Origin: Callorhinchus milii
Taxonomy: Eukaryota
Direction: 5' to 3'
Assembly (NCBI RefSeq): GCF_018977255.1
Contig: NW_024704742.1
Span: 112,594,001-112,658,000, forward strand
DNA: 64,000 nt
Positions 1 to 64,000 of the stretch are shown here, piece by piece; position 1 is the stretch's first letter; the number at the start of each line of letters is the position of its first letter. Under the pieces are notes generated by a model. That model made no database searches and had not been told where the DNA came from. It was given only the letters and a program-made list of their open reading frames with translations. A program made the position numbers and the translations under genes.

Positions 1-109
1 CATGCTCATTGGACACCAAGGGTTAACAGCTTAAAATAAAACCAAACTGAATCAAAATGTTTAAATTGCATGCTGCCACATGCTTAAAACCCAATTCAGC
101 TGAATCCCA

Positions 110-385
110 CTTTCGTCACCCGCCCTCCTCAAGTATTTCAATGCCTTCTTCTCCGGTCTCCCCAGCTCCACTACCCACAAAATTCAACTAATTAAAAACT
201 CCACACCCATATGCTCACCTCGTCTAAACTTTGTACTCCCATCACACCAGTTGTTGCCACGATCCACTGGCTCCATCAGAGTGGATTAACTTCAAGATAC
301 TCACATTAGCCTACCAATTCCTTCATGCCTTGGAATCGCCCCATCTCTCCAACTTGCTTACTCCCCACTCCACTGCATTCTGGAG
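110..385 (+). mobile_element. Old L2 LINE fragment (C-terminal region)
   Basis: Degenerate match to the [13 protein letters not shown]...LHWL...DFKIL region of the other L2 copies in this window. Confidence 0.75.
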
Positions 386-1189
386 ACCATGACAACTTGT
401 TGAACATCACATTCAGAAACTTTCAAATAATTTGGCCTATTTTTGTTCTGGTGGGTGCAGAAATGGGCCTTCCCTGACAAGCAAAATCTCAAGATAAGCT
501 CATAGATCACGTTATCAAAACCACGTTGAAAAGTTTTAGTGAACTTTAAGGTCAGAAACCTATAGAGCTTGGCCCAACCCTGGAAAATTTAAGTACCCAA
601 ACATCTTTCAAAGATTCAATTTCAGTTTGGCCTCAATTCCATTTTATCCTTTATTACTCCAACGACAGAAATCTCACCTACAAAATTTTAGTACTAAAAA
701 AAGTTTGAAAATATTGACTACACATTCTAAAGACAACTTTTTATAGTGCTTTATATTACCAAATTATCTTAAGGCTCTTCATAGATTGTCGAAAATGTTT
801 CACACTAGCAGGCTCCCAAACACAAAAGTGAGGTGTACGCACAATTAATTTGGAGGATGTTTGACAAATTTTCAAACTAATTACAGAACTGTTAACATCC
901 ACTGGAAAAAAGTCAATGAGGCCCCACCCAAAGTAGAACTGCTGAACAACACAGTTCAACCTGCATGTCAGGGCTATGAGCTCAACTCTCAAGTGTGAGA
1001 CTTGAGCCACAACCTTCTGACTCTGAGGCAAGTGCTATGAATTGAGCCAGACTGATTCGTTCTACTCAACTCATAGTCATAACTATTTCCTAGAAAGGGG
1101 GTTAGGGAAAGAGAATAAAATGGAAAAGTATAACAATTTGCCCTCGGTTACTGTAATACATTTAAGTACACAACAGAAACAAGAAAATA

Positions 1190-1310
1190 TTTCAATTAGG
1201 TAATACTTTATTTACAATACATCTCATGAAAAGAAAAGATTTATATTAACTTTCACATGGGAAATATAGACTGCTTAGCAGATGTCTTGCCTGTCAAGCT
1301 GGAAGTGCAC
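1190..1310 (-). other. COX7C: Probable COX7C exon 3 (3' UTR only) with polyA signal
   Basis: Strong acceptor TTTTATTTTCTCCCCAG|G at 1311/1310 and AATAAA at 1212-1207. A UTR-only last exon fits the 3-exon mammalian gene. The 3' end is estimated. Confidence 0.75.
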
Positions 1311-1850
1311 CTGGGGAGAAAATAAAACCTAATTTAGAAAAGAGAAGCATGCAGGTATTGCTGAGGTTTGAAATACAATATTCACAAATTGGATTTGTTA
1401 CAATAATTGCAACTTCAGTTTTCAAAATTCACAAACAGCAAATCTCAAGGTAACAAAGATATTTAAAAAAGGCCAATCATCACAAGGATAGGATTCAAAA
1501 ACTCAATACATTTTTTATAATCAAATATTGCGAAACCAGGTGGCACAATCGGTTTACAAATCACATTTTAGACTATTCTCAAAGTCTATAATCCAATTGG
1601 AATATTTTAATGATCTCCTGGATACAAGGGGATGTTGATATAGAAGCTTAACAGTGGATGCAAACTAACATTTATTGTTGACCCACAGTGAAAAACGATT
1701 TTGTGATAATTACAAATTGGCCACATTGATAAACCACAAAAACCACAATCCTCAGTGTCTGAGGGACTTACTAGCACAGATTAACAATCAACATTTTATT
1801 TGAAAAGAATGTACAAAGGATACTTGAAATATCAAGTGGCATCTGTGTAT

Positions 1851-1925
1851 TCTAGTATATCAGCAAGCAAGTGTTCAGTGTCATCGAGGCACACATTAAG
1901 ATAAGTTCACATCATATGTACCAAA
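1851..1925 (-). ncRNA. Second, diverged SNORD138-like C/D snoRNA (copy B, intron 2)
   Basis: Paralog of 2850-2923. Same box C (1915-1909), CCTCGATGACACTG core and box D (1863-1860). Terminal stem imperfect; guide altered. Confidence 0.65.
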
Positions 1926-2469
1926 TACATATGTGAATAATTAGGTTCCAGAACACATCTTAACATTTCTGTGTCACATATGAAATTTAAACCTCCACAA
2001 AATTATTCCACCACACCCTTATATACCTAATCCAATGTCAGATGAGACATTTATGGGTAGGTATCAGTTCCTGTATTGCCATGGACTATCCTCCAGAACA
2101 CTGTTAGCATATATGTCAGCATAACATCTATATCCTGACCTCAATTTTTTTTGTAATTTAGAGTGTCTTTCACATTGAGAATACCTCCTGAAACATTAAC
2201 AGAGATGAAATAGATTAGTTTCAATCAAATCCATGAGATGAGCATACAATCATCCTGTGAAGTGTGAAATCTATTAATTTAACATATCACTGATCAGAGT
2301 TAATGTGTGAAGCTCTGTCACTGTTAAGCACTCAGACACTATCCGGAGTGAAGGGCGCTATATAAATGGCAGTTGTTGTTGATAAATTACACAGCTCCTC
2401 TTCAATGCCTACAGGTCAGGGAAAGCATTACGTTCCCTTTGTTAAAAAATTGCACATCACTTACTGAAT

Positions 2470-2586
2470 TCATTTTTTAAGCAGTTGGTGTCTGACTAAC
2501 ACGAACGGAGCTGCAAAACCACTGCCGAAGAATATCACCATCATTCCCAATAGTTTCCACTTGTTCTCCACAGAGAAAGGCAAATT
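2470..2586 (-). CDS. COX7C: Cytochrome c oxidase subunit 7C, coding exon 2
   Basis: Acceptor CAG|AAT, then [41 protein letters not shown]. Donor A|GTAAGT lies 5 nt after the stop (exon ends 2465). Joined with exon 1 it gives 67 aa. Confidence 0.97.
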
Positions 2587-2849
2587 CTGTTTTTTTTAAA
2601 AAAAAGAAAAATTGAAAGAAAACTCATGAAACCATCCTGAATGTTAAAAGAACAATTTTGTTTTTTTAAACTCTTATTGTGTTAGAATGAGGCTACAGCA
2701 ACTCATTGAATTATAAACCAAGTTTACTACAGCCCAAAACTTAACCTGTCGAAGTCTAAATTGAAATCAAACATTTGTGTACGGCACAATAATTGCTGCA
2801 GAATATTTTAAATTGACATCCAGCATCAAGTGCAAAAATAAACGTTTGC

Positions 2850-2923
2850 TCTGGTACATCAGTAAGCGTTTACAGTGTCATCGAGGAACTCATAAACATA
2901 AAGTTCACATCATGTGTACCAGA
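2850..2923 (-). ncRNA. SNORD138: C/D-box snoRNA, SNORD138-like (copy A, intron 1)
   Basis: Box C ATGATGT (2913-2907) and box D CTGA (2862-2859). Perfect 9-bp terminal stem TCTGGTACA/TGTACCAGA. The 3' part ACTGTAAACGCTTACTGATG resembles the human COX7C-intronic SNORD138/miR-3607 sequence as I recall it. Guide GTAAACGCTT is complementary to 18S rRNA AAGCGUUUAC. Confidence 0.88.
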
Positions 2924-3145
2924 TACATCACTGGGAAAGGTGAAAATGGTTTATAGCCATTTGCTCAAAGCCACACCAGCCAGACAAGACCAACACTGGG
3001 CCGCGACACTGGGGGGAAACTTGGTCAAGTGAACAACGCGACAAAAGGACAAGAGCCAAGGGGCAAAGGTGTGACTTGCTTTTATAAAGCTCAAGCGACT
3101 CAGAGCGCAGCACAGTCAGTAATCACTGGCCTGTGGAGGCGAGCG

Positions 3146-3159
3146 CGGCGGCCATTTTG
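3146..3159 (+). promoter_or_regulatory. YY1-like site in COX7C intron 1
   Basis: CGGCGGCCATTTTG matches the YY1 consensus at the edge of the CpG island. Confidence 0.5.
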
Positions 3160-3210
3160 AGCAGCAGGTTCCCCTTCACCGGCGAAGAGACAGAGGGCAG
3201 GAGCCCGTCA

Positions 3211-3429
3211 GCTAGGCCGAGAGGCCCCCCGGCTAGGCCGAGAGGCACCCCCGGCTAGGCCGAGAGGCACTCCCCCGGCTAGGCCGAGAGGCGCCCCCGG
3301 CTAGGCCGAGAGGCGCCCCCCCCCGGCTAGGCCGAGAGGCACCCCCGGCTAGGCCGAGAGGCACCCCCCCGGCTAGGCCGAGAGGCGCCCCCGGCTAGGC
3401 CGAGAGGCACCCCCCCGGCTAGGCCGAGA
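3211..3429. repeat. GC-rich minisatellite, ~9.5 units of 21-26 bp
   Basis: Invariant GCTAGGCCGAGAGGC followed by a variable C-run and G, in tandem within COX7C intron 1. Confidence 0.97.
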
Positions 3430-3907
3430 CACCGGGCATCAGACAAACACATAACGTTTAAAATGGAGGCAGAGGGAGAAGTGAGAGCAGAGGAGACTGC
3501 TCGTTGACCCGAATCCTCCTCTCCGCCATTATCACCTTCACTCAAGTGAGGACAGATGGTCAGAGGTGAAACTGAAGGTTAACAGGCAGCGACCTGCCCT
3601 GACCTGACCTGCCCAGCGCTCGCTCCTCTGATAAGCGAAGGAAGCGAGTGGCGGGGCCAGGACAGGCAGCTTCACCTCACCTCAGACTGGGAGAGCAGAG
3701 TGGGTGTGGAGCCGCGGGCTCCTCGCCATTACCCTCTAATGGACTGTCTCTGTATACAGGCGAACCCACAGCTCAAGGGAACGACGATAGTTCTCTCTCT
3801 CTCTCTCAGCGCTTTCTCCTTAACCCCCTCGCTTGCCCGCTTTCGGGGTCATTACAGGCCTCAGGCCCGCGGCTGGCAGCCTGAAGGGCGGGGGTAGAGT
3901 CGCGTAC

Positions 3908-3994
3908 CTTGCCGGGCCCCTCGGCGTAGTGGCCGCGGACGACGGCCGAGGTGCTGAAGCTGCGCAGCCCCTGCGCCACGCGAGCGCCCCACAT
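3908..3994 (-). CDS. COX7C: Cytochrome c oxidase subunit 7C, coding exon 1 (mitochondrial presequence + HYAEGPGK)
   Basis: ATG at 3994-3992. Translates MWGARVAQGLRSFSTSAVVRGHYAEGPGK (29 codons), followed by phase-0 donor AAG|GTACGC. Matches the COX7C N-terminus (human ...RRFTTSVVRRSHYEEGPGK). Confidence 0.96.
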
Positions 3995-4029
3995 TGCTGC
4001 CGGTGACCGTTCGAGTTTGAATCCGCCTG

Positions 4030-4240
4030 CGTTCTCTGTCCTCCGGAGCTTCCTGGCGGAAATGAGCGCGGTAGAGAGAGTACGGGAGCTGTTACGATGC
4101 ACCCGGAAACCGCTCGGCCGCAGAGGGATCACGGGTAATGTAGTCCGGCTTCAGGGAAGTCAGACCGCGGAACTACAAGTACCAGTGGGCGTCGCTTCAT
4201 ATCGCTCATGCGCACAATATAATGCGGCTTTACGTGTCCT
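4030..4240 (-). promoter_or_regulatory. COX7C CpG-island promoter
   Basis: CpG-dense and directly upstream of the ATG. Two divergent ACTACA-type ZNF143/THAP11-like motifs (4146-4125 minus, 4170-4190 plus), GGAA ETS-like cores, NRF1-like TGCGCATGAG (4214-4205) and pyrimidine tract CTCTCTCT (4080-4073). Confidence 0.7.
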
Positions 4241-4400
4241 TCAGGTTAGGTCAACCTCTGCCATTCACCTCTCCCCCCCCAACAGGAGGAGGCCATTCAG
4301 CCCCTCGAGCTTGTTATACCATTCAATAAGATCACGGCTGATCCTATAGAAAGGCCTACTGTACCTCATCTCCAATTACCGGCCCTTGTCCCGCATCCCT

Positions 4401-4775
4401 TAATAATAATAATAATAATCCTTGCATCTGATATAGTGCTTTTCACGTCTCTGAGACGTCTCAAAGCGCTTCACAGAATAGACTGTGAAGTGAATTGACT
4501 GTATATTTTTTGGGTGAAACGCGGCAGCCAATTGCACACAGCAGTGTCCCACAAACAGTCGCAGATTGAGTGACCAAATTATTTTTTTTTGAAGGAATTA
4601 TTATCCCCGGGAAGTGATCCGCCAATCAACTCACAACCGGATTCCTATTTACTGCTCGGTAAACAGAGGCGTCTGGAGTAAGGAAACTTGTCCAACGTTT
4701 CGCCCTGCCAGGAATCGAACCCAGGGCCTCGCGCTTGCGAGGTGAGTGCTCGAACCACTGAGCTACGGGACTCCA
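4401..4775 (-). mobile_element. tRNA-Ala/CORE SINE, long-core subfamily, full length
   Basis: tRNA-like head with A/B boxes, CORE-like TTGG(A/G)CAAGTTTCCTTACTCC...CTCTGTTTACC, L2-type tail and (TTA)n. Confidence 0.9.
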
Positions 4776-5088
4776 CCCTAAAATGACAAATATCTATCCA
4801 GCTCAGTCTTGAAGACGTGAATCGATCCAGCATTCACAGCCTTTTGGGGTAGAGAATTCCAGATTTCTACTACCCCTTGGGTGAAAAACTGCCTCCTAAT
4901 TTCATTACTAAATGCCTAGCATTATCTCTAATTCTAAGATTATGCCCCTTGTTCTGGATTCCCCTACCAGAGGAAATAGTTTCTCTGTATCTACCCTATC
5001 AAATCCCTTTATTATTTTAAAAACCTGAATCAGATCACCCCCTCGACCTTTTAAACTCAAGGTAATACAAACCACGTTCATGTAAAGC

Positions 5089-5958
5089 TCCATCCTTCGC
5101 CCTCTTCTTTATATGCTCCACTGGGCAATGTCATCCACATGTAAACTTCCATATGTATGTGGATGGCACACAAATCTACTTTGCCTCCTTCAGTATCGTC
5201 TCCAGGTCGGCAGATGTTCTGTCAGTTTGTCTGGCAGATATCAGGGCCTGGATGAATGCAAACTTCCTGCAGCTGAATGTGGACAAGACGGAAGCTATAC
5301 TCCTTGGCTCCCGTCAACGTCTTCACTCATGGGGATCTGAACTCCTCAACCTCCCTGGGCTCTCACTCCTGCTCACCGAACTAGGCATCCGGTTCGACCC
5401 CCAGCTGACCTTCCTCCCCCACATCGGGTCCTTAACCAGGACCACCTTCTTCCACCACCATCACATTGCCCGCCTCCGACCGTACCTTTCCCCAAATGCA
5501 GCTGAAACCCTCGTGCATGCGTTTTTCACCTCTCACCTGGATTACTCAAACGCACTCCTCGTCGGTCTCCCCAGCTCCACCATCCAAAAGATCCAGCTCA
5601 TTCAGAACTCTGCCGTCTGTATACTGACCCAGACCAAGCTCTGTACCCACATCTCACAGTTCTGGTCAGGCTCCATTGGCTCCCTATCACTGAATGGATC
5701 GACTTCAAGGTCATCACAGTTTTGTTCAAATCCCTTCACTCTTTGGCACCTCCCTACCTCTCCGATCTCCTCATTCTCCAATCCACCACCCAGTGCCTCC
5801 GTTCGACTGGTACCAGCCTCTTGCCCCCTCCCCTTTTTCAAGTCCCACTTGAAAACCTTTTTCTTTGACTGTGCTGGGAGTTAGGCTCCACCACTGTTAA
5901 GCGCTCTTGAGATGCTATCCTGCGTGGAGGGCGCTATGTAAGTGCAAGGGGTTGTTGT
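5089..5958 (+). mobile_element. 5'-truncated L2 LINE (family C)
   Basis: ORF 5153-5884 gives YVDGTQIY, NFLQLNVDKTEAI, HAFFTSHLDYSN. Ends in a stem-loop tail and (TTG)n. Confidence 0.9.
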
Positions 5959-6030
5959 CCTAATAATTTAATTCTTTAAGCGCTGGTATCATTCTGGTAA
6001 ATCTGCACTGCAGCCCCTACACAACCAATA

Positions 6031-6248
6031 CAGCAGAACCTCACTAATCCGGTCACTCAAGTGACTGGGAAAAAGTGACCCTAGTTAGTGAGGTGACCTG
6101 ATTATTGAAACAGGTTGAGTGACTCAGGTCACTGATATAATGTTAAGGGCATTGGTAATGGGCAAGGGTGATGAACATTCAACCATATTTTGCAATCTCA
6201 TTAAAATAAAGGCATTTTCACATTTAAAACAAAACCAGGTTTCTACCG
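6031..6248. mobile_element. Tigger/pogo-like MITE
   Basis: Flanked by TA (6029-30, 6249-50). Imperfect TIRs CAGCAGAACC / GGTTTCTACCG. Removing it restores the host CR1 sequence CCAATATATCTTTCC. Confidence 0.65.
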
Positions 6249-6784
6249 TATATCTTTCCTGAGGTGCAGTGCCCAAAACTGAACGAGTACTCCAGATGGG
6301 GTTTGACCAAGGCTCTATGTACTTGAAGTATCATTTCCTCTCTTATATTCCAGCCCCCTTGAGATAAAGGCCAACATCCCATTAGCTCTTTTGTACCTGT
6401 GCCTTTATTTTTAGTATTTTGTGTACGTGGACACCCACATTCCTTTGCTTTTCCACAGTTCTTAGTATCTCACCATTTAGAAAATATTCTGTTTTTCTAT
6501 TTTTGGATCCATAGTGGATGAACTCACACTTTCCCACATTGAATTGCATCTGCCACAATTTTGCCCACTCACTTAATCTAAGTCTCTTTGTAACTTCCTG
6601 CTCCCATCTGCACAATTTACTGTGCCTCCTAACTTTGGGTCTTCTGCAAATTTGGATATAAAACTCTATTCCTTCAACCAGATCATTTATATCTATGATG
6701 AAAAGCTGAGGCTCCAATGCAGACTGCTGGGGAACACCTTGTCACGTAAATATTAATACTCTCATTGATCCCTACATTTATTAT

Positions 6785-7110
6785 TAATAATACTAATAAT
6801 TCTTGCATTTGGTATAATGCCTTTCATGTGAGGAGGATGTCTCAAAGTGCATCACAGTATATATTATAAAGTGGAGTGATTGAGTATTTTGTGGGCGAAA
6901 CATGGTAGACAATTTGCGCAGAAACATGTCCCACAATCAGTTATGGAGTGAAAGTCCAATTTTATTTTGTAGATTGTTGGCCAGAACACCGGGAGAAACT
7001 CCCTTCTCTTTTCCGATAGTGTCGTGGGATCTTTAACATCCACCTGAACAGGCACAGACAGGGCCTTGGTTTAGCGTCTCATCTGAAGAACGGCACGTCC
7101 AATAACGCAG
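6785..7110 (-). mobile_element. Deu-domain SINE, partial
   Basis: Deu core (CAGATGAGACG...CAGGTGGATGTTAAAGATCCC) plus L2-type tail. Confidence 0.8.
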
Positions 7111-8249
7111 CACAAGGTTAAGAGAAGATTTAATAGAGGTGTTCAAAATTATGAGGGGTTTTGATAGGGTAAATAAGGAGAAACTGTTTCCTCTGGCAGG
7201 TGGGTCAGTAATCAGATGACACAGAATCACAATAATTGGCAACAGAACCAGAGAAGAGATGAGGATAATTTTATTTACGTAGTGAGTTAACTTTCAAAAG
7301 CATTTGATTTAGAACATCCTTATGGATCCAACCTCTACAACTGTCTGGGACATAGCATTCCATATCTTCCTTCATGTCCCCATGATCTCTGGAACTACAT
7401 CCAGAGTCTCTTTGCCTCATCACTTCCCTATCTTTAAAATTGGCCTGAAGACCTTCCTTTTTCTTTCCATTTTTTTAATATAATAATAATGATAACTATG
7501 CTTTCAATCATCTTTTAGCTCACTCAACCTCAACTTGGGCTCCCAGGCAGCTAAGTGAAGCACTGTATTTTCTATTTTCTTGCTACTGTCTTGTTTCCAA
7601 CACAATGTGTTTACCATTTATTCACTTGGTATTTATATTTTGATATGTGCGCTTGTGTGTGTAGGGGGATGATGGAACAATTTTTGTATGTGCATTTGTC
7701 TAATCGTTGAGTAAGTAATAAAACTGAAAATATAGAACAATATCAAGTTTGTATCAAGTTTGGCTGAGTTAAAATTGGATGGGGACAAGTGACAGCACAG
7801 ACCTAGCATCTAATATGCAAGGCAAAAAAAAGGGAGTTTGAAGCCACAAAAGCTGAAAAGGCTAGAAAAGGTCAATCCACAGTACTGTTAGAATGAGATG
7901 AAGAACTCAAAGTAAAGAAGGATAGCAGAAACTTTGCAGGCGCCAGGAAGGAGATTGGAAAACATGGAGAAGCAGAATAAAGAATGTAGAATCAGAGAAA
8001 TGGAGAGATTGCACTAGAATAGTCAATTGCATAAAACACCAACTAAATGTAAGTAATTTGGGAAATGGTGGGGGTGAATTGGAATTGCAGCATAGAAAAC
8101 TGACTGGATATCCTTTCCATAGTGACAAACAGAAAATCAAGGGCTCCCTAAAAAGTAATTGGCATTGATGCTATCACATTTTGCTCATGTTACTGTCTGA
8201 ATTACAACTCCTGTAACTTTCCCATGCTAAAAGAGAGCAGAGATGACTT

Positions 8250-8560
8250 AACAACAACAACAAATTGCATTTATATAGCACCTTTCATGTCAAGAGGACA
8301 TCCCAAGGAGCTGTACAGCCAAGTGTTTGCCCCCGAGTTGGGAGTTGGAATCAAGAGGGAAGGGGTTTAAGGGGGATGGGGATGAGAGGATGACCAAAGG
8401 CACAGTCAAATGGAAGGTATTGAGACAGGCCTTCAAGGAGGCAATGGTGAAGGGATTCAAGGATGGAGTTCCAGAGGGTGGGGGCAGAAAGGCTGAAGGC
8501 CTGACTGCCGATGGTTAATTCCAATGGTGGATTCAATGATCCAGCACTTGAGGCAGGCAA
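8250..8560 (-). mobile_element. L2 3' end
   Basis: AFSLSAPTLWNS peptide, stem-loop tail and (TTG)n. Confidence 0.8.
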
Positions 8561-9486
8561 ATGTACACTACTCCAGGGTATGAGATAATTTTCATAGAAT
8601 CATAGAATTATCTTTGAAAAGAGCTATCCAAATCAGTCCCACTCCTCCGCGCTCTCCCCATAGCCCAGCAAACTTGTCCTCCCTTTTGTTGTGAGGTTTT
8701 AGATGGTTCAGGTCCACCACCCCCGAGTACACTTTAAGGTCTGTACTGACTTGTTTTCTGTGAAGTAGAATTCAAATTGAAACCTAAGCAACTTGGATTT
8801 TAGAAATATATCACACAGATTTAGTTTTGCACAAATACATCATTACTTCACGTTATTGAATCAAACTGAGTTTTAGTAGTGTGCTCAAGATGTAGAATCT
8901 TGGTGAATCATTACTTCTTTTGGCCAAAGTGTGCTTGGAGAAAATATATGGTTTGGAGAGTAATTCAAGTGATTCATGTTCCAAGGTAGATGTAATGGCA
9001 ATGTCTGTTCCAAAAAGTTATTATTCTCCTACCTTGCACTGAGCAAGTTATTCCGTATCTTTATGCAGTGTGGGTGGAAAAGGTCACATTCTGCAGCTTC
9101 AAAATCAAGCTGAACTTCAGCAAACCTTCATCTTCAACGCCACTGATCGTAACTTGTAATTCATCAACACTTGTACCTCTCAGCAGTATGAAGGTCTATG
9201 TCAAGGTCCAGATTTAAACACTGACATTGGACAAATTCATCAAACATATTGTCGAGCTTCCCAATCTGCTGAGATTAAAGCAGAGAGATCAGTTCAAAAA
9301 ATAAATCAACAGGAGGAAGATCAGAAAAAAATTCTCTCTTCAACCTGTAATATCTCATCATGTAGAGTATTTTGAATTGATGTTCAATGAATTATTTTCC
9401 TTTCCTCCATGTTATAGTTATTTTCTCCTCTCTCTTGGGATTGCCCTGCACCATTTATCATTTTCTGGGCGGGTGTGAAACATTCA

Positions 9487-9918
9487 ATAATAATAATCTT
9501 TGCATTTTGGTATAGCGCCTTTAATGTCAAGAGGATGTGCCAAAGTGCTTCAGAGGATTTACTGTGGATTTAAGTGGAGTGATTGTATATTTGTAAGCAA
9601 ATGTAGCAGCCCAATTGCACACAGCAATGTTCCACAAACAGCTATGAAATGTTAATGACCAATTCTATTTGGGGGATTGTTGGCTAGGACCTGCTCTTTT
9701 TGAGTAGTGCCGTAGAATCTTTAACGTCCACCTGAACAGGCAGATGGATGTCAGTTTAACATCTCATCTGAAAGACGGCACCTCTGACAATGCAACACCC
9801 CCAGGACTCCATTGGAGTGTCATCTTAGACTATGTGATTTCAAGTTCTGACGTGTGGCTTGAACCCGCAACTTTCTGACCCTCAGGGAAGAGTGCTACCA
9901 CTAAGCCAGACTGACACA
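9487..9918 (-). mobile_element. Deu-domain SINE, near full length
   Basis: tRNA-like head (GGTTCAAGCC B box), Deu core, L2-type tail and (TTA)n. Confidence 0.85.
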
Positions 9919-9976
9919 CAGGTTTAAATACTATGAACTTATTCTCCCACACTCAGTCTCACACATGAATTCTCTT

Positions 9977-10425
9977 AATAATAATCCTTGCATTTTATAT
10001 ACTAACGATAATGTCATTGAGACGTCTCAAAGCGCTTCACAGAATTTTACTGTAAAATACAGTGACTGTGTTGTAAGCAAACACAGCAGCTGATTTGCTT
10101 GTTGCACTGTCCAATAAACCGCCACAAAGTGAGTGAAAATTTTATTTGGGGAATTGTTGGTCAGGACACTATGGAAACCTCTGTTTTTCGAATCGTGTCA
10201 TGGCATCTTTAACGTCAACCTGAACAGGAAGGCAGTTTACAAAGCAATTTACAATACAATTTACACTTATATAATGTCTTTCAGATGGGGAGTTGGTCTC
10301 AAAGCACTTGAACATCTCATTCAAAAGCAGTTGGATGTCTCAAACCGAAAGACAGCTTCTCGAACAATGCAGTACGCCCCCAGCAGTGCATTTGAGTGTC
10401 AGTCTAGACTGTGAGTTCAAAGTCC
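9977..10425 (-). mobile_element. Deu-domain SINE, degenerate
   Basis: Same core and tail as 9487-9918, with an internal interruption. Confidence 0.75.
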
Positions 10426-10534
10426 CAACATATTCACAGCTACATCTACACCTTGCTCCCTGTATTTTAATATGAGTGAACTATTGACGGACTGTCAATA
10501 ATCTAACATGTTGCTCACTCTCTCTCACATATAC

Positions 10535-10861
10535 TTACATTACTCCTCAAAACAGTACCCGTTGCCTTCGTTCCTCTGGGTCTGGCCTCCTCCTTGCCCC
10601 CCGAGTCCTCCAATTCACTCTCAGCAGCCGTGCCTTCAGTCACTATGCCCCGAGGCTCTGGAACTCCCTTCCCCACTCCCCTCGCCTCGTTTCCTCTCTT
10701 CCTATTTTCAGGTCTCTGTTGAAGACCTTTCGCTTCAACCGCACCTTTGGTCACCTTCCTCCCCCTCCCCCTGGTTCGGCCCCGGGATCCGTTACTGTGA
10801 AGCGCTCTGAGACGCCGTCCGGTGTGGAGGGCGCTATATAAATCCAAGTTGTTGTTGTTGT
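10535..10861 (+). mobile_element. L2 family B 3' end
   Basis: Closely similar to 48600-48908 and 60020-60341; (TTG)n tail. Confidence 0.9.
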
Positions 10862-11197
10862 ACATTAAAACAAAATTCATTTTGTGACACTTTTTCTCTC
10901 TGCAATTGACTCTTAATTTGATGGGGAATGTAAAATTGCTGTGGGATACTGCACTCCTGGAATCTAACGCTATTTCCATAAAAGCATTTTGTGCAGTATC
11001 AGGTCAGACACTATCCCATAAATCACACCACATGAGGTTTCATACCACTGAAACTTCCATCCCAATTTAAAAAAAAGCCTTCCTGCAATGACCTCATTTA
11101 GACGTGATACAAATGCAGCAGAAAACCAAACAAAATTTAGGATGTTAAATGGAAAAGGTATGCTAATAGTGGATTTTTTGATTCAAAGTAAATTAAT

Positions 11198-11612
11198 CAT
11201 AATAATCCTTACATTTGATATGACGGTTTTCATATTGAGAGGTAGTTTCAAAGTGCTTCACAGGATATACTGTACAGTGTAGTGACTATACATTTTTGTA
11301 GGCGAATGGAGCAGCGAATTTGCACACGGCAGTGTCCCATAGACAGTCATGAAGTGAATGACCATTTTATTTAAGGGAAGTGGAGAATTCTTGACCAGAG
11401 AGAAACTCCTTTATTCAAATAAGGCCATGGGATCTTACTATCCACCAGAACAGACAGACAGACTTTGGTTTAATGTCTGATCCAAAGGATAGCATCTCCA
11501 GCGATGTAACACACCTGAAGTACTGTACTGTCAGCCTTAACTATATGTGTTTAAAGACCTGACACAGGCTTGAACCTCCAACCTCTGACTCAGACAGTGC
11601 TACCGATTGAGG
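11198..11612 (-). mobile_element. Deu-domain SINE
   Basis: Head, Deu core and tail all recognisable but diverged. Confidence 0.75.
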
Positions 11613-13085
11613 CATGTTCAGTTGGTAGTTCACATAAAACATCTCCCAAATTATTCTCCAGGAGTATTTCTGATTTCAGTACTCCTCAAAATACTGTGTG
11701 GGGGGAGTCCTGAAGAATTTTTCTACAGGTGAATCTTATTATAACGCTTTGTAATAATCTGGTCTTGTTTATAACACTTATGGTTCCTATCGATTCACTG
11801 TTCACTATGCCTGGAATCTCTATTCTTTCTCCAGAGACAAGTCTCTCTGGATTATGTTCAGGATTTAAAATATATTGTTCATCAATAATATTGCGGAGGT
11901 TTTGCCATTAAAAAAACTGTGAGAAATCCTTAGCCCTTCCTTTTAAGTTATGCTTTGCTGTTGTGTCTTTTTCAGTGCAATTTAGAATAATAAACAGATA
12001 AACAGGCTGGTATATGCTGCTTGAAACCACAAAAGAATCTTTAAAAACAGCTTTGCAGTCTCAGCAGGGGCTCAGATATACAGTGTGTTCTGCTGCAGAC
12101 ACAAAATGTGACAACAAATTCCTTCACTGTGCCAAAGATCTCCCAAAGGATCCACATGCAGTTCATCCAATTTTTCACCTTTTATCCCTGGTCACAGACT
12201 TGAGTAAATTCCTATAATGTAACATGACATTTTCTGATGTTAAAAGCAGCAATATAGATTAATCAACAATTCTTCCACAACAGAGGTGCATCAGAGAAAT
12301 ATTTTGCACTCTGCTGTGAAATATTATGAGCAATCTGATAAGGGCATCAGACAGCACAAAGCAAAGGTTCTGTGTGAATAGGGTGTACAGACCTTTATGC
12401 TTTGTAAAATCTGCAGATCCAGTCTGAAATTAAATTCATTAGGCATCCTAGTGGAACAAAGTGCCTTTCAAAGAAATGTAAAATATCACTGAGAAGCCTG
12501 GAATCTGCAGAAAAAGACATTTACTAGATGTAGCAGCAATGATATTTAAATTGCAGATTATAACAAGCAATGTAAGCAATAAGAGGAGTGGAAAAATGTT
12601 TTGTATTGATCTCTTTGTCACTGCTTCAATTTCACAGACTAGATGACAGGTGGTTTCTTTTAACAGTTAGCTAGAGCAGAGGATCCCAAAGTTTCTGGGT
12701 TCAAGGCCCCACATGACATTAGGCATCCGGAATAAGAACCTTGCTTCCTGCAGGGCCACGAGGCATGGCCACTGGGAAGATACAATCCCTCTTGACTCCT
12801 GCACAGATTGGCGATGTTCCGTGGGCACTCACTGGAATCATACAGCCTTATGAAATGCTTGGAGCCCGATTCCTCATCGGACGAATGGTACTGCAAGTTA
12901 CTGTGAGCCTACCTTTGGGCTGAGAAATGGTCATAAGGATTTTTGGGCAGATCAGAGCTCAGCGAGTCCCGCCTTCTTTGGGACACATCAAGGGCTTATC
13001 CAAAGGACCAGCTATGTCCTCTGCAGAGTGATCTCCTCTACTTGGTGTCCCGGACACTCCAGATTGCCCATCACTATTATTCAGT

Positions 13086-13400
13086 AACAACAGTGACTTG
13101 CATTTATATAGCACTTCTCATAGAGGGTAGGGTCCCAGAGTGCTTGACAGTGGCGGAGCCCGACGCTGAACTGGGCAGAGGGGTGAGGTGACCATAGGCA
13201 CGGTTGAAGAGGAAATTCTTCAGGCACGAGCTGAAGATGGGAGGGAAGGGGCAAGGCAGAAGGATAGAGGAAGAATGTTCCAGAGTTTCGGGCGTAGTGG
13301 CTGAAAGCGCAATCACCCGATGGTGGAACGGTGGGCACATGGGACATGAAGGAGGGTCATGCAGGAGGCCACAGACAGTTGAGGATGAGTTGAGGAGTCA
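13086..13400 (-). mobile_element. L2 3' end
   Basis: AFSHYA and LKNFLFNRAYG peptides plus tail. Confidence 0.8.
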
Positions 13401-13502
13401 GAGATCAGAGAGGTGGGGACCACAAAAGCCTGCCCTGAAACACCTCACACTCAAACCGGAACCCCATAAAAGCCTGACTTGGCCACTTTCTCTGCTTGGA
13501 CG

Positions 13503-14250
13503 TAGAATCATAAAGTACAGAAGGAGGCCATTTGGCCCATCGTGCCTGCGTGGCTCTTTGAAAGAACTATCCAACTAATCTCACTCCCCACTCTTATCCC
13601 ATAGCACTGCAAATGTTTCCATTTCAAATACCTATCCAATTCCCTTTTGAAAACTGCTGTTGAATCTGCTTCCACCACCCTTTCAGGCAGTGCATTCCAG
13701 ATCCCAGCCTCTTTAGTCTTGCCACATAATCTCTCCACAAGTTCCTCATCCCTTGTATCATTCTGGTAAATCTCCTTTGCACCCTCTCCAAAATCCTGAC
13801 ATCCTTCCTAAAGTGTGGTGCCCAGAATTAAACACAATACTCCAGCTGAGGCCTAACAAGTGATTTGTAAAGGTTTAGCTTAACTTCCTTGTTTTTGTAC
13901 TCTGTTTATAAAGCCAAGGATCCCATATGCATTTTTAATGGCTTTGTCAATGTGTGTAGTCACCTTCAAAGATTTGTGTATGTGAACCCATAAGTTTCTC
14001 TGTTCCTGCAACCCCTTTAAAATTGTACCATTTATCTTATATTGCCTTTTCTCAATCCTCATCCCAAAACGCAACGCTTCACATTTCTCTGCAGTAAATT
14101 TCATCTACCATGTGTCTGCCCATTTCACCAGCCTGTCCATGTCGTCCTGCAGTCTGCTACTATCCTCCTCACTGTTTATTATGTTTCCAAGTTTTGTGTC
14201 ATTTGCGAACTTTAGAATTTTGCTCCCTATACTCAAAACCAGATCACTTG
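13503..14250 (-). mobile_element. CR1-type LINE 3' fragment
   Basis: IWNALPERVVEADS..FKRELD and KAIKNAYGILGFINR peptides; CR1 3' UTR. Confidence 0.85.
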
Positions 14251-14261
14251 TTGGGGTCCTT

Positions 14262-14598
14262 CAACAACAACAACAACAAGATTCCATTTATAGAGCGCCT
14301 TTCACGTCGGGAGGACGACCCAAGGCGCTGTACAGTTGGGTCGGGACCCGAGCAGGGGGGAAATGGTCAGGTGAGGGGAGGGAAGGGAGGGAGCGAGGAG
14401 GGGGTAGAGAGTCGAGAGGGGAGCTGAAGGCACAGTCAAAGAGAAAGGTCTTGAGACCGGCCTTGAAGGAGGAAAGGGAGGAGGCAGCGAAGGCACTGGG
14501 GGATAGAGTTCCAGAGCCTCGGGGCTGAGAGGCTGAAGGCCCGGCCACCGATGGTAGGGCGGTTGGGGCGGGGGATGTGGAGCAGACCGGAGACAGAG
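14262..14598 (-). mobile_element. L2 family A 3' end
   Basis: Near-identical to the 3' ends at 23928-24260 and 56700-57027. Confidence 0.93.
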
Positions 14599-15516
14599 CA
14601 AATTCAGATAATTTGTGAATCAGATCTGAACCTGTCCACCTTGCTTGTATACAGCGCCTCATCATTAACAGCACTAATGATTCTTGAGAATGCCTCCACG
14701 GGCTGCACAGGCTTCTGTAGTCCAACTAGGCTTCTGTAGCTTTTGCATTTCCTGCCACAACCAGTGTGTTTCCCGGCCCCCGAAACCATCTCGTGGAGAG
14801 ATCTATGACTCCAGTTTGGGAACCAGTGACCAGTGACCAGTGAGGATCATTTATTATACGTGTGGTATTACTTAGTTGCCATTTAGCCATTTCATCACCA
14901 GGGAATTCAGACTATAAAAAAGGTCAGCATGAATGTTGGCTTCATTGAGGAGATTTTAAGACAATAGATTTAGCTCCCATCAAAGTAGTGAGCACTTTAA
15001 AAAAAAGGTGGTAACATTTTTATGGATTAATTAATTGTGCTTGTTCTGACTGAACGCATGAAAGGCGTCAGACACATGGATGTTCATTTAATTTACAGCC
15101 CTTGTGTACTGAAGGTCATCTTCAACATAGAAATATTTTACTCTCTTCAAGATACAGATTGACCTATTTTTTAGGATCCTAAAATTTGTTTAGGGCAAAC
15201 ATAAATAATTTGTGCACATAATTTATTATTTTGAAATGTATTTTTGGCATTTATTTTCTAGAGGTCATAATACTGATGATTACTAAAATAATGGTTCTGT
15301 TAGACAAATGATCCCTCAGGGAATGTACACATTGTCAAAGGAGTACATTTCTTTTTTGCCACTGGCTTCATTTGCTGGCATTATTGTCCGTCTCTGCACC
15401 ATTCTGGCATCAACACAAAACCTGCTGTTGCAGATTTGCCAATAATTTATAGTCTTTACAGTGGTTGAAAAAGTCATGGTTATTATTCAGTAATGTTACA
15501 ATCATTAATTAAACAA

Positions 15517-15835
15517 TGGAGTCCTGTAGCTCAGTGGTTAGAGCACTCGCTTTGCAAGCGAGAGACCTGAGTTCAATTCCCGGCAGGGCGAAACCTTGGG
15601 CAAGTTTCCTTACTCCACACGCCTAATAATAATCCCTCCAAAAAACCAAAAACAATAATAAATTGGTCATTTTCAATCTACAACTGTTTGTGGGACATTG
15701 CTGTGCGCAATTGGCTGCTGCGTTCGCCCACAAATATACAGTCAATTCACTTTACAGTGTGTTCTGTGAAGCGCTTTGGGACGTCCTCCCGACGTGAAAA
15801 GCGCTATATCAAATGCAAGGATTATTATTATTATT
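15517..15835 (+). mobile_element. tRNA-Ala/CORE SINE, young short-core subfamily
   Basis: TGGAGTCCTGTAGCTCAGTGGTTAGAGC head. Near-identical to the copies at 35787 and 45521. Confidence 0.95.
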
Positions 15836-15928
15836 AAATATTGTACAAGATGTCTGTAGTTTTTAATAATACGCCCATATACACACAAATATTGTGTGCA
15901 GTGAATTTTACAAGTGTGCATATAACAT

Positions 15929-16147
15929 AATAATAAAATAATCTTGCATTTGATATAGCGCTTTTCACATCTTTGAGACGTCTCAAAGCGCTTCACAGAA
16001 TATACTGTAAAGTGAATTGACTGTATATTTTGTGGGCGAAACGCGGCAGCTAATTGCGCACAGCAGTTTCCCACAAACAGTTGTGGATTGTCTGACTAAA
16101 TTATTTTTTTTAAGGATTATTACCCCCTGAAAGCGATCCGCCAATCA
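15929..16147 (-). mobile_element. Long-core SINE, 3' half
   Basis: Tail plus GCGGATCGCTTT segment; ends at the adjacent MITE. Confidence 0.85.
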
Positions 16148-16151
16148 TATA

Positions 16152-16257
16152 CAGGGTGACCAAAAAGTCGTGATAACTACTCTATTATCTAAAAAAAATC
16201 ATAATTTCTTTAAGACTTATTAATATTGTCATGGTATCATGACTTTTTGGTCCCCTG
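16152..16257. mobile_element. ~106-bp Tc1/mariner-type MITE
   Basis: ~24-bp TIRs CAGGGTGACCAAAAAGTCGTGATA / TATCATGACTTTTTGGTCCCCTG, with TA on the left flank. Confidence 0.8.
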
Positions 16258-17350
16258 GATATAAAAAAAATGAATATGCCCACATGGGAATTGTTCATAT
16301 CTTTAAGTTATTAGTGTCGTGACCTGCAACTTGGGCAAACTCCACATGGCAAAACGGTCAGGTTTTTTTTGACAGTAACATTGTTCAAGTCCTCTTATTT
16401 GTACAAAAGACCCTTTTGATGTTCAGTACTTCACCGGGATAACAAAAGATGTAGTCAGATATACACAGACATAGGAATCAAAAATTACACAATTCAGCAT
16501 AGTTGAGATTCACTCATTCTAATCACCCAAATTTAATTCACTTCAATTACTTACTTACAGGAATGAGTAGCATTGTTAAACTGTCACACATAAACTAAGA
16601 AACGTTAACATGGAATTTTAACATGCAATGACAAATCAATCACTTGGCAAGTACAATAACCTCTTTGTGGGAATTCAAAGGACCATTTGTACAATATGAA
16701 ATTATTTTTCCCCTTCTCTAATGGCATGAATTGTAAAATGTTCTCTGCAACACACCCTACGTATAGTGATGATAAAATCAAACAAAGCCTTGAAGTAAAT
16801 TCACAATCACATTGAATTATTATTATTATGAATTATATATAGAATGATTATTTATTTATTATTTATTATTATTTATTATTATGAATTACATATAGAAATA
16901 TAGAGACACTACATCATTGAAACAGGTATTCGTTTCAACCAGGCCATGCCAATGTTTATACTCCACACGAGCATCCACCCATTCTAATTTCCCCCCTTTT
17001 GCAGCCTCCGTCATATCATAAATGTATGAGAGCAAATCGTGACATCTACTCCTTACATTATGTGTACTTCAAGGAGTTGTATGTTTTAGATGGCATTGGT
17101 TTTAGTTGGCATTGTGGCAGAATGACTAACACTGTGATTTGTCCACCAACAAGATACCAAAAGTACATTTTATACTTATGTTTCTGTCTATTCATAGGTA
17201 GCAACAAATCTGTTACTTTTAGTGTGTTCAGTCAGGTGGAATGGTATTACATTCCTTTTCCAGACAGCCTGAATGAAGAGTGTTGACATATTTATGACTG
17301 AGAGATGGAGTGAGGGTAAGTGGAGCCTGTTGAAGTAGAGTATCAACACT

Positions 17351-17718
17351 ATAATAATAATAGTCCTTGCATTTGATATGGGGCTTTATCACGTCTTCGA
17401 GACGTCTCAAAGTGCTTCACAGAATACACTGTAAAGTGAATTGACTATATTTTGTGGGCGATATGCAGCAGCCAATTGCACACAGCAGTGTCCCACAAAC
17501 AGTTGTGGATTGAGTGACCAAATTATTATTTTTTGAAGGAATTATTATCCCCAGAAAAGCGATCCGCTAATCGACTAACAACCAGGTTCCTACTTACTGC
17601 TAGGTAACAGAGGCGTGTGGAGTAAGGAAACTTGCCCAATGTTTCGCCTTGCCGGGAATCGAACCCAGGTCCTCTCGCTTGCAAGGTGAGTGCTCTAACT
17701 GCTAAGCTGCAGGACTGC
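17351..17718 (-). mobile_element. tRNA-Ala/CORE SINE, long-core, full length
   Basis: Aligns end to end with 4401-4775. Confidence 0.92.
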
Positions 17719-18228
17719 AATACTGAAACTGTAAATAAAATGCAGTACTCCCTGTACAGGGATGAAAGTACCCATTAGCCCACGTATCAGTTTGTGAGAG
17801 ACTCCCCATCATGTTTAATTTGTGAGCTGCCTGTCGATCCTGTGATGCATCACTGATACCAGAGGCATGTGCATGTGTTTGCTGTAACTGTGTTAAAAGA
17901 CTGAGCTGCAACAGCATGATTTCATTTTTTAAAAAAACACTTACATTTGTATAGCTGCAGCCTTACGTTTGCTTAAAGGTCATGAAAATTGTGGATTATT
18001 GAAGGACACCTAGGTACAGTTACTGAGTTTCAGATCCAATTGTTTACTTTCCATTTCCTGCTGCATCTAGTCCAGCACTGTCTGATACAAATTGCTGTTT
18101 AACATCAGGTTTGGTTACTGTGACACTCTTTTTTTGAATCCTCAAAACACTTCACAGAATTGACTCTAGACTGTAGAGTGACTGGGTAGTTTGCAGGCAA
18201 TTGTGGCAGCAAATATGCATACGTCAAT

Positions 18229-18356
18229 AAACAAAAGGCAAAGTACTGCAGATTCTGGAAATTTTACATAAAAAATAGAAGTCGCTGGGAACACACAGTA
18301 GGTCAGGCACTATGCCTGACTTGCTGAGTATTTCCAGCGACCTCTGCTTTTATTGG
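18229..18356. mobile_element. Palindromic Penelope-type insert, centrally deleted, inside a Deu SINE (~18135-18465)
   Basis: Inverted arms homologous to the 37303 and 41072 elements. Flanked by ATACGTCAAT / ATACATCAAT. Confidence 0.7.
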
Positions 18357-19075
18357 ATACATCAATGTCCTCAAACAGTCATTAAGGGAAAGACCAATTT
18401 TATCTGGAGGATTATTGGCCAGGGTACTGTGAGAAATTCCCTTTTCTTTTTGAATAGTGTTATATGTATAGTTTCCATTTTTCTATTTCCCTGGTATGGA
18501 GTGCACACTATCTCTTCAGAGGGACACACCCTGTTTTTCTTACCTCATCCCAGAAGGTATTAGACATAGGTTGGTAAGAACCAAGGCATGGGGACCCCAG
18601 AGTATGCAATGGGGTCCTTTTGGAGTTTAACCAGCTAACTGCTCAGCTTGCCATGGCAACACTGACAATCTTGTCACTGCTTTTCCAGCTGACCACCCTA
18701 CTTGTTAGTATATTGGCTTACAAGTTAGCAGGAGCTGGGTGTGAGGAATCCTAGCCTTCAAGTGACTCATATGCTCCTGAGTCCCGCTAATGGACTGGGC
18801 GGCTGTCCATCATCAGTGGTGCCCTGGATACCACAGGTACCAAACTACCAAGACCATCACAGAGGATTCATTAGATTTTGATATTCCTTTGTTAGGCAAG
18901 TCACCTTGGAGCCAAGTTAGCTGCAAAGAGATTCCATTTATTTTCCTCCAGTGAGGATAGTCAACCATATACAGATTGTGAGGTTACAGGTTTGAATCCC
19001 CTTGTTTTGGTAAACAGATGTCACAGTGGAAATGATGCCACGGTGAGGTAACTGGAGCTATTCTGAGATTGGCAA

Positions 19076-19220
19076 GTGCTGAATTGGTTGATATTAAATA
19101 TGGCAGCAGTTTGGGCACTACAACTGATCTACATGCCTGGGTTAGAGAGGGAAAGATCAGCCACTGTGAATCGCTATCTAGAGACGGATACTCATGTGTT
19201 CAAATCGGTAAGGACAAACT
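19076..19220 (+). mobile_element. LF-SINE-like relic
   Basis: GTGCTGAATTGGTTGAT...GGCAGCAGTTTGGGCACTACAA...GGGTTAGAGAGGGAAAGATCAGCCA...TCGCTATC follows the LF-SINE consensus as I recall it. Confidence 0.6.
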
Positions 19221-22200
19221 GGGGTGAATTGGTGGGAGGGGAAAAAAAGACACTGGTGGTTGAATTATTAGCTATTAGTGCCTTTGTCAGAGGAATTATT
19301 CATGCATTCATGCTCTGAATCTATTAATTATATCCTTCAAAGACTACATCCCAACAGACTACAGCGTACAGCAAGTGTTGTCAACAGCATTTGAACAGAA
19401 AGTCAAAACGAATACACTTATATTCCAAATGAAAATATCATTAATAAAATTGCACTGAAATGTATTTCAATCACACAGATGAGGGCCTGGATATTTAAAA
19501 CAAATAATGATGAATAAAAGAACATTCAAACACATTTTATGTTAATTTATTGTAAAAGCCTTTCAGAATTATTCACAGGGCACATTTTATAGAATGATGC
19601 TTCACAGAGGATAATAAAACTAAATAATTTGAAACCTATGAATAGGTAGATTATATCTTTGTTCATCAATATCATAATAACTGTAGGTATATTGTCTTAA
19701 ACAGGCTAACAAGCAAACCTTGGAATTATCCTATATTCTATACACAAGAATAGATTCTGAAATGTACATTATTAATGGGAACATGAAAATGTCATGCTAA
19801 AGTATTCACTTTAGGTGACCTTTCCTCATTCATTGTTAACCTGACAAAGTTTTTAAAAAAATTACAGGTCCAAAAATCCACCTAGTAAGAAAATTTTGTC
19901 TTACAATTTAAGATTGTGTAGTATTGTGGAAATTTCTAAAAATTCAGTCTTAATTTGGAAGATGGTTTTCCACAGTTACAGACTAAGACCAGATGGAATT
20001 TGGACCTCTAGTCCATCAGCTGTTTTCAAGATTTCTTTTCAATTGATGTTTTTCTATTAACAGTTTGGATAGAGTGATTTGTTTCAACTATTTCCCTTTT
20101 TTTTTTGTCAGTCTGATTCACGAGGAAACCCATCACAATGTTTAATAGTATTCAAACCAGAGAGAGAGAGTTTGATGTATTTCCACTTACACACATAAAT
20201 TCCCATGTATGGAATGGAATGTGCACATTGGCACCAGAGGAATGCACTCTGCTTACCTAGTTCCAGCGAGTATTAGGCACAAGTTGTGTGTTGGGGTACA
20301 GTTGGAGTTTAACAGCTAAAAGCTCATAGCTTACCATCGAAAGCACTGTTTGTTAAGCTTCCCATTACTTCTCCAGCTAGGACCACCTTACCCATTAGGG
20401 CTTTGGCTTGCACAGTTAAAAGAACTGACTGGGAAAAATTTCTGCCTGTAGTGACCAGTTTTGCCACTCTAAGTCCTGCCAATGAGCCAGACAGGATCGT
20501 CTTTCATGAGCAGTATCCTAGAGCACTGCGGATCAGTTTGGCTCAAGAACCGGACTACCAAGTCCTCACAGAAGATTGACTTGATTCTGACATTCCGTTG
20601 CCAAACATGTCACTTTGGAGCCAAGGAGACCTTGCTTATCTGCTTCTGAAGGAGGATAGGTGGGTCAGGTCCACAGTGCTCCAGAATTCCCATCCTTTTA
20701 AAATCCCAGCATTATTAATATCTAATGAATCTTACACATGTGTTGGGATAACTAATATGCTTTAGGGGATGAAGTAAAACAGTTAATCCGTACTCTATGG
20801 TAATTGTAAGATTCTCTTTTTAGATTTCATAATAGACAGGTACCATTTAAAAAAAGTTCAATAAAACTAGTTCAATAAAATAGAAAATATGCACAGTGTG
20901 CTCTTTTTATCCAATCTACTAATGCTTTAAAAAGACATCAAAATCCCCATTGTGAACTAGGATAGCAAAAATGCTGTGCATAAAATTCCTACAGAGAGAA
21001 TAAAGCACGTTAGGTTCAGTCTTATGTGGCATCCAAGGCACTTAAAAGATCATTAGCCCCAGCATGATCGTTTTCCAAGAATTAAATCTGAAATAAATGC
21101 AAACATTTTCAGATGTGTTTATCATAACATCTGATTGATTTAATAAAATCTTTTCTTTAGTGGTTCTTTCTACGTGTCTCTTTCTCAGTGCTTTAAATCT
21201 ACTATTTTAGGGTTCTCAAAATCCCCCTTTCACTCCCCTGTAATTTGGGATATCTTTTAATGTCAACTCATTAAGGTAGCAAAAACAAATATTACAGCAT
21301 CACAGTTAAGCTATATGTTTAATGCAACCTCTTGAAAAATCAAACTACAGACAGGTTAGCCTAGGAACTCAGGCTTATACAAATGTTTTGAACATTCTCA
21401 TAGCACAGCAATATACTGTGTGTAACAACTGCATGCTGATGTAGTTTTTAAGGTTTCGATTCCCCATCCTCTCCCAACAATGTCTCTTTCCCCATCTAAA
21501 AAGGTCAGATAAAACACTTAACATCCTACAAGATTGCTCTTGAAAAAATGAATGAGCAGTGACTCATCTGTCTGCTCTCACTCCTTCGAGCAGCACAACC
21601 AAGAGGAATCATCTGTGTCCTTTCACTACATGGTGCAGGCTATTGAATCAACAATAACAACAACAAGATTACATTTGTATAGCGCCTTTCACATCGGGAG
21701 GACGTCCCAAGGTGCTGGACAGTGTACAGCATTTCAGACCCAAAATTGAAATTGAGAATCACCTCTCAATTCAGGTTATAATAATCTTTGTATTTGATAT
21801 AGTGCCTAAAGCATTGAAACATCTCAAAGCGGTTCATAAGTAATTGCTCCGAGTGTAATAATAATAATCCTTGCATTTGATATAGCGCTTTATCACGTGA
21901 TTGAGATGTCTCAAAGCGCTTCATGGAATACACTGCAAAGTGCAGTGATCATATATTTTGTGGGTGAAATGTGACAAGACAATTTTAGTGACTGTATAAA
22001 GGTTCCACAAGCCTCACATATTAACTTGACTAAGAGGGCTGCTTATTTGCCATCCTTTGACAATGCAATGACAGTGCCTTGGCACGTCCTCCCAACGTGA
22101 AAGATGCCATTCAAATGTAATATTATATTGTATTTTTGCATTGTGTGAGTGGCTACAACGAGATACTGGAGAATCCCACTTGGTGGCACAATGTGTTGAC

Positions 22201-23927
22201 GACACTTATAAATATTGCTGATAAAATGCAAGATGCCATTTCATCTATTTCTAAAAGTGGGTAAGATACTCTTGAAAAAACATTTATTATTAATATTAAT
22301 CATTAATCACTTTTCAATTAGCATAGAAATACTGTTGAGGATTTGCACACTGAAAGCACAATATTTTGACAAATGTTGATTACATTTTCTTATGGCTCTG
22401 GAACTTCAGTGTTTGACTGTTATTCACTGCCATGTTATCTATCACTGAATATCGATCATACAAGAGAGACTCTGCAAATTACATGGGCTCTAATGAGCAA
22501 GGAAGCCAGATACCAGAACTGACTCTGCTAAAGGTGACACTCACTGAAGATGTTACAACTTCTTATTTGTCTTTTCTGGACTGAGGTCAATCCTTTTTAT
22601 CTATTGTTACCCTGAGCGAGTCTGCCTGATCCAGGATGATGATTGCAGTTGTGAGAAGATGTGATGGAATTGCAGGATCTGATCACCTTTCATTTGTGTT
22701 TTAAGTAACAGCAATGTGGTCAAACTCGTACTCAATAGCAATGATAAAGCCGTTTGGTATTTCTATTTATTTTGCGAAAGGAATAATAGCTTGAGGTTAC
22801 TTCAATTCACTTTCTTTCAGAAAATGGCAGTTTCTAACTTACCAACAACTTGTATTTATATAGCGTCCTTCATGTAAGGTAGTGTCTTGAAGCGCTTCAC
22901 AAGGTGGGTTGGACTTTGTGAGGGAAGGCGAAACTTAATGGGGAGTTCTGCAAATAAGTAGTTCCAAAACAAAGCAGTGGAACAAATCATATGTGAACTG
23001 GTCATGAGTTGGAAAGATTATTTCATGGCTTGTGAAGTTTATGAATTCTACCTAATCAATCACTTGTCACTTAACTTGAATAATACTGAGTTTGCTTGAA
23101 AAATTCAGCATTAACTGTTAAGTTTGTGAGGTTTGTATGAAAGGAACAATAGTTATCTTATGCTGGAACTAGTACACTTATATTATGAAGGACTTTTGAC
23201 TAATCATTCAAATCTGATTAACCTGAATGCATGATGGAGGATACTGCAGCTAAATAATACAGTATTTGCATTATTGTCAAACAAATAAGAATATTTTATA
23301 TTTTTATGTTCAAACATCCTGAACAAGATTGATCCCACAACACTCGATTTTTTTTAGAGGAAATCTTTACCAGACACTGTATATTCAGAATAACTAGAAT
23401 TGGACCTCAACCCAGAAAAAGACAAATTATGAGTTAAATGTCTTAAGTGAATGTCAAACTTAGCAGAGTCAGAAGTCCTAGCAATGATATGCAAAAATGG
23501 ACAGGGTATGTATATAACATGGACAAGATAGAAGCCATTCCCCTTGGTTCCTGCCACTATCTCCTCACTTCTGACTCTGACCTCCTCAACCTCCTTGATC
23601 TCTCTCACTGCCTTATATTACAGGAGTTAACATGCAAATTCACAACCAAAAGCTACAAATGCAATGGGGAAGAAATTCCACCTGGGGCCTACATTTACTG
23701 TATTTTCTCAGCATTTCAGGCCAACTAATTAAGCCTTAATTGTTAAGAAATTTTTTGTAAGTTACTTTAAGAACTACAGAAAGATGGCTTCAAAGTTAAG
23801 ACTGAATTCAACAAGTTGTCAATGTCTCGATGTACAGTAAATGTGGACCCAGGTGGAACTTCTCCCCAAATATGAGCTGATTCAGTGAACATCTTGTCAC
23901 ACCAAAGAGGCACGTTGGAATAGTAAT

Positions 23928-25285
23928 AACAACAACAACAAAAAGATTCCATTTATAGAGCGCCTTTCACATCGGGAGGACGTCCCAAGGCGCTGGACAG
24001 TTGGGTCAGGACCCGAGCAGGGGGGAAATGGTCAGGGTTAGGGGAGGGAAGGGAGGGAGCGAGGAGGGGGTAGAGAGGCGAGAGTGGAGCTGAAGGCACG
24101 GTCAAAGAGAAAGGTCTTGAGATCGGCCTTGAAGGAGGAAAGGGAGGAGGCGGCGAAGGCACTGGGGGATAGAGTTCCAGAGCCTCGGGGCTGAGAGGCT
24201 GAAGGCCCGGCCACCGATGGTAGGGCGGTTAGGGCGGGGGATGTGGAGCAGACCGGAGCCAGAGGAACGGAGGGTACGGGCAGGTAAGTAGGGGAATAGT
24301 AGGTCAGAGAGGCAGGAGGGAGCAAGGCCGTGAATGGCCTTGTAGGTGAGGATGAGGATCTTGAATTCGATCCTCTGGGGGATGGGGAGCCAGTGGAGGC
24401 GAGCGAGGGTGGGAGTGATGTGGTCGCGAAGCCTGGTGCGGGACAGTACACGGAGCTGCAGAGTTCTGAATGACCTGCAGCTTGTGGAGGGAGGTGCCGG
24501 GAAGGCCGACGAGGGGAGAGTTCCCATAGTCCAGCCTTGAGGTGATGAAGGCGTGGACCAGGGTTTCAGCAGCGTGAGGGGTGAGGTAGTGCCGTAGTCT
24601 GGCGACATTCCGGAGGTGATGGAAGGCGGTGCCAGTTGTGGTGCGGATATGAGGGAGAAAGGACAGCTCAGGGTCGAACAAAACGCCGAGGTTCCTGATT
24701 GGCTTTGGGAGGTGGAGAGTGCAGCCTTGGATGCTGATGGTGTCGGCGCCTGAGGTGCGGAGGCACTGACGAGAGCCAATCAGGAGGGCCTCAGTTTTAC
24801 GCACGTTGAGCTGAAGAAAGTTGTCTCTTGTCCAGGACTCGATGTCGGACAGGCAGCTGTCAGGACATCGGTGGTCGTGGAGTTGAGGGTAGAGGAGGAA
24901 ATGTAGAGTTGGGTGTTATCCGCATACATGTGGATGTTAACCCCATGTCTGCGGATGATGTCACCAAGGGGGAGCATATAGAGGGTGAAGAGGGGACCGA
25001 GGACAGAGCCCTGAGCGACACCACACGAGACAGTGCGGGGGTTGGAGGAAAAGCCATTCGTGGAAACAAAGTGAAGACGGTGGGAGAGGTACGACCTGAA
25101 CCACTCAAGGACAGGGCCTTGAAGGTTGAGGTGGGAGGACAAGCGGTGGAGGAGGATAGCGTGGTCGACCGTATCGAATGCTGCCGATAGGTCGAGGAGG
25201 ACGAGGAGGCAGAGGGAGCCCTGGTCACAGATGGTCAGGATGTCATTGGTGACCTTGACCAGGGCAGTTTCTGTGCTATGGGCAG
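23928..25285 (-). mobile_element. 5'-truncated L2 family A (RT to 3' end), frameshifted
   Basis: [30 protein letters not shown] and GGRAFS peptides spread over several frames; (TTG)n tail. Confidence 0.95.
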
Positions 25286-26664
25286 TGAATTAAGGAAATA
25301 GACTCAGATGTGGTTCTGCCCTTCAACTGACCTGCCAGTGCTCGATTTTCCAGTGTGATACAGACAGCCTCCATTAGTCTTTAATATTTTATTTGCTTTT
25401 CTCAGTCAGTGCCAAGTTTTTCATATGCTTTTTGATACAAGCCCAGCACTGCTAAGCCACTGAATAAGAGCATCGGTACATTTCTGATCCTTTGATACAA
25501 AAACCACTGCCAACACTGTAATACAGAAAGAATGATTGCAAATGCAAACCAAAACATGCAGTTTAAGATTCTTATAACTTATTATTGGAAAAAAATTATT
25601 CGTATCCTACACCTAAAATGGGCACGGCAAAAAAAAAGGTGAAATGAAATGGCAAAGGGAGCTATTAATGGTAATTACATTAATTATAGTTAACAAGGAC
25701 ATTAAAAGTAATACATTAATTAATACTAAAGAGAGCTTCCATTGATGGCCTAAGAAATAATGCGAGCATCCCAATTAAGCTGCAGATAATAAAGCACTAA
25801 ATTACTTTACATTGAAAATATGTGTTAGCATCCAAAATGAATTAATTTGATCCCAGAAGGCACAGTATTACTGTCACTTTGCTGATAAGGTAAATTACTA
25901 GAGATATATTGAAAGTGAATTAGGTAGCGGAAGAAACGTGAGAACGCACTGAATGTAGGAAATGGAATGAAATTCAGCCAAAGATGACGAGGGTTCATCA
26001 TGATTATGTCAATTAATCTTAAATATCTAAACAAATCATTACTTATTAAAACAAATATTGAAATTCTACATCCAATTTTTTTAAAAGTAGGCATACTGTA
26101 TTTAACAAAACATTGTGCCTCTGATCGATTAAAAAAGAATGAAATGCAACTGTTTAATATCAGTTTTTTTCACTTTAAGTTTTTCATTAGTAGAACAATT
26201 TGCAAATTAACTTTAAGATAATCTCTTACCTTAGAATACAGTGGCACCAAACTGATCATTAACATGTTTTATACTACAATATTATCTCCCCCTCACCTGG
26301 TTCAATTCAAAATCTATATCACAAACATAAAAAAGACTGACTAGTAAAACTCTAGCTAAATTTAATGGTTCAAATTGGAACCAGTTCAGGAAGAAACCAG
26401 ATCAGCAAGTTAGGTTCTTTTCAAAAACTATATTTTTGTTAAAAAGAAAGTTTTTGGTCAATAGTTGAGAATAAGAATTCCCAAACTGGTCCATTCAGGT
26501 GCAGCTGGAAGGTATCTGAGTGGAGCCTCTGTTAGACTCCTGTAAAGGTCTGATGAAGTTAATTCAAACCAAATTTATATTAGTTACTTCTAACTGATTA
26601 ACATTACTTTGAAACTTCTGAAATTATTAACATTGGAGTAATAAAATAATCCTTGCATTTGCAC

Positions 26665-27085
26665 TTTGCCTGGTGCAGTGATAGCAATAGCGTCTCTGAT
26701 TCAGGAGGTTTTGGTTCAAGCCCCACATCGGGAATTGGAATCGTATAATCTAAAGTGACACTCCAATGCATTTCTGGGAGTGCCGTCCTTCTGATGAGAT
26801 GTTAATCCCCGGTCCCATCTGCCTGTTCTGGTGGACATTAAAGGTTCTATGGCACTATTCGAAAAGAGAAGGAAGTATCTTCCAGTGTCCTGGCCAACAA
26901 TCCCCAAGTATAATTGGTCACTCGCTCCATGGCTGTTTGTGGGACATTGCTGTGCACAAACTGGCTGCCACATTTTGCCCACAAAATGCTCAGTCAATCC
27001 AATTTACAGTATATCGTGTGAAGCGCTGTGAGACGTCTCGATGATGTGATAAGACGCCATACCAAATGCAAGGATTATTATCATT
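26665..27085 (+). mobile_element. Deu-domain SINE
   Basis: Head with GGTTCAAGCCCC, Deu core GGGAGTGCCGTCCTTCTGATGAGATG..., L2-type tail. Confidence 0.88.
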
Positions 27086-27456
27086 ATAACCTTATCATAT
27101 CAAAACATTTTAAAGCACTTTTCCCTAAAGTGTAATTTGATAGCCTGCATAGCATAGCAGCATAGCAGCGTCCCACAAAAGCCATGAAAGGAATTACCAA
27201 TTTATTTTCTCCCTGATGGATTGTTGGCGAGGACACCAGGAGAAACTTCCTTCTCTTTTTAAATAGTGCTGTGAGATCTTTAACATCCCCTAGACAGGCA
27301 GATGGATGGAGCCCGTGGTTTAACATCTCATCTAAAACATGTCACTTTCCAACAACGCAGCATTCCTCCAAGCACTGGATTAGAATGTCAAATTGGGCTA
27401 TAATCTCAAAGGCCTTCAAAGGCGTGATTCAGAGGCAATCAACTGAGCCTAGCTGA
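27085..27456 (-). mobile_element. Deu-domain SINE, tail-to-tail with the previous copy
   Basis: Reverse-strand Deu core and tail. Confidence 0.75.
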
Positions 27457-28402
27457 AATATATATATATATTGGAAGTTACCAATGTGTTTTGTACTTGG
27501 AGAACCCCCCAGTGTAAGTTCTAATATGGTGTGTCAGCAGATTGAAAGTTAAGCATTTGTACAAAATTTGTTTGTCAATCCTCTATTCTCAGATGTTTGC
27601 TTGAGATATTTGAAGACCCAGTTTCACTTTATGGATTTAATTATTGATTCTGCCTCTCTTTCTATTTGCTTCTAGGCTGTAAGATCATCCACCCGTAGCA
27701 ATTGTAATAACAATTTATTTTCTCTTTAAATTATAAAATGCCCCCAGCAAACATATTTTGTATGTGAATAAATGTGAATGAGGATTTTTTAAAAAAAAAT
27801 TCAATAAAAATGCAATAATAATAAAATTAAAGCATTGTTTATTTATATTACATGCCTAAAAAGTTATTCAGGAAATACAGTTCTAGTTCAAATGATGTAC
27901 AGATGGGCATTGAATGGAACACACATAAATAAAGTTAAACCAATAATCCTTAACAAAATAACAATCTGAGATAGTGGTGAATTTGATGCATACTAAATTG
28001 AGGAAGTACATTCCATGGATATTAAGAGGTATTATAGGGGGAAATAATATTAAAATAAATGCTAAACAAGTCTTATGGAAATTTATATTTCAGATCACTT
28101 TGGTGTGTCTACAGGATGTGCTGACCAAAGTAAACAATAATAGAGCTTGAGAAAGCGAATATCTTCTTCACATTCTGTGTCCGTAGTATCAAGTATGTAT
28201 ATATTTCCCACCATCCACAAGCATTATGGAAAAACACAGGGTTTGTTTCTCTGCTGATTGTTTTTTTGTTAAAACGGTTCTCATAGAAATTAATTATTTT
28301 CAGTTACTTATTGGAATCTGCTTAATCCACCAGTTATAAAAGCAAATAATGTTTTAATTCTGCATCCATTTTCAGTCCCTGCCTTTTAAGTAGGCACCAC
28401 TG

Positions 28403-28662
28403 CGAGAGAGAGCAAGTGAGAGATTTAGAGAGATACAAAGAGAGAGAACGAGAGAGAGAGAGAGAGACACTGAGAGAGGGAGAGAAATAGAGACAGAGAC
28501 ACAGAGAGAAATAGAGACTGAGAGAGTCAGGGAGAGACAGAGTCAGAGAGAATGACAGACAGAGAATCAGAGAGAGAGTGAGAGAGAGACAGAGACTGAG
28601 AGATAGTGACAGACAGAGTGACTGAGAGGGAGAGAGGGTGAGATAAACTGAGAGAGAGAGAC
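28403..28662. repeat. Degenerate (GA)n/(GACA)n microsatellite
   Basis: Purine-rich low-complexity tract seen directly. Confidence 0.95.
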
Positions 28663-28784
28663 AATGATATGGCTGTTTAAAATGAATGCCCATCCTTTTT
28701 ATGTGCAAAGAGCATAAATGTCCAAGCAAACATTAGTATACAGCAGAATGTGGTAGGATATAAATATGCACTATTGATTCCCCT

Positions 28785-29080
28785 CAAATGGAGGTCTTGA
28801 TCTCAACAAGGCTATGGGGGTTGTAACAAATGGAGATGACAAGTGACAAGAACATAGGGAGTGAGCGAGTCGGTAAACAAATGGTATACATTTAAAAGAA
28901 TTAAAAGCAGGTTAGAAAACATTTCTTTGTACAGTGGGTGGTGGAATGCTTTGATAAACTGGTTTCTTTATCAGAGACTATCAATTCCTTTAAAAGGAAA
29001 TTAGATAGATACTTCAAAAAGAGGAATATGAAAAGGTATGAGTGGGAGAGTGAAATTAGATTCCATGGTTCATGTAGAGA
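28785..29080 (+). mobile_element. Old CR1 3' fragment
   Basis: SETINSFKRKLDRYF peptide typical of the CR1 ORF2 end. Confidence 0.65.
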
Positions 29081-32000
29081 AAAGTACCACTTCAGGCTGG
29101 ATGTCCTATTTCGGCAAGTCAGAACTGATGTCAATTTGGGACAGCCTTTCACACTTCCTAGTAACCAGTTACACTAATACTGGCCAGCTATTGGACTGCC
29201 CATTCATCCTGTGAGTTAGGAATGATGCATAACAAGAAGTATGAAGTTCAAAAACCAGAGGATAGAATCATAGAATTTATAGTGCAGAAGGAGGCCATTC
29301 AGCCCATCAAATCTGCACTGGCTCTCAGAGCAAGCTATCTTTTCAATCCTACTGCCCTACCCCGAACTCCTTTAAGCCTCTAACTTTCATTTTCCCTTCT
29401 ACTTCCCTCTTGAATTGTACAATTAATTCTGCCTCTACCACCTAACTTAGCAGGACATTCCACTATTCTATTTTTTCATGTGAAAAGCTTTCCTTTCACT
29501 CTTCTTGAGGCTATTTTAGATCTATATCCCCTAGTCACAAGTCGCTGAAGTAAGAGCTTATTTTATATTTTGAAAACTGGTATATTTTCGTTTTCTGGAT
29601 AATTGGCGAGCATTAATGATGGCTTATCACATGGTCTTTTAATTGTGGATATAAGAGTGCCAGTTAAAATTTGTTAAGGCAGCAGTCTAGCACTGTTTTA
29701 ACCAGAGACAAACCTGTCCAACAACTGAATGTCAGAGGCAGCACAGCCTTTGCTGGCTGCTTTGTGGAAACTGAACTGTCACTGGATTATCTTGCATAAA
29801 AATACAATATATAATACAAAAAAACAATACAAATCATATATCACCCTTCACCATTGGTGGGCGGTCTTTCAGCCTTTCTGCCCACTCTCTGGAACTCTAT
29901 CCCAGAGTCACTCTGATTCACTCTTTCCAAGATCCATCTCAAAACCTATATCTTTGACTGTGCCTTCTGTCATCTTTCCCCTCCAACCCTCCCCCCCACC
30001 CCTGGCTTAGGTGCCAAGCCAGTATTGTTAAGCACTTTGGGCTGTCCTTCTGATGTGAAAGGTGCTATATAAATTTATATTGTATTGGATTGTAAATGTA
30101 CATTTACATTGTGTATTTCATGTCAGGAGGACATCCAAAGCACTTAACAATATTGGCTGGCATGCAAGCTGAGGTTGGGAGCTGGTGGAGGGAAGGGAAG
30201 GTGACTATAAGCACGGTCAAACCGACATGTCTTGAAACTGAGCTACTTTGCTTACGCGGTAATGGTCATTGATAAGATTAAACAACAAAAATGCCCAGCT
30301 TAAAATATTGTAATCATAAACTTGTTTAATTATCAGAAGAGATGAGTGTAATAAATAAAACAGGCAATGCAGGGTAGTGAAATATGATTTTAATTTCCAC
30401 TCAAGAGACAGACTGGAACTCATTTGTAATTTTGTGGCTGGTGAGTTATCAAACTGCCTAAATCTTGGAAATAAAAACATAGTTCACCGCTTTTTATTGC
30501 ATATTCTTCATATAACAGTAACATGGAATGTGAGTAGCATTATTTCTCTGTCCACTCAAGGCACCATCTAATTTCCTTTGTCACTTTAAAGTATTGTATA
30601 TTAAACACAGGCTCAGCAGTCCTCCATTAAGCATCGAGGACTGTTACTTAGAGATAAGAGAATCATTATTAGTCGTAGCATTTGGGAAATGCTCCTGCAG
30701 AAAATAATCCGTTGGGATATTAAACATCAGTGTTTTATGTTGTTAAAAGGCAAAAGATTTAAGACGGGTTTTGCTTGTGAAGAAGAAGATATTGAGAAAG
30801 CTCCCCACAAGGCAGAACAAAAGCTGTAACAAAAAGGGATTCAACAAGTCAGACAGATCCACTTCAGCCAAGTGCAAGCGTCTTTAATATCCAGTGACTG
30901 AAGGATGGAAAGCATCAATGAAAATAATGATAGGTGCCAAACCCTGGTATTACATTTGGATAAAGTCCAACATTCTTTATCTGTCCAGAGGGGATGACAT
31001 TAAAATAAACCTTTCATCCAAATCTCTTTTGTGATCTTGTTTGACCAGAATCAATAGTCTGATGACTAGTGTGCTTCCAAGATAAAAAGGTGATTTTACA
31101 GAGTTGAAAACTCAGAATACTTAAAAGCTAATGCTGAGTACTTTGCTCTATCTAGCCCAAGTTGCAAGTTATCGAGGTTAATGAAAGATCTTCATTTATA
31201 TGATAACGATTATTAAAGCTTTGAAATGAGCCATTATTAGCAGCAAGAGCAGTGCCGATAAAACACATGTTACATTTTCTTAAAATGCACTCCGCTCTAT
31301 AGCTAAAACAGATACAAGAGGTGAAGCCCTGGATTCTAATTCAATAGATGCCTGCTTCATTTATATGAGATTTGTTCAATTTGTGTCCTTCTCTAGAGTC
31401 TTTGCCATTGATTTTCAGTTGTTAAACCTTCCTGAAAGGCAGAGGTTTTTTGCTGAATGGCAAAAGGTTAACTTCTTTGGGTTCATTGCTAGCTTTAATG
31501 GGGCCTAATTTGCAGTATTTCTTAATGGTATTCCTTAATAAGGACTTGGAGGGATTTCTTGCAGTAATTGGAAGCACTTCATGCTAACCCACAGGAACTC
31601 TGCACTGATGCAGTCTATTCTCAGAGCAGAGTTTCCGATGCTCAATCATATTTCTAATGGGATTTGCTATTAAGGTATTTTAGCACCTTTCCACCCAATA
31701 TCTGTGAGCTGGTATTTCACCCTAACCCAGTAAGAATAACTTGACTGTCTTAAAACATGTGCTTTTTTTAGCTAGAAAATCCCAAGAAAGCTGGCTAATA
31801 AATGGTCAAAAAACCCGCTTGAGAGCTGTCTGAGAGCAGGATTGGGTTGAAACAATGAACTTTCAACTCTTGGACCTGAGGATGAATCTAGCCAGACTGA
31901 TAGGGTGGAAGTTTTCTGGAAACGGTTTCTGTGCACACTACGATGCAGGTGTAATAAGGTAAGCTCAGGGAAGGTAGAAGCCTCCCATGGAGCAGACAGG

Positions 32001-32971
32001 CAAAAGATCAATTGATCTTGCTATTCAATATGAATACGGTCCATAAATGCTGGCCTTCACAAACCTCAGGCTTTTCAGTTTTAAGCAGGAAGCGTCAGAA
32101 AAGTGTCAAGCCTACATTGTAGGAATGCAGCTTTGATCCATAGTAGTAGAATGGCAAACTAATGAAATTTTACATAAGAGAAGTGTTACAATCTGAACCA
32201 TACTATTAAGTCCATTGACATATATGATTTCCACCTCTTATTCCCCTGACTGAGATCAACTAATTACCATTGACCAACCGTTGAACAAGGTCCTTTCATG
32301 CTCTATAGGATTAAATACCAACAGGGGGCTGTGTGATCTTGCATGACTTTTAAATCATTAAAAGGATTTTTTAGTATATGAATACTGTACTAAAACAAAT
32401 GTGAATAAATAGAATAGAATAAATGTGAGTCCTCATCACATCACCAAATACACATTACACAACCCTTGGTATCTGGATACAGTGCATGGCAACAGTGGCC
32501 TATTACATTTTTCAGGTAACAAGAACTCACTTTGGAAACTATCACTTTGCCCATTATTATCCTGCATTAATACTTTTATCCTTTATCTCAATTGTGACTG
32601 ACAATTTTGTGGAATAATTATTAGTTGAGACAACGTTCTGGACAGTTTCTGATACTCTGGAGATAAAACAGCAGACAGAATTAATTTGGATCATTGAGGG
32701 TTTTTGAATGGAGAAAATGTGTGAGTGAGAGAGAAAGCTTGAGTAACGAGAGGTCAAAGAGAGGGAACCAACACAGAGAGTTTGAAGTAAATAAACTAAT
32801 AAGACAAAGAAAACTACATGGCAGGAAATAACAAAGATTGAGATCTTTGATAGGAAACATAGGAAATCTTCATGAAAAACTCTGTGGGGTATGAAGAAAA
32901 GGCAGGTAAATGGGATTGATTAGATTGCTCTGTCAACAAGACAACACAAACATACTGGGCCTTTTTCTATA

Positions 32972-33287
32972 ATATTAATAATAATCCTTGCATTTGATAT
33001 AGCGCTTTTTACGTCTTCTAGATATCGCAAAGAGCTACGCAGAATATACTGTAAAGTGAATTGAGTGTATATTTGTGGGCGAAACATGGCAGCCAATTGC
33101 GCACAGCAGTGTCGTAGAAACAGTCAAGGATTGAAGTGACCAATTTTATTATTGTTTTTTTGCTTCAGGGATTATTATCAGGTGTGTGGAGTGAGGAAAC
33201 TTGCCCTAGGTTTCACCTTTCCGGGAATCGAACCCAGGGGTCTTGCTTGCAAGGTGAGTGCTCTAACCATTGAGCTACAGGAATCCA
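32972..33287 (-). mobile_element. tRNA-Ala/CORE SINE, short-core, intermediate subfamily
   Basis: Full head and shortened core; tail loop TAGAA. Confidence 0.9.
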
Positions 33288-33752
33288 CAATAAATTGCAA
33301 TGGTTGTATGTTTATATTCTTTTCAATTGTGTAAAGATATAAGATGGCATGACATATATCACACCAAAACACATTACTTGTATGGAATATTTGCTACACA
33401 TGGCTCTTCTAGATATTTCTTCCTCCTTACACAAATAAAAATAGTTTTTCAAGAACAACTTGCATTGATATAGTGCCCTTCATGCAGGGTAGCATCTTGG
33501 AGCATTTAACAATGGTGGAGCCTGACTCCGAGCCATGGAGCCTGGCAAAGACTGCTGTGATGGGCTTATGGAGTTTGCAAGTGAACATATGATCAGCTTT
33601 GTATTAATTGGATTTTGTGGATAGTGGAGCTGGGGAGACTGTCGAGTAGGGTATCAGAATAATGAAGATGGGATGTGAATAATTAGAACTATTAGAATAA
33701 TTGGGTACAGATGTGAACTTCAGATTTCAACTCACAGTCTAAATTGTAGTAT

Positions 33753-34245
33753 AACAACAACAACTTGCACTTATATAGCGCCTTCCACGCAGCATCTCAG
33801 AGCACTTAATGCTTAATGCTTAATAGTGATGGAGCCTGACTCCGAGCCGGGAGGGGGGAAGGTGGCCTTAAGCAAGGTCAAAGAGGAAGGTTTTTAGGCA
33901 GGACTTGGATAAAAAAGGGGAGAGAATGGACAAGGCAGAGGGATTGAGGGACAGTGTTCCAGAGTTTTGGAGCGTAGTGGCTGAGAGTGCAACCTCCAAT
34001 GGTGGGGCTGAGGGTGCGAGGGATGAGAAGGTGGCCAGTGCCATTTGAGTGGAGGCGCTGGGTGGTGGATTAGGGAGTGAGGAGGTCGGAGAGGTAGGGA
34101 GGTGTCAGAGTGTGAAGGAATTTCAACACGAGTGTGTTGATTTTGAAGTCGATTTGTTCGGTGATGGGGAGCTTGTGGAGCTTGGCCAGAACTGGTGAGA
34201 TGTGGGTACGGTGTTTTGTCTGGGTCAGTATGTGGCCGGCAGAGT
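33753..34245 (-). mobile_element. L2 family C 3' fragment
   Basis: HILTQTKHRTHISPVLAKLH...DFKI peptide plus tail. Confidence 0.88.
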
Positions 34246-34519
34246 ATGTGATATTAACACCAGTGAAAATATAGTCTTGGGGAAGGAAGGGGAAAGTGAG
34301 TTCTCTCTTGATGCTGGTGATAACTGTGGATTTTCTTTCTAACTTAGTGCATCCAATTAATTTCCTCCCCCATGGCATGTGCCTCTGCACCTGGGGATAA
34401 TACATCATTCTCTTGCTGGGGAGCAGTCTCATATTGCCCTTTATATAGCTCCCACCCCTTCATGACCAATACCCATGTCTGAACCTTGGCAACATGTTGA
34501 GCCTACTCAACGTTATAGA

Positions 34520-34750
34520 GTGTCACAGCCAGCCTGGCTTCTCCCCATCTGACTGCCGCACATGCACACTAGCAATTGCAGGTGCTGAAGAGGGATCAGG
34601 GCCAGTAAACCTAACTAATTTTAACCTTCTTAACTCAGGGTCAGGTTAGCTTCCTCTTGCAGCTCTAGCTAAGAGCAGCAAACTTGCAAGTAGCATGGAC
34701 TGTGAATCAAACCAGTGCGTTCCCAGTCTGTAACTCACAGCTCTATCCAC
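34520..34750 (-). mobile_element. LF-SINE-like relic
   Basis: Collinear degenerate match to the reverse complement of the recalled LF-SINE consensus (TCACAGCC.AGCCTG...ACATGCACACT...GATCAGG...CCT.ACT.ATTTT). Confidence 0.55.
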
Positions 34751-35134
34751 TTCAAGGCTGAACACCCCAAAGGATTTTTTTTGGCCGCATTTTTGATCGA
34801 TGTGATAATTATCACTGCTGATAATATAACGTGCCTCAGTTTTGACCCCTCATTTTCAAATACTTTCTTACCCTTGTAACGTTGTACATTATTAATAAAT
34901 TCACTTTATTTGCCTGCTTGAACTAATAGAGCTAGACTGATATAATCCCTTTCTCAAAATGGAAAATAATAATTACAGTAAACTTCTGAAATCCACTACC
35001 CTTAGTAACAAATGATCCTTGCTTACTTCTGAAACTTGCTTGTAATCATGGCTGCTTTGTTGACAGGTATATTTTCATTTTTCTTATTCTGTTGTTTTTT
35101 TTCAGTTCGTTTCTATTCATTTCACCAGTCTCCT

Positions 35135-35510
35135 ATAATCCTTGCATTTGATATTGTGCCTTTTATGTCGGAAGTATGTCTCAAAGTGCTTCACAGGATT
35201 TACTATAAAGTCTAGTGGCTGTGTATTTTGAATGACTAATTTTATTTGGAGCTTTATTGGCCAGTACACTGGGACAAACTCCTTTTTTTTCCGACTAGCA
35301 CCATGTGATCTTTAATGTCCATCTGAACAGGCAGAACTAGGTTTAACATCTCATCCGAAGGTTGACACCTCCAACAATGCAGTGTAACTCAACCACTGTA
35401 ATAGAGTGAGTGTCAGCCTAGACAATATTGAGTTCAGAGTCTCTACATGGGGCTTGAACCCACAATCTTCTGACTTGGAGGTGAGTGTGCTACCAACTAT
35501 GTCAGCCTGA
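35135..35510 (-). mobile_element. Deu-domain SINE
   Basis: Head, core and tail recognisable. Confidence 0.82.
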
Positions 35511-35786
35511 AACTCTTACTCTTAACTTATATTACCTAAGCAATTACTCTTCAAAACTTTCATAACTTTGTGTGAAGCTGAACATTGAGTATCTTCAAAG
35601 TAATCAACCATTTGAGGTGGCAACAGTGGTGGAACGGATGGATAGGGTGGGATGGGGTGAGGGTGGTGAAGGAGAGGCATCATATTGCCTTGGGACGTCC
35701 TCCCGACATGAAAGGGGCTATACAAATGTAATTTTCTTGTTGTTGTTCCCTGTTTTCATGATAGAATACCTTATCTTGACAAGTCG

Positions 35787-36104
35787 TGGAGTCCTGTAGC
35801 TCAGTGGTTAGAGCACTTGCTTTGCAAGCGAGAGACCTGAGTTCAATTCCAGGCAGGGCGAAACCTTGGGCAAGTTTCCTTACTCCACACGCCTAATAAT
35901 AATCCCTCCAAAGAAAAAAACAATAATAAATTGGTCATTTTCAATCTACGACTGTTTGTGGGACATTGCTGTGCGCAATTGGCTGCCGCGTTCGCCCACA
36001 AAAATATACAGTCAATTCACTTTACAGTGTGTTCTGTGAAGCGCTTTGGGACGTCCTCCGACGTGAAAAGCGCTATATCAAATGCAAGGATTATTATTAT
36101 TATT
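35787..36104 (+). mobile_element. Young short-core tRNA-Ala SINE with TSD
   Basis: Full length; AAGTCG duplicated at 35781-35786 and 36105-36110. Confidence 0.95.
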
Positions 36105-37302
36105 AAGTCGCTTTGCTCTCCAGACAGATAAACTTGCAAAACTCCACCGAAGAGCTTGGTTTTGTAATGGGAGAACAGTAGTGTGTGCATTCTGAAATGA
36201 TAAGATCAAATGAGCCAAAGGGCCTTCTTCATCTAAACTGATCTTGTGAATGCTCAGCATATGAATTTTCAAACTCTCAGCAGGCTTATTGATGCTTATC
36301 TGTGACTAGTGTGTGTGTTTTTAATGAATTGCATGAGACACATTACATAGGAGTTATGATCTTCACAGCATATGTTTAAAATAAGAAAAATAATCACTGA
36401 GATGAGTAAGGTCTTCAGTTTCACATATGTGTGGGTGGTCAATAACAATCTGAAACTGATAGTCAAATTTAAGGATAACTGCGAGGAAATTAAGTATCAA
36501 TGTTGAGTAAAATAAACAAGGAAATAAATAATTAAATAAATAAATTAAAGAAATAAATATTGGATGATTTTCTGGCATGTGAGAGGAACCTGACCTTTTT
36601 ACGCTCTCACAAGTGAGGCACCTGACAAAACAGTTTGGGAATTGCCTGGGAATGAAAGAAATGCACTCACTACTGTTTAGAAAGCGCTTGCTATTTTTCC
36701 TGCAGAAAGTTGTTCGAGACTGAAATGTTTCAGACAGGCTCAGGCTGTAAGAAGAAGACATGCCTTTAAACTCAGCTCTGATATTATGTACTCCATTCCT
36801 GTAAGGAACTGTCAATTTCACTATTCTGTGATTTTGTGCTGGAAAAACAGTTAAGGTAAAAAGAATGCATATATTTCACAGAACAGTAATCAACTCTTAC
36901 AACACTTGCTGTTGACACCATGAGAGAAAATCATGCATTTTGCAAGTGTGTTGTTCTTTTATCAAACAATTAATAATCTGATGGTGGATTTCCTGTATTA
37001 CAATACTGCTTTAGACAGATAAAATCAGCTCCTTGCTTAGATTAGTTTAACAATTCTGCAATGTGTATACCAAATGCAATTTATATTGTTTAAACTAAGA
37101 AAAAAAGATTGACTTGATTATCTCCCAGAAACATTTCAAATAAGCCTAAGTGTAAGAAATATAGACAATTATGAAGCAGGAATGATAGTTGCAGGAAGAC
37201 AAATATTAACTTAAGACAGGTGATTTGTGGATCCATGTTCTGTAATGGTTGCCTTTATTTGCAGTGATTTTCCCATTTTGAAACCAAGGTTGCCCCTTGG
37301 CC

Positions 37303-37540
37303 AAAAGGCAAAATACTGCAGATGCTAGAGATCTGAAACAAAAACAGAAGTCGCTGGGAACACTCAGCGAGTCAAGTGGCATCTATGGAAGAGAGGAAGG
37401 TGAATTAACGTTTCATATTGATGAGCTTTCGTCAGAATGAAAGGTCCCGATGAAAAGTTATTGACCTGAAATATCAACTCACTTTCCTCTCTCCATGCAT
37501 GCTGCTTGACCTGCTGAGTGTTCCCAACAACTTCTGTTTT
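37303..37540. mobile_element. Palindromic Penelope-type insert with degenerate hammerhead cores
   Basis: ~100-bp inverted arms. CTGACGA...GAAACGTT on the minus strand. Flanks TGCCCCTTGGCC / TGCCCTTGGCC. Confidence 0.78.
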
Positions 37541-39004
37541 TGCCCTTGGCCCCTCTTGGCCAGCATAACTCACAATTCATTGTAGTTTTGATACAATTAA
37601 AGTGATCCACCAACCTCAGTTCAAATGCAGCTGATTATGCATTAATAACAGGTATTAAACCACATTCACTCATTGCTGTAAAAACACAGTGAGCATATAA
37701 TTGTCAAAATAGTATTGCTTGGTCAATGATCTGTTGGTGGATTTTCCTGCTATATTAATTGCATTGGGTATATATAGTGCAACATATCAAACAATGGTCG
37801 ACCATGATTAGAATCAGCAAAAGCAGTGATCATGTTTCAATCCCAACAAAACAAAGACAGAATATGATTTACTCATAAATTCCAGACAGAGACAATTACC
37901 ATAAAACCCAGACAGCTATTTTGGTTTCAAGAAATATTACATAAACATATAAATCACTTGACTAGATAAGGAATAAAAACAGGTATGCTTGCATGCCTGA
38001 TACATTTGATTATATAGAGCACTGTTATTTTGAAAAATGGCACAAAATTAACAAGAAGCATAATTTAAGCATTTAAGTTGGACCATGACATTTTCTTACC
38101 TCTGCTGAAATCTCTTGCTTCTTTGTAGGATTTCACCCGATGATCAGGCTGACCGGCGGTTTTTATGTCTGTTTAAGAAAATTTATGATTCTTTCAAAAA
38201 CTGCTATCTCCCAGAAACACTGATAAAATGCACCATTAAAGTTTGTTGGCTGGATCAGCTGCAGAGATCTTCGAAATGAGTCACATCAGCCTTAACCATG
38301 TCATCATCTTAAAAGGGTATAATTGCTACATAAGAAAGAAGAACAAACACACTTATTTTTTTGTTGCTATCACATTCATGTTTTATTTTGTAAAATTATG
38401 TATTTATATCACAGTTTGAGTACTGAGAAACTGAGGGTATAAAGGTATGTCAAACACTTTAAGACTTTGTGATAGTGATGAATGGAATGAATTTCTACGT
38501 TGAAATCCAGAAACACAAAGATTGAAATGTTCTAAGGTTTTGTACATTTCAGAAATTAATTGTTGAATATTTATCATTACAAATTTACAGAAAATTGTTG
38601 CAGTTTTGAAAAAGGTTTTGGAGTATTTTGAAAACTGAAATGATTGCTCAACACTCAAAAGGTCAATACAAAAATAGCCCCCAGGTAAAGAGTGAACAGA
38701 AGGCAGGTATCTAAGAAGTCTTACTCATTACTACAGCTCTTGACCTTTCTAGCTGCTTTATTTAACACATTTTTAATACAGTGAATTGGAGCTCAAAATA
38801 CTTGGTTCATGCTTAACGTAGGAGCTTAATGATATCTCTTTGATGTCGATTTTTATTGGCAAATTTGCTCAGTTAACAAATTATAAGAATCTGCTAAGGA
38901 AGATCTTAATGCTCAGCAAAGTGGAAATTAATTTTAAAAAGCGGGCAATTACATTTGTCTCAGTGAAAAATTTATTGGAAGGCAATCTTAATAATGAAAA
39001 TCTT

Positions 39005-39431
39005 AATAATAATAATAATCCTTGCAAAACGCAAAATACTGCTGGAAATCTGAAACAAAAAATAATCCTTGCATTTGTTATAGCGCCTCATTACATCTTC
39101 GAGACGTCTCAAAGCGCTTCACAGGATATACTGTAGAGTGAATTGACTGCATATTTTGTGGCCGAAACACAGCAGCCAATTGTGCACTGCAGTGTCCCAC
39201 AAATAGTCGTGGATTGAGTAACCAATTTATTATTTTTTTTGAGGTAATTATTATCCCTGGAAAAGCGATCCGCCAATACTAATGGTCGTTTCCTAACAAC
39301 CAGATCCTACTTGCTGCAAGATAAACAGAGGCATGTGGAGTAAGGAAACTTGCCCGACATTCGCACTGCCGGCAATCAAACCCAGGTCTCTCGCTTGCGA
39401 GGCAAGTGCTCTAACCACTGAGTTACAGGCC
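39005..39431 (-). mobile_element. Long-core SINE carrying a 34-bp insert in its tail
   Basis: Full SINE; insert at 39027-39060 flanked by two copies of AATAATCCTTGCA. Confidence 0.88.
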
Positions 39432-41071
39432 TTTCATTAATAGATTGGGTTCAGAGCACCATTAGTTTACACTGTAAATTATGTAGTTTTAGAACACTGC
39501 TGATTTATGACTGGCATATGTTCATCTATAGACTGCTGTAGGAAGGACCTTCATGAAAGATTGTACAATAGGTAAATGGGGAATATATTCATTCCTTTCA
39601 AACTTTCTTTATTTTCTTCAATTTTTGTTTTCAACAAGGAACCTACTAGACAGAGCTTTCAATAGAAAGTCATGAAGTTTTAGATGGTTAAACTCCAGCA
39701 GTTCCTCAATTTGGCTCTTGCCAACCTATACCTAATATTCTCTAGAGTTAGGTAAACAGGACAAGAGTACTAATTCCATTCCAGACATGAGGATTCCTAA
39801 AATTCTAATTGTATGAACTACTTTACATGTTTTTTTTCTCTTTATGTCAAAATAAAAGGGTGTTTTTGGCCAGCCGGGTGTCTGACACATGCAGAAATCT
39901 ATCACTATGCTTAAGAGTATCCAAACCAAACTGAGAATTCCATGCACCCAACTACACATTGAAATCCCCGAGATGTTTATTGGAATGGAATGCATGCTCT
40001 CTCCCTGGAGGGACACATCCTGCTTACCTAATTCCAGAGAGTATTGGGTGCAGGCTGGCAAAAGCCAAGGTTTGGGAACTCCAGAAAGTTCTGGAGTCTG
40101 ACCAGCTAAATCTGCATAGCTTGCCATTGAGAGCACTGTCTGGCAAGTTTTCCTGCTGCTTGTCTAGCTAGGACCACCCTACCTATTAGGGCTTTGGCTT
40201 GCAGGATTAATAGGAGCTGAGTGGGATGACTCCTGTGTCCAGTGACTGGTCTGCCTTTCCACGTCCTGCCATTGAGCCAGGCTGGTTGGCTGTAACATGT
40301 GAAGTTGTGAAGAGAGACTCAAGTGGCTTTGTTTGCATCAGATAATAATCCTGTGAAGATATGATCCAGCTTTTTAAAATGCTAAGAGGGATGGATAATG
40401 TACAGAATCAAGTGGTTTATTTAATTTAGACGTGAGTGCAGAATTTGATGGTATGAGTATAGAATTAACATGCCTTAAGCAAGATTTAAAATGAGATTTT
40501 TCCCCCACAGAATTGTGGATGTGAGCAATAGATTCTCAGATAAAGTAGGTAATGCTTTGTCGATTAGCACATTTAAAAGAGAGCTGGAAGAATATGTGGG
40601 TAGTGATAGGATTATCAGTATAAGTACAATAGAGATGAATTAATGCTGTATGAAATGTAATTGTTCCTGAGCTACTGAGAACATGAAATGTCACACAAAG
40701 GAAGACACTGGTTTTAGGGTGTATAATGAAGTAGGTAATGTTCAATAGATATTTGGGAGTTTTCCTTGACTTACACCTGAGGGAGATTTAGAAACTTCAC
40801 AGTGCTTTTCTCAGCAAATGAAATTCCTTAGGCATGGCTTAAGACAGAAAAAGCTATCTGGAAAAGGAAGGGATTCATGTCTTTACCTTTATTCATATTT
40901 CAGCCACAAATTTATTTAAGCAACGGTGCTTGTGGGAATTTCCGAATGACTGCTCAAGATAAGCCCAGTTTCCTCAGGTTTCCTTCCTTATATTCACTGA
41001 CCTCAAGAGGTGTGCAGCATCCTCAGTGAATTTTTCTTGACATAAGACATGACATATCATGGAAATGTATG

Positions 41072-41311
41072 AAACAAAAACAGAGAGAGCTGGGAAAACT
41101 CAGCAGATCAGGCAGCATTTATGGAGAAAGGAAAGTGACTCAACGTTTCGGGTTCACAACCCTTCGTCAGAACGGCTCTGATGAACGGTCGTGGACCCGA
41201 AAAGTTGACTCACTTTCCTTTCTCCATAGATGCTGCCTGACCTGCTGAGTTTTCCCAGCTCTCTCTGTTTTTGTTTCAGATTTCCATCATCTGCAGTATT
41301 TTGTGTTTTGT
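41072..41311. mobile_element. Palindromic Penelope-type insert with two hammerhead-like cores
   Basis: Arms 41072-41171 and 41177-41277 are near-perfect inverted copies. CTGANGA-stem-GAAA on both strands. Flanking 15-bp direct repeat matches at 13/15. Confidence 0.85.
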
Positions 41312-41507
41312 TCATGGGAACGTATGTATGCTTTTGCAAAGCTTTGCTAATATGAATTATATAGTGGTAGTGATTTTAATACTTTAGCTCTTTTTATTCT
41401 GTTCTGATGAATATTATGCTGTTTTTGTATGCATTTTATGTATCATTGAAATTATCTAACATTTATACTGTTATCTTGCTAAGAAATCTCTAAACATTTG
41501 AGTTGTG

Positions 41508-41845
41508 ACGTCCTGTAGCTCAGTGGCTAGAGCACTCGCCTGGGTTCGATTCCCAGCAGGGCAAAACGTTGGGCAAGTTTCCTTACTCCACATGCCTCTG
41601 TTTACCTAGCAGTAAGTGGGAACCCCTTGTTATTTGATTGGCGGATCGCTTTTCTGGGGGTAATAATTCCTTCAAAAAAACATTGGTCACTCAATCCACG
41701 ACTGTTTGTGGGACACTGTTGTGCGCAATTGGCTGCCGCATTTCACCCAGTCAATTCACTGTACAGTATATTCTGTGAAGTGCTTTGAGACGTCTCGAAG
41801 ACGTGATAAAGCACTGTATCAAAAGCAAGGATTATTATTATTGTT
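41508..41845 (+). mobile_element. Long-core SINE with a deletion in the head
   Basis: Head lacks the anticodon region; core and tail intact. Confidence 0.88.
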
Positions 41846-41911
41846 ACGAAACAGACACTGTCTTCAATTGCTAAGTTCTCAACTGAGGTTGATTATATTT
41901 GTTATCACTTA

Positions 41912-42557
41912 GATAGTGCCCTCCACGCAGCGTAGCACCTTAGGGCGCTTAACAGTGACGGAGCCTAACTCGGGGGTTGGAGAGGTGGCCATAAGTACGG
42001 TCGAAGAGGAAGGTTTTCAGGCGGGACTTGAAAAAGGAGAGAGAGGGGGCAAGGCAAATAGATTGAGGGAGAGTGTTCCAGAGTTTTGGGGCAAAGTAGC
42101 TGAAGGCGTGACCTCCGATGGTGGGGCAGAGGGTGCGAAGGACGAGCAGGAGGCCGGAGCCAGTTGAGCTGAGATGCCGGGTGGTGGATTGACGAGTGAG
42201 GAGGTCGGAGAGGTAGGGAGGTGCCAGAGAGTGAAGGGATTTTAACATAGGTGTGAGGATCTTGAAGTCGATTTGTTTGATGAAGGGGAGCCAGTGGAGC
42301 CTGACCAGAACAGATGAGATGTAGGTATGGAGCTTGGTCTGGGTCAGTATCCGGGCGGCAGAGTTCTGAATGAGCTGGATCTTTTGAATATTGGAGCTGG
42401 GGAGACCGGCAAGGAGTGCATTTGAGTAATCCAGGCGGGAGGTGACAAACTATGATCGAGGGTTTCATCTGCATTTGGAGTAAGGTACGGTCGGAGGTGG
42501 GCAATGTGACGAAGATGGAAGAAGGCGGTCGTGGTCAGGGACCGGATGTGGGAATGC
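41912..42557 (-). mobile_element. L2 family C 3' fragment
   Basis: AFFHLRHIAHLRPYLT and [14 protein letters not shown] peptides. Confidence 0.9.
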
Positions 42558-42614
42558 ACCACCAAATGGTCCGTGTCCTGGGAAGAATGGACAATACATT
42601 TATGTATTTAGGTA

Positions 42615-43010
42615 TCAGTTTAGTTCAGTTGGTAGCATTCTTGACTTTGAGTTATAAAGTTATGGAATTCGAGCCTCACATCAGGACTTTGAGTTCATAC
42701 ACTTGGCTGATGCTCCAGTCCTTTGCTGGTGGAGTGCTGCATTGTTGGAGGTGCCATCCTTTGCATGACATGTCAAATTGAAGTTTCATTTACTTGTCAA
42801 GGTAGATGTTAAAGATCCCATGGCACATTTTGAAAAGAACAGGGAGTTTTCCCTATCTAACAATCCTCCAGATAAAATTGCTCATTCCTTTCATAGTAGT
42901 TTGTGGGACATTGCTGTGCACAAATTAGTTGCTGTGTTTGCCTATAAAAACAGTCAGACTTTACAGTAAAATACTTTTTGTCAATGGGATCAAATGCAAG
43001 GATTATTATT
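42615..43010 (+). mobile_element. Deu-domain SINE
   Basis: Head, core (GTAGATGTTAAAGATCCCATGGCAC) and tail. Confidence 0.82.
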
Positions 43011-44289
43011 CATCAATGATGCAATGATTATCATCAGTTTTATAATTAACACACTGGAGTTTGTAATTTTTACTCTCAAATCTACAGTAATGTAAATATG
43101 CCACAGAAAAACTATCCGTAAATGCAGTGTATAAAACAAGTTTATTGCTTCCAGAACTCAACAAAGGCTCAGATTACATTTCCCCAGTCACATCATTCCA
43201 AACATTCATTCTACCTTCATTCTCCAGGGGGTTGTGGAAAGGCGCCATTGCCTTGATTAAGTTTTGCATGCTTTATTGCGGAGCTGCATAAATTCTACCT
43301 TTTCTCATCATGATTGTTCTCTTTGAAGTGTGAAATCAAATTATGCATTTGAACTATTTCATTAATCTTGCTTTTCTTTACTACCTTTTGATGCCACTGG
43401 CTGATTCCTTTCATAATATATCTGCAAGTGATTTGGCATAATCACAGAGCTGATGAAGATTTCGGATAGATGACATTTTCTTCATTGATCATGTTAGAAA
43501 ATATATGCCTGAGAATGTATTTCAGTCAAGTTTTTTTTTATATAATGAATCTATTTGCCTGATTCAGAACATGTCTAGTGTAAAAACTTGGCTGACATAT
43601 ATTTATTGGTAAAAGTGGGGCTGATGGGCGACAAAACCTTAATTAAGGATAACAGAAGTAAATCAGACTAGGCAGGAAGGGGGCTTTGACGTGATTCACT
43701 TTTACAGCAGGCTTCCCACAGCATGTGATGTGTGATGTACTTCTGTTTTTTGGAAGAATTCCACATTCATTCCTTATTTAAGGAATCCAACATTTAGGGT
43801 GCAGCTGCTCCAGTCTGTGTTTGAGCTTCTAGAGATGTTTTCCTGGATCAGAAATAGGGGTACAATGTGATTATGTCTGAACCGTCACTGGTGCTTGAAG
43901 TTGTCAGCAGCAGGAAGAGACATGGGTCAGAGCTCTGCCACAATCTCACTAGGTCACAAGAGAGTTGTGGATGAAGAAAGCCCTTTGGTTAATTTGATCT
44001 CACCTTTCCAATCTCCTGGCATCAACCACATAAAGCCAAGATCATTTCCTGCATCTACACAGAGAATTCTGCCATAGACACACCACCTACTTCTGAGAGA
44101 CACACCTTACTAATAATAATAATCTTTGCATTTGATACATAGCTTTTCATGTCTTCTAGATGTCTTAAAGCGCTTCACAGAATATACTGTAAAATGAATT
44201 GACTGAATATTTTGTGGGCGAAACGCAGTAGCAGAGGTAGGAGGTAGGAGAGCGTGGGGCAGAGCCGAGGCCTCGCCATGTACAAAAGC

Positions 44290-44745
44290 ACAACAACAAC
44301 AACAACAAGATTCCATTTATAAAGCGCCTTTCACGTCAGGAGGACGTCCCAAGGCGCTGCACAGTTGGGTCATGACCCGAGCAGGGGGGAAATGGTCAGG
44401 GTGAGGGGAGGGAAGGGAGGGAGCGAGGAGGGGGAAGAGAGTCGAGAGGGGAGCTGAAGGCTCGGTCAAAGAAAAGGTTTTGAGACCGGCCTTGAAGGAG
44501 GAGAGGGAGGAAGCAAGGCGAAGGCACTGGGGGATAGAGTTCCAGAGCCTCGGGGCTGAGAGGCTGAAGGCCCGGCCACCGATGGTAGGGCGATTGGGGC
44601 GGGGGACGTGGAGCAGACCGGAGCCGGAGGAACGGAGGGTACGGGCAGGTAGGTAGGGGGATAGTAGGTTGGAGAGGTAGGAGGGAGCAAGGCCGTGAAT
44701 GGCCTTGTAGGTGAGGATGAGGATGAGGATCTTGAAATCAATCCT
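44290..44745 (-). mobile_element. L2 family A 3' fragment inserted in the family B 5' UTR
   Basis: DFKIL...GGRAFSLSAPRLWNSIPQCLRLASSLSSFK plus tail; possible CACA TSD. Confidence 0.92.
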
Positions 44746-45520
44746 CACAGCCAAGTGAGGAGCCACTCAGTCGGGAGTGGAGGTAGGAGAGCGAGGTGGG
44801 GGGGGGGGGGTGGTAAGTGATTCACAAAGTGACGTCGGCGTGACGTCACAGTTAATAAAAATAAATAAGGAAAAATAAATTGTTTCTTAAAAAAAACCCA
44901 GCAACAACAACAGCAACAATGTCCTGGCCCCTGGCACTGCCATCCCAGCTATGACCTGGGAGGCTGAGCCTGAGGGCTGATGCCATCCCACTGATTGCTC
45001 GCTCCCGCTCTCTGCGTGCGCGTTTTGGTTGCCACCCCAGCCTCGCCCTCTACGTCTCTCCTCCCACCCCCCTCTATGTCTCTCCTCCCACCCCCCTCTA
45101 CGTCTCTCCTCCCACCGTCCCCTATCCACTACTCCCCCTCTGTCCTACTCTCCCACCGCCCTCCTGGCCTTCTCTCTCTCCTCGACCCCATCACCACTTC
45201 CCTCTGTTCCAGCCTGGGCATCCTCCGCCAGGCCCATCGTGGCTCCCGCCACTGGCTGTCCCAGAGCAGCAACCCCACATGTCCAATCATTCACTCCCTC
45301 CGCTCAATCCGCCTCCTGAAGGCAAACCCAACTTCCACCTCTCTCACACGTACCCTCCCCAATTCTCCACTCACCACAACCATCTCTCCTATACACACCA
45401 AAATCCTCTCCGCATCACTCTCTCCTCCCTCCCCCCACTCCAGCAAACCCACCCGCATTTCCCTCCAAAATGTCCGTTCCCTCTCAAACAAAGCCCTCAC
45501 CATCCACGACCTCATCCTGT

Positions 45521-45843
45521 TGGAGTCCTGTAACTCAGTGGTTAGAGCACTCGCTTTGCAAGCGAGAGACCTGAGGTCAATTCCAGGCAGAGGGCGAAAC
45601 CTTGGGCAAGTTTCCTTACTCCACACGCCTAATAATAATCCCTCCAAAACCCAAAACAATAATAAATTGGTCATTTTCAATCTACGACTGTTTGTGGGAC
45701 ATTGCTGTGAGCAATTGGCTGCCGCGTTCGCCCACAAATATACAGTCAATTCACTTCACAGTGTGTTCTGTGAAGCGCTTTGGGACGTCCTCCCAACGTG
45801 AAAAGCGCTATATCAAATGCAAGGATTATTATTATTATTATTT
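45521..45843 (+). mobile_element. Young short-core SINE inserted in the L2 endonuclease domain
   Basis: ATCCTG duplicated (45514-19, 45844-49). Removal restores IHDLILDEHLDIL. Confidence 0.95.
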
Positions 45844-46362
45844 ATCCTGGACGAGCACCTTGACATCCTTGGGCTCACCGAAACCTGGCTCTCCCCCAAT
45901 GACCCCGTCCCCCTAGTGGAAGCCTTTTCTCCAGGCTACACCTTCCACCACACCCCCCCGTCCAAACCAACATGGCGGCAGGGTGGCCCTCATCTCCAAA
46001 GCCTCCCTTGGCCTCACACCCTACTCCTCTGGCTGCTTCCCCTCTTTCGAGCATCTCACCCTTTTCCACCCCTCTCTCCCTTTGAAAATCCTCCTTGTTT
46101 ACTGTACCCCTAAGACCCCCGGCTCCTTCCACACAGACATCTCTACTCTCCTCCCCTGTCCCTCTGCTCCGAGCGCCTACTAATAATGGGTGATTTCAAC
46201 CTCTACCTAAACTCCCCTTAAACTACTTCTGCTGATTTCACTGCCCTCCTCTCCTGCCTAAACCTCACCCTACATATAAGCTCACCCACCCACAACCGTG
46301 ATCATGCAATTGACCTCATCATCACCCACAGCCTTGACGTTTGACACTTGACACTTGCCCAC

Positions 46363-46605
46363 AACCTTGGGCAAGTTTCCTTACTCCACACGCCTAATAA
46401 TAATCCCTCCAAAAAAAACCAATAATAAATTGGTCATTTTCAATCTGCGATTGTTTGTGGGACATTGCTGTGCGCAATTGGCTGCCGCGTTCACCCACAA
46501 ATATACAGTCAATTCACTTTACAGTGTGTTCTGTGAAGCGCTTTGGGACGTCCTCCCGACGTGAAAAGCGCTATATCAAATGCAAGGATTATTATTATTA
46601 TTATT
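46363..46605 (+). mobile_element. 5'-truncated young short-core SINE inside L2
   Basis: Starts at AACCTTGGGCAAG; tail matches the 15517 copy. Confidence 0.92.
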
Positions 46606-49600
46606 TCCGACCTTAGCATAGTGGACAAGGCCATCTCGGACCACTTTTTCATCTCCTTCTCCTCTCACATCCCTCACTCCTCCACCGCCCTTGGAAAGGC
46701 TATCCCCTGGAACCCTCACAAAGGCCCTCTCATCATCAGACGTCCAATCCATCTGACCTTCCACCCGGGGTGACCATGAAGTAGCCGTCCAGCTGCTCCA
46801 TAATCACCTCTCCTCCACTTTCAACTCCCTCGTCCCCCTAAAATCCAGGACCATCACCAAACCCACCCGATCCCCCTGATACAACAACCATCTTTGCCGC
46901 CAAAAAACCCAAACCCATCTGCTCGAGCGCAGATGGCAGAAAACTGGCCTGACAGTTCACCGCCAACTGTGGCTCGAGCATCTCCAAAGCTACCGCCGTT
47001 CTTTGACACACGCAAAAACGGCCTTTTACTCCAACATCATCTTGGAGGCTAAACACAACCCCAAAATCCTTTTTTCCACCACCCACTACCTCCTCCGTGG
47101 ACCCCCTCAGGCCTCCTCAATCTTCACGTCAAATGCCAAGTGCGAGGAGGTCATGGACTTCTTTTCAACTAAAATACATAACATCCGCCAGGCAGCCTCA
47201 TCCATCTGCCCCTTGTCACCCACCACCACGCCCTCTCTGCCCCCCTCACCTTCCTCATCATTTGCTCCTACCACCACCCCCTTTCTACACTCTTTCCTCC
47301 CCATCTCTCCCTCTTCCCTCTCACCCATCATCACCTCCATGAAACCCACCACCTGTTGCCTCGAAGCCCTCCCCACCAACTTACTGGTCACACAACTCAC
47401 CCTCCTATGCCCACTACTGGCTGACATCATCAACCAGTCCCTCTCCTCTGGATTAGTCCCTGCCTTCCTCAAAACTGCTGTCATCACCCCCTTCCTCAAA
47501 AAACCCTCCCTAGATCCCCCATTACCACCTTATTTCGAACCTGCCGTTCCTCTCAAAAGCTCTAGAACGCGTTGTTGCCAACCAATTCCGTGTACACCAG
47601 TTTCTGCCCTGCCCACAGTAAAGAGACTGCGCTTGTGAAAGTCACAAACGACATCCTCTCTATCTGTGACCAGGGCTCCCTCTGCCTCCTTGTCCTCCTG
47701 GACCTTTCCGCCGTGTTCGACACAGTCGATCACGCCATCCTCCTCCACCGCCTTTCCTCCATCATCCACCTCAGTGGGACCGCACTCGCCTGGTTTGAGT
47801 TCTACCTCACAAACCGCTAGCAGTACATCTGCATAAACGGCTTCTCCTCCCGCTCTCACCCGGTCACCTGTGGGGAACCCCAAGGATCCATCCTTGGCAT
47901 CCCTGCTCTTTCTGATCTACATGCTCCCTCTTGGGGATGACACCCGCAGACATGGGGTACATTTCCACATGTTTGCAGATGACGCCCAACTCTACTTTTC
48001 CACCTCTCTTTGCGACCCCCAGTCCCCTGATGTTCTGTCAGCCGGCCTGTCAGACCTCCGGGGCTGGATGAGCGCAAACTTCGTTCAGCTGAACGTTGAC
48101 AAGATGGAAGCCATACTCTTCGCCTCTCGTCAACATCTGAAATCTCATGGTTCTCACCTCTTCCACCGACCCGACCTCCCCCTAAAACTCTCCGAACCCG
48201 TACGCAATCTAGGCATCAGTTTCGACCCCCAATTATCCTTTCTCCCCCACATCCGGTCCCTCACCAGCACCGCCTTTTTCCACCTCTGTTGCATCACCTG
48301 TCTCTGCCAATATCTCTCCCCAAAAGCCGCTGAAACTCTGGTCCATGCCTTTGTCACCTCTCGGCTGGACTACTCCAACGCCCTCCTCGCCGGTCTCCCA
48401 TCCGCTACCATCCCTAAAATCCAACTCATTCAGAACTCTGCCGCCTGCGTTCTCACCCGCATGAAACTCCACTCCCCAATCACCACAGTCCTAGCCAGAC
48501 TGCACTGGCTCCCTATCCCTGTGAGGATTGACTTCAAGATCCTCACCCTCGTATTCAAGTCCCTGCACTCCTCTGCACCCCCTCCCTCTCTGACCTCCTC
48601 TCTCCTCAAAACAGCACTCGTTGCCTTCGTTCCTCCAGGTCTGGCCTCTTCCTTGTGCCCTGACTCCTCCATTCCACTCTCGGCGGCCGTGCCTTCAGCC
48701 ACTATGCCTCGAGGCTCTGGAACTGCCTTCCTCACTCCCTTCATGTCGCTCCCTTCCTTCCCATTTTCAGGTTTCTGCTGAAGACCTTTCGTTTCGACCG
48801 CGCCTTTGGTCACCTTCCCCCCCTCCCCCTGGCTCGGCCCCGGGATCCGAAACTGTAAAGCGCTCTGAGACGCCCTCCAGAGTGGAAATCCAAGTTGTTG
48901 TTGTTGTTGTAGCTAATTGCGCACAGCAGTGCCCCACAAACAGTCATAGATTGAGTGACCAAATTATTATTGTTTATTTTTCTTGGGGGATTATTATCAG
49001 GCATGTGGAGTAAGGAAACTGGCCCAAGGTTTCGCTCTGGTGGGAATCAAACCCAAGTCTCTGGCTTGCGAGGCAAGTGCTCTAAACACTGAGGTACAGG
49101 ACTCCTTATAAAATGCCTTATAAAATATCACTTTACCAGTAAAAGACACAGACAGATTGAACCAATAAATTTGTTATGACTATATGACTGCTCTCGACTA
49201 TTTTATTTGTACTCATATCTTTTGCAACTGCTGGAAAATAATAAATAACTGAATTGCTGGAATTATTACAGTGTTACTTTGCTGTTACTCAAGCCTAGTA
49301 TGGGTGAAGGGGATGTTTGAACCTGGTAATCTAGTATGTCCACCTAATTACTCAGCTATTGGGAATGTTATGTCTATATTTCTTACAATATTAGATTGTT
49401 CAAGTAAGTTGGATGGATGACTATGACTGACCCTTACAGTTTGGCTACCATTCTGTCTCAGGGAGGTAGGGGAAACGATACGAGGAAAAGAAAGGAACAT
49501 GTTTCTCAGTGGTCTCATAATAATAATAGCAATAATAAACCTTGGATTTGATATAGCACCTTAGCATGTCTTGAGACGTTTCAAAGCATTCAAAGGGCAT

Positions 49601-49930
49601 ATTGTGAAGTGAATTGACTGTATGTTTTGTGGGCGAAACGCGGCAGCCAATTGCGCACGGTAGAGTCCCATAAACAGTCATGGAGTGAGTGATCAAATAG
49701 TTTTAGTCTAGTGGAGCTTGTGAAACAGCATGCAAAAAATTGGCAATGCTCCAAAGCTAAAAGTCTCTCAAGCTAGAAAGTTGTGTTAGATGCTCAATCA
49801 ACACTATCAACATTCAAGAGCAGAAAAACAGAAACATGGTCCTAAAATAAATCAACATGATTGTATACTGCAGTGAAATATTTAGGTTCAATAAAAGCAA
49901 CTTCTAAATTGCATTTATAATAATATACAC

Positions 49931-51546
49931 CAACAACAACAACCAGCACATATATAATGCCCTCCGCGCAGGGTAGCATCTCAGAGTGCTTTACAGAAGT
50001 GGAACCTGTCTCTGAGCCGGTGGAAGGCGGGAGGTAGCCGTAAGCACGGTCGAACATGAAAGTTTTTAGGCAGGACTTGAAAAAGGGGAGAGAGGGGCAA
50101 GTTGGAGAAATTGAGGGAGAGTGTTCCAAAATTTTGGGGCGTAGTGGCTGAAAGCACGACCTCCGATGGTGGGGCGGAGGGTGCGAGAGACGAGCAAGAG
50201 ACGAGTGTCAGTCGAGCAGAGGTGCTTGGTGGTGGAGTGAGGAGGTCGGAGAGGTAGGGAGGTGCCAGGAAGTGAATGGATTTGAACATGAGTGTGAGGA
50301 TCTTGAAGTTGATCTATTCGGTGATGGAGAGCCAGTGGAGCCTGGCCAGAACTGGTGAGATGTGAGTGCGGAGTTTGGTCCAGGTCAGTATGTGGGCAGC
50401 AGAGTTTTGAATGAGCTGGATCTTGTGAATGGTGGAGCTGGGGAGACTGGCGAGGAGTGCGTTGGAGTAATTCAAGTGGGAGGTGACAAATGCATGCACG
50501 AGGGTTTCGGCTGCATTTGAGGTAAAATATGGTTGGAGGCGGGCAATGTGGCGGAGGTGGAAGAAAATGGTCCTGGTCAGGAACCAGATATGGGAGAGGA
50601 AGTTGGGGGTGAAACGGATGCCTAGGTTGCACACTAGTTCGGTGAGTCTGTGGGAGAGCCCAGGGAGGTTGACGAGTTTAGATCCGCAGGAGTGAAGATG
50701 TTGATGGGAGCCAAGGAGTATGGCTTCAAAGGACATAGAGGGGGCTTGAGGGGCTGCATGGTAACTGACGGTGGAAAACAACGTCTTTGGATTGTTGTTT
50801 GCTTCCAGGATGACTTTGGAGTAAAAGTCACTTTTGGCCTGTGTAAGATGCTCGAGCCACAGCTGGCGGTGAATCGTGAGGCCGGATTTCTGCCATCTGC
50901 ACTCGAGCATCCGGATTTGTGTTTTGAGTGAGCAGAAATCACTGTTGTACCAGGATGAGCAGTTGGGTTTGGAAACAAGCCTGGATTTCAGGGGAGCCAG
51001 GGAATTGAAGGTTGTGGAGAGATGGTCATTCAGCAACTTGACAACTGCATCAGGGTCGCTGTGGGTGGAGGGTCAGAAGGAGAGGAAGTCCGAGGAAGAG
51101 AGGGCATTAGTGAGGGACTCAGGGGGAAGCATTTTCCAGGGGTGGAAAAAAATAGTGGAGGGTTTGGAAGAGGGGAGGGGTATGTGGGAGGAGAGGGAGA
51201 TGAGGAAGTGGTATGAGGTGGCCATGTCTGTGATTGACAGGTCAGAAATGTCAAGGCGATGAGTGATGACAAGATCGAGGGAGTGGCCACAGTTGTGGGT
51301 AGCGAGTCGATGTGGAGGATGAGGTTTAGGGAAGAGAGGAGGGCAGTAAAATCCAAGGAGGTGGTGCAAGGGGGGTTTAGATGGAAGTTGAAATCACCCA
51401 TTGTGAGCAGTAGTTCAGTGCAGAGGAACAGGGATGAGAGGAGAGAGGAGATATTGGTGAGGAAGGAGCCAGGAGGTTTGGGGGGGTCGGTAAACTAGGA
51501 GGATTTTGAGGGAGAGAAAGGAGGGATGGTAGAGTGTGAGGTGCTC
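49931..51546 (-). mobile_element. L2 family C copy with the RT domain deleted
   Basis: APE/linker peptides (MGDFNFH, ILEANNNPKTLF) join directly to the post-RT EAILLGS at ~50727. Confidence 0.88.
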
Positions 51547-51592
51547 CTTATATATTACTAATTATATATCACCAATTGGCAGAAATAATAAA

Positions 51593-52035
51593 TATAATCC
51601 TTGCATTTGATATGGAGCTCTATCATGTTGTCGAAATGTCTCGAAGTGCTTCACAGGATTACACAGGATTACACTGTAATGCTGTATTACACTACATTTG
51701 TAGGCAAATGCAGCAGCCATATTGCAGACAATGTCTCTCAATTAGCCATGAAATGAATAATCAATTTTATCTGGAGGAATGTTGGCTAGGATACCAGATA
51801 AAAATTCCTTTTTTTTCCAAATAGTACCATAAGATCTTTATCATCTACCTGAATGGACAGACAGGCCTTGTTTTAACATCTCATCTGAAGAATGACAGCT
51901 CTGACTGTATAGCAGACCCTCAGCACTGTGGAGGAGTGTCAGACTAGATTATGAGCTCAATGTCTTAATGTTGGCTTTGAAGCCACAACTATCTGACTTA
52001 AAGGTGTGAGTGCATCCAACAGAGCTGGGAGGCAC
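51593..52035 (-). mobile_element. Deu-domain SINE
   Basis: Head, core and tail, diverged. Confidence 0.75.
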
Positions 52036-54210
52036 CCATGAATAATATGTCAGTGATACATTTCATATACTGTGCCCTGGCAGTAAATCTACCAGCAGTA
52101 GGGGGTGAAAAATTCAGCGTGTGATGTGATCACAACATGGTATATTCTGACCCCTGTTGATTTACCTGTGGATGAGTTCCCATAGCAGAACATCCTCCTT
52201 CAGACCAACTTCAGTTCTAATTGCCTTCATTGAGTCGCTCCAATCTACCACTGTGGCCTCCTGTGACCCTGTTGCCTTTGCTGCTTCATTCACTCTGCAA
52301 ACACCACTTCCTTCATTGGTGATAATTGTGGGTTGTGACAATTATAAACAGTGACAATTATTGCAACAAGGGATGTTTTGTTACTGCAGATGCCTCAGGT
52401 GACAACTATTTATATGAATTTCAGTGCCTTATTCCAGGGGAAAAAAAAATTCCTGTAAGCACTAGAATGGAGTAAACTGCTGCCACTGTAACATAAAGTG
52501 AATGTTCCACAGGGAAACTGATATTGTCTCACTGACTCTTTTAAATTTTGGCCCTGGCCTTACATCTGCAGAATCCAGTCCTTGTGAGTTAACATGACAC
52601 ACAATAAGTTCCCTGCAGAAAACTGTTCATGTCACAGGTGTTTTAACTGTTTCTGTGCAGTAGTTATGTACCTTGCACATTTTTTCGAGCCCACTGTCGT
52701 GAATGCAATTTCCCCTTAATTACTTTTGCCCACAAAATATACAATCGATTCACTTTACAGTGAATTATGTGAATTATATTATGTGAAGCGCTTTGAGACG
52801 TCTTAAAGACGTGATTAGGCGCTATATCAAATGCAAGGATTATTATTATTACCACTTCAAAACAGGAAATGAGGGTTTATTCATGACTTGAGGATACTTA
52901 TGTTTTTTCATGGTATGTTTCATAGATGTGAACCTTTGTTCTTCCAAATGTTGACAAAATTAATAGAAAGAAGTCCAGTTTTTGTCATTGTCTTCCTCTG
53001 GTTTGGATGCGTCAGGTGAAGAGTAATATTAGGCGTTGGGTCCATAGAAGCCTCCACCTTGACCAGATGTTTAGAAGCTGCCTAATGTACTGGGCCCCCT
53101 TTAGATATGTATAATCAGGCCCTACTGCAATGCGTGACACCAGAGAAAGTTCCCACTTGATGGTTGCATCACCACCAAAATGTAACCTTGTCCTCCCGAG
53201 GGGGTTAAATTTCTCATTACCAAAACTAGCATTGCAGTGGTTCACTGCGAGGAAATGACAATCTTTTAACAGTCTGTAGCCTACCTGCCATGCTCACGAA
53301 CCACTTAATTTCCCACAAATTACATTGTTTCAGATACGTTTGATTTAAAGTGAACTTTAACATAAATGGCTTTGAGGGAATTAACAGGCACCGACCTCCA
53401 TTAAACCCAGATGAAAGCTCAAACCTCAGCTAAAACCATAAAATTACTGCTGTAGCCCTCTGCAGCATCTATGTGAGCTGAGCAGCGAAGAGAACTTCTG
53501 AGGAGCAATTTAATTAGCACGCATCACTGAAAAGGTTACAATTGCATCTGTGAATGATATTGAATTGACTGTGATGGTTGACATTAAGCAATTCCTTCCA
53601 AATCATGATTAAACAAGGCTATTTACATTTACATTGATATATAGTCAATGCTAAGTCCATGTAAAGCAACCTGAACTAAATGAGTGTGATAGTCTTCGAA
53701 TTAACCATGTCTGCAATGTTTGCCAAATCAATCAGGTATGTTTATTAACAAGGCATATTTGGGTAAAGGCCGTATGATTTGTAAAATCATAATACGTGTA
53801 CAGATTGCATTAAAATGTATTATTTGTGGTATCAACGTTACTTAAAATTCAACATTTTTCTCCAGTCCACATTTATCTTACAGGTTTTATTCACAATGAG
53901 CTGCCAGAAAATCAATTCTGTATGATGATTGTATGATTCTAGAGTTAAACCTATAATCATAATAATAAAATAAAATTTTAATTAAATCTGTACACATATT
54001 ATAATTTTACAAGTCATACAGCCTCTACCCAAATATGCTTTGTTAATATAATCATAGGTAATCTTTGCATTTAGAATAGCACCTTTTCATGCTACAAAAT
54101 GCCTCAGTGTGCTTCACAGGATTTTTCCTGTGAAGTGTACTGACTAGGCATTTAGGTGCTCACTTCTGGGTTCAAATCCTACATGAGGGTTTTGAACTCA
54201 TAGTCTAGCG

Positions 54211-54930
54211 CAAGGTGGTCCAACCATTTAGGATGTCGAGGGCCAGATGCCACACTTGAGAAATGTCCATGGGCTTCATCAACAATATTTTTGTTTTTCT
54301 TTTCCAGAAACCTATAATAATCATTCAGAAATCCTAGGTTTTAAATAGTGTGACTGTATTACTTAACAGTGATCATCTCAATGGAGATATATGCATCACA
54401 TTTTTTAATGTATTAAAGTCAAAATACAAGATATCAACTCAACATATGGAGGCCCCTACAGAGAATACTCAACAAAATAAAAACAGATTAATACATAATT
54501 GCAAAACTAACTCGGAACTCATTTAACACAGATATGACTTGCAAGCAAACAAGGCTCTGAGGTTTTCCATTACTTGCAATAAACAAGTAATTCACTTCCT
54601 ACTTACAATTAAATCTTCTATTTTGCATCTCTAGTTTGTGTTTTCCTACTGAGACTCATAGTTCTATAGTTTTAGAATTGCAAAATACTCCTGCTGCTGC
54701 TCGCTTTTTCTCACCAGATTGCACAAACCTCGATGTAGTGTGAAATATGACGGGTAGGGGTGGAACTGGATACCTTCCACTCCGCCCCTCTTCCTGTAAC
54801 TCTCCGCGCTGCCTCATGGAGAGAGGTGCAGCCAGGAGGTAAAGCAGTGAGGTCGGAAATGGTTTGCGGGCTGGACAAAATCATCTGCTGGGCCGGTTGT
54901 GGCCCGTGGGCCACCTATTGGACCACTCTG
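54211..54930. mobile_element. Non-autonomous hAT (Charlie-like) element inside a Deu SINE (~54165-55250)
   Basis: TIRs CAAGGTGGTCCAA / TTGGACCACTCTG and subterminal GGCCCGTGGGCC. Degenerate 8-bp TSD GTCTAGCG/GTCTCGGC. The SINE resumes after it. Confidence 0.75.
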
Positions 54931-55315
54931 GTCTCGGCTGACACTCCAATGCAGTACTGGAGGAGCGGTACTTCAGATGAAACATTTAACTGGGGTCCTG
55001 TCTGCCTGTTCGGGTGGACTTTAAAGATCCAAAGGCTTTATTAGAAAAGAGAAGAGAATTTCTCCTAGTTTTCTGGCTAATTATCTCCCAAATAAAATCC
55101 ACTTCATTGGTGTTTATTGGCCGTTGCTGTGAACAAATTGACTACCTACAAGATGCAGTCACTAAACTTTTCAGTAAATATTGGGAAGCACTTTAAGGCA
55201 TCCTCCCAACATGAAATGTGCTGCGCCAAATGCAAGGTTATTATCCTTATTATAATTATTATTTATAATAATTATATAATTATTATATATAATATATATA
55301 TAATTATTATTATTA

Positions 55316-57027
55316 CACCTTCGTACCCGTTTCCCCATCCTCTGTCTCCCTGAAACCTACCACCTGCTCCCTTGACCCCATCCCCACTCCACTCCTTATC
55401 TCCCAGCTCCACCTCCTTGTCCCACATATCACAGACATCGTCAACCTGTCCCTCTCCTCTGGCTCTATTCCCATTCCCTTAAAAACTGCCACCATCACTC
55501 CCACCTTGAAAAAACCCTCCCTTGATGCGTCGCAGCTATCAAGCTACCGGCCCATCTCCAACCTCCCCTTCCTATCCAAGGTCCTGGAACGAGTTGTCGC
55601 CTCCCAGCTGCGCTCTTTCCTCTCCAACCATTCACTATTCGAACCCCTTCAGTCGGGTTTCCGTGCTGCCCATAGCACAGAAACTGCCCTGGTCAAGGTC
55701 ACCAATGACATCTTGACCATCTGTGACCAGAGAAAGGTCTGCCTCTGCCTCCTCGTCCTCCTCGACCTATCGGCAGCATTCGATACGGTCGACCATGCTA
55801 TCCTCCTCCACCGCTTGTCCTCCCACCTAAACCTTCAAGGCCCTGTCCTTGAGTGGTTTAGGTCGTACCTCTCCCACCGTCTTCACTTTGTCTCCACAAA
55901 TGGTTTTTCCTCCAGCCCCCGCACTGTCTAGTGCAGTGTCCCTCAGGGCTCTGTCCTCGGTCCCCTCCTCTTCACCCTCTATATGCTCCCCCTGGTGACA
56001 TCATCCGCAGACATGGGGTTAACTTCCACATGTATGCGGATGACACCCAACTCTACCTTTCCTCCTCTACCCTCAACTCCACGACCACCGATGTCCTGAC
56101 AGCTGCCTGTCCGACATCGAGTCCTGTACGAGAGATAACTTTCTCCAGCTCAACGTGCGCAAAACTGAGGCCCTCCTGATTGGCTCAGGTCAGCGCCTCC
56201 GCACCTCAGGCGCTGACACCATCAGCATCCAAGGCTGCACTCTCCACCTCTCAAAGGCAGTCAGGAACCTCGGGGTTCTGTTCGACCCTGAGCTGTCCTT
56301 TCTCCCTCATATCCGCACCACAACTGGCACCGCCTTCCACCACCTCCGGAACATCGCCAGACTACGGCACTACCTCACCCCTCACGCTGCTGAAACTCTG
56401 GTCCACGCCTTTATCACCTCAAGGCTGGACTATGGGAACTCTCTCCTCGCCGGCCTTCCCGGCACCTCCCTCCACAAGCTGCAGGTCATTCAGAACTCTG
56501 CAGCTCGTGTACTGTCCCGCACCAGGCTTCGGACCACATCACACCCACCCTCGCTCGCCTCCACTGGCTCCCCATCCCCCAGAGGATCGAATTCAAGATC
56601 CTCACCCTCACCTACAAGGCCATTCACGGCCTTGCTCCCTCCTACCTCTCCGACCTACTATCCCCCTACCTACCCGCCCGTACCCTCCGTTCCTCTGGCT
56701 CCGGTCTGCTCCACATCCCCCGCCCCAACCGCCCTACCATCGGTGGCCGGGCCTTCAGCCTCTCAGCCCCTAGGCTCTGGAACTCTATCCCCCAGTGCCT
56801 TCGCCGCCTCCTCCCTTTCCTCCTTCAAGGCCGGTCTCAAGACCTTTCTCTTTGACCGTGCCTTCAGCTCCCCTCTCGACTCTCTACCCCCTCCTCGCTC
56901 CCTCCCTTCCCTCCCTCACCCTGACCATTTCCCCCCTGCTCGGGTCCTGACCCAACTGTACAGCGCCTTGGGACGTCCTCCTGACGTGAAAGGCGCTCAA
57001 TAAATGGAATCTTGTTGTTGTTGTTGT
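55316..57027 (+). mobile_element. 5'-truncated L2 family A (RT to 3' end), frameshifted
   Basis: [29 protein letters not shown] and YADDTQLY; tail (TTG)n. Confidence 0.96.
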
Positions 57028-59293
57028 ATTTGTAGGCTATGGATAATTTAAGGAATGTATCCAAACATTTTTATTAAAAATGGAAAAAACAAAAAGAGAA
57101 GTGAGAGGGGCACAAAAAAAATCTAGTGCGAAGGAAAGATAAGCAAAATGCCCCAAAAAGAAAAGATACTTGCTGAAGAAGAAATACAAAAATATCAAAT
57201 AATAACAATGAAATGCAAAAAAAATTGAATGATGGTAGGTAACTGCGGACACAGGAGATCTGAATACCACTGCTTATTCCATTTTCATTTAAATCTCCAA
57301 ACTATATGAATATTTGGGTCAGTGACTGATGAAAATTGATTGCTATTGTACAGATCAGGTGTGGATTAAGACTCCATGGAACATTTCATATGCAATTATT
57401 TATTTTATGCAGCACCAACTCTGACTGCCTAATTCCCTCACAGTACTCTGCTCCATGTCTCCTCTCAGCATAATTCAGTGATATCTGTGGAATGCCAGAG
57501 ATTTATAGGATAGGTTTGCTGCTTCTATCCTTCTCTTCAATGGCTCAGAACAGAAATCCTGTTGGTAATAATAGTTAGGTTAGAGCAGAGCTGCAAGAGG
57601 GGAAAGACTTTGGTGATGAAACTAAAAATATTGAGTTCTATTTCTGGCATCCAAAAGCCTACCCGATGCTACAAAACTGATTGTATATCATTTCCCTTTT
57701 AACTTGACATTTTAGCCCCTTTGTGAATTGTCAACAGTAATGCTATGGAATAAATTGTAAACATTTACAGGTTATTAGATCTGTTTTTATCAGTGAATTG
57801 ATTTACCAGTTAAATCTTATTCTGCATATGTAATTTAAATTTTTATTTCCATTTAAGATTACCCATTTTGATCATATGGTTGCAGTGACACAAGATCTAC
57901 AAAAGAGCTTTGGATGAAGAAGGCCCTTCAGTCCATTTTGTCTTCAGTCCATTGTTGACTGTCTTCCCATTACAGCATCACAGTGTCCTGGCCTCAACTA
58001 GCTTTCCTGGTAATCCATTCCAGTCATTTTGCCCAGAAAATATACAGTCAATTCACTTAACAGTATATTCTTTGAAGCGCTTTGAGATGTCTGTGAGATG
58101 TGATAAGGCACTATATCAAATGCAAAGATTATTATTATTAATTACTCTCTGGGTGTCTGTGTTGAAATTACCCTTTGCAGCCCCAAGCCTGTGTCATCTT
58201 GCTTTGCTGCCTTGGTGCATCTGAAAATAAATTTTCTCCACATCAGGAGGCTCTTGCTGAATTACCCAATCCCAGTATTGAAAAGCAGTTGTTTTTACTT
58301 TTGAGGAGTCAGCAAAGCTTCAAGTAATTCTAATTTATACAAAAACTGCTGCTGTATAGAGCCACATTCAAGGAACAAGTATTACTGGTTCTATGCTTTT
58401 TGAAAGACAGTGCACACAAAACATTGTCATTGGATGTTAACAAATCCTAACTGAACCAAAATGCAGACTTTGATAATCAGTCATTAATTGCTTAGATGCC
58501 ACAGCTCCTGAAGTATATAGAGTTCCAGAGACTGCAAAATTTAGTAGAAGATTAATAAAAGAAATTCTCTAATGATTAATTAATCATAATTTATAAAAGA
58601 CTCGCTGTATCAAATCTTTTAGCTGTGGGTCACACAGCAACTAAATAAGGTAAGTCACATCAAGCTAACAGCAGTAACAATACCCTAATGATCAATTAAT
58701 CGTACCAGTACTTACCTACGACACACTTTCTGCTCTGTAACTCACAGCTTTTTTTTTGCTATTTCTGTCCTTGACACAACCAAAATTGGGACTGTTTGTG
58801 CAACAGCAGCAATATCCTGTAAATAGCCTGGAACATCCTCCTGGGTGAAGATCTGTAATTATTGTTTGGTTTTATAACTGAATATTCTGAGTGAGATATG
58901 AAGTTTCTATAATGGCACAGGTACTGAGAATCAGGAGGTCTATGAAACTTATTATTTTGTAATTTACTGAATATTAAATATTTTGGGGTCTATAACTCAT
59001 CATATGTTAGTTAGTCAATTAACCAATGCATTCTAGTTCATGGTGGACTCCTGTCTGTTCCCTTAGATATGATATTGCCTTTTCATACTAAGATAGCTGA
59101 TGTATCAAAAAACAATGTAGACTTTCAGGAGTGACATTTCCACCTGATTATATTTGCAGTCTGACATCCTGTGGATTACCTGTGGATATCTTTAGTAGGT
59201 GCTCTGTATCCTTTATTCATTTAACACTAATTACAGAATGATTTAAATATTGAAAGGATGTGTCTACATGAATTGGTTGCAGAAGCAGTTATT

Positions 59294-59690
59294 AACAACA
59301 ACAATTTGCATTTATATGGTGCCCTTCACATGGGGTAGCGCCCTGGAGCGCTTGACAGTGGTGGAGTCTGACACCGAGCCAGGGGAAGTGGGAGGGGGGA
59401 GGTGACCATAAGCACGATCAAAAAAGGTCTTCAGGCGGGATTTGAACGTGGGGAGTGAGGGAGCAAAGTGGAGGGATTGAGGGAGAGAGTTCAAGAATAC
59501 CGGGGCATAGTGGCTGAAGGCACAGCCACCGATGGTGGAGAGATGGGATGAGGGACAAACAGGAGACCGAGCGAGCCGAGCAGCGGCAGCGGGTTGTGGA
59601 GTGGTGGGGTAAGCAATTCGGATAGGTAGGGAGGTTCGAAGGTGTGAAGGCATTTGTAAACAAGTGAGAGGATCTTGAAATCGATCAGTT
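59294..59690 (-). mobile_element. L2 3' fragment
   Basis: IGGCAFSHYAP...FKSRLKTF peptide plus tail. Confidence 0.85.
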
Positions 59691-59889
59691 TTGTGCGGCC
59701 TTACCCATTTTACATTTCCCACTTAATGTTCATGGGCAATGGTAAGATAATGGAGTCCGAAGGTAAACCTAACCTCACAATATAAATTATGAAATTTGCA
59801 TAATTTCTTAGTGGATTTCTTATTTTGGAATATTAAGCTTATTTTGGATTTCCTAATTTGAATATCGCCACACATTGCCAATTTAGTAG

Positions 59890-60341
59890 TGAACTCCGTT
59901 CCCTGATTATCCCAGTCCTTGCCAGACTGCACTGGCTGCCTGTCCCAGAGAGGATCGACTTCCAGATCTCACCCTTGTCTTCAAATCCCTCCACTCCTCT
60001 GCACCCCCTACCTCTCTGACCTCCTCTCTTCTCACAACAGTGCCCGTTGCCTTCGCTCCACTGGGTCTGGCCTCCTCGTCCCCCGAGTCCTCTACTTCAC
60101 CTTTGGTGGCTGTGCCTTCAGTCACTATGCCCCGAGGCTCTGGAACTCCCTTCTTCAATCCCTTTGCCTCGCCTCCTCTCTTCCTATTTTCAGGTCTCTG
60201 CTGAAGAACTTTCTTTTCGACCGCTCCTTTGGTCACCTTCCTCCCCCTCCCCCTGGCTCAGCCCCCGGGAACCATTACTGTGAAGCGCTCTGAGATGCCA
60301 TCCGGCGTGGAGGGCACTATATAAATCCAAGTTGTTGTTGT
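59890..60341 (+). mobile_element. L2 family B 3' fragment
   Basis: PYLSDLL...GGCAFSHYAPRLWN plus tail. Confidence 0.9.
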
Positions 60342-61381
60342 AATGGATTGCCTCCTTTGGAAAAGGATTCTCAATTTCCTTATTGGATTCCAGCATCCAC
60401 CATTTAAAAAAATTCAACCATTTTTAAAAAATCACCATTTTAATACTTCCTAATTGGCAAAATGTGTTGTGAGGTTTATCCTTAGACTTCATTATCTTAC
60501 TATTATCCAAGGATATTAAATGCAAGAGATCCAAGGAAGTCAACACCTATGCTTCTATATTTCTTAATTTAGAAACTTGACAATAACATTGGAGATTGAA
60601 GAATCTCTCAAAGCATCTTTAAGCTGAAATATTGTGCAATATTTATATTATTTTGATTGAGATTTAAGTTGTTTCCTTCTGTTGTGCGGAGGGTGGATTC
60701 TGTTGAATGAATGATGTCTTGGGACATTTTGTACAAGATGCCGAAATATTGCCAATGGATGTTAAATTTGATGAGGGCAGGAGTTTAATTTCTGTGGAAA
60801 GTTTTAAGGATGAAGATGTGGAAAATCTGAATCTGATGTGTTAATGACGTTTTATGCTTCTATTTGGTGCTAAATAATTCTGCGTGCTTTTTCGCACTGA
60901 CACTGACATTTTGCATCTTGTTTGAAATACGTGTGATGCTAATGCAATTAACATTTGATTTGCAGAACTTAGAAGTGAAGAACACAGTTTCAGTTAAATT
61001 AGTCATTCAAATGAAAACTGAAAGCTGAATTAGAAAAATTTGGATTTCCATGACTTTATAAGATGTGACTCAAAATAGCATGTTTTGAGTGCCATATTTT
61101 ACTTTGAACACTTTACAATATATCCTTTGAATTGCTGTGAGAATTCCTTCCAATGTCAAAGACATTGCATAGAATATAAGGATTATTATTATATAATACA
61201 TAGATAATTATCATATAATTTAGATACATAACAAAGCGGTTCCTCAAAATTATAAATGACGTCTGCTCTTTGTGTGACCAGGACTCCCTCTGCATTTTGA
61301 TCTTTTCTGCTTTCAACACATTCAATCATGTCAACCTCCTCCATTGCCTCTCCTCTCTCATCCACCTCAGTGGGACCACAC

Positions 61382-63610
61382 CAACAACAACAACAACAAT
61401 TTGGATTTATATAGCGCCCTCCACGCCGGACGGCATCTCAGAGCACTTCACAGTAACGGATACCAGGGCTGAGCCAGGGGGAGGGGGAGGAAGGTGACCA
61501 AAGGCGCGGTCTAAAAGAAAGGTCTTCAGCCGAGACCTAAAAATAGGAAGAGAGGGGGTGAGGCGAAGGGAGTGAGGAAGGGAGTTCCAGAGCCTCGGGA
61601 CATAGTGGCTGAAGGCACGACCACCAATGGTGGAGCAGAGGACTCGGGGGACAAAGAGGAGGCCATTCCTAGTGGAGCGAAGGCAACGGGCACTGGTGTG
61701 AGGAGAGAGGAGGTCAGAGAGGTAGGGGGATGCAGAGGAGTGGAGGGATTTGAAGACAAGAGTGAGGATCTTGAAGTCGATCCTCTCTGGGACAGGCAGA
61801 CAGTGGAGTCTGGTAAGGACTGGGGTAATCGGGGAGCAGAGTTTGGTGCGGGTAAGAATGTGGGCGGCAGAGTTTTGCATGACCTGGATTTTGTGAATGG
61901 TAGTGGAGGGGAGACCGGCGAGGAGGGCATTTGAATAGTCCAGCCGAGAAGTGACAAAGGCATGGACCAAGGTTTCAGCGGCTTTTGAAGTGAGGTATTG
62001 GCGGAGATGGGCGATGCGTCGGAAGTGGAAGAAAGCGGTGCTGGTGAGGGACCGGATGTGGGGGAGGAAGGATAATTAGGGGTCGAACCTGATGCCTAGG
62101 TTGCATACGAGTTCGGAGAATTTTAGGGGGAGGTCGGGTAGGTGGAAGAGGTAAGAACCATGTGATTTTAGACGTTGACGAAAGCCAAAGAGTCTGGCTT
62201 CCGTCTTGTCAACATTCAGTTGAAGGAAATTTGCGCTCATCCAGCCCCTGAGATCTGACAGGCAGGCTGACAAAACATCAGGGGACTGGGGGTCCAAAGT
62301 GAGGTGGAAAAATAAGAGTTGGGTGTCATCCGGATACATGTGGAAATGTACCTCATGTCTGCGGATGACATCTCCAAGAGAGAGCATGTAGATCAGAAAG
62401 AGGAGGAGGGTAAGGATGGATCCTTGGGGTACCCCACAGATGACCGGGTGAGAGCGGGAGGAAAAGCTGTTTGTGCAGATGTGCTGCTGGCGGTTCGTGA
62501 GTGAGGACTCGAACCAGGCGAGTGGGATCCCACTGAGGTGGATGACGGAGGAAAGGCGGTGGAGGAGGATGGCGTGATCGACTGTGTTGAAAGTGGCGGA
62601 GAGGTAGGTAGAGGGAGCCCTGGTCACAGATAGAGAGGATGTAATTTGAGGCTTTCCGCAGTCTCTGTACTGTGGGCAGGGCGGAAACTGGACGGGAGGG
62701 GTTTGAAGAGGGAGTGGGAGGAGGTGTGCGTGGCGTTGATTAGCAACAATGCGTTCTAGGACTTTTGCGAGAAAAGGCAGGTTTGAAATATGGCGGTAGT
62801 GGCCAAGGTTTGAGGGATCAAGGAAGGTTTTTTGAGGAGAGGTTGATGACAGCAGGTTTGAGGGGGGCAGGGACTGATCCAGAGGAGAGGGACTGGTTGA
62901 TGACATCAGTCAGTAGTGGGCAGAGGAGGGGGAGCTGGGTGACCAGCAAGTTGGTGGGGAGGGGGTCGAGGCAGCAGGTCGTGTGTTTCATTGAGGTGAT
63001 GGTGGGTGAGAGGGAGGAGGGAGAGATGGGGAGGAAGGAATGTAGGATGGGGTTCGAGGTAGGAGTTGATGATGGGGAGGGTGATGGGGATGGAGAGGGG
63101 GTGGTGGTGGGTGACAAGAGTCAGGAGGATGAGGCAGCCTGTTATGTATTTTGGATGAAAAGAAGTCCATGACCTCCTCACACTTGGCATTGGATGTGAA
63201 GATTGAGGAGGCCTGAGGGGATGCACGCAGGAGGTAGTGGGTGGTGGAAAAAAGGACTTTGGGATTGTTTTTCGCCTCCAAGATGATGTTGGAGTAGAAG
63301 GCCGTTTTCGCGCGCAGCAAAGAACGGCGGTAGCTGTGGAGATGCTCGAGGCATAGTTGATGGTGAACTGTCAGGCCAGTTTTCTGCCATCTGCATTCAG
63401 GCAGCCAGGTTTGGGTTTTTAGGGAGCGGAGATGATTGTTGTACCAGGGGGATTGGGTGCGTTTGGAGATTGTCCTGGATTTCAAGGGGACAAGGGAGTT
63501 GAAGGTGGAGAGAGGCGATCATGCAGCAACTGGACGGCTGTTTCAGGATCTCTTTTGGTGGAAGGCCAGAGGGATAGGATATTTGAGGATGTGAGGGCCT
63601 TGGGCGGTAG
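61382..63610 (-). mobile_element. L2 family B, 5'-truncated, inserted into an older plus-strand L2 (61262-61381 and ~63610-64000)
   Basis: Linker, RT (GVPQGSIL, YPDDTQ) and C-terminus present. The flanks read as consecutive parts of another RT. Confidence 0.92.
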
Positions 63611-64000
63611 ACCATCATTATATCTCCACAAATTGGGTTTTCTCCCATTCCTGCCAGGACATTTGCAGCGTACCCCAAGACTTCATCCTTGGCCCCGTCC
63701 TTTTACATGATCCCTCTCAGTGATATCATCCGTAAACATTGAGTGAACTTCCTATATGGACGGAATCCAGATATACTATTCTTCTTCTACTAGTGACCAA
63801 GAGCTATCCTCTTGGTTGTCAGACATGGAGGCCTGGATGAGTACCAGCTTTCTGAAGTTGAATATTGACATGATGATGTCCATCAGTCTTGACTCTCACC
63901 AATATCTTCTCACTTGCGTTTCGCCATTCCTTAATCTCCCCAGCCTCTCCCTCAGACTTAATGAACCTGTTCGCAACCGAGGCACCAGGTTTGATCCCCA

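Follow-up and report, generated by a model that had tools for sequence, protein, structure and literature searches.

Architecture of the Insert

The window, i.e., the whole 64-kb stretch of Callorhinchus milii DNA that was analyzed, contains a 240-base insert (41072–41311) delimited by flanking repeats at 41057–41071 and 41312–41326. The two repeats form a 15-bp target-site duplication (TSD), identical at 13/15 positions, which confirms that the insert is flanked by direct repeats, as the initial annotation had proposed. Much of the insert is an inverted repeat (41070–41171 and 41177–41278), with arms of 102 nt that are 92% complementary and a loop of 5 nt. The arms of about 100 bp and the axis TCAGA-acggc-TCTGA quoted in that annotation are therefore correct.

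In what follows, element positions are numbered from hammerhead C3, which is 41178 on the plus strand. To the right of the first TSD copy (41057–41071, plus strand), the final 2 nt of which also lengthen the inverted arm, lies an inverted, tail-less pLTR copy (41072–41173, minus strand) that spans −3 to about +99 and has 5 differences from the family consensus. A single extra base (41174) marks the junction, on either side of which both arms begin at −3; the same junction is found in two other copies (L011 and L014). The forward pLTR copy (41175–41278, plus strand) spans −3 to +100 and is 93% identical to both pLTRs of an ORF-bearing locus (L063). It is followed by a one-sided “tail” of ~33 nt (41279–41311, plus strand), an unpaired extension of the right arm that was missing from the earlier description. 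The right TSD (41312–41326, plus strand) repeats 41057–41071; its initial 5 nt are identical to the continuation of the element RNA that also occurs in three ORF-linked loci (L180, L185, and L192), and this match may represent microhomology at the priming site.

The window also contains an older palindromic copy of type B at 37302–37542 (minus strand), which has a tail and a decayed hammerhead and is 80–85% identical to the consensus sequences of this PLE end family. A further fragment of the family (18232–18354) forms a short hairpin without a hammerhead, and a piece of the family tail (39025–39061) lies inside a (TAA)n run. An unrelated imperfect hairpin at 30009–30165, with 24-nt arms (88%), gives several sub-threshold matches to miRNA models and is possibly a relic of a small DNA transposon. 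tRNA-headed SINE-like repeats with Rfam tRNA matches are located at 4700, 15520, 17644, 33221, 35790, 39361, 45528, and 49032; one more, recognized by eye, occupies about 41510–41830. Many broken LINE-like RT frames, which we take to be L2-like, are scattered across the window.

Hammerhead Motifs

Each arm carries a minimal hammerhead core, and both cores read exactly as first quoted: CUGACGA-A-GGGUU-GUG-AACCC-GAAA-CGUU on the minus strand (41170–41142, inverted arm) and CUGAUGA-AC-GGUC-GUG-GACC-C-GAAA-AGUU on the plus strand (41178–41206, forward arm). The minus-strand core and its stem II are intact, with one compensated pair, and one stem I pair is lost through a change in the partner at 41139. 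The plus-strand core is damaged: it has lost G10.1 (41186), its ACGU is no longer palindromic owing to a change at 15.2 (41203), and one pair of stem I is gone through the change at 41176. The self-dimer energy of this core is +0.4 kcal/mol, compared with −5.7 kcal/mol for the intact motif.

A loose CUGANGA-stem-GAAA descriptor has two matches in the 64-kb window, which are exactly these two cores; in 100 base shuffles of the window, the mean was 0.44 matches, and at least two were found in 5/100. By themselves, the descriptor matches are modest evidence for hammerheads. The search of the window against Rfam returned no hammerhead family at E ≤ 1, and the only match at the insert, to MIR533, was set aside as a generic hairpin match (49.4 bits vs a gathering score of 80). 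The hammerhead reading is accepted because the motif belongs to a dispersed family, and not because of the descriptor alone.

The CUGANGA and GAAA boxes, the bulged base, the G10.1-C11.1 pair, and the palindromic positions 15.2–16.2 are present in the family consensus and in the minus-strand copy, so that the minimal type I hammerhead with a palindromic ACGU, originally read from a single locus, is borne out in the consensus. Stem I, described initially as weak in this copy, is restored in the family as GUU/GAC, plus an A-U pair in arms that are long enough. In the family it comprises 3 bp counted from −3 or 4 bp from −4, compared with 4–5 bp in the min-HHRs of metazoan Penelope-like elements, and it is broken on both strands of the window copy. 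When all sets are pooled, likeness-picked copies included (212 arms), the stem I pairs are kept in 121/130 (U·G), 116/120 (U-A), 98/108 (G-C), and 62/65 (A-U) cases.

Two further expectations, namely covariation in stem II and special conservation of the core, did not hold. Compensatory changes occupy 3 cells in 132 arms × 5 pairs, all within one family; the catalytic positions outside CpG are kept at 97.2%, no better than the downstream sequence at 96.4% (p = 0.29). An intact core is retained by 35/132 full arms, the CpG sites of family arms are 80% intact, and the two arms diverge from the consensus by 4.2% and 4.4%. Judged from these sequences, the family copies are decaying neutrally.

The accessible sections of PMC4209133 describe minimal hammerhead ribozymes (min-HHRs) of metazoan Penelope-like elements (PLEs) that are likewise of type I and without stem III, with palindromic 15.2–16.2, a short stem I, an extra base between A9 and G10.1, and a G10.1-C11.1 pair. 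The present motifs differ from these in that stem II has 5 bp rather than 7–8, merely 7 nt separate the two cores of the window insert, U occupies position H17, and both cores are damaged. Dual min-HHRs on opposite strands, about 100–700 bp apart, are already reported in the same sections, as is the low activity of min-HHRs, even as dimers (PMC4209133).

The proposal that the insert offers a ribozyme core on either strand fares poorly. Any transcript through the insert carries one core together with its full antisense, and therefore neither ribozyme can fold in the hairpin: the pair probability of stem II in the window hairpin RNA is 0 for either strand, and imposing the stem requires 22–26 kcal/mol, whereas in a lone unit the probability is 0.86. 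With both cores damaged as well, the window copy is not expected to self-cleave according to these folding models. The palindromic form is a by-product, and so is the second hammerhead.

A Dispersed Family of Copies

Searching the genome (991.5 Mb) with the window insert yielded 2824 candidates, of which 40 were scored; the top matches are 88–93% identical, the window itself excluded. For a 23-nt stretch of the tail, the genome contains 704 exact matches, compared with 0 for the control. Decayed PLE end copies like that in the window number at least several hundred. It should be noted that the 40 scored copies, as well as a second set, were selected because they resemble the window. An unbiased set consists of 83 copies picked by the exact tail alone, all on one contig (C1); it comprises 80 of the first 84 among 100 listed tail matches and 4 earlier copies, less one locus (L143) that duplicates another (L142). 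In each of these copies, ~400 nt upstream of the tail was inspected, more distant inverted arms being missed.

Within the unbiased set, an inverted arm is present in 39/83 copies, while for 44/83 there is none in the stretch fetched. The outer ends of the inverted arms fall at +92 to +104 in 29/39 cases, and the tail-bearing forward arms end at about +132. The 5′ limits are strikingly concentrated: 29 of the 83 forward arms start in the interval −7 to 0, 19 start upstream of −7, and 35 downstream, with a mode at −3. The same interval holds the starts of 17/39 inverted arms, again with a mode at −3, and of 16/44 solo copies. Compared with uniform truncation, this hotspot is highly significant for both forward (p = 1.7 × 10−17) and inverted arms (p = 1 × 10−9).

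The inner ends of the two arms are uncorrelated (rho −0.02), and the number of copies with both arms in −7 to 0 (6) is close to the 5.7 expected. Because the two stops are independent, the symmetry of the window palindrome, in which both arms start from −3, is a chance product. Junctions differ widely among palindromic copies, either arm may be the longer one, and the copies grade continuously into one another, from solo and asymmetric ones to those of kilobase length. A TSD-like repeat of 8–18 nt, mostly 12–16 nt, accompanies 48 of the 65 copies tested, a count made without a chance control.

In many insertions (L085, L098, L122, L124, L139, and others), the TSD falls within the (TAA)n or (TTA)n terminus of a SINE-like repeat, which may point to a preferred target. 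Two locus pairs are near-identical, flanks included (L061/L062, 99.4% over 4.2 kb, and L142/L143), and represent either segmental or assembly duplicates. Internal deletions at short microhomologies recur in L036, L040, L047, L058, L062, and L122, where the hammerhead or an arm is lost partly or wholly.

The possibility that 5′ ends cluster where the hammerhead would cleave (+28/+29) was examined and rejected. Only 4/83 forward and 3/39 inverted arms appear to begin in +25 to +32; several of these ends are internal deletions, some at short microhomologies, and for this reason they do not count as a sign of in vivo cleavage. Retrozymes consist of tandem repeats in direct orientation, delimited by the site of hammerhead cleavage. 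The copies described here, in contrast, are inverted or solo and show no pile-up at +28/+29; a non-LTR retrozyme was rejected, as the copies examined include no tandem array of directly repeated monomers with ends at the cleavage site. The likeness to the non-LTR retrozymes treated in the relevant portion of PMC7229834 is limited to their being small, non-coding, hammerhead-bearing retro-repeats of animals.

Relation to Penelope-Like Elements

The unit −3 to +132 is the pLTR end of an element with RT and GIY-YIG domains. This is best seen at locus L063, where an inverted pLTR with tail, RT, thumb, Cys-bearing linker, GIY-YIG, 3′ UTR, and a forward pLTR without tail follow one another, and a short flanking repeat is present. 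The RT piece of this locus has 1332 relatives among 5551 candidates, the best of which is 63% identical; the nearest named protein relatives are those of the bamboo shark, and most of the 120 relatives listed carry PF00078 and some PF01541. One homologue (P0024) scores 29.4 bits for RVT_1 (cut-off 29.6) and 25 bits for GIY-YIG (cut-off 22.6). Pieces of a second ORF-bearing locus, L061, align with this homologue in the thumb/linker (39% over 210 aa), GIY-YIG (61% over 28 aa), and C-terminal regions (49% over 51 aa). The local ORF pieces themselves remain below Pfam cut-offs (0 families for 4/4, with no match for RT and a sub-threshold E = 0.015 for GIY-YIG), and thus the RT/GIY-YIG assignment rests on the homologues; a PDB sequence search with these pieces gave 0 matches.

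The unit is found after the ORF and before the ORF start. A forward pLTR before the ORF was absent in the first 12 loci and was seen after walking further upstream: pLTR and tail precede the ORF start in 4/11 loci (L157, L159, L163, and L165), in L180 (1/17 in another set), and in a further 20 loci fetched from 40 places. The Penelope origin proposed initially is therefore upheld, since broken ORFs for RT and GIY-YIG are flanked by this very pLTR elsewhere in the genome. The autonomous GIY-YIG + RT element with the same pLTR, which the initial annotation recommended looking for, was found only in part: in the loci examined its ORFs are broken, and the longest open frame listed, among 150 scored of 586 candidates, is 470 aa, compared with about 800–900 aa in full-length homologues.

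The insert combines the features that characterize insertions of endonuclease-positive (EN+) PLEs: a pLTR in common with the RT + GIY-YIG ORF, an inverted 5′-truncated copy, a tail on one arm, and a TSD. The Cys linker of L061 aligns with that of P0024 and fits the Neptune/Nematis motif as defined in the part of PMC8557442 available to us. In our opinion, the insert is very probably (probability about 0.88) a dead-on-arrival, maximally 5′-truncated insertion of an EN+ PLE with a linker of the Neptune/Nematis type.

The accessible accounts of EN+ PLE insertions with inverted pLTRs (PMC3846280, PMC8557442) include the same head-to-head inverted 5′-truncated copy, one-arm tail of 30–40 nt, and short TSD, as well as partial tandems with a pLTR before the ORF. 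What distinguishes the window insert from the insertions described there is that the ORF is wholly absent and that both arms stop at one preferred base; in addition, TSDs are mostly 12–16 bp, compared with 8–10 bp in the rotifer examples. The PLE tail is described in sections of PMC11167929 and PMC3846280. Poseidon of Anolis carolinensis (PAc), as presented in portions of PMC11167929, is similar in that two internal RT starts bound the tail, both target strands are extended, and the hammerhead lies in the pLTR upstream of the RT start sites. The ORF of PAc starts at stem II, whereas here the ATG follows the tail and the linker has the Neptune/Nematis Cys motif (PMC11167929).

The 5′ Limit of the Copies

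The preferred stop at −3, i.e., 3 nt ahead of the hammerhead core, also applies to copies linked to an ORF: 6 of 26 stop in −7 to 0, 3 reach upstream, and 17 are truncated downstream. TTAAAA begins 30 nt before −3 in 21/23 long copies, and this is true of both subfamilies. The bases around −3 fit an initiator. Since the RNAs that continue into the ORF have the same limit, TTAAAA lies 30 nt upstream, and the flanks are initiator-like, a transcription start is favored, and the −3 limit would most likely be the mRNA start, at about even odds. Against it, 19/83 forward arms reach upstream of −7, a start of the pyrimidine-purine type ought to lie at −4 rather than −3, and the Penelope of D. virilis, considered below, has a TATA-less promoter and an intron ending at helix I. 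The base before −3 (T 20, C 13, G 12) reveals no clear excess of cap-templated G. Four RNA runs are available as contigs, which are uninformative on starts, strand, and level; among the rows listed, contigs of run X13 on L165 have loose ends at 375 (i.e., −3) and 509–514 (the tail end), and those of X1, X3, and X4 at 472–479, the second end.

The same PLE insertion could also stop at −3 for reasons other than transcription start, namely a splice acceptor at −2, the 5′ end of an intron at −3, or a block to RT by protein or structure. The position −3 is where a pyrimidine tract and CAG terminate, just ahead of the ORF ATG lies a tract with TAG that resembles an acceptor, and the sequence from −3 opens with GT, presumably a poor fit to the donor consensus. 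However, 0/45 arms starting exactly at −3 carry a candidate upstream exon end (candidates being taken from 300 nt of L061), and the bases before −3 are variable. The contigs display no GT..AG joint among the 15 of 40 joints listed, and the upstream RNA, by sequence inspection, is C-rich with no evident block. A precedent exists in the Penelope of D. virilis, the intron of which ends at helix I (PMC4209133, in part), so that −2 would be a splice acceptor; a portion of PMC2377424 places the start of this element, which has a TATA-less promoter, 46 nt before a 75-nt intron. Taken together, we consider a stop at −3 for any of these reasons rather unlikely. One variant, a spliced template with a common exon 1, was rejected on the basis of the same 0/45 arms.

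Between the tail and the ORF ATG of L157, L159, L163, and L165 (L165:510–545), a branch-like motif, a pyrimidine tract, and TAG resemble a splice acceptor. No strong donor for this site is evident, and no matching joint occurs among those listed.

Formation of the Palindrome

According to sections of PMC11167929, a PLE protein, predicted to be a dimer, nicks and extends both target strands and starts reverse transcription from two sites within the RNA, one at each boundary of the tail. The accessible parts of PMC8557442 and PMC2377424 treat both the origin of PLE inverted repeats and the regeneration of pLTRs as unresolved. For the copies described here, priming would occur at about +132 on one strand and at about +99 on the other, and the two cDNAs would then be joined head to head. 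If RT primes internally and runs off the 5′ end of the mRNA, the mini-copies would be the PLE equivalents of retroviral strong-stop DNA, and the unit −3 to +132 would be the terminal redundancy of the PLE mRNA, like the retroviral R region. Each hairpin would join two cDNAs made by a protein dimer from two RNA molecules, and jumps from the run-off end would rebuild the pLTR tandem. The combined proposal of run-off and two templates, under which mini-copies of both kinds, solo and hairpin, would be strong-stop cDNAs that had integrated, is a tentative one that we place somewhat below even odds.

Partial tandems were observed at L180, L190, L195, L202, and L203. In these, the unit runs 60–135 nt beyond the tail into the ORF start, and a second unit, beginning near −3 to −11, adjoins directly, suggesting template jumps from the run-off end.

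The evidence on whether one or two template RNAs are used is mixed. Two templates are favored because the inner ends are independent and because the arms disagree at +73, where 53 type A palindromes include 12 discordant T/G pairs and only 1 concordant G, against a T-to-G background of 0.6%; of the discordant pairs, 8/12 come from the likeness-picked set, the frequency being 2/15 in the unbiased set and 1/10 in a further set. Two separate templates are disfavored because the subfamilies are never mixed (50 AA, 9 BB, and 0 mixed palindromes, n = 59) and because non-consensus bases common to both arms are in excess, with 22 observed vs 14.2 expected under independence.

The latter two observations would be accounted for if a single cDNA folded at its 3′ end and copied itself, making the arms identical at insertion. 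Self-priming, on an antisense template, has been proposed for rotifer PLEs (in a section of PMC3846280), and the interval −5 to +2 is quasi-palindromic, with some junctions overlapping there. Yet folding back would tie the inner ends together, and these are uncorrelated, with either arm able to be the longer one; moreover, the 12 discordant pairs vs 1 concordant G at +73 are contrary to arms of identical origin. Self-priming of this kind thus appears improbable.

Less probable still is the dedicated non-autonomous palindromic derivative envisaged initially, in which a fold-back master with a hammerhead on either strand would be copied as a unit. Near symmetry does characterize the 30 copies that match the window best, but these were picked for likeness. 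A few junctions are common to several copies (L007, L009, L013, and L015; the window with L011 and L014), and the discordant pairs at +73 lean to one arm, 9 vs 3. A master, however, predicts a fixed junction and correlated arm lengths, and neither is found: junctions vary widely, truncation is independent, and the number of symmetric forms is that expected by chance (6 vs 5.7). The 44/83 copies without an inverted arm in the stretch fetched, and the continuum from solo through asymmetric to long copies, likewise contradict it, as do the blocking of both ribozymes by the hairpin and the lack of either covariation or extra conservation. No palindromic non-autonomous Penelope or Neptune elements were found in the literature search. 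Finally, it is extremely improbable that this copy was exapted, whether for ribozyme activity or as a hairpin from which small RNAs are made. Although the hairpin, if transcribed, has a computed energy of −171 kcal/mol and the minus-strand core with its stem II is intact, the arms have diverged to an extent usual for the family (3 and 5 changes per 100 sites), the hairpin precludes folding of the ribozymes, and the miRNA-model match is sub-threshold.

Significance

Both the architecture of inverted copy, tail, and TSD and the class of ribozyme have already been described, and the insert in itself matters little; its possible worth is that of a record of the PLE mechanism. No statement of the run-off idea was found in the literature, which is weak evidence of novelty, as Repbase, Dfam, and the PLE reviews of 2005–2006 lay outside the search. 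The accessible sections of PMC11167929 contain no discussion of a fixed 5′ stop of genomic copies; they do report that the PAc ribozyme is assisted by protein and that insertion in vitro can proceed without the ribozyme. The independently truncated arms and the sharp stop at −3 yield a prediction open to testing in the in vitro system that exists for PAc. If run-off on two templates is true, mini-copies such as that in the window would record, in any genome, the transcription start of PLEs and the two-template mechanism of their insertion.
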